A stretch of DNA of 63,781 nucleotides, counting the filler, from Klebsormidium nitens (taxonomy: Eukaryota > Plantae > Klebsormidiophyceae), in the NCBI GenBank assembly GCA_000708835.1. It is 9 parts of 9 records of this genome, joined end to end, with 100 filler letters (N's around TTAATTAATTAA, not from the genome) between each part and the next. Parts side by side here need not be neighbours in the genome. Positions count along the whole stretch, not along the records: positions 60,560 to 63,781 come from DF238353.1; 8 more parts are not named here. One strand, 5' to 3'. A model generated the notes under the pieces. The model saw only the letters and a program-made list of their open reading frames with translations, made no database searches and had not been told where the DNA came from. Of the stretch, positions 1 to 63,781 are shown piece by piece. Made by a program: the position numbers and the translations under genes. Numbering within the stretch: the first letter of the stretch is position 1; each line of letters opens with the position of its first letter.

Positions 1-2157
1 TCCATGCAATGGGTACAGGGTCTTGCGGCTACGCGGCGCACGCGTGGCGCCAGGCGGCCTGCACACAATTGACAAGTAGAGCGATCTCATATGCTCATAT
101 ATGACCGCGCCGCTAGCTTCGATCGATTAACACTGAGCTTCCGTACAGAACAGAATCACGCAAATTTTCTCGAATTTGCGCGAGTAAGCGGCTGGCCGCC
201 CAATCCATGAGTACTGCGCCTCGAGAAAGATATCTAGGCGTGCGGGCAGGCTGCCTAGCTATAGCCGCGCGCATCCACGAATGTTGCCGGCGCGTTGCCA
301 AGTTTCTACAGACTGCTAGCTCATGTTAGCCATGCATGCCAGATCGATGAACGGCAATGAATGATAGATTGAACTTACGATACTGGCGGCTATCGTAGAG
401 AATAGAATTCTAAGCTATTTTTGGCAATGCCAGCAAACGCCGTCAGGCGTGGCATTGCCTTGTATTGCCCCTATTCGTCCTTTCCCGTTTCCGCCTCCAC
501 AATCCATTGCCGATCAACATTAAAATTTGAACGACAGTTCCGACTCCAAGTTGTAGAAGTTGCAACTCAGTGACTTTCCTGGAATCAGAGGCCGGACAAG
601 TTGTAACAACTTCAAGAACTTCTGCAGCTGCCGGTAGAGTCTGCACCGGGCACCCAATAAGGCTGAAGTTATGAAGTACAGGCCCAGCTGCGCCCGGCAA
701 ATTCGAATAGTGTGGCCCGCGGCGAGTACCGGGCATCGTCTTACGGCTCGTATCTAGACCGAGATGAATCTCACACATGCGATGGAGCTGAGCATTGCCA
801 TTTTTCGCGATTGATAAATCGCCCCCAGAACTTGTTCAAGTACTAGCTGAGTTAATCCGATCATCGTACCATGCAATCAGATCGGATCGACTCAAAGAAC
901 ATCTCTAAGTAGCTATACTGGGCGGATCACTTGAACGTCCGGTCGTGCAAAAGGCGCGTCCCGGGCCAACCTGGCGGGTGCGGCAAACAGTGACCACTAA
1001 ATCCAACATCCAATGATCAACATACCCATATGTACGAGCGACGTACCGTACGTGTAAACAAGATAGACTCACTGGGCTTCACACGCGTTCTAACTTCTGA
1101 CCCGCTAATGCACGCCAACTGCTGTTGCATTTACGACGACGCAATATGACGCAATAAAGAGGCCTTCAAATGTCGTCATGATCCTCCTTGATCCGAGCCC
1201 CGGTTAAGCAACGATCCCCTCAACGAGCATAACTCATCCTATCAAACACTCTGCTTTGGGCTTTCAAGTCCCCCGCACGGAGAGAAATGCGAAGCCCCTC
1301 GCTAATCTATGCTCTAGCTGCGTATGCTTTGCTAGCGCTCTACACTGCAGCGGCGGCGAGCCCCCTATAAACTCAACTTCGTACGACAACCTCCTCTGAT
1401 ATTCCGGTCTTCTTGAATAAATAGCAATCTAGGATTGACCGTCAAGAGGGCACTTGTCGGTGGACTCTTTTGACAACCTGCAGAAATGACATTCGGCGGT
1501 ATTGTAACGGCCAAAGAAAAACTGGCAACGTGTAATCCTCGTGTTGCTCCACAAAAGATATCATGCGTGACAGACGCCTTCTCAGGGATGCACTTCCGAA
1601 GGACGCCTCCATGAGACTTCCTTCGATCACGAACCTTAAAATCGGATCACAACCGGGGAAGCAGAAGAGCAAGCTCGACGAATAAGCGAGAATCCGTAGC
1701 GAAGAAGATCTTTTATCTCCGCAGACCACAGACGTTCGTTTTCACAGTGCTGTGGAGTGCTCATTGCATGGGTGACGACTTCGCCTTCAGCGTTGCTGGT
1801 CCCTCTTTACGACCTCCGTTGGGGCTAAGAATCTCCGTCAAGGCGAACTACTCTCCGCAAGACGGACAGCTTGGCTTCTCGACTGTCCAACGGAGGGAAC
1901 CATTTTCCACTCGGCTCACACTGTATCCGTCTGGTGTTCCTCAATACGCTTCGAAACACATCGGCCTCGTTCAAACGGTCGAGTAACCAGACACGCTATT
2001 GGCTTAAGGCAAGCCAAGAAGCTCGGGTTTCAGACACCGGCAAAGCAGCGTTTGCATTCCAACCTAACCAGATTTGACACCAGCCAATCCCGGTCTTACA
2101 AACCAATCGGAACAGATTCCATCGCCCCTCACCTTCTTTTCCCGCCCAAAAATGTCC

Positions 2158-5100
2158 TCACACCTCCTCTGCAGCGGGCACTTGGTAGCCCTTAGGGGAC
2201 CGCCCCGCTCCATTCCCAGGGGAAGCCAGCGGTGCGTCATATTTGGCGGAAGAATACTTCTTGGACGCGTTCTGCGCTTCCAGCTGGCGCCTCATTAGCT
2301 CTAGCTCCGCCGCCTGGCCCGTCTCCATCACCGCCTTGGGGTATAGCCTATCGTGCAGCAGCGCGTCGGTGTCGCGCCACTCGATAAGCAGGCGGCTGCC
2401 CTGCGCGAGCGCTTCCGGCCCGAGCCGCTCCGTCGCCTCGCGCCGCCGGTGGATCATCTCCGAAAACTCGGACCACGTCAGGTAGAGCGAACCGAAGAGC
2501 GTGATGAAGTAGAGAATGAGCCCGATCGCCGCGGTCGCGGCGCTCCCGCGCACCGTCACGAACGCGTACGACTCCGCGAACACGACGCTCGAAAAGTTCC
2601 CGGGAGCGTAGTTCTGGAGCCCGACGGAGGTGTACGAAACGGGCTCGCGGTGGTTCGCGAGGCTCCGGCTAATGAGCGCAAAGTTGGGGATGTTGAACAG
2701 CGTGATCCCGAGCGCGGTGATCATGAGCGCGACCGCGCGCGCAATGGGGGTGGAGATTTTGCGGCGGCGGTAGACCCCCAGCCGGCCAATCGCGCGCGCA
2801 ATGATGATGCCCGCTGACGCGAGCGCGACCTCGACGGCGAGGATGGAGGCCGCGTTGGCGGCGACGGAATCCAGGTGCAGCTTGACCTCGGTGCTGCTGA
2901 TGAGGTAATTCTTGGTCGTCTCGAAGTCGATCGACACCTGAGATGACGTCAGCACGACAACGTCAGCTCGACTAGTGCACGACGCGAGAAGACTGAGCTT
3001 GGTGCGCGATGCGGGAATGCGCCACAGATGAGGCTTGAGTAGAGTGTGGGTGCAGCTCGACTTCGGGGCTGCTGAGGAGGTCGTTCTTGGTCTACTCACA
3101 GTCGGTCAACACCTGGGGATAAAGAAGGATGACGTCAGCGCTTTGTACATCAGAATATCCTGCGCCAAAAAAAGAAGGATGGCCGCATGTGCAAGATGAC
3201 CAATCGGATGGAACCAATCGGATGGGATCAATCATGTTAGGATCCCACCTGAAGGCAGGGAAACAGGAAGTCTTGGAGATTGAAACCTAAGTGCTCGGTA
3301 TTATTCAAAGTGTCTCAAAAGGGGGGGGGAGAGGGAAGAAGAGCGCTGGGGCAGTCTTGACTCCTGGTTTGCCAAAATCCTCAACAAGCTGTTCCATTGT
3401 CTCCCTTCAAAGTCGACCGAAACACAAAGATGACGTCAGCATATGATGCCATCTATGTTAGCATGATGCAGACAGTCACAGACGGAAAGAAGTCCCCAAC
3501 GGCCGTTTCTGAAGCTAGGTCAAACAAGACCAGCTGGGGGGCTGGCTGGGATAGAATTGTTCAGGAGCCTTGAAGGATCGAGAACCGGTTTGCCTTGCCT
3601 TCAAAACTCTCAATATTTTCGGAACCTACAGAATTGTGGCTCAAAACGTTAAGCAGCAACTCGTGGTCACATCAGAGGGCCCATCTTGATTTGTGCACTT
3701 AGTGAGCGTGCGTAGTAACCCGATTCTGCTAGGTGGTTAAAATGGTGTTGACATAGGAGCAGAATCTGTTCCACTAGGGATTGAATGCCTGCTGTTTTAA
3801 AGCCTCCTGTCAAACTGGTGGCACAAGGCCTTTACAGGGAGGGTTGATCTTCTTATGCCTACACATCCTTATGTCTTGACGATAGAAGTGAGCAAGGGCA
3901 ATGCGCAAATCTGAGCAGCTTCACTGCTGGTCTTAGCACTGATAATTTCTCACAGCTGGTCGCGTCAGAGAACTGTCTCAGATCTGTCACCTGCAGAGTA
4001 CACATAATGGCGAATGCCACTACCCACTCTTAGAAGCCGTGTTTTTCCAAAGTGAAAAACCACCTTTCAAGCACCCATTGTTAACTGTCTTTGAATGTCA
4101 TGGCTTGCAACACAACCACCTGCAAACGGAGCCTTGTAGGCAATACCCCTGAACTCTACTTAAACCTCAAATCCTTTCACCCATTGAAATTGGAACAGCC
4201 AACAAGCATTGAAAGGCCCAAGGCCCGGTCCATTCTGAAGACCTGGAAATCCTTACGCCACTCGTGCCCCAAAGCCTCTGCAAACCCGATCGGAGTGAGG
4301 GATATGAGCCGCCTTTCAGGGTCCTCTGCGTCTCCCAGAAACCTCGGAACCCCGGGACACAGTTTGCCCCTAACAACCCTCCAACCCCTTACAAACCCCA
4401 ACTGCTCAAGATCCTGAAATCAATACACCACGTTTCTTGTAATGGAAAACCCTAAAAACCCTGAATCCTTAACAACCAACCATTACAGTCTTGTCACGCA
4501 CCTGAGGGAAGATGTTCTGCACCGACAGCACGTAGTTATTGTAGCAGTCTGCGGTCTGGTTAGCCAGGAAGAAGTTGGTTAGCGCCGCGGGCGTGGATGC
4601 GGGGAAGAAGCCCGCAGCGACCACCGCCTCGCGAGACTGCGTGGCATCTCCGTAGAAGATCGCCGCGCACGCGTCCTCACCCGGGTCCCGGCTGCTCGTC
4701 GAGAAACTGTTGCCGGTGAGTGCGAAGCACGGCTGGTTATCGTTGTACGGCAACAGGAGGTCGAGGAACGTCTGGTTGTTCGTGCTGTCCCGAAGCGCAT
4801 TGCTCTGGCCGATAACAAGAGGCCCGTATAGATACTCGAACGCCTGGAAAGCGCACGTGCCGTTGAACCCGAGAGCTTCTCCAGCCGCCGTCACTGTCGC
4901 CACGTCGTCTGCGAGCGTTGCTTCGTAGAACGTGGTTTGAGCAACTAGGGAGGTTAGCGCAAACAACCGCTGGGGGGTGTCATACAGGGAGCGGCACAAT
5001 GCTGAGATTCCCGCGAGGGTTATCTTAACCGTCCTCGCTACCGCCCCCAGTTCCAGCACTTGCTTCACAATCACGGGGCCAATGGTCCCGTAAACGACCG

Positions 5101-5860
5101 CCAAACTCCCGTCGCACCGGTCTGGGGGCACAATGGACTCCGTCATTATCTCAACCCCTGAGGGGCGGTTTGTGGCAAAAAGGAAGGTATTGCCTTGGTT
5201 GTTGAGGCAGCCAAACTGGGAGTTTTTGGTGAACTCGCCAATGCTCGCCCAAGCTGTGAGCGGCACAACCGGACTGCAGGCCCGAGGCTGAACGTTCACC
5301 TTATAGTACAACTGCGTGTCGTACGTTTTGTCCATATAAGAACGCTCCTCTGCGGCCGCTAGGAGAGCATTTGCTGTCGCCTGGTTTGCGTTAAGAAGCC
5401 AGAAACTGCTCCCAATCCCGGCCCGAACAACAGAAAGGGCGTCTGCAGGCCCCGGCCGGTTTGGAGCAACACCTGTCACCAGAATCCTATCCATGATTGC
5501 GCAGTTGTCGTCTGCACAGCGCAAAAGCTTATAGAAAATTTCTACAGTAACCTTTCCCCCAATCCCGCCCTTGGAGTAGAAGCCCCTGAGAGGGGAAATG
5601 GTGCGAGCAGCACTTATGGGATCTGCGTCCGCGCTTATGTTGTTCACCAGAGCATAAGCGTTGGTGCCAGCATTGTTGCGCTGGGTCAGCAGCCTGTAAT
5701 AGGCGAAACCGGACCCCAGCTTATTGATGTAATAAGCACCCAGCTCAGGGGTGACCGTGGAAGGGATTACAATGAGGCCCGCATTTTGAGCTTGCGTTGA
5801 CGAGACAAAGAGGATAATCAGACAGACCAGAGCAGAGTAGACCGCCATTTTTGGTGACAT
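2158..5860 (-). CDS. Unknown 712-aa membrane protein: signal peptide, ~450-aa Cys-containing ectodomain, ~3 TM helices, cytosolic tail; join(4502..5860, 2158..2937)
   Basis: ORF 4469..5872 has a hydrophobic signal peptide after MSPKMAVY and ends NIFPQ at a donor CAG|GTGCGT (4502/4501). ORF 2158..3099 has branch-like GCTGAC then CAG|GTG at 2938/2937. Both junctions are phase 0, giving ...NIFPQ-VSIDFETTK... Exon 2 is GC-rich with hydrophobic segments (LAVEVALASAGIII; VALMITALGITLFNIPNFALI; AAIGLILYFITLFGSLYLTW). No family recognised; extra small exons in the intron cannot be excluded. Confidence 0.7.
3050..3440 (-). repeat. Two degenerate tandem duplicates of the exon-2 acceptor and exon start of the 712-aa gene
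   Basis: GCTGACGTCATC occurs three times (+ strand gatgacgtcagc at 2942-2953, 3128-3139, 3429-3440). The copy starting at 3112 aligns codon for codon with the true exon start (GTG TTG ACC GAC TGT GAG TAG ACC AAG vs GTG TCG ATC GAC TTC GAG ACG ACC AAG). The copy at ~3345-3440 is more decayed. Confidence 0.8.
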
Positions 5861-6802
5861 TGGAGCGTCCACACGAGACAGCAGAGCAGCTGGATAGCGC
5901 CCCTGCTAACTTCTAAGTTGCCCTTCCAGCTTGGCTGGCAGTGGAAATGAGCAAACAAGCTAGAAAGCTGTAATAGGTAAGCACTTCCGTATCGTAGCTG
6001 TGCTACTGGCCAGATTTCTGCTTAGGATCGTCCTTGGTGCAGTGGTGCCATGACAGTGGTGCCACAACTGATGACACTGACAGGGGATTGCTGCAAAATT
6101 GCATTCTTGCTGAGTGACCACATTCTGCAGCTGGTGCGGCCGCCGGCGCAATCATCCTTGAAGAGACGGTCGAATCCAGGAATACCGTAATATACCGTAC
6201 TTTTAATATGGAAATTGAAGTAGGCCAAGCTAAACTTAAAATCAAACCCAACAGTCCACCTGCTCCACATTCGCGTAGTCACCCTAAATCCTCAACTAAC
6301 CTAGAACCATCGAAGCGTGGTTACATAGCTCACTCCTCACGCCGCATACCTAATATTCCTGAATCCTGATGAACCTCCATCTCAGCTTGAGCTCACGGGC
6401 CTTGAGCCTTGACAATGAAGACACATGCATGAGATGTGGTGTCAAACCGAAGTTCAGGTGTTGAGGTGCAGTCAGAGCACCGGTCACACGTTGGGCCAGT
6501 GAATGTATCCGTGGTCCATGCCCGGTGGCTACACACAAATGGACACCACATGGCAAAGTGTCGTCAGCCTACGCATTGAAAACAGTACTAATGATTGGCA
6601 AAGCTTCAATCATCAAACTTCTTGAAGAAACTTTTCAGCCGTCCGATAATCTTGATATCGGATAGTCCGTTAGATACAAGTTGACAGTGCTTGAGCATTT
6701 ACTTTCTGGTTTCTGAATAAAGGTGATTGAGCAACTACATAAAGCACCGTTCGATAAGCCATTATTCTTATCGGCCGGCATTCAAGCCAGCTTGATGACC
6801 TC

Positions 6803-6830
6803 GATCCGTGGTCGCTTTTTCCGCCAATCA
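6803..6830 (+). promoter_or_regulatory. Histone-promoter-like octamer variant plus CCAAT box
   Basis: GATCCGTG (6803-6810; one mismatch to the plant histone octamer GATCCGCG), a 12-nt spacer, then GCCAATCA (6823-6830), ~130 nt upstream of the H2B ATG. Resembles the plant octamer+CCAAT composite element, though spacing differs slightly from the consensus as I recall it. Confidence 0.45.
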
Positions 6831-6956
6831 GAGTCCACGAGCTCGCCGCCAAGCTTCTCTTCAAAAGCAGCTAGCCAGCTGCGACAGAGCAAACGTTTCC
6901 ATTTGCAGACTCTGAACTTTCCAGTCTTGCTTTCGCGCTTGCAACCAATTTCAACC

Positions 6957-7364
6957 ATGGCTCCCAAGGCTGCCGAGAAGGCCCCTGCAGCTGAGAAGGC
7001 CCCCAAGGCCGAGAAGAAGCCCGCCGCTAAGGCTGAGAAGAAGCCGGCCAAGGAGGGCGCCAAGGGCAAGAAGAAGGCCAAGAAGGGGACTGAGACCTTC
7101 AAGATTTACATCTACAAGGTGCTGAAGCAGGTGCACCCCGACACCGGCATCAGCAGCAAGGCCATTAGCATCCTCAACTCGTTCATCAACGACATCTTTG
7201 AGAAGCTGGCCACTGAGGCGTCCAAGCTGGCACGCTACAACAAGAAGCCGACCATCACCTCCCGCGAGATCCAGACCGCGGTGCGCCTGATCCTGCCCGG
7301 CGAGCTGGCGAAGCACGCCGTCTCTGAGGGGACCAAGGCGGTCACCAAGTTCACCTCTGCGTAA
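6957..7364 (+). CDS. H2B: Histone H2B, intronless, 135 aa
   Basis: ATG at 6957. Lys/Ala-rich tail followed by the histone fold ...[85 protein letters not shown]. Confidence 0.99.
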
Positions 7365-7413
7365 GCAGGGGTGCTGTCTTTTACAGGCCGCTTGCAGCCT
7401 ACCTACCAAAACT

Positions 7414-7429
7414 GGTGTTTTCTAACACC
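7414..7429 (+). promoter_or_regulatory. Histone mRNA 3' stem-loop-like element
   Basis: GGTGTT-TTCT-AACACC: perfect 6-bp stem with a 4-nt loop, 49 nt after the H2B stop, flanked by CCAAAACT (5') and ACC (3'). Confidence 0.7.
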
Positions 7430-8737
7430 ACCTCTGTTTCAGAAATTATCAGGCTCCTCAGCTACCAAGGATTGCTTTCCAGATACAAATGCAGTTTAGC
7501 TCATTGGGACAGAGACTCATGTTGCTTTGACAGGCTGCTCAGCTTGTAGTTGAGGAGATACGGGCACATCGAACGGTCGACTGAAAAACTTGTTCTGGCA
7601 GATACGGAGTGCAAGCAATACGTCGTACAAGCAAAAAGACATTGCTCGATACAGTTGCTTCGGAAGTGCTTGTTTTGTTTGGCTAGCCTCTACTCTCTGA
7701 GCAAGTAGAGATGCTGAATATATACAGAAGTAAGACAGATTGAAGCATTTGTCATGAGCAGGCTTGACCACTGAAAGGCCTCTTGTTTTTGAGCAAGCAG
7801 CAATCGATGATGCTGGCAAGCAGATTCTCGCCTTGGTGTCTCCTGTGTGAGTATGCAGATTTTGATCATCCATCAGTGCATTCATGAGCAATGATTTTTG
7901 CAAGTATCCGTGCTCCTGTATCGTTGGGTATAACTCGACAGAAAGCAGCTTTTGGCATGCTGCTAACCATGTTCTTCAGGAAGGAAGTACTTCACATAAA
8001 GTATTGCTTTGGTTGCATCTTGGATTGGTACTACCTATTTGTTCAAGGAGCACCTGGGCATGGCAGCGTAGTATAAACGAGCCTCAGAACCCAACTTTGA
8101 TATGCACTTGCCGCCATTCAAATGCATCTAGATATGCAATTCATTGGATGTTTCATGACCACCAATCGTAGTGCATGGGCTTGGGTCTTGCAACATTCCA
8201 CTTGTCTATATAACTATTGTGCATATGCCAGAACATACGAATGCACATGCTAGCTTTGGCAGGGCCTGGCATGATGGATGCATTACATGTAGGCCACTCG
8301 AATTAACAACTGAGTCCGCATTGAAAGTGCGGTGCAAATGAGCATGCAGACATACATCCGGTCACTGCGCGGTGACTCCCAAAAGTGCTGCTAGGTATAG
8401 AAAACGATCAAGTCATGCAGTGACCATCACATCATTGAGGTATACTGAGCCGCCCTGCTAGGTTTAAGGCTCCGAGCGTTCATGCATACGTTGCATGCTG
8501 CAGCGCGCTCGGGCCAGCCTCGGGTTGATGTCAACATGCTGGCATGGCACGTGAGTCCACTTTTTGATCTCCGTTGTGGTGAATCTAAAATTTGAACCAT
8601 GCACCTCAAAGCTGTATCAAAGATGTCAAGCCACTAGCTCATTCATTCATGTACTCATTGTCTGTTGGAGATTTGACGCGTCTGCACTGGTAGCATGAGG
8701 GTTTCAGATACGCAAGTTGCATCCGATCCATCATTGG

Positions 8738-11700
8738 TCAATCAACTGGATCATAGTCTGGCAGGTCGTCCGGATACTGGTCAAGCAGGAACCGGACCAG
8801 CCCCGAGCACGACAACACCATGATCGCTACCATGCTTCGCCAAGCAGCCCACTCTCGCATGTACGGTCTTTCAATCTGCAAACGAAGATGGTCGCAGCTT
8901 TTCGGGATTGTGAAGAGCCATTGTGCCATCTGCTAAGCACAGCTTGGTTGGACACAAAAAGGAAGCTCTGAAATCATTGGACCGCCATCTTGACGGGTGA
9001 CTGATTGAAAACAGGACGGCTCGGTTGGTTGTGATGGTCAAGCATGTAACCGTTGAGTAGCCAAATCCTGAAAGAAGCCTGCGTTTAGCTCTTCAAATTC
9101 TGCAAACCTGTTGAATCTGCGTTCACGCATGCAGATTAGCGCATTAAGAGGCAAACGTAGCGGATTAGGAAACTTGTCTATGCAATCTCCAGACGATGAC
9201 TTCCCAGGATTGAGGCATGTACAAGTGGGATCCGTCCTCAACGACTCATGCAGACTCGCTTGATTGGCGCGACAAAAGCGATTCGCTGACCATGTTTCAC
9301 ACATCCTGGAAAAAGGTCAACCTAAATGAGAACCAACGGCACAAATCAACTCAAGGAAGACTTGGAGAGCTTTCGATGGCACGGCCTTACTTCGAGCGAG
9401 CTACGGGCGCCGGGTAGGGCAGACTCCATCAACTCGGCCAACTCGTCTTCCAGATTCGACGCGCTCCCGTAGTTAGCAAAGTCCATCAGCAAACGCACCT
9501 GCCAAAGCGAAACGCGGTATTGCTGAGCTGGCCGTATATGAAATGTTCAGACGGAAGAGGCGGCTGCTTTTTCTTGTCAGACGTGCTCCTGAAGGAACAC
9601 TAAGCTCAAAAGACAGTTCTGCAGCGACTCTCGTCCTGGACTTCAATGGATTCTTTCAAGGTTCCCGCGTGACAGAACCAAAATTTTGGATTGAGCAGAT
9701 GTTTCCTGAAGTCGGAAGCACTCTGATCACTGGGCAGAGTTAATCTTTCTCAGGAAATTCACAGTCCTCTGTCCATCACGGGCATAAGTAATTAAGACGT
9801 GAATCAGCAGAGGCTTCGCTAGGACACGAAAGAAGTCTGGCAAAGATAGCTCTCTAGTTCGCGACCGACCCGCCATCAAAATGATCGAGGGGAATGGTTA
9901 GAGTCTGAAACATCTTCAACCTCAGTAACATCGCCAACGAGGATTCTCGAGAGGGCAGAGTCCCCGAGCAGAATCGCCACAAACCATTCTGAGGCTTTCT
10001 TTCAGACTCATCTTTGGTAAGAAGACTTTGGAGCTCCACAGCATGCACAAGATACTGTCCGAGCAGTGGGTTGAATCTCGGGAAAGTTGCGTCAATGAGC
10101 ATGCCTTGTGACCACGAACAAATTGAGGCGCACTGCCAGATGATTGCTTCATGGGTCTCCCAATCTTGCGTGGAATCCGCGGCCATTTCTGCAATGAAAC
10201 TCGAATAGTAAAAGCTGCTCACTTTGTGGCCGTAGGTGCTCTGCTCGTCGGGGGACTCGTCGGCAACCATTCGCATGATCTCGTCCCGCACGCCGATATC
10301 GACGGCCACGATCATGTCGTGCATGTCCAGATCGCTGCAGCGGGGGGCAGACGAGACTTCACGTCAGCAAAGAGCGGAATGGCATCATTAAACCTTCTGC
10401 TGCCATAATGTTTGTAAGTTATTGGGAGCAACACTCTGCAAGGGGTGAGAGGAACAACAGATTCCGATCCCATTGATGGCACTTCACAGGCCCGGTTTGA
10501 CGCTCCTCTAAGTTGAGGAAGTAAGCAATTGTGGACCCTGATGCTTTTTTTTCTTAAGCTACCATCCTTTTACAGACGAATCCATAGTCTAGAGGCGCTG
10601 CCCTCCGCTGATTGCTAGACGTGTTCCGCATGACAGTGCGAAGGAGTTCAGTCCACCGGTACGAGCTTCTGTTCTGTGCAGTTCTCAAGGTTCGCCTGAA
10701 GATATCTTTGTCCAATTTTTAACGTGGCATGCACATCAGGCATCGACCTTTGGATGCGAGAGATACCTTCGATCCGATTTTGATTTTCCAGGAAAATGCA
10801 CGAGTCAGAGCGCGCTAGAGTTGCAAAACGCGACAATACGTGTACGGTGCCAGCGCAAGCTGCAAAAATGGTGCAATCGACCAAGGTGCTTTAATCGTGC
10901 GTGGCAATCCAAAGCTTAGCATCCATCCACACGCCTTCCTCCCCGAACCCGCTCTCAAAACCAGCCAAAAATCGATTGGAACCTGTTACCCACTCGACTT
11001 TGATCTGCCGACAGTCAAGGAAACCAGCCAAGCGTAAGGAGAAACGAAACGACTCGGAAGTCAATCGAAACAGGACATGCTATCATGCGGAAGCATACCT
11101 ACGTTGGAAACGCGTTGGAGGCTCCGTGACAATGTATTGCCCGATCCGTAGCCGTCCCGCTTCTTCTAGCAGGCGGCTTGGAGGCGAGTCCCCTTCGGCC
11201 GGGTCGATCCCGGATGAATGCTGCAGCAAATGAGGTGCACATAGCTTGACGGGTAGTCTGTGCTGCTTCTGCTTCCCCCTTAAGGTAGCGTGTCGAATCT
11301 CAAAAAGAGTGGCTCAAATGCGAATGGGAAGTCTGTGAGCGGCTAAGATTGGAGTTTCTTCCCCTGGCTTGGAAAGCTAGGCGTTGTGAAAGTCAAAGCC
11401 TCAAAGAGGACAAATCAAAGGGCACTTCACAAACCAGTCTTCTAGGAACCATCACGAGGTGGAGGGCAAGCAATTACAAGCACGTGGAATCAGGCTATTT
11501 GATAAAGTGCTTTTGGTAAGAGCCTCAGAAAATGAAATGAATGGCCAAGCATTTCGAACATCAAGTCAGCTCCGAAGAACTGACTCAAAAAGAGTAGCCT
11601 AGTTTTTTCGCCATAAAATCCAAATTCAAAAAATCCAAATTGTGAAAAAGACGTTTTCAAAAAAAAAATCCATTTGCAAAGCAACCTCAACAAATGATTC

Positions 11701-13423
11701 TGGCGGGCTTCGACATCCTCTAAATTGTTGAGGCAAATTTCAGGTATACCCTTAAGAAGGAACAACAACGATAAGATTCGAAATTGCTAGCAGAACGTTC
11801 AAAATCAGGAGAGATAATTAGCAGTGTCCCAAAGATAATCACTCGAAAATACTTCTTGAAACGAGAAAGATGCATCAAGAGAAAGCGACTCTTGGTTGGC
11901 CTTCAGAGGAAGTATGTTCGTAAAAGTATGTTTAGCGAAGACAAAGGAGGTCAGCTAGGAGGAGAGTCAATCTAAATCCAGAGAGGAGCTTAGCATCTGG
12001 GCACAGTATTTTCAATCTTAGAATGGGGAGTAACGAAGTCTTTCAGTGGTCAGACGATAGAGTGGGAAATGCAAAAACCGAATCGATAACCTTACCGGCT
12101 GCAGCGCCAAGCCCGCTCCGTTCCAGGACGCAATGCGCGTGAACAACCCCTCGACCAAACGCGCGCGCACCATATGGTACCGGTCAACAAACATTACCTG
12201 CACAGGCAATATCTCTTTTTGTCTGTGCTCGAAAGATCGCTGTTGCTGAGGGACAAAAAAAAACTTGAGGTTGGGGCAGTGTGTAGCATGCGCTCTGCCC
12301 AGAAACGAGCTTTTGCATCTGGATTTTCCTATTAAATATTACGGTCCGTCTCCTTCCGGCGGGAGCCGCAATTGCAGACTGACTTTAATCCCCTCAATCG
12401 CCGATGCACGATCAAGAGGCGTTGGAGTGCCCCGTGCACCTTGACTGTATGGCAGAAAGATGTATAAAGCGAGGACGAGGAGAAGTTTTGCTTCTTACAA
12501 AATACACCCGCACCGTGTGTATCTTGATGGCAGTGACTACGTAAAAGTGACAGGTGCACTTCTAAGAGTTGACCACTGGACTCCACCTCGACTCATTTTC
12601 CAGATTGATCTTAAAACCAATTTGAGAAACCGAGCCGCTCACTTGCATATGTTTCATGGGTTTATGGCGCTGGGCATCAGTCGGAAGCTTGGCGGAGATT
12701 AGAGAAGAGAAGCAAAAGCCCTGTTCAACATCAGCTGAGCCACCAATTTGCACCACCAAAGGTCTTCTGTGCGGCCTCCTAATGGACTTCCTACACCCTT
12801 TGCCAACATATCTCTAAGTTGGCGGCTAATAAAAACAACACGAACACTTAAACTCCCTCTGCCACCCTAAAAGCAACCTGAGCGTGTACCTGTAAGTGGT
12901 ACCTGCCCCAGTCCAGCGACTGGCCCCCCTCCGTCATGCGCGCCATCTTCCATTGCAGAAGCGCGTCCCCGACTGTGTCCACGTCGCAACTTGCCTGTGA
13001 TGAGGAAGGCCCCTCGTCCATTCCGGCGTCACTACCACTGGACGCGGCTGCACTAACTAGACGCGAGCTCATTTTCTGAGCCTTCTGACGCGAAAGAAGG
13101 GCGTTGAGTAGTCTTGCTTGGCATTGGCACTGGCGCTCTGTGACGAAGGGTTTAGTTTGCGGATTTCCAGTTCCGTTTATACGAGTGGCTTTCAGAGGGT
13201 CTGGAGGCGGCAGCTGATTAGGAAAATCTAGGTAGCCTCGTTTAATCTGTTCTCCTTGATAGCAGTGAAAAGACCTATCATGCTGCGCGTCCGAAGAACA
13301 TAACTTGTTCCTCTTTAGGCTCCAAAGAGTGTGAGAATGTTGTGGAGAGATGCTGCTTTTCCTAGCTGCTGTAGAATGTAATGCAGCTAAGCCTCTCTGG
13401 CACGTGATCTCTGAAGCATGCAT
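8738..13423 (-). CDS. LMW protein-tyrosine-phosphatase/ArsC-fold protein, predicted catalytically dead, long N-terminal (transit-like) extension, 371 aa; join(12890..13423, 12096..12197, 11099..11220, 10223..10334, 9391..9498, 8738..8875)
   Basis: Six exons with GT-AG junctions keep the frame (1116 nt). The protein follows the LMW-PTP motif order: QVMFVDRYHMVRARLVEGLF (P-loop), HSSG (cf. DSAG), RFQRSDLDMHDMIVAVD, HKVRLLMDF, EIERPY (cf. DIxDPY), then a C-terminal helix SCSGLVRFLLD. Confidence 0.85.
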
Positions 13424-13794
13424 TGCTTTCCGCTGGGGGCTGATTCGTCCAATGCTGCACGAGCCTTTCAATGTCAAGATGCAAATATTCGTGTTGCACC
13501 CCACGTCAACTATAAAGAGCGCCACTTCAACATGGAAGGAAGCTAGGTGCTCCCTTGGAACGCCCTCTATTGGTGGTCAAGCCAAGTGGTGGCCACCTCA
13601 TATGAGCTCGAAGCGACGGAGGATTTGTTTCTTTGAAGTTTGAGAGGGTCGGAAGCAATGTTCGCATGGCGAAACTAATTCTTTTCGCCAACTTNNNNNN
13701 NNNNNNNNNNNNNNNNNNNNNNNNNNNNNNNNNNNNNNTTAATTAATTAANNNNNNNNNNNNNNNNNNNNNNNNNNNNNNNNNNNNNNNNNNNN

Positions 13795-14230
13795 CTTGAG
13801 TTGGACCTCGGGACGGTCCAGATCTCATGCGGCAACCAACGGGCAATTTGGCTCATAAAGCATCCGATCGCTTCGCAGCGGTCGAAGCACATTGACGTGA
13901 TTCACCACTTTGCACGAGAGCGCGTAGCACGTTCGGGGGTCGCGTTCGCGTACTGCAGGACGGAGGACATGACGGCTGACATCATGACCAAGGCGCTGGG
14001 ACCGGGAAAGTTCAAGAAGTGCAAGAGCGAGATAGAAATAGCATAGTCATTGGAATGTGGGGGAGTGTTGAGATACGGGCATTTAGGGACCGAATCTCTG
14101 AGTAATTTTAGTGTTTGAGGATCACGACGTCGACGGTAATTCAACGGTAACGAGTAGTTACGGTTACACGGTTCAATGCGCGCGGATTACAGTGTTACAC
14201 CCGAGTTGCTAGTGGGAGATCGGACACTGT
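13795..14230 (+). mobile_element. 3' end of a Ty1/copia retrotransposon: RNase H C-terminus, PPT and start of 3' LTR
   Basis: RSKHIDVIHHFARERV...TEDMTADIMTKAL (13801-14046). Purine tract GTGGGGGAG (14057-14065), then TGTTGAGATACGGGC at 14066. The 5' part lies in the gap and the LTR end was not found. Confidence 0.9.
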
Positions 14231-14749
14231 AGACAGTTTTGCAGTCACGTTTTTCCAAAGAAAGGCTTTCACAAACGTGGAATTATTTTCTTTGCGTGAT
14301 TTTATTTCTACGTGTCCTTTGGTTCATCTGCCTTGCGCCGCCGCAACGCTGCTGGTGTGAATAGCCCCACTACTGCAAGCCACTTTGTGCTTGTGCAAGT
14401 TCGTGCGCCAAGTGGACAAAAACGTTGGCTGCTGTTAATACTATGAAAAAGTTAAGCTTCTTCTGGTCGGCGTCAACCGCCTTTGTAGAAGGGGCCACAC
14501 AACAAAGACAACGTTTGCGAGTGCGGGTGTACGTTGTGTCGGCCCGTCCTCCCCGACAGCCCCCCCTCTGCCATGTGTCGATACGCCAGCTCCACGTACG
14601 CCAGCAACGCCGCCCTTTGTGGTCTTAAGTATCCTCTGCTCCAAACCCCCCACTCCCTTGTTATACAAACCGGAGTGCATCAACCGGACTGCCTTGTTTG
14701 CAAAGACAAAACCCTCCCCCGGTGGCCCCTCGAAACCAAACCCGGGGAG

Positions 14750-15700
14750 CCTGACGTCGTATGCCAAGTCAACAAGTATGTTCCTACAGGGAGACTCGAT
14801 GCTGCGGGGCGTCCCAAGAAGCGGATCTGCCAGCTCGAGAAAAGCACCTACGCCAGGAATTTGTTCCGCCGCTGAGGCAAAACTCAACGCCAATGCGAGG
14901 CACTTCTACGCGGGCCAAGTGGCAGGACGCCCAATTCCCTAAACTCATCGCCACTTTCCTCAAGCAAATTGTCGTCTCCGTGATCGACTTTGCTGAAAAC
15001 TACTCTTTTCAAGTCAAAACGAGATTCAAAGCATGCATTGGTACAATGATAACGTCGCCATCATGATGCACATCATATACCGACATGCCGAGCAAGCGGT
15101 TGACGGGCAGGAAAGCGGGGGGCGGGCCCAAACATCGTCAAAGACTCGCTACATCTCCGATGACGAGGACCACGGCACCGTTTTCGTCCAGCACTCTTTG
15201 GTCGACCTCCACTCTCCGTGGCTTCAGGCAAATGGGGTCACCATTGACAAGCACGCGTTCTTCTTCTCTGTTTAAGTCTACCCACGCGTTTTACTTCGAC
15301 ACTCAGCACCTTGCCAGGCTTACGAGGGTGCCGGCTGAGTGGACCCTTTTCTTCGAGTCGAGGCACGGGAATGGGAGCACGACGGGGATCCAGGCGCTCT
15401 CATCAAGTTGGCCATCCGCAAGTGGCAAGGAAAGTGGCGATTGCTTGATTGTCAGGACGCCCCAAGACTCACAAACGCGAAGGAAGTCGTCGAGCTCCTC
15501 AAGGCTCGACTCTCCACCGCGGCGCCGTCCTCTTTCCCTAGTCGAGCTGATCAGCGGGCTGAACCAGCCGGTTCTTCCACTCGAACCTCATCTCGATCAA
15601 GGTTGTTGCCAATCTGCCAAAGCTCTATTGTGCAACGGTGCCCGGAACATGGAAGATTCACTTTCTCAAAGGCAGCTCCGCCAATAATCATACGCTGCTT
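14750..15700 (+). mobile_element. Degraded DDD-type DNA transposase, Sola-like (superfamily tentative)
   Basis: Frameshifted segments VIDFAENYSF (14986-15003 core), EIQSMHWYND, YISDDEDH, FKS...EWTLFFESRHG.GEHDG (15364-15386), AIRKWQ. This motif order is typical of DFxENY/HGKGxxDG transposases. The SDG catalytic segment appears damaged. Confidence 0.6.
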
Positions 15701-17279
15701 CGGCACAAGGAGTTGTCTTGCTTTTGCGAGGAATGCTGGGCAGGGAACGAGCTTCTCTGCGCGAATAAAGACCGGGTAAGGGTTTAGGTGACCAACGGGG
15801 AATATCCCGGATGCCTTGTTTGAAGACGAGGATGAGGAGCAAGTGTCTTCGATGGTGATTCTGACGAGCTTTCGGGTTTATTGCAACCGGGTGATACCTT
15901 TGCTGTTCCTTGTGACAACGCCGGCAGATTATATTGTAGCACCGTGCACGGGGTCTGGATTCGGAGTTGATAAGGCGGAGACGGAATGGCTGAGGAACGT
16001 CTGTCATGGTCCGTGATATGGCAGTTGAGTGTCTTTATTTTACTTTGAAGTCGAAGCTTCGTGTTTGCCACAAGTATATAGAGAATGATGTTAAGTAAGC
16101 CTTGACGATCTGCTTTCGCATTGATTAGAAGCGTTCGATTCGAAATGCCCCCCGAGACGGAATTGAAAAGGCGTAGACGACAAAGAAGACCAAGTGCGCC
16201 AACGGGCTACACATGAGAGTTGGAAGATCACGAGAACATTTTGCAAAGGTTGCAAGAAGTTGCGCTGTCAATGTAACACGTTAAAATTTGACAAGTGGGG
16301 TTCTAGAACCGATTTGCTTATGTAATTAGTCTACGGAATTCACACCGCGCCGCATAACATTTAAACGCAATAGCCTCTTGTTAGTAAATGCATGAATGAG
16401 ACAAAGTTATTGGAGAACTTTGCAATTTCAAAGCTACTCTGATCAAGCAATATGTCCCGATTGCTGTGCATACATGTTGAGCCAACATTTGTCCAACTTA
16501 CGTGCAATTACGCTGAAGCTGACATTCCTACACACCAATTCACATATGTAGCTCCTATATCAAACCGCATGTCGAGTATGATGTAGATTAATTATTTGTA
16601 AAAGCTCCGAACTGTAGTTGATGTCTTTGCTCTGTAATTGAATGCGCCCTATGATTAGCTAGCCCAGCCTACTCTGATTGATCGAATTGTAATAGGCTAT
16701 CCAGTTTTTACTTACCAGACTACCTATGCCGCTAGGTATACTAGTCATGCAGCATGTTCTTGTGTGCTAGGCTACTAGCATGCAACCAGTATTACAAGGC
16801 TTAAAACAATGCAATGCAGAATCTAGCCCCTAGCACTGATTTGGACACTTGTACAGGCTACTCGGCGCCATGTTTTCTACTTGTCAGAAGGCTACCAACA
16901 ATGCATTTTGGACTATCCAAGTCGGCGCCGACGACCATTGCGCGCGACAAAATGAGCAGTGCAGCGGCCGCGTCGACCGTCACGCGAAACCGATCTCTGA
17001 CTGGATTGAACTTACCACGTACCGCGCCGATGCCGCAAGTCGCGCACCGCCGGCGCGTCGTCAAAATTTGGTTATTTGACCGTGCTGTACAGCCCGCCCC
17101 AATCCGCCTAGTAGCAAAGCCCTGCTCTTTCCACGGAAGTTCAAATCAACCGCTCCGCCAAACCGTTTTTTGGGGAGAGAGCCTCGCCGTGGTCCGCTGC
17201 ACTGTCCCTCATTTCTAAAGATGGCCGTGATCCCCTCGTTTAAAGTACTTTCCACTCCGGTCCGTTCGCACCGCGTTGA

Positions 17280-18400
17280 GCTTCTTTTCGAATAATGATT
17301 ACAACTGTGAACAGACAAATACGCTCATCGTGAGCGTCATACCAATGCTCGTTCGCTTCATTGGTTGGACCACCAAGAGCTTGCTATTGAGGGTGGCCAA
17401 GTATATACTCTCCGACCTCTTCGACATCACCAACATAGGTTTGCACACGTCCAACATATGCGAATATGCACAAGCTCGAAGAGCTCCGTACTCTCCTTGG
17501 AAAGCGGCTTCCGAGGTTGCTCCCCGAACGATGCAAGCCTTCGCACATCGAAGTCCTCTCCTCTCAAAACGCCTCAGCTTTGACTTTTTGACATACCATG
17601 TTCGTGAATTTGAACGCGCGCCTCGCGGGCCCTCAACCATTTGGGCCAGACTCTCACTGCCGGCGTGCCCCAATCTTTGGTGCCATGTGCACCACAGAGC
17701 TCTCGGCTTCTTGCACAAGCAATCATGTTTCATCGGGCACGTGCCCCAAGCGTTCTTTGTCGCTTTCAAGCTTCAAGAAGCATGACCTCACCGTCCAAAA
17801 ACATTTTGCGCTCGTCATCGCAGAACACATTCTCGGCCCCTACAGTGGTAAGCCTAAAACTCCACCGAGAAAGAGGATTCCCGCAACACCGGAACATTTA
17901 TGCTATCTAATGTGGACAAAGTGAAACTGCTCGCCAGCTGGCGTTCCACATGGATCGCAACTCCATGGTGCCAACCCCGGCTACCGCGAGGAACGCCTCG
18001 TTTCATAACTAAATCGCCCGAATCCCCCGCTCAAGCATCATCGATCATGTGTAGAAAACAAATTCTACTCATTCCCATCATGTGTTGACGACTTCAATCC
18101 ACCCTCCGTTCTTTGTCCCTACTCCGGCTACAAGAGCAACTCCTTGCCGGCCCCCTCCTCCTTTAAGCAATACCTTATGAAATGGTCCAGGCTACTATTG
18201 AAATGTAGCATGATCTTTTTCCCGACGACTTGGGCTTTTCGGGCCCCCAACACAAGCAATCAAAGTTCAGAATGCCGCCTTTCACCCAGCCACCTGTGCC
18301 GCCCAAGTGGGACATTTGGGAATGCTTGTTTTCGATTGGCTCGCGGATCTCAGGCAAGGGCCGTGCGTGACGTAGGCAGTTTTCCAACATTATACCGAGC
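17280..18400 (-). mobile_element. Degraded Ty1/copia internal region (gag knuckle/protease remnants, GAG-pre-integrase, integrase start)
   Basis: ORF 17299..17769 contains WHQRLGH (17665-17685) followed by integrase-like LDVCKPM..SKRSESIYLAT..SKLLVVQPMK. Multiple frameshifts. Confidence 0.75.
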
Positions 18401-18716
18401 TGTCAAGGGAGTAAAGTTGACACTACGGTAGTGCACTGAAGCTACACTAAATATTAGTAATCTAGTATCCAATTTGAAGTGCTGAAGTCACGGGGTTCAT
18501 TATCGCGCGCGACGGTTCAAATTTAAAATAACCGAACCAAAGGACGTACGTGAAACGTTCTTATTCCTGGTGAGCATGGAATCTTGAGGCGCGAGAGCGC
18601 CTGGTGATAAACTTCTCGGAGAGAAGGTGGTGTAAAGATTACACCTTTGGTGGAATTCCAGAAACTACATGTCTCATTCTTGCTCCCTCTTGGGAATTGC
18701 ATGCATAATCTGAGGT

Positions 18717-19866
18717 CACGGGACAGCTACGGTGCAAAGTAGGTCCCGGCAGATTTGCGCCGTCCGGCCGGGAGATTTAGGAGCAGTTCCGTACGAGTGC
18801 GAATTTGCATGTGCGCCAAATCAGGCCACCAGTCGGGGCAGTCAAATTTTACCGGGGCCCAAAATTGCCCTCGATTTGCGCCAAGTTTGCGCCAAGTTAC
18901 AGGTTCTTGAGTTTGCTCCGGAATGACATCAACGGGCTGAATGTTACGTAACGCCGAAACCGCTTGAAGCTGAGATGTTACAGCCAAGCGATATTTTACA
19001 GTAGCCGGGTTTGGCGTATTTACCCTGGATTCCAAGATCGGGTCGACACTTTCTTAGATAACGCTTATGTACCTACCGGTACCAGCTTCAGAGGTTCCAT
19101 GATCAGGTCCGTCGCCTAGCGGTACCTTGTCGGTACAAACCCTTCCGACATCAAATCAAATATGTCAGAGTCAGAATGCGGTAGCATCGTTCCGTACCAG
19201 TTTTCACTATACCGTACATAAATTTACGGTACTAACATAGATCCAGGTACGCGAAGAGAACCCCGGGCGCCCTTACAACTAACAGTTATGACTCAAAGAG
19301 TAGTCGGTTCTCGGAGGTTCCGAGTACGTACCAGACTCGCGGTCCGCGAACAGTGGGTACACTGTACCGGAACGTAACGGTCGAGAGGTTGAAGGTCCGA
19401 AATTTGAAATCTGATGTGAAAAGCTCACGTTGAACTTCAAGATATGGTAGACGCAAAGAAGCTCCTCTTTGGCTACTACGTGGCTACTACTACCTTATTT
19501 TGAGCATAAAAACATGTAGAAATGGAAACTTTCAGTGCAGTGAAGCACACCAAGCTTTTTGTAGACATCAAGGCTGAACTTCTATTCAAGTGGCACCTCT
19601 GTATCTCTACTTGAGGTGCTGCAATATGCAAGCTTAAAAACCCCCATTTTTCAGCTAAAAATGAGCAATTTGGGGCAAAATTCCCCCATCCTGTCCAAAA
19701 CTCGGGGGAATATGGCACGGTCCCCCCCCGAGTTGCTTACGAAGTACCTAGATTTACCCAGTCGTAAATACGCCGAACCGTAGCGATTTCGGACGGCGGC
19801 CGCCTCCGATAAATTCATTCGGCCCCGATTTGCCCTGTCCCGATTTTGCACCGTAGCTGTCCCGTG
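18717..19866. mobile_element. Non-autonomous TIR element (1150 bp) with 22-bp perfect TIRs starting CACGG
   Basis: CACGGGACAGCTACGGTGCAAA at 18717-18738 and its exact reverse complement at 19845-19866. Flanks AGGT/TGGT (possible 4-bp TSD with one mismatch). No transposase ORF inside. Confidence 0.85.
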
Positions 19867-20307
19867 TGGTATATGATATTATGAGTCGCATACTTGCAAT
19901 CCGTGCACATGCATAGACTCAGACACCTTATGCGTGCCTTATGCCCGTTTTGAATTCAACCGAATCCGAATATCCGACGGAGGAACTGGCTCGGGGTTTA
20001 ACTCGCGGCCGTACTGCGCGTTAATGACACAAGTCCGCGCTCGCGACCCGCGAGCGCATAGCTCCCTGCGATGGGCTCGAAAAGCTAGCGTCGGTAGAGT
20101 ACGGCGCTTAGTATCTTACGCATAGTCTGACATGTTACTGGACATCAGACCTTATTACCGCCGGAACAAATTTTGCTGAGGTCGCTAGTATGCGACCTAC
20201 TCTGTTCAGCAGTACCGCCGGTAAGCCAGACTGATTAGTACCTTGCGAATACCGCTGACGACAGCCGAAAATCTTGCGAGGCTCTCGTCACGGCCGTCAA
20301 TGGAAAA

Positions 20308-21000
20308 TCAACGGTTTGCGACAGGGGTGACAAAGCGAGAGGCGGTGGTAGAATAAAGCCCGGGGCTCGGGCAGCTCTGATTTCGTATGCAAAACTTGGA
20401 CCGGCACTCTCTATCAAAGTGCCCAATTTCACAACATTTGTGGCAAGATATTGAGATTGGGCCGTAAATTTGTGTTGTGGTCACTCGATATCGAGTCCGA
20501 TTAACTTGATTCCCAACATCCATGCTCATCAATCATTTGATGGCCCAGCCATATATGCATCATAGGAAAAAACACATAGAGCTCCTTACAAGCGGCTTCC
20601 TTCTCTCCAAATCTTTCTTCAAATGATATATGACAAACCTGTTTCTCTTCTCTATTGTCTCATAAATGTCTTTAGTCCCACTAGACTCATTGGCCTACTG
20701 CGGCTCTTTAACTCAATTCATACATACTTCACAAGGCTCACTAACCTGGATCATAGTCACTTTTAATTCTAGCCAAGTTATATCTTTATTTGCGGCTCAC
20801 ATCATTGACGGTACGTCCACTCAACCGCCTAACCCCCACATTTAACCGCCTAACCGCCGTTTATGCAACTTGCACACAACCGCGCTCATTAGTTCAAACC
20901 CTAATCGGGGCCGAACCCTAATCACACTAGAGTTCGGCCAGGACTATATAAACATCGAATCCCCACACTAGAGGCTCAAGAGTGACACAAAAGCCTTCCC
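20308..21000 (-). mobile_element. Old LTR-retrotransposon remnant (gag zinc knuckle plus LTR-like sequence)
   Basis: CHKCCEIGHFDREC (CX2CX4HX4C) in ORF 20308..20532. The stretch at ~20860-20925 (gcgctcattagttcaaa..ctaa..gggccgaaccctaatcaca) matches ~40850-40900 within the copia LTR. Confidence 0.55.
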
Positions 21001-22162
21001 CGGGCCACCTTTCCCTTCATAGCGTTGTTGAAGTAGCCTTGCAACCTGGCCTCTAACTCTGGTTGCTTGATAGAAAAGTGATCGGGGACTTTTGGGCAAA
21101 GGTTCGATTTTAAGTCGTGAGGTCACATGAAACAACAGAACATGTCAGGGGCGAAGCGTGGCCCTCAACCTTGTAGGCCGAGACGTTCTACGGTTAGAAT
21201 GTAGCTAGGTCATTGTGAATGATTGGCCGCACCACGACAGGTTGCACATCGACTGCACTACCTTTTCGTTTGGATCCACTGCGCTGTTCTGACTAGCCTG
21301 ATAGAGTTGCTCGACGGTGAAAACATTGAATACATACGGATCAGCGTCCTCCTGGAGTTGGCATACTAGTCGAAATTGTCACGTGTAACACATCATCAAC
21401 GTAACATTGGCCGTAGAGGCACAAGTAGACAAGCCTTCGCAAAATTTGCTCGTTGTACGATCAAATTACATAAATCCTGACATCAATGTGCAAATGGCAA
21501 AGTTCCGCCTTGAATTCCGCGCGGCCTGGCCCTTCTCGTTGCCGGGCCCGCAAAGTCCACCTTCCCACGGTATATCCATGTCACCCTTTTCAATGCAGCG
21601 CCTGCGCTCCTCCGAGCGCTGCTCGCTTCAAGAGCGGATCGCCTGGCGTGCTCCTTAATTAACTAGATGGACCGGTACTAGCCCAAGGCAAGTCACCTGT
21701 TTCTCGGCGGCGTCGTTTCGACCGATTATGTCATGTGGAAAGGGTGGCAAGTCAATGATCGTCCCCAGAGCAAACTTACTGGGAGTAGATTATTCAAAAG
21801 AGACCGCCTGACTCTCCAGATTGTGGCATCATACAGAGCTACTGTCTCAGCGGCTAGTTAAATGTACCACCAAAACCCTTTGACATGATAATGAATGCTT
21901 GATCAACCTGGGGATCGGGCCGACACTTATTCAGGAGTCCAAGTACCAGACAATGAAGAACGAACTTATTCTCTACAGCAATTTTGCTTGGCCCAACTTG
22001 CGAATGGCCCATCATTGAGCCGGGAGCTTGAGCACGTGATACGCTACAGGTCTATAAGGCTACGCTGGCCCTATAGCGGATCAGAATACACTTGCGGAAG
22101 CCCTTGTCTCGCTCACCAGCTGCGCTCTCGTAAAAACTGCTTACTTCAGATCAGCACACAAG

Positions 22163-22604
22163 TGTGACCTTGTTCCTTGACCTTCTCCCTCAAGGCCATC
22201 CTTCCTGGTTCAATACGTACAGAACGTACTACACACCCAGGTTGGCATTCCTATCAGGTACTCAGTCGAATCAGTACATGAGACTTGGCCGCATGGATAA
22301 GTCTAGACAGAGCTGAGTCGAGTCATCCCGTCATACATCATCATCCAATGATATGCATTTGTGTCACGTGTGAGTCGTCGCGTCCAATGCGCGCGCCGAC
22401 TGATATGTGTACATCCAGATATACCACGTGTCCGGTAGTGCACATGGGTACGAGTGACAACTAGACTGAGGCGACAAATGAATGTAGCTCAGAATCTTCA
22501 GAACAGCGCTTCAGAACAGATATTCGACTACCCTATTGGATAAGTCTTGCCGAACAGAATTGATACGAGGCCGTCCGAATGGATATGCCACACGGATCGT
22601 AACA
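22163..22604 (-). repeat. Probable 3' LTR of the gypsy element (~442 bp)
   Basis: On the minus strand, the purine tract GGGAAGAGGCGAG (22605-22617) is directly followed by TGTTACGATCCG at 22604. The distal end was chosen at GGTCACA (22163) for its TG..CA imperfect inverted termini and is tentative without the 5' LTR. Confidence 0.6.
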
Positions 22605-22785
22605 CTCGCCTCTTCCCGGGGGATGCCCCCGGGGGGGTCGCCGGATCTGGAGATTGTAAAAACCTACAGATTAGCACAGAGTGCAGAACAGTTACAGAGA
22701 GACACAGAATCAGTATCAGAACACAGTTTTAGTAACCACAGTCAGTCAGTATGCCCAACCAGCACAGCTGAGTCACAAGAGGAGA

Positions 22786-23930
22786 TTAGCGGTTCCGTCG
22801 GACGCGTGTTTCTCCAGGAATTGGTGCAGCTGGGGCAGCTCCTATGCCAGCAGCTCGTCCAATTCGTTGCCAGTACTCTCCTATCACCTCAGGAGCGTTC
22901 GCGACATTACCTTCAGGTTCCCATGAGTTATGTTCTGGACCATAACCCTTCCAGTGAATGAGATACCAGAGGTTTTCCCGTTTGCGATCAGAGAAATGGT
23001 GGTCTAGTATACAGTCGACCTCATATTCCAGATGACCTTCCAACTAATTGGAATAGGTGGGGGTTGGGTTCGCCCATCAGAACGATAAGGCTCCAGAAGA
23101 GAGACGTGGAAAACGGGGTGAATACGCCAGCCCGGATTCAACTCTAGTTTATACGCCACAGAACCCACCTTTTGCACGACAGTGAAGGGATCCACCCAAC
23201 GGGGCGTCAGCTTGCGGCTTCGCTCCGCGTGCTTCAGAATCAGATTTTTGGTACTCAGAAGTACCTTGTCCCCGACAGCGTACGTCATTTCGAGGCGCTT
23301 TTTATCCGCGAATGCTTTTTGTCTCTGTCGAGCTGCAATCAGAATTTTGCGTGCACGGTCATGTAAAGATTGCAGGCGTTCGACAAAAGCAGAGGCGTCA
23401 GAAGGGCGTTTATCCGAAGTCGACACACCCAAGGGAGTGCGAGGATGACGACCAAGGACCAGATGAAACGGTGTATCACGGATGCCTTCGTGGTAGGAGT
23501 TGATGTAGGCGAATTGGGCTCTTGACAGCCATTCGTCCCAGTCAGTCATTGTCGGCGCAATGAAATGACGCAGATAAGCCTCCAACGTTTGATTGGGAAT
23601 TTCCGTTTGACCATCAGTTTGTGCGTGGAAGGCAGATGACATACACAGTCTCGTGCCAAGAAGCGCAGTGACCTCCTGCCAGAACGCACTTGTAAAGCGG
23701 GTATCACGATCAGAAACGAAGGTCTTACTCAGTCCTTGAGCAGCCTGGACGTGATCCACGTACAGCTTGGCAAAGCCCTTGGCTGTAATGGTTTCTGTAC
23801 AGGGCACGAAGATCGCCATCTTCGAGAACCTGTCAACAAAAACACAGATGGTGTCATTACCGCGAGGAGTTAGCGGCAGCTTAGTGATTAAATCATAACT
23901 GACCGAATCAAAAGGCCCGTCAGGTGTAAC
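22786..23930 (-). pseudogene. Gypsy integrase core and C-terminal chromodomain (frameshifted)
   Basis: FVDRFSKMAIFVP, FVSDRDTRFTSAFW, AFHAQTDGQTE, GPY-like WVDPFTVV, HPVFHVSLL, and chromodomain EYEVDCILDH...YLIHWKGYGPEHNSWEP. Confidence 0.9.
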
Positions 23931-26900
23931 TCCAGTGGTTGCATCAGCCCATAAGGTCGGTGACGACGATGCTTATTGCGCTGACACGTGGTACAACTCA
24001 GAACAAAAGAGGCAACATCCGCCGACAAAGATGGCCACCAGAACAGTTTACCTACTGCCCGCAAGGTTTTGCCTGTCCCATAGTGTCCGGAATAAGGGGT
24101 GTCGTGACACTCCTGCAGAATCAGAGATCGAAGATCGGGGTTATCCGGAACCACTATACAGGACCCTCTCATAACAAAACCTTGAGAGTTGACACTCAGT
24201 AGACGATTCTCTGCACTGTTTACATCTCGCAGTACAGAATCTCGCAGCAACTGGCTTTCCCGAAGGATTGCATTCCCTAAGAGTTTGGGAATGTCAAACG
24301 ACAGATCAGAATTGTCCAAGGTGTTGCTCGTCGCAGGGGCAGTCCGGCCAGACTGTTCCCCGCTAGGCGTAGTTCCCCTCCTTGTCACAGCTACCGTGAG
24401 CATAGCAGGAGTCCCTGAAAAGGGATCACAGAGCGTACCTGCCTTCCTTCCGAGATTTGTCCCGGGTTCAGTGGAAGACAGAACGACCAGAGTGTCGAGT
24501 GGATATCTGCTGAGAGGATCCGCGACGTTGTTCTTCTCGGCCCGGAATACCCATTTAATCGGGCCGAAGCGCTGAAGGAACTCAGACCACCTTGCTTGAC
24601 GTCTCGACAGAGTCGGCTGAGTCTGAAAGAATGTATTGGAGACATGGTCAGTGACTACCGTGAACGTAGCACCCTCCAAATAACATCGCCACGTCTTCAG
24701 AGCGTGAACCACAGCAAGCATTTCGCTTTCAGTTGTGTGGTAATTCTTTTCCGCGTCGTTGAGTTTTCTGGACTCGAAGGCAACAAGTTGTCCATCTTGC
24801 AGCAGCACTGCACCCAGACAAACAGCAGACGCGTCAGACACTACTTCATACGGAAGTTTCTCATTGGGCGTACGGAGGAGTGGCGCTTTAGTCAGACAGT
24901 GTTTCAGTGCAAGAAAAGACTGTCGACAGCGGTCAGTCCAAGCCCACGGAGTTTTAGCCCGAGTCAGATTAGTCAGTGGTTCAGCCAGCGAAGCGAAGTC
25001 CTTAATAAACTTCCGAAAGTAGTTAACCAGACCCAGAAATGAGCGTACGTCGTGAACGTTTAGCAGCTCCGGCCAGTCAACAACAGCAGCGACTTTCTTA
25101 GGATCAAGACGGATTCCCTTGGAATTCACGATGTGTCCTAAGAACTTAGTCTCTTCAGAAGCGAAGTTTGACTTTGACTGGCAGACGTAAAAGCGGTTTT
25201 GTCTCAGAATATCTAAGACCTGTCGAACATGCAGTTTGTGTTCTTCAGCGGTCTTAGAGTAGATCAGAATGTCGTCCAGATAGACAACGACAAAACGCCT
25301 CAGAAAAGGATGCAGAACCGAATTCATAACAGACTGAAACGTAGATGGCGCGTTGGTTAACCCCTCAATCAGAACCTTGAATTGAAAATGTCCCATTGGA
25401 GTGCGGAAAGCAGTCTTAGGACGATCTTCTTCAGAGATTAATACCTGATGGTATCCAGAAGTCAGATCAAGGCTAGTAAAGAAGTTTGATCCAGAAACAG
25501 CATCTAGCAAGTCATCGATGCGCGGAATTGGGTACCGGTTCTTAACCGTGATAGCGTTCAGAGCCCTGTAATCTACACAGAGTCGTAACCCTCTGCCGTT
25601 TGGCTCAGGTACGAAGAGAACAGGAGAGCCATACGGAGATTTAGACGGTTCCAAAATTCCTGCTTCCAGAAATGCCGTGACTTGCTTCTTGAGTTCCTCA
25701 TATTCCAGAGGAGACAACCGATACATAGGTCTAAACGGATGAGGATGTCCCGGTTCCGTAGGAATGGAATGACCTTCCTTTTGATCAGGCGGAAGCCCTA
25801 TCGGCAGAGGATCCTTGAACACATCAGAATACTCCGAGACCATTCCAGCAACCCAAGATTCCTTACCGGAAGGGGTACAGATGTCGAAACTGTCGAACGT
25901 TCCCCGAGGGGGCGGTTGACCAGGTTGATCAGAAACAACAGCAGCCAGTACTTCAGGTTCTTCGATGGGTTTGATGACGGCAAGGAACACGCTCAGGCCC
26001 TTCCTGTACGCGCGATTCATCTGCGTAGCACTGAGCACAGTTAGTGGCGTATCACTAACCTCAGGTCTGACCTCCCTGTGCAGAGGAGCTCTAGCTACGG
26101 TAACCCGCCGTCGACTCTTCTTAACCAGTACAACAAAACGCTCAAAATCCAGAATGCACTTATGGCCAGTAATGAATTTCTGACCCAGAATCACATCAAC
26201 CTCGTGGAGCAACGGCATAACAGAGCAGCGAACAGCAGACTGGAAAGTGCCCAACTTCAGATACACGTTTGCCTCGCCATCAGTGGTTACAACCTCGTTA
26301 GAGCCTAACCGAATTTGCCGAGGAGTTGGGTCAACAGAGATTCCAGTTTGCCTCGCAAACTTAGATGAAACAAAGTTCTCCGAAGCTCCAGAGTCGAATA
26401 AGATACTTGCATTCGTGCTAGCGGCCCGACCTGCAAACATCATCCGCAAACCAGGGTTAGAGTTAACCTGTTCAACAGAAAGAACTGCATGATGGATTGC
26501 ACCATCCAGAATTGCTGCAGATTCATCAGTAACAGGAGGCAGATACAAAACACGTAGGCCCTCCTTCGTCACAGTATCTTGCCAAACACCGTCAGCAGAT
26601 TGCTTACGAAAGACAGAGCCACGTGGCAGAAGCAGAATCTCGCTCCAGCCTTTCAGGAGTACAGCTGGAACAGACGCCCTGCAAGGAACAAGCAAGCATG
26701 CAGAAGTAGTCTTGCTCGCTGCAAGATACTCAGATTGAAAATACAATAACCTGTCCCTCAACTCTGCAAGAGAGGGAGCATTGATCCAGACATGCTTTGC
26801 CTTCAGAGGTTGCTTGCAGAAATCATCAGTAGGACACCACTCAGTTGCTATGGAATCAGTTGTCGATTGACTCGGAACTCCAAGATCAAAGACCTTGCCA

Positions 26901-26944
26901 GATAAAGCAATAATGCTTTTAAAGTCATCAGACGAGATGTCCAC
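23888..26944 (-). CDS. Gypsy pol ORF: Dam-like domain, aspartic protease, RT, RNase H, integrase zinc finger
   Basis: ILFDSGASENFV (catalytic D at ~26395), YGSPVLFV, LRLCVDYRALN, YLDD (25271-25282), SDASAVCLGAVL, DHVSN, ADPLSR, and HHCC (HDTPYSGH...CTTC). Confidence 0.95.
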   Translation of the reverse strand: MDISSDDFKSIIALSGKVFDLGVPSQSTTDSIATEWCPTDDFCKQPLKAKHVWINAPSLAELRDRLLYFQSEYLAASKTTSACLLVPCRASVPAVLLKGWSEILLLPRGSVFRKQSADGVWQDTVTKEGLRVLYLPPVTDESAAILDGAIHHAVLSVEQVNSNPGLRMMFAGRAASTNASILFDSGASENFVSSKFARQTGISVDPTPRQIRLGSNEVVTTDGEANVYLKLGTFQSAVRCSVMPLLHEVDVILGQKFITGHKCILDFERFVVLVKKSRRRVTVARAPLHREVRPEVSDTPLTVLSATQMNRAYRKGLSVFLAVIKPIEEPEVLAAVVSDQPGQPPPRGTFDSFDICTPSGKESWVAGMVSEYSDVFKDPLPIGLPPDQKEGHSIPTEPGHPHPFRPMYRLSPLEYEELKKQVTAFLEAGILEPSKSPYGSPVLFVPEPNGRGLRLCVDYRALNAITVKNRYPIPRIDDLLDAVSGSNFFTSLDLTSGYHQVLISEEDRPKTAFRTPMGHFQFKVLIEGLTNAPSTFQSVMNSVLHPFLRRFVVVYLDDILIYSKTAEEHKLHVRQVLDILRQNRFYVCQSKSNFASEETKFLGHIVNSKGIRLDPKKVAAVVDWPELLNVHDVRSFLGLVNYFRKFIKDFASLAEPLTNLTRAKTPWAWTDRCRQSFLALKHCLTKAPLLRTPNEKLPYEVVSDASAVCLGAVLLQDGQLVAFESRKLNDAEKNYHTTESEMLAVVHALKTWRCYLEGATFTVVTDHVSNTFFQTQPTLSRRQARWSEFLQRFGPIKWVFRAEKNNVADPLSRYPLDTLVVLSSTEPGTNLGRKAGTLCDPFSGTPAMLTVAVTRRGTTPSGEQSGRTAPATSNTLDNSDLSFDIPKLLGNAILRESQLLRDSVLRDVNSAENRLLSVNSQGFVMRGSCIVVPDNPDLRSLILQECHDTPYSGHYGTGKTLRAVGKLFWWPSLSADVASFVLSCTTCQRNKHRRHRPYGLMQPLELHLTGLLIRSVMI
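26534..26944 (-). other. Degenerate phage/DIRS-type DNA N6-adenine methyltransferase (Dam)-like domain at the N-terminus of pol
   Basis: SGKVFDL ... DFCKQPLKAKHVWINAPS (26771-26788 = WINAPS) ... TTSACLLVP ... LLPRGSVF ... VLYLPP. This mirrors the Dam pattern (FxLD...WxNPPF...AVxLVP...PxGxxLF). The NPP(F/Y) motif is altered to NAPS. Recognised by eye only. Confidence 0.6.
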
Positions 26945-26997
26945 AGCACTGTTCGAGTGTTCAGTTGCTTCATGTAGCTGTCCTACACTATCTGAAG

Positions 26998-27762
26998 CTA
27001 AGAGACATCCTTCCTGCCCTTCTTGAACTGCTTCTTAGAAACCGAGGGAGTTGTGCGCTCAGGACACTTATCAGCAAAGTGATCTGGGCTAGCACAAATG
27101 TTGCACAGCTTGTTGACTCTACGTCTCTCCTTCTCTTCCTCAGACAGCCGTTGGTTCTTGTGCCCGGAAGCTCCAGAGTTGCCTTTCCAAGGCCCAGCAG
27201 ATGCTCCACGTCCCCGAGGAGGGGATGTGAACTTGCGCTTCCCCGCCATCTTCTCAACCTTGTGACCGCCCGGCTTCCTCTCCCTTTCCAGCCTGGCCTT
27301 GATAGTCGGCCATTGGAGCGTACAATAAGAGATCAGAGAGGACAGAGACGTCCAGCGAGAGCCATCTGGCGACACCCTTGCCAGTTCCCTCAGAGCTGGC
27401 TGCAGACCAGATTTGTGCTTCTCTATCTTAACGGGCTCGTCAGTGACCTCCTTAGACAGATCGGTCATGACCTGCTCGAACTCAGAGTTGTACTCAGAAA
27501 TATCCTGATCATGACCCTGCTTAAGCTTATGATAAGCATCCCAGTAGCCCTGAACCTCTTCCTTCAAACCATAGCCAGAGTACATGGTGTCTTGGAAGAA
27601 AGCACGAGGGTCAGCAATGGGCTCTTCAGAAGATTTGCGAGCATCAAGCTTGCTCTGCCAGAATGATCTGGGCTTGCCAGACAGATGAGAGCTTGCCAGA
27701 CGCAGATAGTCAACATCAGGACAGCCTGCATAATGCTCCTCAACAATGGGAACCCATCTCCC
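26998..27762 (-). CDS. Gypsy gag (5'-truncated by gap) with CCHC knuckle
   Basis: Capsid-like LKQGHDQDISEYNSEF...KHKSGLQPAL and CNICASPDHFADKC. Stop TAG at 26998-27000. Confidence 0.9.
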   Translation of the reverse strand, partial: GRWVPIVEEHYAGCPDVDYLRLASSHLSGKPRSFWQSKLDARKSSEEPIADPRAFFQDTMYSGYGLKEEVQGYWDAYHKLKQGHDQDISEYNSEFEQVMTDLSKEVTDEPVKIEKHKSGLQPALRELARVSPDGSRWTSLSSLISYCTLQWPTIKARLERERKPGGHKVEKMAGKRKFTSPPRGRGASAGPWKGNSGASGHKNQRLSEEEKERRRVNKLCNICASPDHFADKCPERTTPSVSKKQFKKGRKDVS

Positions 27763-28912
27763 NNNNNNNNNNNNNNNNNNNNNNNNNNNNNNNNNNNNNN
27801 NNNNNNTTAATTAATTAANNNNNNNNNNNNNNNNNNNNNNNNNNNNNNNNNNNNNNNNNNNNATGAGCGTGGTGTCCTCAGATTGTTCATCCTTTATGTA
27901 CGGTTTCCACGATACCGGTAGGTACCGTAGGTATCCATGATCATTGATGGCGCTTCTGGAATCTGGGCTTCGAAGTTCGGAGACAAGCTTGGCCGTAGAT
28001 GAAGATCATACAGACAATCGATAGGCTGAACATCGAGACAAAAATCGACTCAAATCGGAAAAATCCAGAAGAGGTGCGCAGTCATTAGTGCGCACAAGGC
28101 CGCCGGAAAGGTGGCCGCCCGGGGCCTAAAAGTTTTGGAACTTCAAAGTTCAAAGTTCAAGCGACTCGAAGGCGGCCCCAGTGTACGTGGTGATACGGGA
28201 TTACAAAATCAAAGGTACTCGAGGACTACCTAGTACCTAGGTAATTATCACCAATTATTCGCAACAAACAAAGTGATCTGAGGGACTAAAAGCTCAAGTC
28301 GCAAAGAAAGATTGTTAAGAATACTAGAGGCCCCAGGTGTTTGCCTCCCGGGACAAGCTTGCTTGCTGTCATGCTCTGTAAATTCCACACGAAGAGGTAG
28401 GTCTACTTTACATGCCTATGCCCAAGCCGCATGGTAAGGCAGTCCATATGCATTTACATCCACTCCACTGCTCTGCTGTTTCTAAAAGCAAAGATAGGGG
28501 CCACAAGAACCCGCAACAAGAAGTGTCAAAGGCTCGGCGCATCACGCCATTGAGATGTTTGCGACAGCTTTGGAAACATTTGCATATGTCAGCCAGCCAT
28601 GGCAGAGAACTGGAACAGGCACATGATGCATCAAAGTGCCGTGCCAAAGCGCGCGAACATTTATGTGATTACTGAAAACGATACAACTGAACGGGCTATG
28701 GCTATATCCACTGGGTACATTCCCTGTACATGGGCTTGAGAGTCCTTTGAACATATTTTCACTGACGATATGTTGACATGAGCAAGGTACAACTTCCAGC
28801 TTGCCCCATCTTTGATGGTTCTTTACAATGCCTTGGGGCGAGATACATGAAGCAGCTTAGTGAGCAAGAACATTGCGAATGGTGACACAAAAAAGTCCGA
28901 ATTGAGTGGGGC

Positions 28913-31835
28913 TCAGTAGTATGGCCGGTATCTTGTTGGTCTTCGATACCTTGGGACCCTCCTGCAAACAGGGCATCAGGCAGCAAAATTTAGAACTACA
29001 ATACAAGGGGTCCTGGAATACAACTTCTTGAGAAGGAGCATGGAGGCAGCTCAAGTACACCATGGACTTACATAGGTCTTGTCTCTATATGTCCTGTTTA
29101 CATGTTTGTTTGCAACTCCGACCAAGGGAACATGATAACAACCAGCCATGAAGTGCCGCACTTTCCAAACTCCATATGAGATTCAAGAAGAACTTGGATG
29201 CTGTCTTGCAATACATCAGACCTTTTCCGGGTTTCATTGAAGCTCGCTCTTACCCGTAGCCTCCATACGAAGGCCTTCTGGGCCGGTAGTGAAAATTGTA
29301 ACCTCGCGGGCGTCCCCGATGCATCTTCAGGCCAGGAATGTTTGTCCTCTTCTCAGTAACCTGCAAGAACCCCCAGCCATTGCACTCTTGAGGAACATGA
29401 GAAACAACATTACATTTAACATCTGGCATCAGTATTTGGTTGACTTTAGCCTCAAAACTTAGTTCGCTGGACGCAAAAGGAGTCAAACGCCAAAATTGGA
29501 TGACAACAGAAATACCACCAGACAAGAAGGCCTAGGCCCCCAAGGCAATTTCATCTCCTGACCAGTTACTCAATGCTTTGTCCGTTAAGTTCTGACATTC
29601 GGATCAAAATCAACAAAATGGATCCGCAAGTCCAAGAGTAGGCACCCCTTGAAAACAAAACTTGCACTTCTTTGTCGATTAGAGTCCTGCTCACCTTTAT
29701 CTGTCGTCCATGCAGTTCAGACTCGTTATACTGGAGAGCTAGAGGGACAGACTCTGTGTCAACGAATTCCACATATGCGTACCTGCAAGAGCAACCTGAC
29801 ATTGTAAAGCAGGCCAGATCCATAGTGACCAAATGCACTGCTTCATTAGGCTGATATGCTCCGCAAGCCCTTGCACGAATCCAGTCCTGAGCGGGATGCA
29901 TGTAGGTCATGATGCAATTACACGACTAGATAAAGCATCGAGGTGCTGTCACAGCTGACTATAAATCAGTAAGGGACAGCCGCAAGTCGCACTCAGAACA
30001 CGAAGCTGTTGGGCCCAAAGGCCCAACAACAATTTACTCTGGGAACACATTGCTGTCCGAACACCCTTTCACTGTAAAGTGGATGCCAGACCTTCCCCCC
30101 CTTTGGTGGAAAAACAAAGGCTGTAAAGAAAAATGGACCCACCCTTTCGGCTGACCAAACGCATCGGCCAAAATAGTGACTCGATTGACAGTGCCGCACT
30201 CCTGAAAGTGTTGCTGTAATTCTTCGGGTGTGCAGGCATAGTCCACCTGCGGACGTGAACCATTGCATCATGACTGCAAGTTTGCGAGGGCAACCGGCCT
30301 TTGCTGTCCCAATTCTCAATCCCAAATTTCCAATGTCATGCCTTCGACAAAACTTTGTGCATCGACATCTCAGGCATAAGACAAGTCACCTTAGCTTGTT
30401 CAATCTAAGATGGTCCAGAAGGAGCATGGAAAGGGCAGTGGAGCTTACATTGCCAACGTAGATGGACCTAGCGTCTGCTTCTTCTTTATTTTGTTGACTG
30501 GCTGCATCCCCAACTGCACCTGAACGCCAAAAACACAGATGCCGACTCTTTCTCAGCAACAACCACCAGCCATTCTGGCCACGTACAAGCACCATTGGCT
30601 GAATTGCGGCATCCTACATTATCGCAAAGCCTGACGCATAGAGCTAACATATTCTCGGGACATTTGAGAGCTACTTAGAATTCTGACAGCTGGCAAATGG
30701 CATCAATCGAAAGCAGCCTAAAAGGCACATCAACCTACAAGGAGTGATTGCGGAAAACAAGCCAGCATTCAGCCATACCTTGAGAAGTACCACCCATCTC
30801 CTGGGCTGACTTGTCCTGCATTCTTTTGAGTGCGGCAGCCTCGGCTTCCATCTCCGCCAAACGCTTTTTCATAGCTTCGAGCTCCTGTGATTATGAAGTA
30901 TCAACACAGACTTCAAGCTCCTGTCATCCAGAAGCAACAATTCAAAAAAGTTCGGATCAACACATCATGGCTTAGGTAGAACGCCACATTCAATAGAAGC
31001 AAGCACTGTCCTCCCTTGTCCTAGATCTACCACAACCGAAGGTTCCAATTCCCAGAAAGACAGCTTTCCAAATTGTGATTGTTATTAAAGTTACCGAGGC
31101 CCTCTGCCAATGACTGCTTACTGGGAGCCATCTTGAAATTGGCACTGTAGGAAAACCACCTTCGATCACCAAAAACTGGTAATGGTCCAGCATTCGCTAT
31201 CAAAATATCAATGTAACAAACTGGCAATTCACATACAAGACCGTTGGAAATCTAGCATGCAACTTGTGATTCGAATTGTCATCAGGATCCTGAAGGGTAA
31301 TATGTGCTGTTTTGACATGCTGGCTTTAAAATGGAATGTCCACCGTTTTTTGAAAACTAGAAAGGAATAGGCGCCAAAAGAGCATTGGGTTGCATGCCTT
31401 TGTCTGCTTTAGTCAATCATGTGAAAGCTTGCAGGGATGATCACAACAACCAGGTCGGGGTCAGTTTCAGACTTCAAAATGAAAGGTCTTGATCTACAAT
31501 AATATCCGTCACTTTAGAACTTAGGTTTGTGCAATTCTGAAAGGATGCAAATCAAAGCTGCAGCATACATGTTTTATGACACAACTGACTGTGATTTGGC
31601 ATTCCTCTTGGCTCATACTCTTAGCAAAGCTTCTCCTTCGCACGAATTGCAAGGAACTGACCTTCTCTGGATCTTCTCCTTCAGTCTTCGGAGCGCTCTC
31701 CTCCCCTTCTGTTCCGCCGTGCTCTTCCTGCTCTTCCTGCTCTGTGTGACCCCCCTGCTCCTCTCCATCGCCTTCCAACTCGCCTTCTGCTTCTTCTGGC
31801 AACTCCCCAGTATAAACCTCCTCTTCCTCCGCCAT
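28913..31835 (-). CDS. PABPN1: Nuclear poly(A)-binding protein (PABPN1/PABN), ~227 aa; join(31662..31835, 30794..30884, 30449..30519, 30143..30246, 29695..29782, 29254..29360, 28913..28961)
   Basis: Acidic N-terminus, coiled coil [22 protein letters not shown] ([28 protein letters not shown]...PKGYAYVEF), KRTNIPG and Arg-rich tail [15 protein letters not shown]. All junctions are GT-AG and in frame. The exon-2 donor could be 30794 or 30791. Confidence 0.95.
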
Positions 31836-32521
31836 TCTTCTGCGACTGCGGCAATCACCTCTGCGACTAAGGCAATCAATCGGCTGTACTGTACACAGGA
31901 GCTGAGCTGCACCTTCAATGTGAATTCCTGTTCTCGTTCAACGATCCCGGCGCCCTCTTCTTCAATGCTTCATAAAACTTGCACTTCTGTCAAGTTCTGA
32001 CGTAGAAAGTTGAAACCATCATGCAGAGGTGCCATCAAACTGGAAAAGTAACATACTGCCGTTCACAGGTTCAAAATTCCGTACTTATATATAACTAATA
32101 GCCTCGGTTTTGAATTCATAGCGTGGAATATATATGTAAGGCGCACAGTTTTGTTACTTGCGAAAGGAACACGTGGGCCGTGGCGCTGCACTACCTACAT
32201 ATTTCTTGCATTGGTTTGTGGCCTCGTATGTAAACCTTTCCTGCACTCAGATTGGGGGCGGGCCGACTTATGGACAGCTTGTGTCAAGACCAGCACCTGG
32301 AACTCAAAGACCGATGTCAGCTTCCGATCGTGACCAGCTGGATTCAAATGCAGCTGACCTTTCAATGGGGCGAGGTCCTGATGTGAGAGAGAGAGGGGAG
32401 CTAAGACACGAGCTAGGTTGTTCTGCGAAGATCCATCACGAGGTGCATTTGATTGATGAGAAGGGCATCTTAGTTTTGCTTGATGCAATGCATCTTAATT
32501 ACTTAGTTGTGAGGACCTAGC

Positions 32522-35000
32522 ATGGGGCTGATGCTCACAAAAGTTAGCAGCTTAGGTCTTTTGTTGCTCTTCCTGAATTTGATTAGCACCATTTGCAGCG
32601 CAACCGAAATAGCGAACCTTGAAGGGGAGGTGTGTAAGCACTCTGCTTTAGATCTGATGCACATATGTCAATCGTTTTCTTTCTGCAAACCAAGCTCATC
32701 AGAAGGGTCTGCCCTTCCCCATCATCTGCGTATTGTTGTTGCTGCCTGCTGATGGAAGGCAAGTCAATTGGTGTAAGCATGCAGAGCTTTTCGCACTATA
32801 GTAGCAGGTATGCGGCCATTTCTTTGCCAGTCTTCCTTCATGTCAGTGTCCAGTTCTTTGCTCACTAGGGTTTGGCGTCTTTTTCACCAGGGTGGACTCC
32901 AGACAAGCTCAACGTTTTTCAATTCAAGCCGCAATCATTTTAGCAAGAGCTATATGATGGAGGGGATGGTAGGCGAGAGTGGCGGCGTCCCGGATGCATT
33001 CGTCACCAGCCTGGCCATGATACTGGTGACGGAAGTGAGCAGATCATTGCATCAATGAGCTCAGCGATCGCCCCAAGTGGTGTTGATTGTAGCCCTGAAT
33101 GCCCAAGTGATATTCTGATCAGCGACTTGTGCATCAGAAGAGAACCCATAACGCCCCAGGCTCTGCCTTTTAGTAGAAGCAAAGATCTGCTGGGCTCATG
33201 CTATCAATTTTGAGCTTCTAGATATGTGACAAAATGTTACAGTTCACCAAAACCTTGGGTGTTTTTGGTCAACAAGTGTGCCCCTTTGGTGACTCTTTCC
33301 ACGCACTTCAAGGTTTGGCCTTACACACAACTGTCTGGTCCTGCGTCCTCTGCTGTTATTTTGCGCCCTCTGAGTGTTTGACCTCTGTCTTTGCATGGTT
33401 CCAGGTCGGGGACGAGACGTTCATCATTGCTGCCCTGCTGGCAATGCGGCACTCGCGGGCCATTGTGCTGGCAGGGGCCCTCAGCGCTCTTGTTGTGATG
33501 ACTGTCCTGTCAACCGCTCTAGGATTTGTGTTGCCCAACGTCATCTCAAAGAAGCACACAAACAGGGCTGCGACAGGTACTTGTCTTGATCCCGCTGCTT
33601 GCAGCCTCTGTTGGTATTTGTTTGGCAGGTTGTCCCTTCCAGGTTTCATTTCTTCGCATCAGTTGCCATCCAAGAGAAAGCTTACAGAAGTCGGTCGACC
33701 ATCTTCACTTGTACTGGTACCCTGTTGTTAACAACAACCACGGTAGGGCCCTAAATCCAGGAGTGGGAAGAAGATGGATCCAGCCCAGTCTGACGTACAA
33801 CCTTCCTCACTGCAGTTTTGTATAGTTTCTTCGGTCTGCGTCTCCTGTACATAGCATGGAGAGCAAAGGGTGGAGCCGCTCCTGTGAATGAGGAAATCGA
33901 AGAAGTGAGTGTTGCCTACCTTTCAAAGTTGGACCACCTTTGCGGTCCCAGTTGGAGTTTGCCCTGCCCTGGTGTGTGTCGGAAGGTCTTTTTCGCTTTC
34001 AACTTTGAAGCATTCAAGAGAGGGCTCTGCAATACATAGCATTAGGCTTCAATAGATGGCAATCGACAGTCAGGCAGCTTGTCTGATAGTGGATATGTGT
34101 CAGGTTTCTTCTATAACAATTTGAAAGACTTGTAAGTCAAACAGGTTAGGATTCCCAGCAGCCAAACATGGACACAGCATCGCAACTCAAAGGAGCTGAG
34201 GTTTTGACCTTGAGGAGGCAGCTGTTTTTGGCTGGTATTTTGCAACAAAGCACCTTATCTCCTCCTCGCAGGTAGAAGATAAGCTGGGAACTGGTGTACA
34301 GAACAAGTCAGCTACCAGGCGGTTCTTTGCGAGATTGTTTACTCCAGTGTTTCTGGAGGTATGTTGCAAGTTCCCCTCAATCTTGAAGATATTCGAGCTG
34401 TCTTTTTATCCAATTCTGCACTCACGCTTTGCAGTTCGCCATGACAGTATTTCATAAAACTATCCATCACGTCCACATACTGAAGTAAGTTGTTCTGTTG
34501 TGCAGGCGTTCATTCTTACATTCTTGGCTGAGTGGGGTGATCGAAGTCAAATTGCAACCATTGCGGTGAGCATCTGATCGTTTGGCTCTGTCACCTCATC
34601 CCATGAGTGCTCCCGTTCCCATGGTTGCTGCCTGACAGACTGCTGGTACCTGCTTTGTACAATTAGCTCTGCCCTTGCAGAAGATATTCTCGACTTTGTA
34701 CACGTCCTCTTGTTTATGTTTGTTGACAGTGTTCTCCCCAAGCGGCGATCAATTGTGCTGCTTGAATCTTACCGACCTCTTTTCTGACTGTTTCGACATT
34801 CCTCGCAGCTTGCTGCTCACAAGGATCCGGTGGGTGTGACGGTGGGCGCGATACTGGGGCACACATTGTGTACCTCTTTAGCGGTTGTGGGAGGCAGGTT
34901 GTTAGCTATGCGGATATCACAACGAACTGTAGCGGCCATTGGGGGCTTCCTTTTCCTTGGTTTTGCTGTCCACTCACACTTCTACCCACCTCTCAGCTAG
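32522..35000 (+). CDS. GDT1: GDT1/TMEM165 (UPF0016) Ca2+/Mn2+ transporter, 283 aa; join(32522..32629, 32891..33034, 33405..33576, 33816..33904, 34272..34358, 34506..34565, 34809..35000)
   Basis: Both family motifs are present across splice junctions: LVTE-VGDETFIIAALLAMRH and FLAEWGDRSQIATI. N-terminal signal peptide. In-frame GT-AG junctions (852 nt). Confidence 0.95.
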
Positions 35001-36208
35001 GAGCTTTACTGACGTACGACCAACAGATGGTGAGCTTCAGCGATATTGTTAAATCGAAGGGTATTTGTGTAAACAGATTTCCTTTTTCAGTTTGAACCCG
35101 CCCATGAGAGACTTTGCCCGGCCAGCCTGTTTGCACTTTTGACGGTTCAAACCCGGACTACTACCAAGTCAAGTTCCCCGATATACGGGGACCTCAACCG
35201 AGTACCAATAAAACTTCTCAAGGTAAGCTACATCGCTCATGGAATGCAGCTGGCTGAAATCGTTCAGAAAGTCCATCACAGATTAATACCGATACCACAC
35301 TTGGGAACATGGTGAACTCGTGCTAGTCTGACACGCGCATGCAACATGTAACACAAATTGTCGACAGCCAAATGGAAACACAAGTCGGGTCAGAGTGACT
35401 GCATCACGTGCATTGTCGATGTTCACACCACATGTTTGAGATCCTTTATTGGAGTGAACGCAATATATACAATGGTGACAAACGATCTTTACATTGAATG
35501 CTTTCACTTTTCAGTCCCCCGTCGCACGACAATGCATTAATAGCATGGGCATCTTATAACTTCAAATACCGGCCGCATGTATATATGTGCAATTGCAATG
35601 TCGCGAGGGCCCCCTATATATTGAGGCATCATGAATCCATAATCCAACAGTGCAATATATCATACATTTAGCTAATTGCAATTCATGGGCATTGCAGCAA
35701 TACATCTAGCTTAGTGCTATTCCGAACACAATCATTCTAGATCAAAACATATGGCACATGTACGAGCAATACAATGAATCCTAATCACTCGATATTGTCA
35801 TTCAAATTTTCCGACGGCACCCTGAACGTTGATGAATTAATTCTGAATAAAGTTTACATGTGCACACGCCACTAAGGAGGACCATACCGTGCATCGAACT
35901 TCGTGCACGAATGAGATCTATGCAGCCAAAGAGGGGATATTTGACCACCACCAAAGTAGGCTCGAGTGGAATGACTGAATATGCAATCATTCGTGATCTA
36001 TGAGGAATGCTAGTGGCTGCTCTTCAAGATACCATCGGTTTTGCCCAATGAATCTTAAGCTACGTTTTCAATCTGTATGCAACTCCTAACATGCAATTGA
36101 GCAAAGAATGCGTGCAGACTGCAATGTTGTCCTAAACCTTGCCAAAGAATGACAGGTATGAAACTTACCCTATTTGTAATTGCTTCTTTACATGTTCGCT
36201 TTTGTTTG

Positions 36209-38658
36209 CTACTCAACACCTCCAAGCTTCCTCTGCTTGATCCCATACTTGCTCAGTCCCATGAAAAGGAACAGGCCTGCATGCCACGTACCTAGCCAGA
36301 TCCACGAAGGGTCATTCGGGGGCGGCCTTGCGGGCCAGCTAAGGAGGTTTGGGCCGGCCGTCTTCAGGAACAAGGACAGCAAGCTTTCTCCATCAACAAT
36401 CGGAATGCTTGAAATAGCCCCCCACCCTCCCATGGAAACTCCTTGCAAGAGCCAATTACCAACTTCATCTCGGAAGCCCGCCATCACACCGGTGTGTAGA
36501 ACAGGACTCTTGTTAAGGCGTCGTTCCAACCCTCTGAAGAAGGAAAGGACAAAGGGTTGATCAACAAATCTGCTTTTTGAAGCGAGTCAATGTATCAATT
36601 ACAACAAGTCAAACATGACTTTTTCACAAGGTCCAAGACTACATGAGCCTCGTCTGGGCTACTGTTATATGCACATCATCAGGGCATAGTGCCACAGCAT
36701 CTGAACTCGTCACTTCAAACTGATCACAAATCTCAATTGTCATCCCGCTCAACAAGGCTTGCCAGGCAGAAACCAGAAATGCTGAGCAACTTCTAACTTC
36801 AACAAGGTAGTCAAACGCTGGATAGCCTGCTGTTCCAGCTTCTGCTATGCCAAACTTGATGAAAGAACAGAGACACTTACTTGACTGCCTCCACTCCAAG
36901 GAGCCACAACGCCGGCTTGAAAAGTGGGGTCGTGAAGTGGGTTAACGGGCCCTTGAGCAAGAGGGTGAACGAGTACGTCACCCGCGTCCTTCCAGGCCCG
37001 TCGCCAAAGAAAGTGAAGGTGTCAATAGATCTATGTGCGATGGACTGCGCCAGGTAGCTGACCCGCGCGACGGGGACGTCCCTTGGCCAATCAATGTACT
37101 GCCACTCTCTGGCTGGCTCATAGTCAATAACAGTGTACCTGGAAAGCCAGCGAGGCAGCAAAGCAGGTGAGAAGGGCATGAAAAAAGGGCATGAACAAAG
37201 TGCAAGAGAATTCTATGCATGAACACCCGTTCGTGGTGCAATAAATTACAAACTCTGTGGAAGGACTTTACCTAAAGCAGCAGAAATTTGGTAAGAAAGT
37301 AGACAAGCTCTCGACCAATGCACCTGAACACAAAAAAAACTGCTAGGGTATACAGGTCATTTCAATCATTGTAACATTGAGAAAAGATTTGCAACCACTT
37401 ACTGTGTAACTGCATACTTCTTGATGGGCCCAATCTTGAAGCACGACTCCAAGCTGAAAGTGGTGCCAACATCAATGATAGGACTTGCTGTGTCTTTCCA
37501 GGACCTGCAAAACCAGAGGGCGTTGAGCAACTTGACAAAATAAAGCTGGGGGTACTTGCATGTTATCCAGCGTTATTTAAACTCAAAATGAATACAAGGT
37601 CCAATGTGGGCTACTAATGCTGCCAGACACAGCACTTATGCCATCTCCTTCACGGTGACGAAAACAGGTCAAGAGATGCAGGTCCTCAGTGGTGCAACCA
37701 AGGCTGTTCCAATTAGGGCTCGTGCTTGCCATCCTTTGCCAAAGCTGAACCCAGGATCATCTGATGGAACTGATAAGCACTGCTTGTCATGAATGGAGCA
37801 TTCTTTGCGAAAACTCACACCTTTGGAAAGCACATGGACCTAAGAAAGGACCAATTCCGGCAGATGTTTCACGTCGAGCAATTCTCACTTGGGCAGGGCA
37901 GGGTCCCACTCTTCTGTGTGGCTCAGATCGGAAACATAATCAAAGACCTCCTGCACTGTCCCCTTGACCCGCGCGTTCCGCTTGAAGTTAACTGCAAAAG
38001 GGCTTTCCCAGAATGGCTTCTCTTCGCCTTCGATGCGGCCAGAGATGCCCGGTTCATCGTCCTTGGGAAGCTGAGTGGAGTTGCTCCTCCAAGGAACACC
38101 AACACCTTGCCTCACACTCCTGCACATTAGAGGCCTGATAGTAAGCTGGGATCAAACTATCAACCCTCATTTGGCTCAACGAGAGCACAAGTTGGTGCAT
38201 ACATGCAGGAGCATTAGGACGTACAGTAGGACAACGACCATGTAAACCTTTGACAAGGACTTGGTACAGAAAGATGGCTTCCCAACATCTTGATCCTGAC
38301 CCCTGTGTAACACGCTGACAGGTCACCCACAGGCGTCATCTCTTCAAGTAGTACCAACAATGCAGCAGAGTAGCTGTACGCACCTGCTTGTGCGCCGAGC
38401 ATTCGTCTTTGTGTCCCTAAAGATGGACGCAGTAACTGCAGCTTGCGCCCTCCCACTTTGCACAGACCGGACAGATCTGCTGTCCACAACCGCTGCCCCA
38501 AGGAAAGCTGAGGTCTGTCTCTGCACGCGCCCGTCCCATCTTCCGCTCAAAGTTGGCAGTGCCTCGCTGGAGTGCTGACGACTTGTTTTCACACTTACAT
38601 GCTGCACTCCCATAGAAACAACACCAGCCCTCTGCGCCACTGCCAGAGAGTGAGCCAT
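36209..38658 (-). CDS. SRPBCC/START-fold (polyketide cyclase-like) protein with transit-peptide-like N-terminus, 396 aa; join(38384..38658, 37889..38119, 37403..37504, 36881..37138, 36209..36533)
   Basis: VKGTVQEVFDYVSDLSHTEEWDP, VGTTFSLES, YTVIDYEP, TRVTYSFTL and C-terminal helix GVEAVKGLERRL. Five exons with in-frame GT-AG junctions (1191 nt). Confidence 0.85.
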
Positions 38659-39374
38659 ACCGTACTGCAGCCCCGTGTGCTTCTGGGATCCAAAAACTTG
38701 CAAGTACTTCCGCTGTGGTGCAAAACAGGGCAGAGCTTCTTGCCTTTCAAATCAAAAGCCCCCACACACGTAAAAAACTTCAGTACTTCAAGAACAATAT
38801 CGTCTTATCACCAGAGGTCTGCTAACAAGGTCTTTAGAAACAAACCCAGTACAGCACGACCATTAACCATCAAAACCACAGATGAGGCCACCGGTCTCCT
38901 AAGCCTGCGCAAGGAACCCTTCCACAAACAAAGGCCCGCCCAGACGACTCCGCATGGACCCTGACAAGGGCAAGAAGACTTCAACAAATCTCTGACCCTC
39001 TGGCTGCTGGCTCTCAGTACGGTATCTCGGGTCACGACCTGCCCACCACACGTGACTGTACGCACCACAGCTCATGAAAATGTACAAGCTTTCTACGCCA
39101 TTGCCGGGGCCCGCCCTTCTCTGAGAAGGTGTGAACGTCGTCGGCAACGTGGCGCTATCTCCGCCACAGTTTTCATCACCATCGAACTAGGAGGGGAACA
39201 AATCAGACAACAACCCAAGCAAACCGGAGCCCCGGCGGCGGCCGCCCGGGCAGGCCGCCCCGGCCCCGGGCCGCNNNNNNNNNNNNNNNNNNNNNNNNNN
39301 NNNNNNNNNNNNNNNNNNTTAATTAATTAANNNNNNNNNNNNNNNNNNNNNNNNNNNNNNNNNNNNNNNNNNNN

Positions 39375-40616
39375 CATTCCGCCACGTTCCCAAGCAGCGA
39401 AGGCGTAAGCTGAATCCGGTAAGCAAGCGATATGTTTCGTGGGGTACGAGCCGGACTCGAAGGCGTATAGGTTGCTCCAGGACCGTGACGGAGAGTTAAT
39501 CATATCTTGAGACGTCATGTTTGACGAGGGGATCCGGGGATATGGGGTTGTCGAGCTTGGCTCCGACCACACGGACGCTTTCAGACGGCGGAGGGTCACG
39601 GCGCATAGGTTCATACGGAGGTCCCGGAGGGACCAACACTGACGGTTGAACCTTCGCGCGAGGGCGACGTTGTGGCCGCGCGCGCGCCCGCTGACCCGCG
39701 GCCGCCGCGCGCGCTTTTACAAATGGGCCAAAATGAGGGCAAGTTTGAAACTGTGCGCGAGACCAGGGTCAGAGCCGGAAGAGATAGAGGAGGATAACGG
39801 GATGCAAACACCGGCTGCCCAGAGGTACCCCGCGCGTGAAAGACGTGCACCGGGGGAGTGGTACCGCGCTAACTTTACGTCGGAACTAAAGGCGGGGGAG
39901 CACCTCAAAGGGAAGGGGAGCACCCATAACCGCAGACCTATCAGGAAGCCGTGGGTGGAGAAGGAAGTGAACTATGGCGGAAGTCAATGAACGAGGAGAT
40001 GCGGTCTTTTTGGAAGAACGGGATCTAGGAGCTCGTCGAAATACCGGAAGGGGTCAAGCCGATTCCCATGAAGTGGGTTTAGGAAACCAAGCGGGACGCT
40101 CTCGGAAATGTGGAGGTACAAGCCCGGCTGATGGCGAAATGGTACCTGCAAAAGCTAGGAATTGGTTTTGAAGAAGTCTATGCTCAGATGAGCAAGCACA
40201 CATTGCGTGCATTGTTGGCGGTGGTCGCGAAGCGCAACTTTCGGAGCTGCACTAGCTGGACGTCAAGACGACGGTCCACAATGGGGAGCTGGAGAAGGAG
40301 ATCTGCAGCAGCCGCAGGGATACGAGCAAGGCGGGCCCAACATGGTCTACCGCCTTGAGCGCACCTTGTACGGGTTGCGCTCCGCGCCCCGTGCATGGCA
40401 CATGCGCCTGAAGAGGAGCTCGGGAACTTTGAGTTCGTGGCGTCAATGGCGGACGCGGCGCTCTTCACGGGAATAGTAGCCGAGGAGCGGGTCTACCTAG
40501 TGGTGTGGGGGGACGACATCCTAGTCGCAATTGGACAGCGGACCGCATTGCGAAGGTAAAGGCGCATTTGGGGGAGAAGTTCAACATGCGCGACTTGGGG
40601 AAGGCAAAATACTTCC
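39375..40616 (+). mobile_element. Degraded Ty1/copia integrase C-terminus and RT, interrupted by a nested element
   Basis: RRKLNPVSK..FVGYEPDSKAYR, DVMFDE, ERRAPGEWYRAN, KPIPMKWV, YKARLMAK, LDVKT, LYGL..APRAW, VWGDDILV-like and KFNMRDLGKAKYFL, ending at the junction with the nested LTR. Many frameshifts. Confidence 0.9.
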
Positions 40617-42240
40617 TTAGAATAATGTATCACATTAGTGTTTCTCCACTATCGTCTTACGGGTCTCTCCCGTTCCACTAGGCTCACAAGCCTAAAAAAC
40701 TACTACTAGGCTTATTAGCCTAGCTCACAAGTCACATTGAGTCTTAGCCTTCGATATCCTTCTCTACGGCTTACATTGACGATCGCTCTCAAACGCCTAA
40801 CCTTCAAACCGCCCAACTGGTTAACCGTCCAGCCAATGTGCACGCATGCCAGCGCTCATTAGTTCAAATCCTAACTCGGGCCGAACCCTAATCACAGAGT
40901 AATTTGGCTGACCACAATCACCAAATTCTAACACTTCCACTCAAACGAATTACTCTAAACCTCTAACTTGTTGCGCTCCTCTTGCGGGCTGTCTTCTTCG
41001 CCTTTGGCGTCACCTACGCCTCCACTTTCGCCATCGTCGCTCTACTCCGACGACGTCTTCTCCACTCAGTGCTCTGGTACTTCGGCTCCACGACTTCGGT
41101 TGTTGCTCCCACATTTGCGCGATACCACTCGGCCGACTCCCGTCGCGCTTGCGCGGTATATATACCCGAATCTCGGGACTCCACTACGGGCCTCTTTCTT
41201 ACCTGTTCCACACCGGCGGGCTCGCTCGCTCTCTATCGCCGTCGTTGGGCTCTCTTTGCAGTTTCAATCTCCTTGGACCCCTCCACAACTTCGCGCGCAA
41301 CTTCCCACAATCGGCCCACATTGACCCCTTTTGAATCTGTGCGCGCGGCGCGGGCGTGTGCACGTCTCCCTTGCACGTCAATCCAATTTTCGCCCCTTTT
41401 TCGACCATATTTGAACCTGTGCGGGGCTCCTCGTCCGGCCCCACAAACATTCCCCTCTCTCGTTCGACGCCCCTATTCTCATCGTTCGACTCGTCTATGT
41501 CGACCTCCACGTCCTTCACCGTCTTTTTCACCTCGCTTTCCGCTCTTACTGGCCTCTTTGCCGTGGCGCACACCCGGTCTTTCTTGACCGGTCCCCTCGC
41601 AAGGAATGCCCTCGGCTTCCCCACGATATCAATCTCCCACAGTCCTCCACGCTTAACTGCCTCCATACGGACCATGCCGTCCGTCTCTATCTGCGCAATT
41701 CTCCCCTCGAGCACTAGTCGTGCTCGCACGTCGGTTGCTCTCGTCGGAGAAATAACCTCGCATGTGCCCTCGGAGCATGCCGGATCCCTCAAGATTATTG
41801 TACTCTCACCGCTCGGGGTCTTACACTTAATCCACATCTCCAATGCCTACCGCAATCAGAGACTCACCACAGATGCCCATGATCTTCCCGTCACGCACGA
41901 GCTCTTTGTAGCTCGTGAATTGGCTCCGATTGGCCGTGACTTGTTGAGTGCTGCCCGAATCGACAATCCACATTCCTTTGCGCACATCCCCGTCGTTGCC
42001 ATATGCCGAAAGGCTACTCCATTTGCACCCCTCGCAAATTTTCTCTCCTCTACGCGCCCACTTGCGCGCGCACTCTTCCTACAGACCACCTCTGTGCGGC
42101 CCCTCTTGCCGCACTTGGCACTCCGCATTGCGTAACCTGCACTTTGCCTTCATGTGGCCCAGTTTGCCACATCAATAGCACGTTGGCGGGTTTGCGCTCC
42201 CGCCTCTCACCTCCGAGCTTTTCCCAACTCGTTTGAGCTT
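40615..42240 (-). mobile_element. Nested, internally deleted Ty1/copia derivative (gag/protease remnant, no integrase core or RT, 3' LTR ~40615-40933)
   Basis: Protease WIVDSGSTQ (41950-41970), degenerate knuckle CGKRGRTEVVC and linker ESAEWYRAN. Purine tract GAGTGGAAG (40934-40942), then LTR TGTTAGAAT at 40933. Confidence 0.75.
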
Positions 42241-43717
42241 CTCCGGCCCTTATCTACGCTCGGGTAGCCTCTATGCTTGGCAGCATACGCCACCGCTCAT
42301 GTCCACCCGAAATCCCCTCCAATGACCCCGCTTCAGCCCTCAACTTGAACTTACTGCTCTTTCTGCATTAGCTTTGGCTGCATCTCATCTAGGGTTAGCT
42401 CCTCTTTCTCAAGCTCCAAGAATTTCACAACGGTGGCGGCCTCTCCCGATAACCCTCCCATGCGTGCAAGGCCAGCTCACCCTCTAAATCTAGCTTGAGC
42501 TCCCAAGGTCTGCAGAGAATTGGGCCCCCTTTCTCCCGGGCTTTACGATCGAGTCAGGAAAGCAAACCCACGTGCAGCGCTAGGCGACAGTTCGTTGAGA
42601 CGTGGGGAGCAGAAAGAAAGAAAGGCTGACGACTTTAGCGGCAGCAGTGACTGTCCCACAACGAAAGGAGAGAAAGCTTGGATATATTGACATTCACGTG
42701 CAGAGGGCAAGACACCCCAACTCAGTGTCCTGCAGAGATAATAAAAATCTCACACAAGTTAGCGGCAACAGACTTTTCGAACGCAAACGACCGACCGTTA
42801 CCTCTCCATAGAGCCGAAGCCTATTAGCGTGGTGTCGGCGTTGTTTCGAAATGGATAGCAGCGGAACTTTTGAAGGTGCCAACGCCAACCATAAGCGCAA
42901 CAATGACAAAGGACGTTTCAGATGCACATAGCGGCTGAAAGACCATCAGAGTACTCGAAACCGTGAGGTCAGAATGTTGCCAACGCCAATGCCACCGCAT
43001 GCCTCACAAAACGAATGGGACATGCGGCTATGGATTGCAGGGATAATCATACCTTGTGCTTGCTGTCTGCAACAACCGCACCCGCAAGATTGTATGAAGC
43101 TTTGACGGACGGCTCGGGCTAGAGGGGTCGAAGCGGATGTGGATGCGGTTGGTCACACCGGTGGGGGTGAGCGGCCCCTAGAAATTATGCTCAAGTCTCA
43201 AAGTACCGAAGTTGTTATTGCCTGCAAATGGAAATTATGCTCGAAGCTCAAAGTATCGGAGTGGTTCTTGCCTGCAGAAACAAATTTCCCAATACGGTCG
43301 AAAAGCACTCTTTCTCGGAAACAAAGAGCCTCGGTCCAAATGCCACGAGCCGCCTGCAAAGAGATGCGTGCCGGCCACGAAAAGAGCGCCGTCAGTTGCT
43401 TATAACAGAGAGCATTAGTGCCGGCCACGAACACAAAGCGCTCTTGCTGTCTGAAATAAAATGAAAGAGTCGGTTGAGTACAGCTAGATTGCCCACTGAA
43501 GACATGTTGAAAGCAAGCGCCTTGGAGCGCGTTTCAAGTCAAGCACAACTACTAGGAAATGAGTGACCAATACAAGTCAATGGTCCAAGTCATAAATCCG
43601 TGGCTAGGTCTACTTGGTCGAGTCCAACTCTAGCTCTATGTGAGTCAACTCAAACATCAACGGCCTAGCCTCCGAGATTCCAACAAAGATGCCTATCCAA
43701 TGCTCCACACTGGCCTA

Positions 43718-43811
43718 GGGGGTAACTACCACTAGTGGGGGTAACTGCCAGTGGGGGTAAATGCCAGGGGGTAATTGCCAGTGGGGTAATTGCCAGTGGG
43801 GTAATTACCAC
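43718..43811 (+). repeat. Minisatellite, ~15-16-bp unit GGGGTAA(T/C)TGCCAGT x6
   Basis: Six imperfect units read directly from the sequence. Confidence 0.9.
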
Positions 43812-44374
43812 TCTATCAAACTCAATGAAACGGCTACGAAATCATCTAGGATCTTAGGGCGTGCTCACACAATAGTAGTACTACCCAGATCCAACAAGAC
43901 AAGCGCAATGCTACGAATCGACAATGTTGCCAGCCTCGGTGCAAATACACGACGTCGTCTGCAAAGGGGCGGGTGCCCGCTTTGAACAAGGGTACTGCCA
44001 ACCTCGGGTCGAACGAAAGAAGTTGTTTGCGGACAAAGAGCGCCTGCAGCCGCTTGCAATTAGAGCCTCAGCATAACGCCCAGTGCTACAAAGAAAAAGG
44101 GCCGCCCGCCAACAGCCCACCAACACAGCCTACTGCCGATCCCACAACGGCCGCTATGTTTGGTAAGCTATCATCCGCAGAGCTAGGTCAAATGCAGTGA
44201 AACGGCCCGCTAAGAAGAGCGCCCCTCCCCACATTCACGACCAATCATTGCCCACCAGAGAGGGAAGGGCCGTCGGCTGCCCAATGTCGTAAAAAGAGAC
44301 CCTGCCGCAAGTCACAAAGGGGAAGTGTTCCTCTAAACAGAACACTGCCCGCTACAAGAAAGTGGATGGCAAAA

Positions 44375-44466
44375 GAGTGAGCCTAGTAGGCTAGTGAGCC
44401 AAGTGGAACGGAAGAGACCCGTAGTCTTATAGTGGTGGAAACCACTATTCTGGTATATCATTCTAA
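44375..44466 (+). repeat. LTR-end fragment of the 40615-40933 LTR family, opposite orientation
   Basis: Its reverse complement (ttagaatga...ccactata..tacgggtctcttccgttccacttggctcac) matches 40617-40690. Confidence 0.7.
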
Positions 44467-44736
44467 GAGAAGTTTTTGGAGAGAAGGAAGCCGCNNNNNN
44501 NNNNNNNNNNNNNNNNNNNNNNNNNNNNNNNNNNNNNNTTAATTAATTAANNNNNNNNNNNNNNNNNNNNNNNNNNNNNNNNNNNNNNNNNNNNTCATGC
44601 GCCGAAGTTGCGATTGAGTCAATAATGCAGCCTTCAAGGCCTTCAACATGACATGTATCATTATAAATGTCAAGCAATCTGGTATTGTACAGTGTTCTGT
44701 TTCAAAACATCTACTGCAAACTGGCATGCCCTGCTG

Positions 44737-46411
44737 CTACCTGTAAAACTTGTTTCGGTACCGGAGTTCCTGGCCTCGCGTTTGCGACTTTTTAGGAAGC
44801 ATCATTTCGACCAATATGAGCGACTCTATCGGCTCGACGGCAACGCTCGGCTCCTTGCGCCGCGTGGCCTCCCACTGTACAATGTCGCAATTCACGGCGT
44901 CCCTCCAGCCCGTGACCCTAAACCACCTGAGGAAAACGAGGTGATGCTCTATGGGTTTCCACACTGACTGCTGCTCGTTCTCATCCCACTCGAGTACCCG
45001 GTGGCGTGCTTTGAAGAACACCATAGCTCGACCGTACCAAATTTCTTTGGCCCCGGTTCTGCTGTTTGCGCCCTCCACAGCCACGTCACTGAAGATCGGT
45101 CGGCCGTGGAAGCTGGGGATAGCCTGCGCCGCTTGCACCCTCCCGCGGCCACCCGCGTGCGGGACGATGTAGCAGGAAGACACGATGTGCACCTGCAATT
45201 CAAAATCTCAGGACGTTCCTGAAGGGACCTATCATTCCAAAGCGATGCAGCTGAGATTTAGTGCCTTGTGCAAACACTCCCCTTGGATTCAAGCGTAACC
45301 TCGTGCAGCTGGTTCTCTGACGAGCAATAAACAAGTGTTTGTGTGATATGTACTTACTCGTGGATCGATGTTGTGCTTCGAGCGAAGGTATTGGAGTGGA
45401 TTGAGGCGGCGGAGAGCGGCGCCCGTCAAGTTGCCGACGTGTTCGGCGAAGTGGGTGCCCAAAGCAGCGGGAAGCTTGCGTAAGAGCGGCTGGGCCCGCA
45501 GCAGTTGCAGGAACGCGACTCGTTGTTTGTGACCTGTGGAATGCATTTGCAAAGAGTTGTGATAACCCGCATCACGACGATTAGTATTTGGAGCGGGCAC
45601 TGGGGAAAAGCACCTCAAAGTTTAAAAGGAATGCCAGCGTGCGCAGGTAGAACCAAAACACTGGGCGTTTTAGTTGGAGAGTCTCACCGTCAAAAATCAT
45701 GTCTGTAGGCGAGTTCACGTCCACCAGCATGTTAGACCAGAACGCGGCAAACCGATACTTCAGCGGAAGCATGTTTTCGTCGCCGTTAATGGCCTTCATG
45801 ATCGCGCTGTCGTAAGCGCCTCTCTGTCGGACCACCTCCGCAATCTGCGCTCGCTGGGCCTCGATAGTGTCCAGGGCGATCGCACGAAGCCACCTGCAAC
45901 ACCGCACAGCCACTCAGATCGGTTTGGAAGCTCGCTAAAAGGATGCAATACACTCATCAGAATAATCACTTGGACCACTTGCAGTTCCCCGCATCCTTAC
46001 GCTGCTTGAACTTTGCTTGCAAGTTTACTTCACTCACGCTTCGAACATCGCTTCGTCAACATTCCTCCCGTTCATGCTGGACCACCAAATCTTGACCCAG
46101 TGGTGCTCGTGCTCTCCCCTCTCCGTGGATGTCCAGCGAGTGGCCCCTAGGCGCCGAACGGTGGCAGTGAACTTGGAGAGGTCGTGATACTTGCGGAAGT
46201 TCCACGCCGAATTCTGCAGGCCGGCGATCGCGGTGCACTTGTCGTCAAAAAGGCGGAGCAGACGGTCGGACTCCTTTAGGGTATCCTCGTTGTGGATGCC
46301 CTTTTCGAGCCAAAAGGTCGCCTGAACCCAGTCCACCAAAGCCACCGCCCATTCCACGAGGAGGTCTACCCCGTTTGAACGGAACAGACCTGACACCAGG
46401 ATCGGGAGCAC
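44737..46411 (-). CDS. Plavaka-type (CMC-related) transposase, 3' part, spliced and uninterrupted; join(46038..46411, 45688..45893, 45358..45533, 44737..45192); 5' part in gap
   Basis: SAWNFRKYHDL, TSTERGEHEHHWVK..MNGRNVDEAM, AIPSFHGRPIFSDVAV, WYGRAMVFF and LVFLRWF match the Plavaka/EnSpm-related C-terminal pattern. Three GT-AG introns (phases 2, 1, 0) restore a single frame to the stop at 44737. Confidence 0.75.
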
Positions 46412-46710
46412 CTGAAGATGCAACATAGGGAGGGTATGAGTTGGAGGACAGATTAANNNNNNNNNNNNNNNNNNNNNNNNNNNNNNNNNNNNNNNNNNNN
46501 TTAATTAATTAANNNNNNNNNNNNNNNNNNNNNNNNNNNNNNNNNNNNNNNNNNNNCCAAAAACTCAGAATGTTCCCAGGGCGCAAAACGCTGTCCCAGC
46601 TGACCGCGCTGTCCCCAAGTCGTTTCAGAAGTCAGAAAGGGTCCCCTGGCTGTCCCAGCCGTCCCGGCTGTCCCGACCGATCGGATGCCGACACGTGGCA
46701 ACGCTCTCAC

Positions 46711-47241
46711 CTGCAGTGTGGCGGTCTTGAAAGAAGGGGCGTCCTCCAAAGCTACATTGTGGTTGTCGGCAAGCTTGATGCTTTCGCTGTCGGCGCCCTG
46801 CGACGTCGGATGGGTGCCATTGGGAGTCCATGGCTGCCAAGAAGGACGAGAGAGCGGTTGGATGGAATCTGACGTTGGTCTTAGGGAGTGGATTTGGAGA
46901 TTGTGATTGTGGCCAGAGATGTAACAGGAACTTAAAAAGGTGTGTAAGAAGCAGGATATTTAAGAATAGAGTATGTCTGGGGCACTTGATGAGGCACTTG
47001 GACTTCCTTTAAATGATGTGTTCATTTGAAAGCCTAACAGAAACGTGCATCGATTATGGTATGATAAAGCAGATGGGTTGATTGTGAACTCTGTATCCAA
47101 AACCATGGGGAATTTGCACCAGTAAGATAGACGAAATCCATGATGTCTCACCGGTTTTTCAGCGCTGCATCCATTCTGCTCAAGCAATCTGCTTTGCCGA
47201 TACTCCATCCAAACTGAGCTACTCATGTCTTCGATGGCCAT
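46711..47241 (-). CDS. Tentative 5' exons (47152..47241, 46711..46833), possibly of the Plavaka gene
   Basis: ATG at 47241 follows an in-frame stop. Donors CCG|GTGAGA and CAG|GTGAGA and acceptor GGCAG|CCA are all phase 0. No recognisable domain. Confidence 0.35.
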
Positions 47242-47587
47242 GACAACAGAAAACTAATGTTTCCTCAGCATACTCCTTGCTTGCCGCCTCTTCAACAAGA
47301 TAAAACAGAATGCTCAGTATTGAGTGTTCTGAGTTGTCTGCGTCAAGGCCTCATATCGGAGACCAAGTAAAATAGCCAAGTGCTTGCAGTCTGCTGTGGA
47401 GGCCGTCATACATACACTCACATGAGGTGTGCTGACCGGGGACGGTAACGTTTGTGCCCCAAGAAATGGCGGGACTGAGGAATTTGACCGCCACGTACTA
47501 CATTAGCACGCGTGTCAGTCAGTATTGTGAGTCAGCAAGTGACCACGTGATAAACAGGACATCTGGCAGTCACATGCTCCGTTGAGA

Positions 47588-47776
47588 AAACCCTGTTGGA
47601 TCTGGGAGCTCAACAAACCCTGTTGGACCTGGGAGCTCAACAAACCCTCATGGACCTGGGAGCTCAACAAACCCTGTTGGATCTGGGAGCTCAACAAACC
47701 CTGTTGGACCTGGGAGCTCAACAAACCCTGTTGGACCTGGGAGCTCAACAAACCCTGTTGGACCTGGGAGCTCAAC
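47588..47776. repeat. Tandem repeat, 27-bp unit AAACCCTGTTGGA(C/T)CTGGGAGCTCAAC x7, followed by an inverted partial unit
   Basis: Seven near-identical units, then AGGGTTTGTT (reverse complement of the unit junction) and CTGGGAGCTCAAAC. Confidence 0.95.
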
Positions 47777-48452
47777 AGGGTTTGTTCTGGGAGCTCAAAC
47801 CGTTACCTTGCCCTGACTCGGAAAAGGTGACTGCTGGACTTCATGTTTCTACGTACAACAGTCAAACTGAGATGTCAAAATTATGGCCCTGCTAGTTGGA
47901 CTTGGGCATGAGGTTCCTACCCAAGTCATTGGTATGTACCGGGGAGACTCACGTAACGTGCCCAGCAGTAACTTTCCGAGTGAATCTAGGGCACACTCAG
48001 TGTCCCCGGCTCTCTTCGGTGCGCCACGTGGCAAATGTGCTCCGGATGTTCAGGAAGGGGTCAGACTGGGGTCAGTGCCCGGTGGGTCGAGTCGGGTTCG
48101 AGGTTCCGCCGTTTGCGGCGCGAGTCAATTCGTAGCGGGTTTGGATTTAACCGAGGTCTAACCTGGTCCGGAATTCGGTTCGCGAGTGTGTTCCGAGTCA
48201 AAATTTAGTCTGGCGGGGGGTCCATCGGACGGTGGAGAATATTCCGGAGGCTTCCCCCGGGCCGTCAGATAACTCCGATTTCACCAGTCCCTAATAGTGT
48301 TTCTGGCCAGACTTCTGGTCCGGTATCTGAATATTTAGCCACATAGCCAGTCAGCCAATGGAGATTCCAAAACCGGAATCTTCCCGTGCCATGTGCTCCG
48401 TGTGCAAGCTTTCTAGCCACGCATAATACTATAAAGAAGTACAAGCTAGATC

Positions 48453-48884
48453 CCCGGGGCGGCAACTGATGTTTTAAACGTAGAGGTGATCGGAAAAAAA
48501 CATGGATATACCGTGGCTCGCTCTTGTTTTAAAACATGACTTTTATGTTTTAAACAGCCTAAAACACGTTTAAAACCTCAAAAACACGGTTTAAACTTGT
48601 TTAAAACAAAAAACATGTTTGTTTTATTTGTTTTCTACCTTCAGAAAATCGTGGCTTTGCCCTATTATATCTACAAACATGTTTTCAGGTTTTAAACATG
48701 TTTACGAATGTTTTTTATCTAAAGGGGGGTTCATTTTCAAAACCAAGTATGTTTTTGGAGAGCTCTCGTTGAGCTCTATTTGAAAACATAGACGAATATG
48801 TCCAATCTATTTCGGTTGGCCAGAAAAAGATTGTTTCATGTCAAAAACATGGGTCAACTTTACGGCCCTAGTTGCCGCCCCGGG
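48453..48884. mobile_element. hAT-family MITE, 432 bp, AT-rich interior
   Basis: Perfect 15-bp TIRs CCCGGGGCGGCAACT (48453-48467 and 48870-48884) with a perfect 8-bp TSD GCTAGATC (48445-48452 and 48885-48892). An 8-bp TSD is characteristic of hAT. Confidence 0.93.
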
Positions 48885-49011
48885 GCTAGATCCATGTTGC
48901 AAGCACTCCAANNNNNNNNNNNNNNNNNNNNNNNNNNNNNNNNNNNNNNNNNNNNTTAATTAATTAANNNNNNNNNNNNNNNNNNNNNNNNNNNNNNNNN
49001 NNNNNNNNNNN

Positions 49012-49059
49012 CCCTAGAATCACCCAGAGATTCGGTCCCTAAATGCCCGTATCTCAACA
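49012..49059 (-). repeat. Start of a copia LTR of the same family as 14066, remainder in gap
   Basis: Reverse complement TGTTGAGATACGGGCATTTAGGGACCGAATCTCTG is identical to 14066-14100. Confidence 0.9.
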
Positions 49060-49106
49060 ATGCTCGTGCTCAAAATGTTCGCTTGGAAACAAGGTCAACC
49101 CGTTGA

Positions 49107-49990
49107 TCAACTAGAGGTGCTTCGTGGAGTCTCCCAAGCATTTCCCGCAGATTTCCTCTTTTTTCTCCTCTTCTTGCCGCCGTCTTTCGTTTGAAGCATC
49201 CCGCTCGGCCTGCACTTGCTCTCGAGGCGGCCCCCATTGTTACTGAGCCCCCACCCCCCCGGTGTCGCCTCTTCTGCAGCGTCCTTCCCCACCTCCTCTC
49301 CCTCTACCACTTCCACCTCCTCTTTTGCCTCGACCGCTTCCACCTCCTCTTTTGCCTCGATCGCTTCCACCTCCTCATGTACCTTTGCCGCGCCCGCAGC
49401 CACTGCCTCTGCTTCGACCGCCCCCACCTCTTCTTGTGCCTCTGCCACGCCCGCCCCACCTCTTCCCAGCCAAGGGTGGAACATTGTCACGTCCACTTCC
49501 GCCAATGGTTCCTCGAAGCCCGGGATTCCGTGCTTAAAACTTTCGCGAAAGCCCCAAGCCGTTTTAACCGCACTGTGCAGGCACCGCATGATGCCGTCTT
49601 TGGCCAAACTTGTCACCCAGCAAACCTTTGGATAATGTCGCACTCGCAAACGCGCGAGCGTTTGGTTTCATTTGGCACATACAGAGTCGAAAGATTGAGA
49701 CCGCCCCATGGTATCACCAGCATACCCTAGAGCAGTAATTTCCACGTGCAGCGATCTTTGGACAGGAACGGAACTGACTCGATTCGTGCCTTCCTCCGGC
49801 CAGCTGCTTGGCGCTCTGGTCGGCGCTCCCCCACGAAAGCGATGCCCATCCTCGAGGATGGCGTGGTACTCTCGATTCGTGTGCGTCTGCCAGGACCTGT
49901 GGTACCAACAAACGCGCTGCCCATACAAGCAGAAGAAAAGGTACACCCGCACCCCCCGTCACGTGCGCGTCTTTCCAATCAAGGAGGCAC
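49107..49990 (-). pseudogene. Degraded ORF with an acidic EAVEAKEEV repeat tract; upstream fragments weakly suggest an OTU-like protease
   Basis: ORF 49107..49649 has the repeated EEVEAVEAK tract. Upstream frameshifted pieces (WGGLNL..., FKHGIP) only loosely resemble OTU motifs. Confidence 0.25.
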
Positions 49991-50431
49991 CCTAGTTTGT
50001 CAGGGATCGGCTGGACAGCATCCAAACCGCCGCAAGCACTGTAGGCCTCCGAGCCCCCGTACGGTTCCCCAGCAGCGAAGCAACCGCTCCGTGATCGTCC
50101 GCGCAATCGATCCCGCTCATTTGGCGTGCGCCTCGTCCCACTGCGACTGGATCGTAGAACGCGTCGTCTCTTCTAGCGGGTTGGCGATCACCACATCTCT
50201 TCTTATTGAGTCAACTGGGACCCCAAGTTAATTTAGGAGCTCGTAGAGGTATTCACATGGGATACCTTCCGTCATCCAAGCTGGTCGATCTCAAGTCCTT
50301 CCTAGTCCAATCTTTTGTCTACCAGACCAGCATGCACCGACCTAATAGCCTCCAAGAGCCGCTTCCTTGTGACACCATGACCGGAGCTCCGAGGGGCAGA
50401 ATTTGCAGGGTGGTAGCGGGCGCCGTATCAT

Positions 50432-50620
50432 TGTTGAGATTCTGGATTTCGTGTGCGCGATCTCTTGGGTGACGTCGACGGTAGTTCGACGACAACCGGT
50501 ATTTAGCGGTTGGCGGTTAAATGCGCGTAACTCGCGCTACACCCGAATGACTTATTGAGATAACCGCCGTTGTAACGTGCTGGTAAAGCCCCGAGCCTGT
50601 GATGCTCAGAACCCCCAACA
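50432..50620 (+). repeat. Short copia-type LTR (189 bp), preceded by a copia-like internal remnant
   Basis: TGTTGAG...CCCCAACA termini. Shares GACGTCGACGGTA, AATGCGCG and TACACCCGA with the 14066 LTR. No matching TSD (ATCAT/CAAAG). Upstream LGARRGIHMGYLPSSK is copia-like. Confidence 0.7.
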
Positions 50621-51919
50621 CAAAGTTAGCGGAAGCTTGGATTGTACGCGGCGGACACTCAACACTTGGGAAGGATTGTGAAACTCGCTTCTGGCTAGAA
50701 GCCAGCGTGTTGAATGAGCAACTTTCGTCCGACCTTATAGATGTGCTCATTGCAATTCAAGAGCCAGCAGAATGTTGGTCGCTCCATCCTAGAGGCCTGC
50801 ATCGTCTTGCCTCACTCTATAACGTGAGATACATTCGCTTTTGCACTCTAGGTTATGCATCTGGCGTGCAACTGGTTATGCAACCTTTTGCCAGCTAGAG
50901 TGTCCAGGTTTCCTGCACAGCCTGTCGCTGTCGCGCCTAGAAACCTCCAATGACGCCGCGCTTATGTCGCCGCCGTCCCAGAACACCGCCTGCAAGGCAT
51001 TCCAAAGGAAGCTGCTTTGTGATTGGTTGAGCTAAGGAAAATGGCGTCCTTAGTTTTAACGCCTGCTTTCTAAAAGTGACCTCAGGTCGTTTTCAGCTCG
51101 CTTTGAGCTTGAGGAAGGCGAGCGCCCTAAACGCGCTTGGCGGCGCGCCCGTCGCGCCCTCAAAATCGCGCTCATTATTGCCAACGACATCCGGGATCGG
51201 CGGACTTTCCGGCTGCGAACATTAAACTAAAAGCGACTTATTTCGTACAGCCGTCGCTAAATTCGAGTGCAAATAATTGACTCGACGATTCGCATACTGG
51301 TGCGTGTGCGATGTAAGATCAACCTTCGTTCAAAGAGACCCAAGGCACAGTGTTGAAGCAATGGATCAATTTGGGCCGTCGAATCAATTTGGGCCGTCGA
51401 ATAAATCAAGTAAAAAAAATTCCGGGCGCAATCTCAATATTTATAGAGCCGTCGATTTGCAAGCTCAAATGTACCGTTGATAAAGCAACGACTTATAGAC
51501 TCGATTGAATTCACTTGAAGTCGCATTCAAGCCTTCAAGACTGAAGCCTAGCTTAGATGTACATTCGCTACCAGGTACATTGTACTCAGAAGTAGGAGTT
51601 TCTTTTTCTAGTTGTAAGAATTTAAAGGAGAAAAATAGAAGCGCAGATCGTTACAGCCATAATGAGTAAGTTCGATAATAGCCGTAGATATTCAGATTTG
51701 CGCGAAACTTTCGGACTTGCTTATCCGCGGTCAACTGAGCCTACTAGGCTACTAGTGTAGACCTAGAGTAGGAGTGTGACTCTACTTGAGTGAGTCTAGC
51801 ATAGCACACAGACTGTGTTNNNNNNNNNNNNNNNNNNNNNNNNNNNNNNNNNNNNNNNNNNNNTTAATTAATTAANNNNNNNNNNNNNNNNNNNNNNNNN
51901 NNNNNNNNNNNNNNNNNNN

Positions 51920-52570
51920 CAAGCCAAATGAACTTCGGACTAAAATCTGGGCCACTCAGAGGCCGCCATGTCATACCCCCCAAAACCAACAGAGTGAAGA
52001 TGTCCGGAAGGGTCGTACCAGGGGTCGAAAACCGGTAGTCGGGACCCAAATGGTACCAATCCGACCACCGGGCACCCCGGGCCGGGACCAAGGAAGAATT
52101 GTGCCTACCGTACTTAAAGTGGGCGTAGCACCCGCGAGGCCACCTCTCCATCGTGCGGTGCACATGGATCATGGCAATTTTCCAGTGACGGCCGGAAAAC
52201 CCAGTTCGTTAGATTATAGACGTCGGCATGGTTTCGGTGATGACGCCGGCAAATCCCGACGCCCACTTTAAGGAGAATGTTCTTTTCTCCAAAAAGTCGA
52301 TTCTAAAATTGCATCTTTTCCTTACATACGTGTATGCCAATATGTATATTGGCAATTGGAGCGGAAAGGGAAAACTTTGTACTGCTACTCTGTTATATTC
52401 TCTTCTCCAAAAAAGTCAATGTCAATATTGCATCTTTTCCAGGTATGGCGGAAAATTCTGTACTACTAATCTGTTATAATTCCTTCCCCAAAGAAGAAAG
52501 AAAATATAACGGATTGCAGTATAAGCTTTGCGGTTCTCGGCGGAATTTGCTGATATGTATGTATCTAAGG
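51920..52570 (+). repeat. Dispersed repeat, copy 1 (copy 2 at 58059-58772)
   Basis: Both copies start CAAGCCAAATGAACTTCGGACTAAAAT, contain GTACTGCTAATCTGTTATA-type subunits and end ATATGTATGTATCTAAGG. Confidence 0.85.
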
Positions 52571-52596
52571 ATCGCCAGCTGTCAAAATTTTGTAGG

Positions 52597-53795
52597 GGAA
52601 CGCCAATTTAGGACTTGGGGGATGCCAGAGGAATTTGGGAGATGTAACGCGTAACGCGCAGGTTCGGGTTTGTCTAGTTAGTTATATTATCCCGTGTCTA
52701 AACTAATTTGAACAATCATATAACTTTATAGGGGTTAATTTTCCATATTGAGCGCTATTGATATCATTCACTAACATTATCACTTTTAAGTTTGACCAGT
52801 CTACATGGTCATGCAAGTGATGCACCTTCTATACACATAAGTTTGATAATATGACCAAAAACACAAACTGTAGTACAATTACTTATATTATTCAAATTAG
52901 TCAAGATCTCAGCAGGTTTAACCTCACTTGTAGTATTGACACATCATACAGACACTTGGTGACACTTGGTCGCATAAAGTTGATAATATAACTAAAGATG
53001 CTAACTTTATAGACTTAGTTATATTATCAAAATTAGTCAGTCGGCTCAGCATAGCCAATTTCACTTGCATCATACAATTAGCAAATGCTTCTATAGGGCA
53101 AGACTCATCACTAATTTGGATAACATAACTAGTAACATTGATTTTAGCGGATTTATTTTATTATCTAAAGCATCGTAGCTAGAAACTTTCTAAAATGTAT
53201 AGAAAATCTATTTGTCAAAAAAAAGAAAAGAAATACAGTAATCTAGTAATCTTATAGTTATATTAGTCGAATTATCCATCATGAGGCCTAGCATGTGCAT
53301 AGGATTCGCCAAGTTAGTCTTCTTAGTTATATTACCGGAATTATTTGGTGCATGAGAGGGCTGGTGAGAGGAACTTAGTAATCTTAGTTATATTAGTCGA
53401 ATTATCCATCACGAGGCCGAGCATGTGCATAGGACGCGCCAAGTTAGTCTTCTTAGTTATATTAGTGGAACTATCCGGTGCATGCGAGGGTTGGTGAGAG
53501 AAACTTAGAAATCTTAGTTATATTAGTCGAATTATCCATCACGAGGCCGAGCATGTGCATAGGACGTGCCAAATTAGTCTTCTTAGTTATATTAGTGGAA
53601 TTATCCGGTGCATGAGAGGGTTGGTGAGAGGAACTTAGTATAATCTTAGTTATATTAGTCGAATTATCCATCAATAAGCTGAGGCCGAGCATGCGCATAG
53701 CCTGCCAACACTTTTGGGTTACCTTCTAACCAAGTTCTTAACCCGTTACGTAACCAGATTCCTCCAGCATCCCCCAAGACCTAAATTGGCGTTCC
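52597..53795. repeat. Foldback-like segment: ~42-bp inverted repeats enclosing AT-rich DNA with a 130-bp higher-order tandem array (~53250-53690)
   Basis: GGAACGCCAATTTAGG(A/T)CTTGGGGGATGC..GAGGAAT(T/C)TGG at 52597-52638, inverted at 53754-53795. TATTAGTCGA recurs at 53261, 53391, 53521 and 53653. Each unit consists of two related ~62-68-bp halves. Confidence 0.8.
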
Positions 53796-56222
53796 AATAA
53801 ACTTTTGTCCGGGATGGCAGGGTATAAGCCGTGACCAGGACGCGAGGATCTCCTGTCCAACCCGTTTTCCTGTCCGCCTGTCGACCAATACAAACAATCC
53901 TGAAGTTCGCACATTTGGGTGGCATGGTTAAGGATAAACCAGGACCCAAAGGCTTGCGCTGGGGCCGGTATGGAGTCTGGACTCTGGACCCAGTGTAGGG
54001 GGAGTGTAGGTACATTAATTCCTGATTCAATCATGTGTATATTATTCGACCTTGAGCATGCACAATGAAAATGTCGTTCTTTTGTGATGCCATAGTTTTT
54101 CGCCGTACATCATGAGTTTGTGTATGAATATTTCTTAGTTCATCATGCATGAGCTATGAGTAGACTTTGATATCGACTGCAGTGCAAACCATATGCATAT
54201 GAGAGTCATAATAGTAATTGAATTCTAAGTCCGTCGATTCGCTCGACCCGCACCCAACAGTGCGCCCGGTTGTAGCTAGCTCGGCTTGATTGAAAAATTC
54301 TCTTACAAAGCATGTGTAGGTTGAAAGGCTCATATCATATGCAATGATGATATGGAGCACCAGTAGTACGTACTGTATATGTGCAAAGCAGTACACGCAG
54401 CATACAAGCTCACGTATTGGAGGAGCCAAGTGGCGAAAGTGGTTACTCTTGTGATTCTGCATGTATCTATCATTAACAACTCATGTGACGTTGGAATCAA
54501 ATGAGTTATAGATCGACACATTGGATAGATCCAAAACTGAACACCTTCATACGATGCGAGCAAAGAATTGGGTACATGCGTAAATTCGCATCTGGAAACG
54601 CTTTGAAGCGGCATTCCTGAGAACATGAGGGGTTCCGTGACGAGGTGCCCAACCTTGACTACCCGCCATCCCCAGGGCTGGTGCCGAGCAACAGTCCTAC
54701 TGCCACAAAGAAGGGGGACCGAGTCGCAAGGGGACTGATCGAATCCCGTGACGTTCTCCAAAGCAGGCTGTTGCTTCGAAGAACTGCGTGCCTCCATATG
54801 AACCTCGTTACATTTCAGTCTAGACTTCATCCTCACTTTTTCTTTTCCTTCTCTCAAATGTTTCTAGTCTCTTTTCCCGCACCTATAGCGAAGACCCAGC
54901 ATTGGTATCTTCTCTGAGCGGGGCTCTTGATGCCGGGCTACAGGCTTTGTTCTCAAGAACCCCAGACTTTGTCGCTGCGACTGCCAAGCACTTCCTAGCA
55001 GACGGGGGCACTACGTGCGGGAAGGACCAGGTATGTGCGGAAGAATGTGCGACACTCAAGCAGGGCTTATGTCTGATCGAACACTTTATCCCCTACACTT
55101 GGCAAGGATCCACAGAACGAATCGACATGTAACGTTCGACAAACTACATAATGTAGGCAGCGGCCGGACGCACTTGCAAGTTACGCATAGCGAATGGCAG
55201 TCGAGCCAGCAGACGATGGTCCTTTTGCAGGCTTGACGAGGACCCCAGGAGAGGCTTCAGGACGAAGGACCGAGGCTTGAAGGTACCCGGCCCGACTGCT
55301 GACCTGAGGGACTGGCGGGCCTGCAGATTGCAAAGACGACCATCTTGGTTTTCAACTGATACCAAGAAGCCTTATGATATGATAACACTACCGAGGGCTG
55401 AGCAAAGCCATTGAGTTAGTCCTCAATTGACAGCTTTAAATAAAGATGCTCAACGTGCCGCAATTTGGTGTACATGCGCCCCAGAACACACGTCTTAACG
55501 GACAATAGACAGCGTCAGATCCCGGCTTCACAATCAAGGAAACAAGCAGTATAGTTCAGAAGTCTTCTTCGTGTCCTCCGTCAAGCAGATATGTTGTGTA
55601 ACACAGCATGCGTTTGTATACTCGCATCCTATACAAGTTCTGAAACTTATAACCTGAAATTCTTTGACCTGTCCAAAATTCTTCTGTGATGACCATTATT
55701 GGATCTGCTGCAACTTCAATCATTCAAAGGCCTTCTTGCCGATGTGAGCAACATGTGGGGGCACTGATTAGCAAACTGCTGCTCGATAACCCCGGTGTAG
55801 GATCATGCTGAGCAACATATCAGCAGGCTACACTTCCCTGAACGCAACTGAATCTTGAACCGAACATGAGACATGAGTCAGAGCGGAAGGGCTTCAAGAC
55901 TGGCCACGACTGTCCAACAAGCAGTAAGAGCTCGGCAGTTCCCCAAGCCTTGTAAGGGGCTTCTTCCAGAATCTTTCAAATTTTGCGAAGCTTTATTGAA
56001 GACCTGCTTGATAAGGTGGTATGAGATTCAAAGCGGATGAACCTTATTACGTGTACAGGATGCAATGCCACTGCATCTTTGAGAACAATTTATTTGCTGC
56101 CAAAGGCATCTAGCGTAAGCAACTTCAAATCGCTTCAGAGTATTGCACGGGCTGGTTATGTAGGTGGTTTACAAGTATCTGTAAATTCAAGGATGCTTCA
56201 GATGAACCACAATTCTTATGTT

Positions 56223-58002
56223 TCAGAGCAGATTGTCAGAGGCCCCTACCGGAGTGCTGAGGGGCCGAACCAATGATGCAGATGGTGACTTCGGCGAGCC
56301 TGCGGCGCTCCCTGACTGCGGGCTGGGAGGGATCACGGACGGGGACTCAAAGCAGCCGTCCCCTGTCCCGAGGTCCGCGCCGTTGGGCAGCCAAATCTCA
56401 AACCCATTCTCTTTGCACAGCTCGACCAGCTCCCTCCGGTTGTTCTGGTTTAGAGTCACCCGCAGTCCACAAAGAGCTCCGCAGAGCCTCTTTCCCTTGA
56501 ATTGAGACACTGCTTCAACCCCCTCCTCCGTCAACGTGCTGCAGCCCCCAAACAAAGGCATTCAATAGCCTCACATACATGAAACACAGCATTGCTAAAG
56601 AGAAAGTTCTCACTGATCAGGATACTTGACTGCTGCAAGTGCCATCGTGCTATCAATTAGACTGCACGCCAAGCAATTGAAGATCAGTTCAGAGTCCCAA
56701 CTTCGGATTTGTGTGCTGATGATTGGACTTTGAAAGCATGCTTATAGCTCGCTGTCACTTGAGTGCTTTACGAGGTTCCAAATTTTATGTCAGCACAGCA
56801 ACAACCTTGAACCAATGCGAACTTAACCAGTGTTTCAAACCTCACGTGAAGTCAAGTACAACCAACCGCTTGATAGCAGAAACGAATTTCTTGGTGATTG
56901 AGTCTCTACTGTTGACGATACCTGATTGTTTTCAGAGCCTCCTTCAACTGCTTTGCTGCATCCACGTCAAGCACCGCCTTGCACTCGACAACGATTCCGC
57001 AATTCTCTGCCGTCGCTCCAGCGTCGATCTCAACAACCACGTTGTCCTCTTTCGGTCGCTTGACCTAAGAAGCAAGGAAACATGTTTGATTTGAATCAAT
57101 GCAGGTCCAGAGCTAACATCACAAGACTTCTTGCATTAATTGCTTTAACATGCGCATACCGGTCGACCTTGTTACCACTGGAAAATTCCTGAAGCTTTTG
57201 AAGCAACTTTTGAGATACTAAGCTGCTGTCAGCCCTTGGGTTAGGCAAGGCATTAGAATAGACCGGACATGCATACAAAGTACAAGTTGAGGGTATTTTC
57301 TCACCCGCTTTCCAGCGCAGAATCGTTTCACATCAGTGTGGCCAGCTTCCCGTAATCTCTGAACAGCACGCTCTGCGGCGGAAGCCTCAAAGCTTAAGGT
57401 CACTGACTCTTGCCACCGAGCCAGCGCCTTCAGCTGCAGCACCCATGGCGCAGCATCAGTGAAGAACATTCGTTGACAGAGGATAGTAGAATAGGGTGGC
57501 AGCTGCCAGCATATTAGCACTTGCTTGATTGAGCAGGTTGCTCAAAAGTAAGCAGGTTGCTCAGCATTGAACCTAGGTTTCAGAACTTGCTTTGAGGCTT
57601 AAGGGTGCTAGCTTGAAGGACATTCTGCGAAATGATTCATCAAAGTCGAACACACGGCTCGTTCTGATGTACCTGCTCTGTCAGGTTCGTAACCAGGAAG
57701 ACCACCAGATATGTGCCACCGTCGTCGATCTGCACGTCTTCGAGCGGCTCGAGCTTCTTCTCAACCTCCCGCACAAGCTCGTCCTCCGTCCACTCCTCCC
57801 AGCCGGAAGGCAGGTCCTCGACTGGAAGCAAGGTCTGACCTCCCATGCTGCGCACAAGCGCTCGAATCTGCTCTCTGCTGTGATTCTTCAGGCCACGCCG
57901 CGAGATTCTGCTGTCTGCCAATGAGAAATACAGAAAGGATACCTTCTTCAACTTTGCCTCATCCTTGAACCCGAACAGCTTGCGGAGAACATTGAGAGCC
58001 AT
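56223..58002 (-). CDS. PD-(D/E)XK restriction-endonuclease-like protein with N-terminal header-like domain, 305 aa; join(57673..58002, 57305..57433, 56922..57064, 56223..56538)
   Basis: Three GT-AG introns keep the frame (918 nt). Motifs SFEASA, VVEIDAG, IVVECKAVLD..AAKQL and C-terminal LCGL...LCKENGFEIWLPNG match the PD-(D/E)XK E..D..ExK..Q pattern. N-terminus has a LEDVQIDDGGTY segment. Confidence 0.7.
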
Positions 58003-58058
58003 TGCCTAAGGCGCCTGCAGCATGAGAGTGCTCAATGGAAAAGGCACCGACAGGACAG

Positions 58059-59400
58059 CAAGCCAAATGAACTTCGGACTAAAATTTGAGCCACTCACAG
58101 GCCGCCATGTCAGCCCCCCGGCCCAGAAAGGTAGCAGGTCACTAGTGGAGGGGTCCAACCCGGTCGAAAGTTCTCCGGAAGCCGGTACGAACCCAAGTGT
58201 GGTTGACTGGGACCACCCGGGCACTCACTTAGGAACAAAAGCCGGTATTTTGCCTCTTGTTCCTAAGTGAGTAACATACATACATATTTACTAAAAGTCC
58301 CAAAAGGGAACAACCTGTACTGTTAATCTGTTATATTTTTCTTCTGAAAAGTCGCATATAATATACAATGGGATAATGTATGGTATGGCCTTACTACATA
58401 CATATTCGCAACGTGGTCCCAAACGGAAGAAGTCGTACTGCTTATCTGTTATAATTTTCTTCTGAAAAGTCGCATATAATATACATTGGGATAATGTATG
58501 GTATGGTCTTATTACATACATATTCGCACTTGAGGCCAAAAGAGAAAGAGTCGTACTAATAATCTGTTATATTTTTCTTCCGGAAATATTAGTGTTTACT
58601 ATCTTTTTGGGTATGGCCTTACTACATACATATCCGCAACGAGGTCCCAAAAGGACAAAGTCGTACTGCTAATCTGTTATAATTTTCTTCCGGACAGAAG
58701 AAAAAATTTATAACAGATTACAGTACGAGAGTGTTTGCCCCCCGGCAACTTTGCGAATATGTATGTATCTAAGGGCTATCCGATTTGATTTCTGGCTTCC
58801 CCACGCCCCCTCCGGGGCTTGGGTCGGCCGGTGCGCCCCCACCCTTGGGTCGGCTGCTTACCCCTAAGCTTGTACCAACCCCGGCCGCTCCGCTCCGGTT
58901 GCGCCCAGTCCTCCGGTTCGCACCCCGCCCCGGTCCAGGCCGGTCGCTTACCCCTAAGCTTGTAGTCACCGGCCGCTCCGCTCCGGGCCCCGCCCCTTCT
59001 AGGCCGGTTGCTTACCCCTAAGCTCGTACTCGCCGCCACTCCGCTCCCGGTCCCACCCAGCTCCCGCCCCTTGGGCTGTTCCTTATCCGTGAGGGGCGTT
59101 CGACCAACATATTGGCAGGCAAACAATGGTCTGGCATAAGCCGGGAGACATCAACCAAACTTCGGTCAGTCATGTCCACCTGTCCGTAGGCACGATAAAT
59201 CATAAAATTTCCACATATTAACCTGTATAGCTGGGGATAGGCAGGGAGACATCAACCAAACTCCTGTCAGTCCTGTCTACCTGTCTGTAGGCACCATGAA
59301 TCCTAAAATTTCCGCATATTAACTCGTATGGTCGGGGATAGGCCGGGAGACATCAAACAAAGTCCTGTCTATTCTGTCTTGCTGTCTGGATCCTCCACAA
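58059..59400 (+). repeat. Dispersed repeat copy 2 followed by stacked tandem arrays (118-bp x~4; GC-rich 64-90-bp x3; 101-bp x3)
   Basis: GTACT..TAATCTGTTATA-type marker at 58317, 58435, 58553, 58663. GCTTACCCCTAAGCT at 58856, 58946, 59010. GGGAGACATCAA at 59143, 59244, 59345. Confidence 0.9.
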
Positions 59401-60559
59401 ACTCTTAGATTCACACATATTGACAGCTAGTGATGGCCAGGATAGGCCTGCAGAGGGGAGAGAGCTCGTTTTGCCACTGCAGGTAGCTCAGTTCGGGGTC
59501 ACTTCAGGTCGCCCGCAGGTTAGGCCGCAGCGGGGAGAAAGTTTGAAGGCTTTGTCTACAGCCTCTGAAAGCAAAGTAGATCTGTGAGACGGTCCTTACA
59601 ATTTTTGGCCAGCTGCAATGGTGTCGGGCCGTACCTCCTCGGCCATGCCTAGGCTCGATAGCCGTACATGATATACGGTGCACAACCGCTACGCCGTTCA
59701 TCAAGGGCTGCTTGACTGAAACTATACTCAATACCGCACATGAATCATGCAGCGAACGTATCGCTGAACACGAAAAGAATAATAACATGATACCTCAGGA
59801 AGGCTCCCATGATCTACATGGTGTCTCTGTGAACACTGCTGTGAATTAAGCTACCACTGGAAGCATAACGAGGATGGGTGAATGCTAAGTAAGCACCGAT
59901 AGACACGACATAACCATCAGTCACATCAATCAGCCATGAAGAAGAACCGAACACAGCAAAGGCAACCTTATACCGTGACAAGACAGCTACAAGCAACCTG
60001 CAGCCGCCACCGTTCGTCTCTGTAAAGCTTACTTGCGAAAGAATGCCTAAACAAGGCTGGTAGGCAGAATATAGCATGGGGGTCTATGCCGTCAAGTATT
60101 CCAGCCAAGTATAGAGCACTGAATCTACCGCAAGTCTACATGCTAGGGCACTGGGACTGCCTACATCTACTTGTCCGTAGCGTGGTAAGTCCCGACCATG
60201 CCGAAGATCTATCTAGGGTACTCTAAGCCGTTAGATGATACCGATCTAGATATTCAGCAAGCGAATCTATTCCTATGCTAGCTGGCAGACCCCGGCCGAC
60301 CGATAATGGTACCTGTAAGGAACAACAAAGAAAGGAGGACCGGACTGCATACCGCCAGACTAGTCGTAGGCTAATTAAGTTGCCGTTAGGGTTGAGTTAG
60401 CTGACTATACCGGGTTTGCCGACATGTCACAGCACCGAGAGCACATGTCCCGACAATGGNNNNNNNNNNNNNNNNNNNNNNNNNNNNNNNNNNNNNNNNN
60501 NNNTTAATTAATTAANNNNNNNNNNNNNNNNNNNNNNNNNNNNNNNNNNNNNNNNNNNN

Positions 60560-61285
60560 TCCGTCGCTCCAACGGAGGCCGACGTCGAGCAGGCCAGGGA
60601 CTTCGTGGATGCTCTGCAGGGGGACGACGGCCACGTGATCACCGAGATGCGTCTGAGCGACGGCTACATCTCTGCCACGAAGATGTGTCAATCTGCTGGA
60701 AGGCACATGAGCGACTATATGAGACTCAACTCTACGAATGAGTTCATGGTGGCATTGGCTGATAGCCTCGGCCGACCGAAATCAAAGCTGACGGACCGCT
60801 GCAAGATGGGGGCAGTTGCCAAACGAGATACCTGGGTCCACCCACGGGTTGCCACACACCTAGCCATGTGGATAAGTGCGGACTTCGAGGTGAAGGTATC
60901 AGGATGGATCGAAGAAGCTCGTAGGGGACTTCGTGGCATCAACCAGGATTACATATGTGCTTTAGCAAACCTGAAAGCACGCAAGGGGAATGATTTGTTG
61001 GAGGCGAAAGTGCGAGATAGAATAGCAGAACAAGAGAATGGTCGGGTAGAAGTAGCATGTGAGTACGGTATAGTAGACGTACTCACACCGATGGCTATCA
61101 TAGAGGTCAAACGAAGCAATAGCTTTCTACACGCGTTAGGCCAGGTGTTAGGCTACGCGGAATCATTTCCGGGACACAGAAAGTGGATTCATCTGATACT
61201 AGAGAACGACGAAGACGATCTTTTGAACAGAGCCAAAACAGTGTGCAATAAACACGGTGTTGAGGTGACGTGCGAAACCGCATGA
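60560..61285 (+). CDS. KilA-N domain protein with C-terminal PD-(D/E)XK nuclease (5' end in gap), intronless, giant-virus-like
   Basis: KilA-N: ITEMRLSDGYISATKMC...TWVHPRVATHLAMWISADFEVKV. Nuclease: LEAKVRD...EVACEYGIVDVLTPMAIIEVKRSNSFLHALGQVLGY...KWIHL. Confidence 0.85.
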   Translation, partial: SVAPTEADVEQARDFVDALQGDDGHVITEMRLSDGYISATKMCQSAGRHMSDYMRLNSTNEFMVALADSLGRPKSKLTDRCKMGAVAKRDTWVHPRVATHLAMWISADFEVKVSGWIEEARRGLRGINQDYICALANLKARKGNDLLEAKVRDRIAEQENGRVEVACEYGIVDVLTPMAIIEVKRSNSFLHALGQVLGYAESFPGHRKWIHLILENDEDDLLNRAKTVCNKHGVEVTCETA

Positions 61286-61338
61286 TAAGCTGGTCGTATC
61301 TGCATGGACTTTTCGGAGAAGAGTCTGCTCACAGACAA

Positions 61339-61345
61339 TATAAAA
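61339..61345 (+). promoter_or_regulatory. TATA box of KilA-N cassette B
   Basis: TATAAAA ~50 nt upstream of the ATG at 61397 (caaaagATGG). Related AATATAAGAA/GATATAAGAA motifs follow cassettes B and C. Confidence 0.5.
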
Positions 61346-61396
61346 TGTGCTTCCAGATATCCTTTTCAGTCATTTCCAGAGTCCACTCTCCAAAAG

Positions 61397-62777
61397 ATGG
61401 CACCCGCATCGCGTCCCATACTCGCCGTCTCGGCGACCGGCACCATGACCCGGTATCATAGCAAGCGTGCCGCTTCCGAGGCTACCGGTATTCCCGCGGC
61501 GAGCGTAGCTTTCGCCGCCTCCAATCTCGCCCTGCGCGATGGCCGTCTGTGGAAGTTCGAAGACGACCCCCGACAGGTAGACATGAGCCGCTTTCAGGCG
61601 GTTCGAGAGCAGGTCGTCGCTCCAACGGAGGCCGACGTCGAGCAGGCCAGGGACTTCGTGGATGCTCTGCGGGGAGATGACGGCCGCATGATCACCGAGA
61701 TGCGCCTGAGCGACGGCTACGTCTCCGCCACGAAGATGTGCCAGTCTGCGAGCAAGATGTGGGGACATTACAATGCCGTTGAAGGCAACCTGGCCTTCAG
61801 GACCGCTCTGGCTGCATCTCTCCAGATTCCGATAGATGACCTTGTCCAGTCCATAGCCAATGGTCCACTCTTCCAGAGAGGCACATGGGTGCACCCTCAG
61901 CTGGCCATTCACCTGGCGTCCTGGTGCTCGCCCACTTTTGCCGTCAAGGTCACGGCGCTCGTGCTCCGCTACCTGACCGGACAGGTCACCACAGAGGAGT
62001 CTCGGGCCGCAGCCAAGACCGTCGCCGAGCGCGCTGCTCCACCCGAGGAGACAGACGAAGACTCGAGAGCCCTCAAACGCCTGAAGGTGACGCACGAGAT
62101 CGAGCTAGTGAAGACGAAGCACGCTAACGAGATGGCGAATCACGCCAATGAGTTGGCGAAATTGCAGTCAGAGACGTCTCGCCTGCGCATGGAGAGCACT
62201 CGAGAGCTCATGGAGGGAAGCAAGCGCTTGATCGATGGCTTGGCGTCCGGCATCGCACCTCCTGCCTTGACCGGCATGATCAACATCGCGCGCCACAACC
62301 TCGCCATCAAGTGCCTCGCGGTGTTGGGGCCGAGCGACCCGCCCGCATCCGATCCCGGCACCGAAGCACCCGTGGCGCCTCCGCCCGTCGCCGCCGCACG
62401 ACGCGTCACCGTCCAGGAGTTCGGCAGGGATATCTTGGGTCTGAGGGGCGACCAACTGGCGACGGCGCGACTCTCGGTCGTCGGCGGCAAGCTCGGCAGG
62501 ATGTGGAAGAGCCAGCCGGGCAAGGGCGAGATCGTGGAGCTCGTCTCGAGCGAATTCAGGAGAGAAGTCGTGGAAGCGCACGGCCGTGGAGAACGGGGCG
62601 CCGCACACGTCCACGTTTTCGGGCCCGCTGGACGCAACGATGCTGGCAAACAATCGCATCAAGTTCTCAGCTGCATACCTGGGCACCAACGAGATCGGGA
62701 ACGGACAGGCATACGACGTCTGGACCTATCAGCTGAACGAGGTCGAGAACTTGATGCGCGAGGCGTTTCAGAACTAG
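61397..62777 (+). pseudogene. NUMOD1-like HTH + KilA-N + coiled coil + unknown C-terminal domain; 4-nt insertion frameshift at ~62550
   Basis: RPILAVSATG..RYHSKRAASEATGI...RLWKF (NUMOD1-like) and RLSDGYVSATKMC...GTWVHPQLAIHLASWCSPTFAVKV (KilA-N). TCTCGAGCGAATTC here vs TCTCGAATTC in the next copy; removing GCGA joins the frame to ...EVENLMREAFQN*. Confidence 0.8.
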
Positions 62778-63259
62778 TAGCTCTAGTACAATTCAAGCAT
62801 GATCCGGCGGCCGGCTGATTGTCGTACATACGGGCAACAATATAAGAATTTGAACTTCCAGCAGTGTAGCTCTTACTCTCCATTTGCANNNNNNNNNNNN
62901 NNNNNNNNNNNNNNNNNNNNNNNNNNNNNNNNNNNNNNNNNNNNNNNNNNNNNNNNNNNNNNNNNNNNNNNNNNNNNNNNNNNNNNNNNNNNNNNNNNNN
63001 NNNNNNNNNNNNNNNNNNNNNNNNNNNNNNNNNNNNNNNNNNNNNNNNNNNNNNNNNNNNNNNNNNNNNNNNNNNNNNNNNNNNNNNNNNNNNNNNNNNN
63101 NNNNNNNNNNNNNNNNNNNNNNNNNNNNNNNNNNNNNNNNNNNNNNNNNNNNNNNNNNNNNNNNNNNNNNNNNNNNNNNNNNNNNNNNNNNNNNNNNNNN
63201 NNNNNNNNNNNNNNNNNNNNNNNNNNNNNNNNNNNNNNNNNNNNNNNNNNNNNNNNNNN

Positions 63260-63670
63260 GGAGCACCCGTGGCGCCTCAGCCCGTCGCCGTCGCACGACG
63301 CGTTACCGTCCAGGAGTTCGGCAGGGATATCTTGGGTCTGAGGGGCGACCAACTGGCGACGGCGCGACTCTCGGTCGTCGGCGGCAAGCTCGGCAGGATG
63401 TGGAAGAGCCAGCCGGGCAAGGGCGAGATCGTGGAGCTCGTCTCGAATTCAGGAGAGAAGTCGTGGAAGCGCACGGCCGTGGAGAACGGGGCGCCGCACA
63501 CGTCCACGTTTTTGGGCCCACTGGACGCAACGATGCTGGCAAACAACCGCATCAAGTTCTCAGCTGCATACCTGGGCACCAACGAGATCGGGAACGGACA
63601 GGCATACGACGTCTGGACCTATCAGCTGAACGAGGTCGAGAACTTGATGCGCGAGGCGTTTCAGAACTAG
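63260..63670 (+). CDS. 3' part of a further copy of the cassette-B gene, frame intact (5' part in gap)
   Basis: Close but non-identical copy of ~62365-62888, including the downstream spacer. Reads VSNSGEKSWKRTAVENG...MREAFQN* without the frameshift. Confidence 0.8.
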   Translation, partial: GAPVAPQPVAVARRVTVQEFGRDILGLRGDQLATARLSVVGGKLGRMWKSQPGKGEIVELVSNSGEKSWKRTAVENGAPHTSTFLGPLDATMLANNRIKFSAAYLGTNEIGNGQAYDVWTYQLNEVENLMREAFQN

Positions 63671-63781
63671 TAGCTCTAGTACAATTCAAGCATGATCCGG
63701 CGGCCGGCTGATTGGCGTACATACTGGCAACGATATAAGAACTTGAACTTCCAGCAGTGTAGCTCTTACTCTCCATTTGTG

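Follow-up and report, generated by a model that had tools for sequence, protein, structure and literature searches.

A Dam-related methyltransferase-fold domain with eroded catalytic motifs opens Pol in a Ty3/gypsy chromovirus of Klebsormidium nitens

The window analyzed here, a stretch of 63,781 nucleotides of joined genome parts from Klebsormidium nitens, contains on the minus strand of one part (positions 13,795 to 27,762, from DF238054.1) a Ty3/gypsy-type LTR retroelement that runs off the edge of the part (Table 1). Judged by Pfam matches and by coverage of the intact relative P0002, its pol encodes a protease, a reverse transcriptase (RT), an RNase H, and a DDE integrase. In a tblastn comparison, residues 2–1351 of the 1368 in P0002 are matched in three frames, with no stops inside the matched pieces. 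A chromodomain follows the integrase, as is characteristic of chromoviruses. The sequence-only reading that preceded this work had reported this chromodomain, and it is indeed present, but in the window copy its frame differs from that of the rest of pol; in the intact P0002, P0035, and P0042, it is in one frame with pol. Owing to the two frame changes in pol, the window copy is a dead insertion. The same layout is found in four intact full-length pols (P0002, P0054, P0035, and P0042).

Table 1. Features of the chromovirus copy, in coordinates of the whole window
Feature	Position	Strand	Evidence and remarks
gag, C-terminal part (capsid-like region and CCHC zinc knuckle)	26998..27762	-	truncated at the edge of the piece; stop-free in a single frame
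gag/pol overlap	26998..27037	-	pol in -1 frame relative to gag; overlap of ~37 nt
pol (Dam-like, protease, RT, RNase H, integrase, chromodomain)	22786..27037	-	broken, two frame changes; tblastn with P0002
Probable Dam-derived methyltransferase-fold domain	26507..26944	-	pol N-terminus, residues 1-146; motif IV position N-A-P-S; AlphaFold, Foldseek, hhalign, collinear alignment
Retroviral-type aspartyl protease (DSGA)	26114..26422	-	PF08284 / PF13650 / PF13975 (Asp_protease_2 / RVP_2), pol residues 175-277
Reverse transcriptase	25127..25591	-	PF00078, E 3e-34, residues 452-606
RNase H	24566..24940	-	PF17917 / PF17919, residues 669-793
Integrase (H2C2 zinc domain, core, Tf2-type SH3)	23082..24142	-	PF17921 E 1.6e-19, PF00665 weak, PF24626 E 9e-21
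Chromodomain, pol C-terminus	22864..23025	-	PF00385, E 2e-16

The gag portion matches residues 190–426 of the 440-aa gag of the related element L005 in one frame, and gives weak Pfam matches to Retrotrans_gag and zf-CCHC. By about 27037 the pol frame is already open, and the overlap of the two frames is laid out in the same way in L001, L002, and L012. In L001 and L012, a GGGUUUU heptamer immediately precedes the gag stop; no classical X XXY YYZ slippery heptamer was seen in the gag/pol overlap of the window. The domain with which the Pol polyprotein begins lies immediately before the protease; it would be translated only if ribosomes change to the -1 frame where gag ends, and since it would be reached only in this way, it would be made as part of Gag-Pol. 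No direct repeats of at least 40 nt that could represent LTRs were found within the piece, where a pair is not expected because the 5′ end of the element lies beyond the edge. No obvious polypurine tract marks the 3′ end of the element below the pol stop, and there is no second LTR by which to place it. The flanks gave no informative Pfam matches in 20 reading frames, and neither tRNA genes nor Rfam families were found.

The feature that sets this pol apart is an extra stretch of ~140 aa in front of the DSGA protease, which the sequence-only reading had described and which we recover by minus-strand translation from 26944 downwards, with every string quoted there in order (FDL, DFCKQPLKAKHVWINAPS, TTSACLLVP, LLPRGSVF, and VLYLPP) and with the protease active site FDSGAS downstream. 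The range originally given, 26534–26944, corresponds to pol residues 1–137; in the AlphaFold model, the folded unit extends to residue ~146 (26507–26944), and a disordered linker follows at residues 150–160. Two relatives found by word search cover 100% of the region at 61% and 36% identity, and 50 proteins among 1.84e9 representative proteins match the domain at E ≤ 1e-3. Bacterial Ig-like surface-protein domains occur within this set of 50, in which three phmmer matches (P0026, P0048, and P0051) are spurious bacterial surface proteins, long and with 5–8 short matched stretches each. The relatives come from metagenomes or read-archive assemblies, the only sources in which members of the clade with eroded motifs described below were seen. 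The segment is present in all family members found, including the four intact full-length pols, so that the absence from the family that had been named as a possible refutation is not what we observe; given this conservation in relatives, the stretch is evidently more than a chance reading frame.

The predicted structure of the domain is confident (mean pLDDT 85.7, with residues 1–145 mostly above 90) and has the class I methyltransferase fold, resembling phage Dam. Foldseek searches of BFVD place phage N6-adenine methyltransferases as the best matches (probability 1.00, TM ~0.5, E 4e-5 to 1e-2). In the PDB, the N6-adenosine methyltransferase PCIF1 ranks first (E 9e-4), with other Rossmann-fold methyltransferases behind it; the TM-scores for the model are moderate throughout, about 0.4–0.5. 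The other possible refutation named beforehand, a lack of likeness to Rossmann-type methyltransferases, is thus set aside by a fold that lies nearest to phage N6-adenine methyltransferases.

By sequence, the window domain itself matches no family directly: there is no PF05869 match in Pfam at E ≤ 1, no match in PHROG or NCBIfam at E ≤ 10, and no match of the window's 180 residues to PDB sequences. The comparison of the pol start with PF05869 that had been suggested earlier consequently yields nothing for the window's own sequence, and the link to Dam rests on intermediates and predicted structure. PF05869 matches occur in 7 of 51 scanned sequences (the window domain and its 50 matches), two of which, P0040 (32.7 bits) and P0052 (34.7 bits), exceed the 28.1-bit cut-off of the family and carry a Dam domain followed by an aspartyl protease. 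All five Dam-detectable relatives match phrog_111 (DNA methyltransferase; best E 7.8e-12), and P0040 matches annotated phage Dam genes by tblastn (E 8e-4). Profile–profile comparison by hhalign joins the window clade to the Dam-detectable clade at 99.0% probability (E 3.7e-18, 157 columns), and a joint alignment that includes two phage Dam proteins shows collinearity across the entire domain, at every conserved block. Transitive but strong homology, together with the fold, supports the earlier Dam-like reading and indicates that the domain descended from a phage-type Dam adenine methyltransferase domain, as carried by DIRS and DAM-LTR elements. It shares with phage-type Dam (PF05869 / phrog_111) the size of ~150–170 residues, the predicted fold, and the order of conserved blocks; phage Dam, however, is a free enzyme, whereas the window domain is part of a eukaryotic retroelement polyprotein.

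PCIF1 is itself an N-P-P-F type N6-adenine enzyme, and the fact that it, and not a DNA methyltransferase, is the nearest solved structure might suggest that convergence or an error of structure prediction explains the resemblance to Dam, and that the domain has another origin, for example from a PCIF1-type host methyltransferase. Two relatives also give weak PCIF1_WW Pfam matches (E about 0.08), and the lack of a direct sequence match between the window domain and Dam points the same way. We regard such an origin as very improbable, since relatives pass the PF05869 gathering score and match phrog_111 and annotated phage Dam genes, and the collinearity with phage Dam holds block by block. Compared with PDB sequences, profiles built from the window clade and from the Dam-detectable clade returned only protease or chance matches, and because the PDB thus seems to contain no PF05869 relative that a sequence search would detect, PCIF1 is merely the nearest solved fold. 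PCIF1/CAPAM (PDB 6irw, 6irv) is a 700-residue host enzyme that modifies mRNA at the cap-specific N6-adenosine, and it aligns over 106 columns with an rmsd of 3.3 Å, 17% identity, and a TM of 0.41 on the query, as a structural neighbour and not as a family assignment.

While the scaffold of Dam is retained, its catalytic motifs are not. At motif IV, for which the consensus is (D/N)-P-P-(Y/F/W), the window has N-A-P-S where the two phage Dams have N-P-P-Y at the aligned columns. Across the family, the asparagine is kept in 37 of 41 sequences, the next position is alanine in 30 of 41 and proline in 2 of 41, and the fourth position is aromatic in 6 of 41. The acidic column of the N-terminal L-D-A/P type motif, which is D in phage Dam and in the Dam-detectable relatives, is glycine in the window (G in 23 of 35, D in 6 of 35). 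A per-protein motif table resolves two groups with coordinated differences at three motifs, and in the window clade, the acidic LDA-type motif, N-x-P-F, and G..LF have changed together; none of the corresponding phage Dam blocks, namely the LDA-type motif, N-P-P-Y, and G..(L)F, survives in the window domain. In phage Dam, as in the motif-keeping relatives, these three motifs line the pocket for the cofactor and adenine. The sequence-only reading had suspected that N-A-P-S marks an inactive enzyme and had called for a check of the motif and of dN/dS in family copies. That suspicion gains strength from the joint loss of three motifs across a whole clade, and the domain is probably catalytically inactive, as judged from its motifs.

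N6-adenine methyltransferases are held to require the canonical (D/N)PP(Y/F/W) motif, which is missing from the window clade, where the three pocket motifs are gone together: the proline pair and the aromatic residue that should follow the asparagine are absent, and glycine stands for the LDA-type acid. We therefore think it unlikely that the domain has kept adenine methyltransferase activity through a non-canonical pocket and deposits 6mA on the cDNA of the element or on its RNA–DNA intermediate. Some features do speak for this possibility, namely the purifying selection on the domain, the strong conservation of H51, W53, and N55 around motif IV and of G109, and an acidic residue that in most clade members stands two positions ahead of the lost one and might substitute for it. 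The motif IV asparagine and its neighbouring H and W could likewise indicate a pocket that still binds a ligand. A recent preprint on DAM-carrying LTR elements bears on both sides, as it reports 6mA enrichment on DAM-LTR insertions in three species, yet finds N-P-P in almost all sampled DAMs (bioRxiv 10.64898/2026.05.21.726589). The same study detected no activity in E. coli even for retroelement DAMs with canonical motifs (bioRxiv 10.64898/2026.05.21.726589), and because of this, motif status may not predict activity in either direction.

A second possibility is that the former Dam domain is a decaying relic that has lost all function of its own and now merely separates nucleocapsid from protease. 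The loss of the catalytic motifs would fit, as would the rate of change, with the domain evolving faster than RT (34–62% versus 74–86% identity in the same pairs). However, the dN/dS of the domain is 0.16 against L004 (dS 0.18) and 0.19 against L002, above the 0.05 of RT and well below 1, and its length, secondary structure, and invariant core residues are kept in relatives down to ~25% identity (W53, C83, N55, T80, S81, and G109 vary hardly or not at all). If the domain were a mere spacer, it ought to have become shorter or to have lost its fold, whereas here the predicted fold is confident and the domain is kept in an element of the eroded-motif type, L012, with 530-bp LTRs that are 100% identical. 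We consider a relic distinctly improbable, and the confident fold, the conservation, and the dN/dS speak against the usual unstructured spacer between nucleocapsid and protease, which we reject. The scaffold is conserved and evidently under purifying selection.

The loss of motifs, the retention of the scaffold, and the intact relative with identical LTRs together lead us to read the domain, with a moderate degree of confidence, as a retained non-catalytic Dam-derived module in the Gag-Pol of a Ty3/gypsy chromovirus, a pseudo-methyltransferase that would bind either nucleic acid or a partner, for example the adenine-methylation machinery of the host. Gag-Pol would carry the domain into the particle, and the protease would presumably release it. 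More tentatively, it is possible that a chromovirus clade invisible to Pfam-based screens turned a captured Dam into a pseudo-enzyme under purifying selection that works non-catalytically, for example by binding adenine-methylated or target DNA or by serving as an adaptor to the host 6mA machinery. Such a pseudo-enzyme would, by analogy, resemble the inactive partners in eukaryotic methyltransferase complexes, and the chromodomain reader would then be paired with a second reader or adaptor and not with a writer. Should the domain indeed have a non-catalytic role, what LTR elements gain from the Dam module may be something other than methyl transfer, which would matter for the interpretation of the negative heterologous assays and of the 6mA enrichment reported in the preprint.

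It was not until 2026 that retrotransposons with adenine methyltransferase domains, which are believed to take advantage of host 6mA chromatin, were recognised. DAM-LTR elements, including DAM-chromoviruses, were published in a preprint in May of that year, which infers that their DAM was captured from DIRS elements and proposes that it marks element cDNA or the RNA–DNA intermediate with 6mA (bioRxiv 10.64898/2026.05.21.726589). Since DAM-carrying Ty3/gypsy and chromovirus elements are described there, the general class is already known, and a Dam-carrying chromovirus is less novel than the sequence-only reading held. Our element resembles the DAM-LTRs as a Ty3/gypsy-type LTR element with integrase, chromodomain, and a Dam-family domain in pol that is homologous to the DIRS/eukaryotic DAM family, and in combining a chromatin reader with a methyltransferase-type module. 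The Dam-family assignment is supported here by homology and fold, and does not reach the Pfam DAM model threshold of E ≤ 1e-5 used for the preprint's screen (bioRxiv 10.64898/2026.05.21.726589). The N-P-P triplet and flanking aromatic residues, well conserved in the preprint's DAMs (bioRxiv 10.64898/2026.05.21.726589), are absent as a conserved pocket from the window clade; DAM-LTRs keep N-P-P, whereas the window clade has no PF05869 match at E ≤ 1 and has lost N-P-P and the two other motifs. A Pfam-based screen of that kind would miss this clade. The family of Dam-carrying retroelements is thus wider than a profile-based screen reveals, and one of its lineages retains the domain after losing every recognisable catalytic motif; the sequences of the window clade and of the motif-keeping clade are a basis for more sensitive profiles.

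DIRS1-like elements are retroelements that carry a Dam-type domain of the same family as the window's. Their methyltransferase domain follows RT and RNase H, in contrast to its place before the protease in the window element. DIRS elements also have a tyrosine recombinase and neither an aspartyl protease nor a DDE integrase, while the window element has an aspartyl protease, an H2C2 zinc domain, an rve core, and a Tf2-type SH3, and no recombinase families appeared in Pfam scans of it. Other cargo is known in Ty3/gypsy pols, including the cytosine methyltransferases of Gypsy-DNMT3 / EpiLTR elements and a NADAR domain at the Pol N-terminus in Gypsy lineages of Ectocarpus (PMC5890265, PMC12477816). 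Their folds and chemistries differ from those of the window domain, and in the passages considered here no erosion of catalytic motifs is reported (PMC5890265, PMC12477816). Both are captured enzymatic domains retained in the polyprotein, as in the window, and the Ectocarpus NADAR occupies the same N-terminal region of Pol as the domain described here.

The domain at the N-terminus of the window pol is silent in direct searches, with no match to PF05869 (Pfam Dam) at E<=1, no PHROG or NCBIfam match at E<=10, and no PDB sequence match. Its relatives connect it to known enzymes. A word search limited to residues 1-175 found two polyproteins that share the stretch at full coverage (61% and 36% identity), showing the segment to be present in other family members, and an exhaustive search of 1.84 billion representatives returned 50 proteins at E<=1e-3. 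The relatives all derive from metagenomes, soil among them, or from read-archive assemblies. When the domain and these 50 matches were scanned with Pfam, seven sequences matched PF05869, and in the two above its gathering score (P0040 and P0052) a retroviral aspartyl protease lies downstream of the Dam match. Five Dam-detectable relatives match phrog_111, DNA methyltransferase, down to E 7.8e-12, and annotated phage Dam genes were found with P0040 by tblastn (E 8e-4). The profile of the window clade matches that of the Dam-detectable relatives with 99.0% probability (E 3.7e-18, 157 columns), and the alignment with two phage Dam proteins from the tblastn matches runs collinearly through every conserved block. 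Three long proteins in the match set (P0026, P0048, and P0051), in which the query is matched in 5-8 short stretches, appear spurious and repeat-driven and were excluded from the family alignment; bacterial Ig-like surface-protein domains in the set are attributed to them as a group.

Structural prediction agrees with the fold proposed by the sequence-only reading. Built from the family alignment, the AlphaFold model has a confident pLDDT of 85.7. Among predicted viral structures it is best matched by phage N6-adenine methyltransferases (probability 1.00, TM ~0.5); among solved structures the N6-adenosine methyltransferase PCIF1 comes first, followed by other Rossmann-fold methyltransferases. 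Because of the relatives and the structure, we conclude that the window domain descends from the Dam family, and a Dam-like domain ahead of the protease, as had been proposed, is thus upheld. The translation contains all of the quoted peptide strings in the same order before the DSGA protease; the range first assigned, 26534-26944, covers pol residues 1-137, and the folded unit in the model extends to near residue 146, after which a disordered linker begins. Two relatives, P0040 and one other, have weak PCIF1_WW matches (E ~0.08), in agreement with PCIF1 as the model's best solved-structure neighbor, which hints at a distant relation of PF05869-type and PCIF1-type N6-adenine methyltransferase domains.

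A per-protein motif table divides the family into two groups. The minority group (P0035, P0037, P0039, P0040, P0041, P0042, and P0052) keeps the L-D-A type motif, N-x-P-F (N-P-P-F in two members), and the G..LF block, like the phage enzymes, with individual lapses: P0037 is without the aromatic residue, P0042 has L-D-G and G..VF, and P0039 is without the first motif region. In the window clade, the column of the acid holds glycine, motif IV reads N-A-x-x (N-A-P-S in the window), with neither the proline pair nor the aromatic residue, and the third block reads G..(V/I)R. Across the motif IV columns, asparagine is found in 37/41 sequences, followed by alanine in 30/41 and proline in only 2/41, with an aromatic residue in 6/41. 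The earlier suspicion of inactivity, drawn from N-A-P-S in place of N-P-P-F, gains support, as all three motifs are changed across the clade. Scaffold positions are kept (H51, W53, N55, T80, S81, C83, P107, G109, and Y134), and the domain has a dN/dS of 0.16 against the closest copy (dS 0.18) and of 0.19 against the 61%-identical relative, a pair in which RT has 0.05. In the family alignment (window pol residues 20-22), 25/36 sequences carry an acidic residue (D or E) two positions before the glycine-replaced acid, and threonine is the usual residue at that position in members with the original acid; such covariation could reflect a relocated acid rather than simple loss.

A bioRxiv preprint (May 2026, 10.64898/2026.05.21.726589) reports that some Ty3/gypsy elements carry DAM domains, among them a DAM-chromovirus-like clade from chlorophytes, and presents this as the first identification of DAM outside DIRS elements. 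Its screen relied on Pfam's DAM model (E<=1e-5), and it calls the N-P-P pocket well conserved. The window clade, which is without this pocket, runs counter to that general statement, and such a screen would miss it. No other description came up in further literature searches. Given these published DAM-LTRs and the outcome of the searches, we rate the window clade as a variant of an already published class of DAM-carrying Ty3/gypsy elements.

The piece at 13795-27762 holds, on the minus strand, three quarters of a Ty3/gypsy-type element, counted from its 3' end. Its gag aligns with residues 190-426 of a relative's gag (L005, 440 residues), in one stop-free frame ending in a CCHC knuckle. Pfam finds protease, RT, RNase H, an integrase zinc domain, and a Tf2-type SH3 domain in pol, and also the chromodomain noted previously (E 2e-16). 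Compared with the intact 1368-residue relative P0002, residues 2-1351 are covered in three frames; the aligned pieces are stop-free inside. The piece edge cuts the element off within gag, leaving the start of gag, the primer-binding region, and the 5' LTR outside the piece, and no LTR was identified within 13795-27762. With these missing parts and the two frame changes in pol, the window copy is a dead insertion. The eroded type is not limited to dead copies, since two pol proteins of this type, P0002 and P0054, are intact and full-length. In the P0054 element the 530-bp LTRs show no difference from end to end, the terminus is of the TG..CA type, and the primer-binding site starts with TGG.

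Coordinates of features in the window and in related loci
Feature	Position	Strand	Remarks
gag, C-terminal part	piece edge to 26998	minus	enters from edge; single frame
gag/pol overlap	26998-27037	minus	~37 nt
pol frame	open from ~27037	minus	-1 relative to gag
Dam-derived domain	26507-26944	minus	pol residues 1-146
Flanking frame	17299-17769	minus	weak GAG-pre-integrase match (PF13976, E 3.6e-4)
GGGUUUU, locus L001	242-248		directly before gag stop
GGGUUUU, contig L012	6678-6684		directly before gag stop
GGGUUUU, locus L007	43-49		just upstream of domain
Downstream (second) element, contig L012	4638-11568		complete; eroded-motif type
Upstream (first) element, contig L012	327-4431		Dam-like domain, 29% identity to window domain

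The slippery heptamer GGGUUUU is seen in relatives of both clades, and points to expression of pol and its Dam-like domain by -1 frameshifting; no canonical slippery heptamer was seen in the window gag/pol overlap. With the heptamer before the gag stop in relatives, the domain would be the first part translated after the frameshift and would exist only within Gag-Pol, with which it is probably carried into the particle. Because of motif loss combined with constraint, the window-clade domain probably serves for binding or as an adaptor and transfers no methyl group. Ligand binding, or even activity, may still be retained, given the conserved H-x-W-x-N segment and the acidic residue that has shifted.

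In the remainder of 13795-22786 there is no informative protein, tRNA, or Rfam match, and the flanking frame suggests a Copia-type element remnant. Two different family members adjoin on metagenome contig L012; the second is a very recent insertion, as its 530-bp LTRs are 100% identical and its gag and pol are intact.

Follow-up and report, generated by a model that had tools for sequence, protein, structure and literature searches.

What process leaves two neighbouring genes beginning with almost the same DNA and ending in different proteins? The question is raised by the last piece, 3.2 kb long (positions 60,560 to 63,781, from DF238353.1), of the window, by which we mean the whole stretch of 63,781 nucleotides that was analysed, joined from nine parts of nine records of the Klebsormidium nitens genome (GCA_000708835.1). 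A sequence-only reading of this piece had proposed a head-to-tail array of KilA-N cassettes belonging to an algal nucleus, in which recombination at a conserved anchor exchanges recognition and effector modules in the manner of polymorphic toxins. Our analysis points to two tandem paralogues, here A and B, whose near-identical front ends would reflect recurrent gene conversion and not old conservation, a reading to which, taken as a whole, we give a probability of about 0.75. The features of the piece are the following.

60560-61285, + strand: gene A, KilA-N (from the ORF and Pfam) plus a predicted PD-(D/E)XK nuclease, stop TGA at 61283-61285, 5'-truncated by the edge of the piece
60562-60696, + strand: A copy of the shared 5' module, of which the last 135 nt alone lie in the piece, ending at the ATKMCQSA codons
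60983-61282, + strand: predicted PD-(D/E)XK nuclease domain of A, equal to residues 214-313 of the homologue P0001 (fold comparison, conserved residues)
61286-61396, + strand: A-B spacer, the putative promoter region of B, with TATA-like ACAATATAA at 61335-61343, CTTCCAG at 61350-61356 and ACTCTCCA at 61385-61392
61397-62777, + strand: gene B, with a small putative DNA-binding domain at the N-terminus, KilA-N, a putative coiled coil and a C-terminal domain (CTD) of no known fold; true-frame stop TAG at 62775-62777
61397-61749, + strand: complete shared 5' module in B, comprising the NUMOD-like small domain, a linker and the first KilA-N strands to ATKMCQSA
61750-61880, + strand: mid-KilA-N patch in B, between the ATKMCQSA(G/S)K and GTWVHP motifs, swapped relative to locus L001
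62055-62245, + strand: putative coiled coil in B, a charged heptad-like stretch read from sequence
62363-62774, + strand: B copy of the CTD, disrupted by a frameshift
62778-62888, + strand: post-B spacer, whose promoter-like core resembles that of the A-B spacer
62889-63259, no strand: assembly gap, 371 N of estimated length
63260-63670, + strand: fragment C, an in-frame copy of the CTD, 97.5% identical to the B tail, stop TAG at 63668-63670, lacking the 5' part
63671-63781, + strand: post-C spacer, with its end at the repeat coordinate where the contig before the gap also stops

The repeat that prompted the earlier proposal is real. Nucleotide alignment of 60562-60696 with 61615-61749, the latter lying within the B module, gives 93% identity over 135 nt, the copies differing at 10 positions. 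Past the end of the repeat, identity between A and B drops from 0.92 to 0.44 overall and from 0.84 to 0.28 at third codon positions, and dS rises from 0.27 to saturation; the dN/dS figures of the shared tract are low (0.04 / 0.27). A maximum chi-square scan placed the break at 60696 in A and 61749 in B, with a value reached in 0 of 2000 permutations, so that the abrupt switch at ATKMCQSA holds for this pair and gradual divergence without a breakpoint does not describe it. The sequence after the break had been called unrelated, which is correct for the DNA and wrong for the fold, since the two proteins remain homologous KilA-N halves, of low identity, downstream of it.

The likeness between the genes extends upstream of their coding parts. 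The A stop codon and the B start codon (ATG at 61397) are separated by a 111-nt spacer, as had been noted before, and the A-B and post-B spacers, neither of which holds an ORF, share ACAATATAA, CTTCCAG and ACTCTCCA in identical order. The local alignment score of the two spacers was 27 (shuffled: 14.2 ± 2.2; 2 of 2000 shuffles reach 27), and three collinear 7-mers between them were matched by 11 of 5000 shuffles, in agreement with the earlier remark on common spacer motifs. The exact pattern of the post-B spacer had no match in metagenome or viral contig sets. We also considered TATA..CTTCCAG as a general promoter of these viral contigs and rejected it, because its occurrences across 150 kb of loci all lie upstream of close copies of the family. 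The module common to the two genes takes in the promoter plus about 350 nt of coding DNA, or ~118 residues.

The domains carried by this common front end were assessed in models and family searches. By comparison with P0001, a 313-aa homologue, ~72 codons of A are absent from the piece; P0001 and A are 94% identical with 100% of the query covered, and a collinear counterpart of A is present in L001. Both proteins matched Pfam KilA-N (PF04383; cut-off 23.8), A with 69.8 bits (2.1e-19) and B with 57.0 bits. Residues 82-191 of the A-type model resemble the APSES/Mbp1-like fold of 1bm8 (Z 7.7, rmsd 3.2, 90 aligned), and the KilA-N region resembles Bqt4 (Z 6.8); these Z values are moderate and agree with the Pfam match. 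For the small domain in front of it, comparison gave 8b6e_A (Z 7.3, rmsd 1.6, 30% identity) and I-HmuI (1u3e_M residues 116-174; Z 6.6, rmsd 3.3, 57 aligned), values that are below 8 and belong to a small domain. In Pfam, NUMOD1 scored 12.4 bits (E 0.2) for the A gene of L001, under the cut-off of 22.8, and did not match window B. These comparisons suggest that the shared front end is a small NUMOD-like putative DNA-binding domain followed by the first KilA-N strands.

In A this front end runs into a predicted nuclease, as the earlier reading had stated. Residues 214-313 of the A-type model, with pLDDT above 90, form an alpha-beta-beta-beta-alpha-beta core (H215-230, E234-239, E242-247, E251-257, H258-271, E279-286), for which the best match was NucS (2vld_A: Z 10.4, rmsd 2.1, 89 aligned, 29% identity in VIA-align), with further matches to EndoMS (5gke_A, Z 9.2), CdiA-CT (4g6u/4zqu) and PaqCI (8em1). 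E220, D245, E254, K256 and Q267 do not vary among 19 sequences, window A included, that are 33-94% identical. The GC content of this domain is just 44-48%. The PDB sequence search with A returned chance matches only, Foldseek with the whole three-domain model gave no match with E below 0.001, and PADLOC and NCBIfam searches of A and B found no match; the fold assignments come from VIA-align, which separated the domains after the whole-model Foldseek search. Since a shared DNA-binding front end runs into a NucS-like PD-(D/E)XK nuclease, A is a probable sequence-directed DNA endonuclease, a role in which we infer both the nuclease activity and the DNA binding.

Gene B ends differently, and its description as a coiled coil plus a domain of no known family stands, with the coiled coil as a putative one; that region differs from L001 by 21 nt (7 aa) in repeat number, a 21-column gap in the alignment. 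For fragment C the same description fails in part, as C is a CTD copy only and contains no KilA-N sequence. A 4-bp insertion near 62547-62550 shifts the frame of B relative to C and all relatives. The CTD had no family or fold match in Pfam, PHROGs, ESM Atlas or BFVD, a wide fold search of the PDB gave a best Z of 3.1 and no usable lead, and its distant relatives likewise lacked a Pfam match. Only 20 cluster representatives were found among 1.84 billion proteins, and the CTD is a narrow, lineage-restricted domain without recognisable fold. Three long antisense ORFs (241, 173 and 169 aa) had no family match and were taken as by-products of high GC.

How the front ends came to be alike was examined across 12 gene copies from 13 loci. 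L001, an independent gap-free contig from another project, has the A-then-B order of the window and is 91.7% identical to it over 2249 nt; there the duplicated unit consists of 62 nt of the A tail, the spacer and the module. L013, the closest relative, has a B gene and no A gene; in L006, B precedes A at a distance of 1.3 kb. In the N-module tree, three clades (support 97/99, 99/99 and 99/100) each mix nuclease and coiled-coil genes, and grouping follows viral lineage. In the tree of the KilA-N end segment, nuclease and coiled-coil types split at 100/100. Identity matrices computed alongside the trees showed the module homogenised across types in three separate lineages; within lineage I, identity is 92-95% across nuclease and coiled-coil genes alike. 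Because the module groups by lineage while the end segment groups by type, the trees argue for recurrent gene conversion.

Exchange also reached beyond the module. Sliding identity between window B and L001 falls to about 0.5 only in 61750-61880, the locus being otherwise 95-100% identical, and the three mid-segment types found are combined with both C-terminal types, in a four-gamete pattern. In L002 a B-type gene contains an A-like tract that matches window A at 97-98% identity and extends about 75 nt beyond ATKMCQSA, and the deep split of the C-terminal types is located at GTWVHP. Breakpoint positions thus vary among ATKMCQSA, about 75 nt downstream of it, and GTWVHP. Recombination at conserved KilA-N motifs, as suggested before, is upheld and is recurrent; ATKMCQSA as its single breakpoint is not, and the proposed clustering of breakpoints at ATKMC gives way, in this sample, to a spread over at least three positions. 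We suggest that A and B are tandem paralogues with one promoter type and a ~118-residue front end in common and different ends, that homologous recombination between adjacent or ectopic paralogues would repeatedly overwrite the promoter and 5' module by ordinary gene conversion or unequal crossing-over, that the most conserved KilA-N motifs (ATKMCQSAGK and GTWVHP) may serve as crossover homology, and that the short segment between them would be swapped as well. The domains, the break, the mosaicism, the concerted evolution and the viral context are observed; conversion or unequal crossing-over is the presumed mechanism.

The same trees would be expected if strong selection, and not neutral conversion, kept the A and B front ends identical. 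One such explanation is that the two genes are coupled, the A nuclease and the non-catalytic B having to read the same DNA sites as nuclease and guardian or regulator, with selection holding the module identical in each viral lineage. It would account for a module that is homogenised between types in three lineages while the effector halves stay distinct, for the adjacency and common promoter of the genes, and for the low dN/dS of the shared tract. We consider it unlikely, as L013 has B without A, the order in L006 is reversed with 1.3 kb in between, window B is frameshifted, and concerted evolution of adjacent paralogues requires no coupling. If it were true, front-end conversion and mid-segment swaps would re-set the specificity of both partners jointly in each viral lineage, which would be the counterpart, in a eukaryotic virus, of the exchange of specificity modules in restriction systems.

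Another explanation, close to the original proposal, is a selected polymorphic cassette system in which the KilA-N anchor is a dedicated recombination site that exchanges recognition and effector cassettes, silent 3' ones such as C included. In the wider family the N module is indeed joined to at least three C-termini (the nuclease, the coiled coil with the CTD, and a third one seen in P0049/P0050), and the CTD is found behind other N-termini too; the mid-segment and C-terminal types show a four-gamete pattern, and C looks like an orphan 3' cassette with a promoter-like spacer in front of it. This explanation is nonetheless improbable, and a programmed cassette system is not supported: breakpoints lie at three or more positions, C is of the same type as B and not an alternative to it, L001 and L013 have no further cassettes, the unit has no recombinase, immunity gene or secretion domain, and many family copies are pseudogenes. 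Of the multi-cassette array, two genes are left, for L001 holds no third family copy and C is a variant of the B tail. A further cassette after the post-B spacer was rejected, as the conserved spacer of L013 continues into non-KilA sequence with no family gene beyond it; the cassettes expected past the window end are not supported. Nor would a full gene fit in the gap at its estimated length. The flanks of the gap are not one reading frame: the left ends in the post-B spacer, 111 nt past the true-frame stop of B, and the right opens inside a gene, at what corresponds to B position 62363, so that 966 nt of 5' sequence are missing, more than 371 N can hold. Homogenisation affects the putative DNA-binding front end and promoter, and the effector halves are not dealt from silent cassettes.

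Polymorphic toxin systems likewise have a conserved 5' part, alternative 3' ends and possible 3' orphan fragments. Unlike them, the window genes have a putative DNA-binding module at the N-terminus and no secretion or trafficking domain; the gene after A is its paralogue B and not an immunity gene; and there is no array of alternative 3' orphans, the one candidate, C, being 97.5% identical to the B tail and L001 and L013 having none. With these hallmarks absent, the toxin analogy was dropped.

It is very unlikely that a collapsed repeat in a short-read scaffold has produced the A/B identity tract, or the entire array, as a chimera. The scaffold begins inside the shared module, contains a gap, and has a duplicated tail whose copies end at one coordinate, all of which would fit such an artefact; yet the module copies differ at 10 positions, and gene order and junctions are the same in L001, an N-free contig of another project. 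The artefact plausibly applies to fragment C only. C and its following spacer are a 522-nt copy of the B tail and spacer with 13 substitutions and one 4-bp indel, C is 96.1% identical to L013, and the contigs before and after the gap end at an identical repeat coordinate; C is possibly a variant contig set there by the scaffolder. Stronger purifying selection on the 5' part of an anciently duplicated pair, with no recombination, draws on DGY..ATKMCQSAGK, which even among distant proteins is the best-conserved motif of KilA-N, but has next to no probability, being already contradicted by synonymous divergence of 0.27 in the shared tract against saturation downstream and by an N-module tree that follows lineage and not type; the duplication also takes in the non-coding promoter and 62 nt from the tail of the gene in front of it.

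The earlier reading had placed the system in an algal nucleus; a host nuclear invention is not supported. The loci of the family lie on K. nitens scaffolds (including DF237338.1) and metagenome contigs beside giant-virus genes; the relatives L002-L005 carry the hallmark NCLDV genes D5 primase-helicase, the Pox_A22 resolvase, dNK and TBP, and ATG8 is also found in such neighbourhoods. An N-module alignment search found no relatives in IMG/VR or the JGI metagenome scan. Relatives are located on K. nitens nuclear-assembly scaffolds and many are pseudogenised, with broken copies in the window (B), L002, L003, L006 and L013. According to PMC5294986, Klebsormidium contains NCLDV core genes, and in K. 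nitens the viral genes are methylated (PMC12344493). Judging by the neighbourhoods of its relatives, the gene pair appears to derive from a giant virus (Nucleocytoviricota, phycodnavirus-like), and the piece is most likely endogenous viral DNA of a Klebsormidium-type alga.

KilA-N and Bro-N proteins of large DNA viruses and phages are reportedly domain-shuffled regulator families. The window family is like them in its N-terminal KilA-N with varied C-terminal modules and in its expansion in a nucleocytoplasmic large DNA virus. It differs in the extra NUMOD-like domain before KilA-N, in C-termini that are a NucS-like PD-(D/E)XK nuclease or an undescribed domain, and in shuffling that appears as ongoing nucleotide-level conversion between neighbours and not just as ancient architectures. 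Baculovirus bro is another multicopy DNA-binding gene family of large DNA viruses, whose copy number and composition change by recombination, duplication and loss (PMC3230853, section 2.5, citing Bideshi et al.); it has Bro-N where the window has NUMOD-like plus KilA-N, host and virus group differ, and that source describes no nuclease partner. With NucS/EndoMS and PD-(D/E)XK nucleases (2vld, 5gke), A residues 214-313 share the fold and the E...D...ExK...Q pattern, but the catalytic domain alone matches, identity is at most 29%, and the N-terminal dimerisation/DNA-binding domain of NucS is replaced by NUMOD-like plus KilA-N. A resembles free-standing homing endonucleases of the I-HmuI type in having a nuclease domain and in being present at one related locus and absent from another (L001 versus L013), and its small N-terminal domain may be comparable to the part of I-HmuI that binds DNA (Z 6.6), whereas the window nuclease is of the PD-(D/E)XK class, the NUMOD1 score is below threshold (12.4 versus 22.8 bits), and the L001/L013 indel includes a phosphatase gene too. 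As in the NCLDV inserts (GEVEs) surveyed in Klebsormidium (PMC5294986), the loci related to the window genes carry NCLDV core genes inside K. nitens scaffolds, and many copies are decayed; the available text of that survey mentions neither this gene family nor its mosaic structure.

The pair is a clear example of known viral gene-family evolution and not a new cassette machine. For annotation it carries two warnings, as K. nitens gene models in related regions fuse separate viral ORFs and small gapped scaffolds can mimic arrays. We found no earlier description of an architecture of NUMOD-like domain, KilA-N and NucS-like PD-(D/E)XK nuclease. The locus offers a clean nucleotide-level example of how giant-virus multigene families, and their endogenous copies in a streptophyte alga near land plants, get remodelled: conversion would keep the front end and promoter uniform and leave the effector ends distinct, while a short KilA-N segment is exchanged.

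Positions 60560–63781 of the window (the piece) are laid out as follows:

60560 (edge of the piece) to the TGA at 61283–61285, plus strand: gene A, an open reading frame with KilA-N and a PD-(D/E)XK nuclease domain.
61397 (its ATG, separated from A by a 111-nt spacer) to the true-frame stop TAG at 62775–62777, plus strand: gene B, with KilA-N, a putative coiled coil and a C-terminal domain (CTD).
62889–63259: 371 N, the sole such run in the piece.
63260–63670, plus strand: fragment C, a coding stretch beyond the gap, a second copy of the tail of B.

The start of gene B is conserved in its homologues as MAP(A/P)SRP. Pfam scored KilA-N at 69.8 bits in A and 57 bits in B, with PHROGs in agreement; fragment C gave no Pfam match, KilA-N included. 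The long minus-strand ORFs of the piece gave no protein-family match and were taken as by-products of the ~60% GC content. Since the GC content of the nuclease half of A is 44–48% (60860–61360) compared to 58–69% in the shared module and gene B, gene A is a compositional chimera.

A repeat search recovered a 135-nt direct repeat in A and B (60562–60696 and 61615–61749; 93% identical), and alignment of the two genes showed near-identity up to the codons for ATKMCQSA, inside KilA-N, and noise beyond. On a gapless codon alignment, the shared tract and the sequence past the break differed in nucleotide identity (0.92 vs. 0.44), third-position identity (0.84 vs. 0.28), dN (0.04 vs. 0.82) and dS (0.27 vs. 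saturated). The maximum chi-square breakpoint fell at 60696/61749, with 0 of 2000 permutations attaining the observed value; therefore, the abrupt switch that the sequence-only reading had placed at this position is genuine, and stronger protein constraint alone cannot explain it. Past the break, the two proteins are still homologous KilA-N halves. The spacers between A and B, after B and after C have ACAATATAA, CTTCCAG and ACTCTCCA in common, in the same order, a likeness modestly above chance (observed values attained by 2/2000 and 11/5000 shuffles).

The shared unit exceeds what was visible to the sequence-only reading. On L001, an ENA contig in which A is likewise followed by B and which shares 91.7% identity with the piece across 2249 nt, the unit consists of 62 nt of A-type gene tail, a spacer with a TATA-like element and ~350 nt of coding sequence, and occurs upstream of both genes. 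Immediately ahead of the promoter of A itself lies what is left of an A-type gene, roughly its final 20 codons (L001:2239–2300), which suggests that a longer tandem array of A-type genes once existed and has since contracted.

Trees and identities were then obtained from 12 gene copies cut into segments. Within viral lineage I (B of the window, A and B of L001, and the related loci L005 and L002), the N module was 92–95% identical across both types; B of locus L003 and A of L007 were 94% identical, B of L006 and A of L008 81%, and identity between lineages was 60–83%. The genes paired in lineage II come from different assemblies. The maximum-likelihood tree of the N module contained three mixed nuclease/coiled-coil clades (support 97/99, 99/99 and 99/100), and that of the KilA-N end segment separated the types at 100/100 with very long branches. 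Because the first tree mixes the types and the second separates them, the two types diverged long ago, and their front ends have repeatedly been made uniform. This concerted evolution would proceed via gene conversion or unequal crossing-over.

Mosaicism at a finer scale was also evident. B of the window and B of L001 were 95–100% identical except in a patch (61750–61880; ~50%) bounded by ATKMCQSAGK and GTWVHP. The B-type gene of L002 contains a tract 97–98% identical to A of the window that continues ~75 nt past ATKMCQSA before turning to B type again, and there are three mid-segment types, found with both C-terminal types. Several breakpoints thus exist, at or close to the best-conserved motifs, which is what exchange dependent on homology would predict.

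To the left of the gap lies non-coding sequence that starts past the true-frame stop of B, and the sequence to its right opens at a point corresponding to position 62363 of B, 966 nt from the start of that gene; therefore, the gap does not split one reading frame, and at 371 N it is too short for what a complete gene would lack. Fragment C, which has 13 substitutions and a 4-bp indel relative to the tail of B, may be a truncated tandem copy, but is best read as a variant contig (allele or second locus) scaffolded behind B, because gap-free L001 lacks a second B copy, the post-B spacer in L013 runs on into sequence without a KilA-N gene, and the contigs on both sides of the gap end at the same repeat coordinate. 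L013 is the closest relative of both B (94.3%) and C (96.1%). A 4-bp insertion near 62547–62550 puts B out of frame with C and every relative, and the gene either is a pseudogene or carries an assembly error. Between otherwise collinear flanks, L001 is ~1.6 kb longer than L013, the extra sequence comprising gene A, the A-tail remnant and a gene for a dual-specificity phosphatase; closely related elements thus differ in whether they carry gene A.

The best match of A is P0001, on L001 (313 aa; 94% identity). Modelled with AlphaFold (mean pLDDT 81.5), the full-length homologue of A has three domains. Residues 1–58, with matches to the DNA-binding end of I-HmuI (Z 6.6) and Paulinella DNA-binding protein 8b6e_A (Z 7.3, 30% identity) and a sub-threshold Pfam NUMOD1 match, are read as a NUMOD-like small DNA-binding domain; residues 82–191, KilA-N, match Mbp1 (Z 7.7); residues 214–313, the PD-(D/E)XK nuclease, match NucS (2vld_A; Z 10.4, 29% identity), followed in order by EndoMS, CdiA-CT toxins, PaqCI and Can2/Card1. 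All 19 sequences compared, with identity down to 33% and A of the window among them, keep E220, D245, E254, K256 and Q267. These structural matches and invariant nuclease residues make A a probable DNA endonuclease that two predicted DNA-binding modules would direct.

The CTD of B and C has a moderate-confidence fold (pLDDT 72) with no match in a wide PDB search (best Z 3.1) or in BFVD. Among 1.84 billion cluster representatives, a search by profile returned only 20 proteins at E <= 0.001; ten newly found ones, when scanned, had zero Pfam domains, KilA-N included, and P0048 and P0058 carry the CTD behind a different N-terminus. The putative coiled coil contains a 7-residue HANEMA(K/R/N) repeat (62084–62152) with a 21-nt copy-number difference from L001 and L013, the window having one unit fewer than L001, L005 and L013. 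Among related proteins, P0049 and P0050 share the N module and KilA-N but end in a third C-terminal type, which has a weak match (E 4e-5) to the C-terminal part of the phage regulator family phrog_2657, and P0052 (720 aa; JGI contig of 328 kb) has four tandem KilA-N domains (Pfam), then another C-terminal domain.

B-type genes are annotated in K. nitens (KFL_003890100 on DF237338.1, and two more scaffolds). Both in K. nitens and on JGI contigs of 28–128 kb, the family lies among giant-virus genes, with D5 primase-helicase, Pox_A22 resolvase, dNK, TBP, ATG8, SET, DNA methylase and a TnpB-like gene as neighbours; no relatives were found in IMG/VR or a JGI metagenome scan. Several copies carry disruptions: L002 (frameshifts and a stop codon), L003 (stop codon), L006 (A split), L013 (B split) and B of the window (frameshift). 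Based on this gene context and decay, the piece is read as giant-virus-derived DNA in a Klebsormidium-type genome, most likely endogenous. NCLDV core genes of 'phycodnavirus' affinity have been reported in Klebsormidium (PMC5294986), and methylated genes of K. nitens are enriched in genes of viral origin (PMC12344493).

Giant-virus-like contig L002 has genes for a homologue of ATG8 and for a TATA-binding protein (5245–5589 and 18302–18688), the latter of interest because family promoters have TATA-like boxes. On L006, also giant-virus-like, a Cas12f1/TnpB-like TNB-domain ORF (699–2306) adjoins a cytosine DNA methylase and may be a Fanzor-type element. The KFL_003890100 model (L005:10001–12994; 745 aa) joins a B-type gene to an upstream ORF with EsV-1-7 cysteine motifs and a CENDEDQH...RFNPD stretch, and looks like two viral ORFs fused by a eukaryotic annotator; in KFL_011150060 the same upstream stretch is combined with a gene of A type. 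DF237338.1 also carries, a short way upstream of its B-type gene (L005:11096–11190), 95 nt of the shared 5' module in inverted orientation, with 92.6% identity to 61655–61749 of the window.

The proposal that recombination at conserved KilA-N motifs re-associates front and back ends holds in substance. A dedicated cassette system of the algal nucleus, also proposed, is unsupported because the array is only a gene pair, its third element (C) is doubtful, breakpoints vary, polymorphic-toxin hallmarks are missing, and the context is viral and partly decayed. One of the closest known frames comes from large DNA viruses, the domain-shuffled KilA-N/Bro families reportedly described by Iyer et al. 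in 2002. The other is the baculovirus bro multigene family, described as recombining in PMC3230853. The architecture of NUMOD-like domain, KilA-N and NucS-like nuclease may be new, as may the orphan CTD of B and C and the keeping, by conversion, of a common DNA-recognition module in nuclease and non-nuclease paralogues of three lineages. Since conversion keeps this module common to both paralogues, there is room for the idea, a long shot in our estimation, that A and B are functionally coupled, both binding the same target sites.
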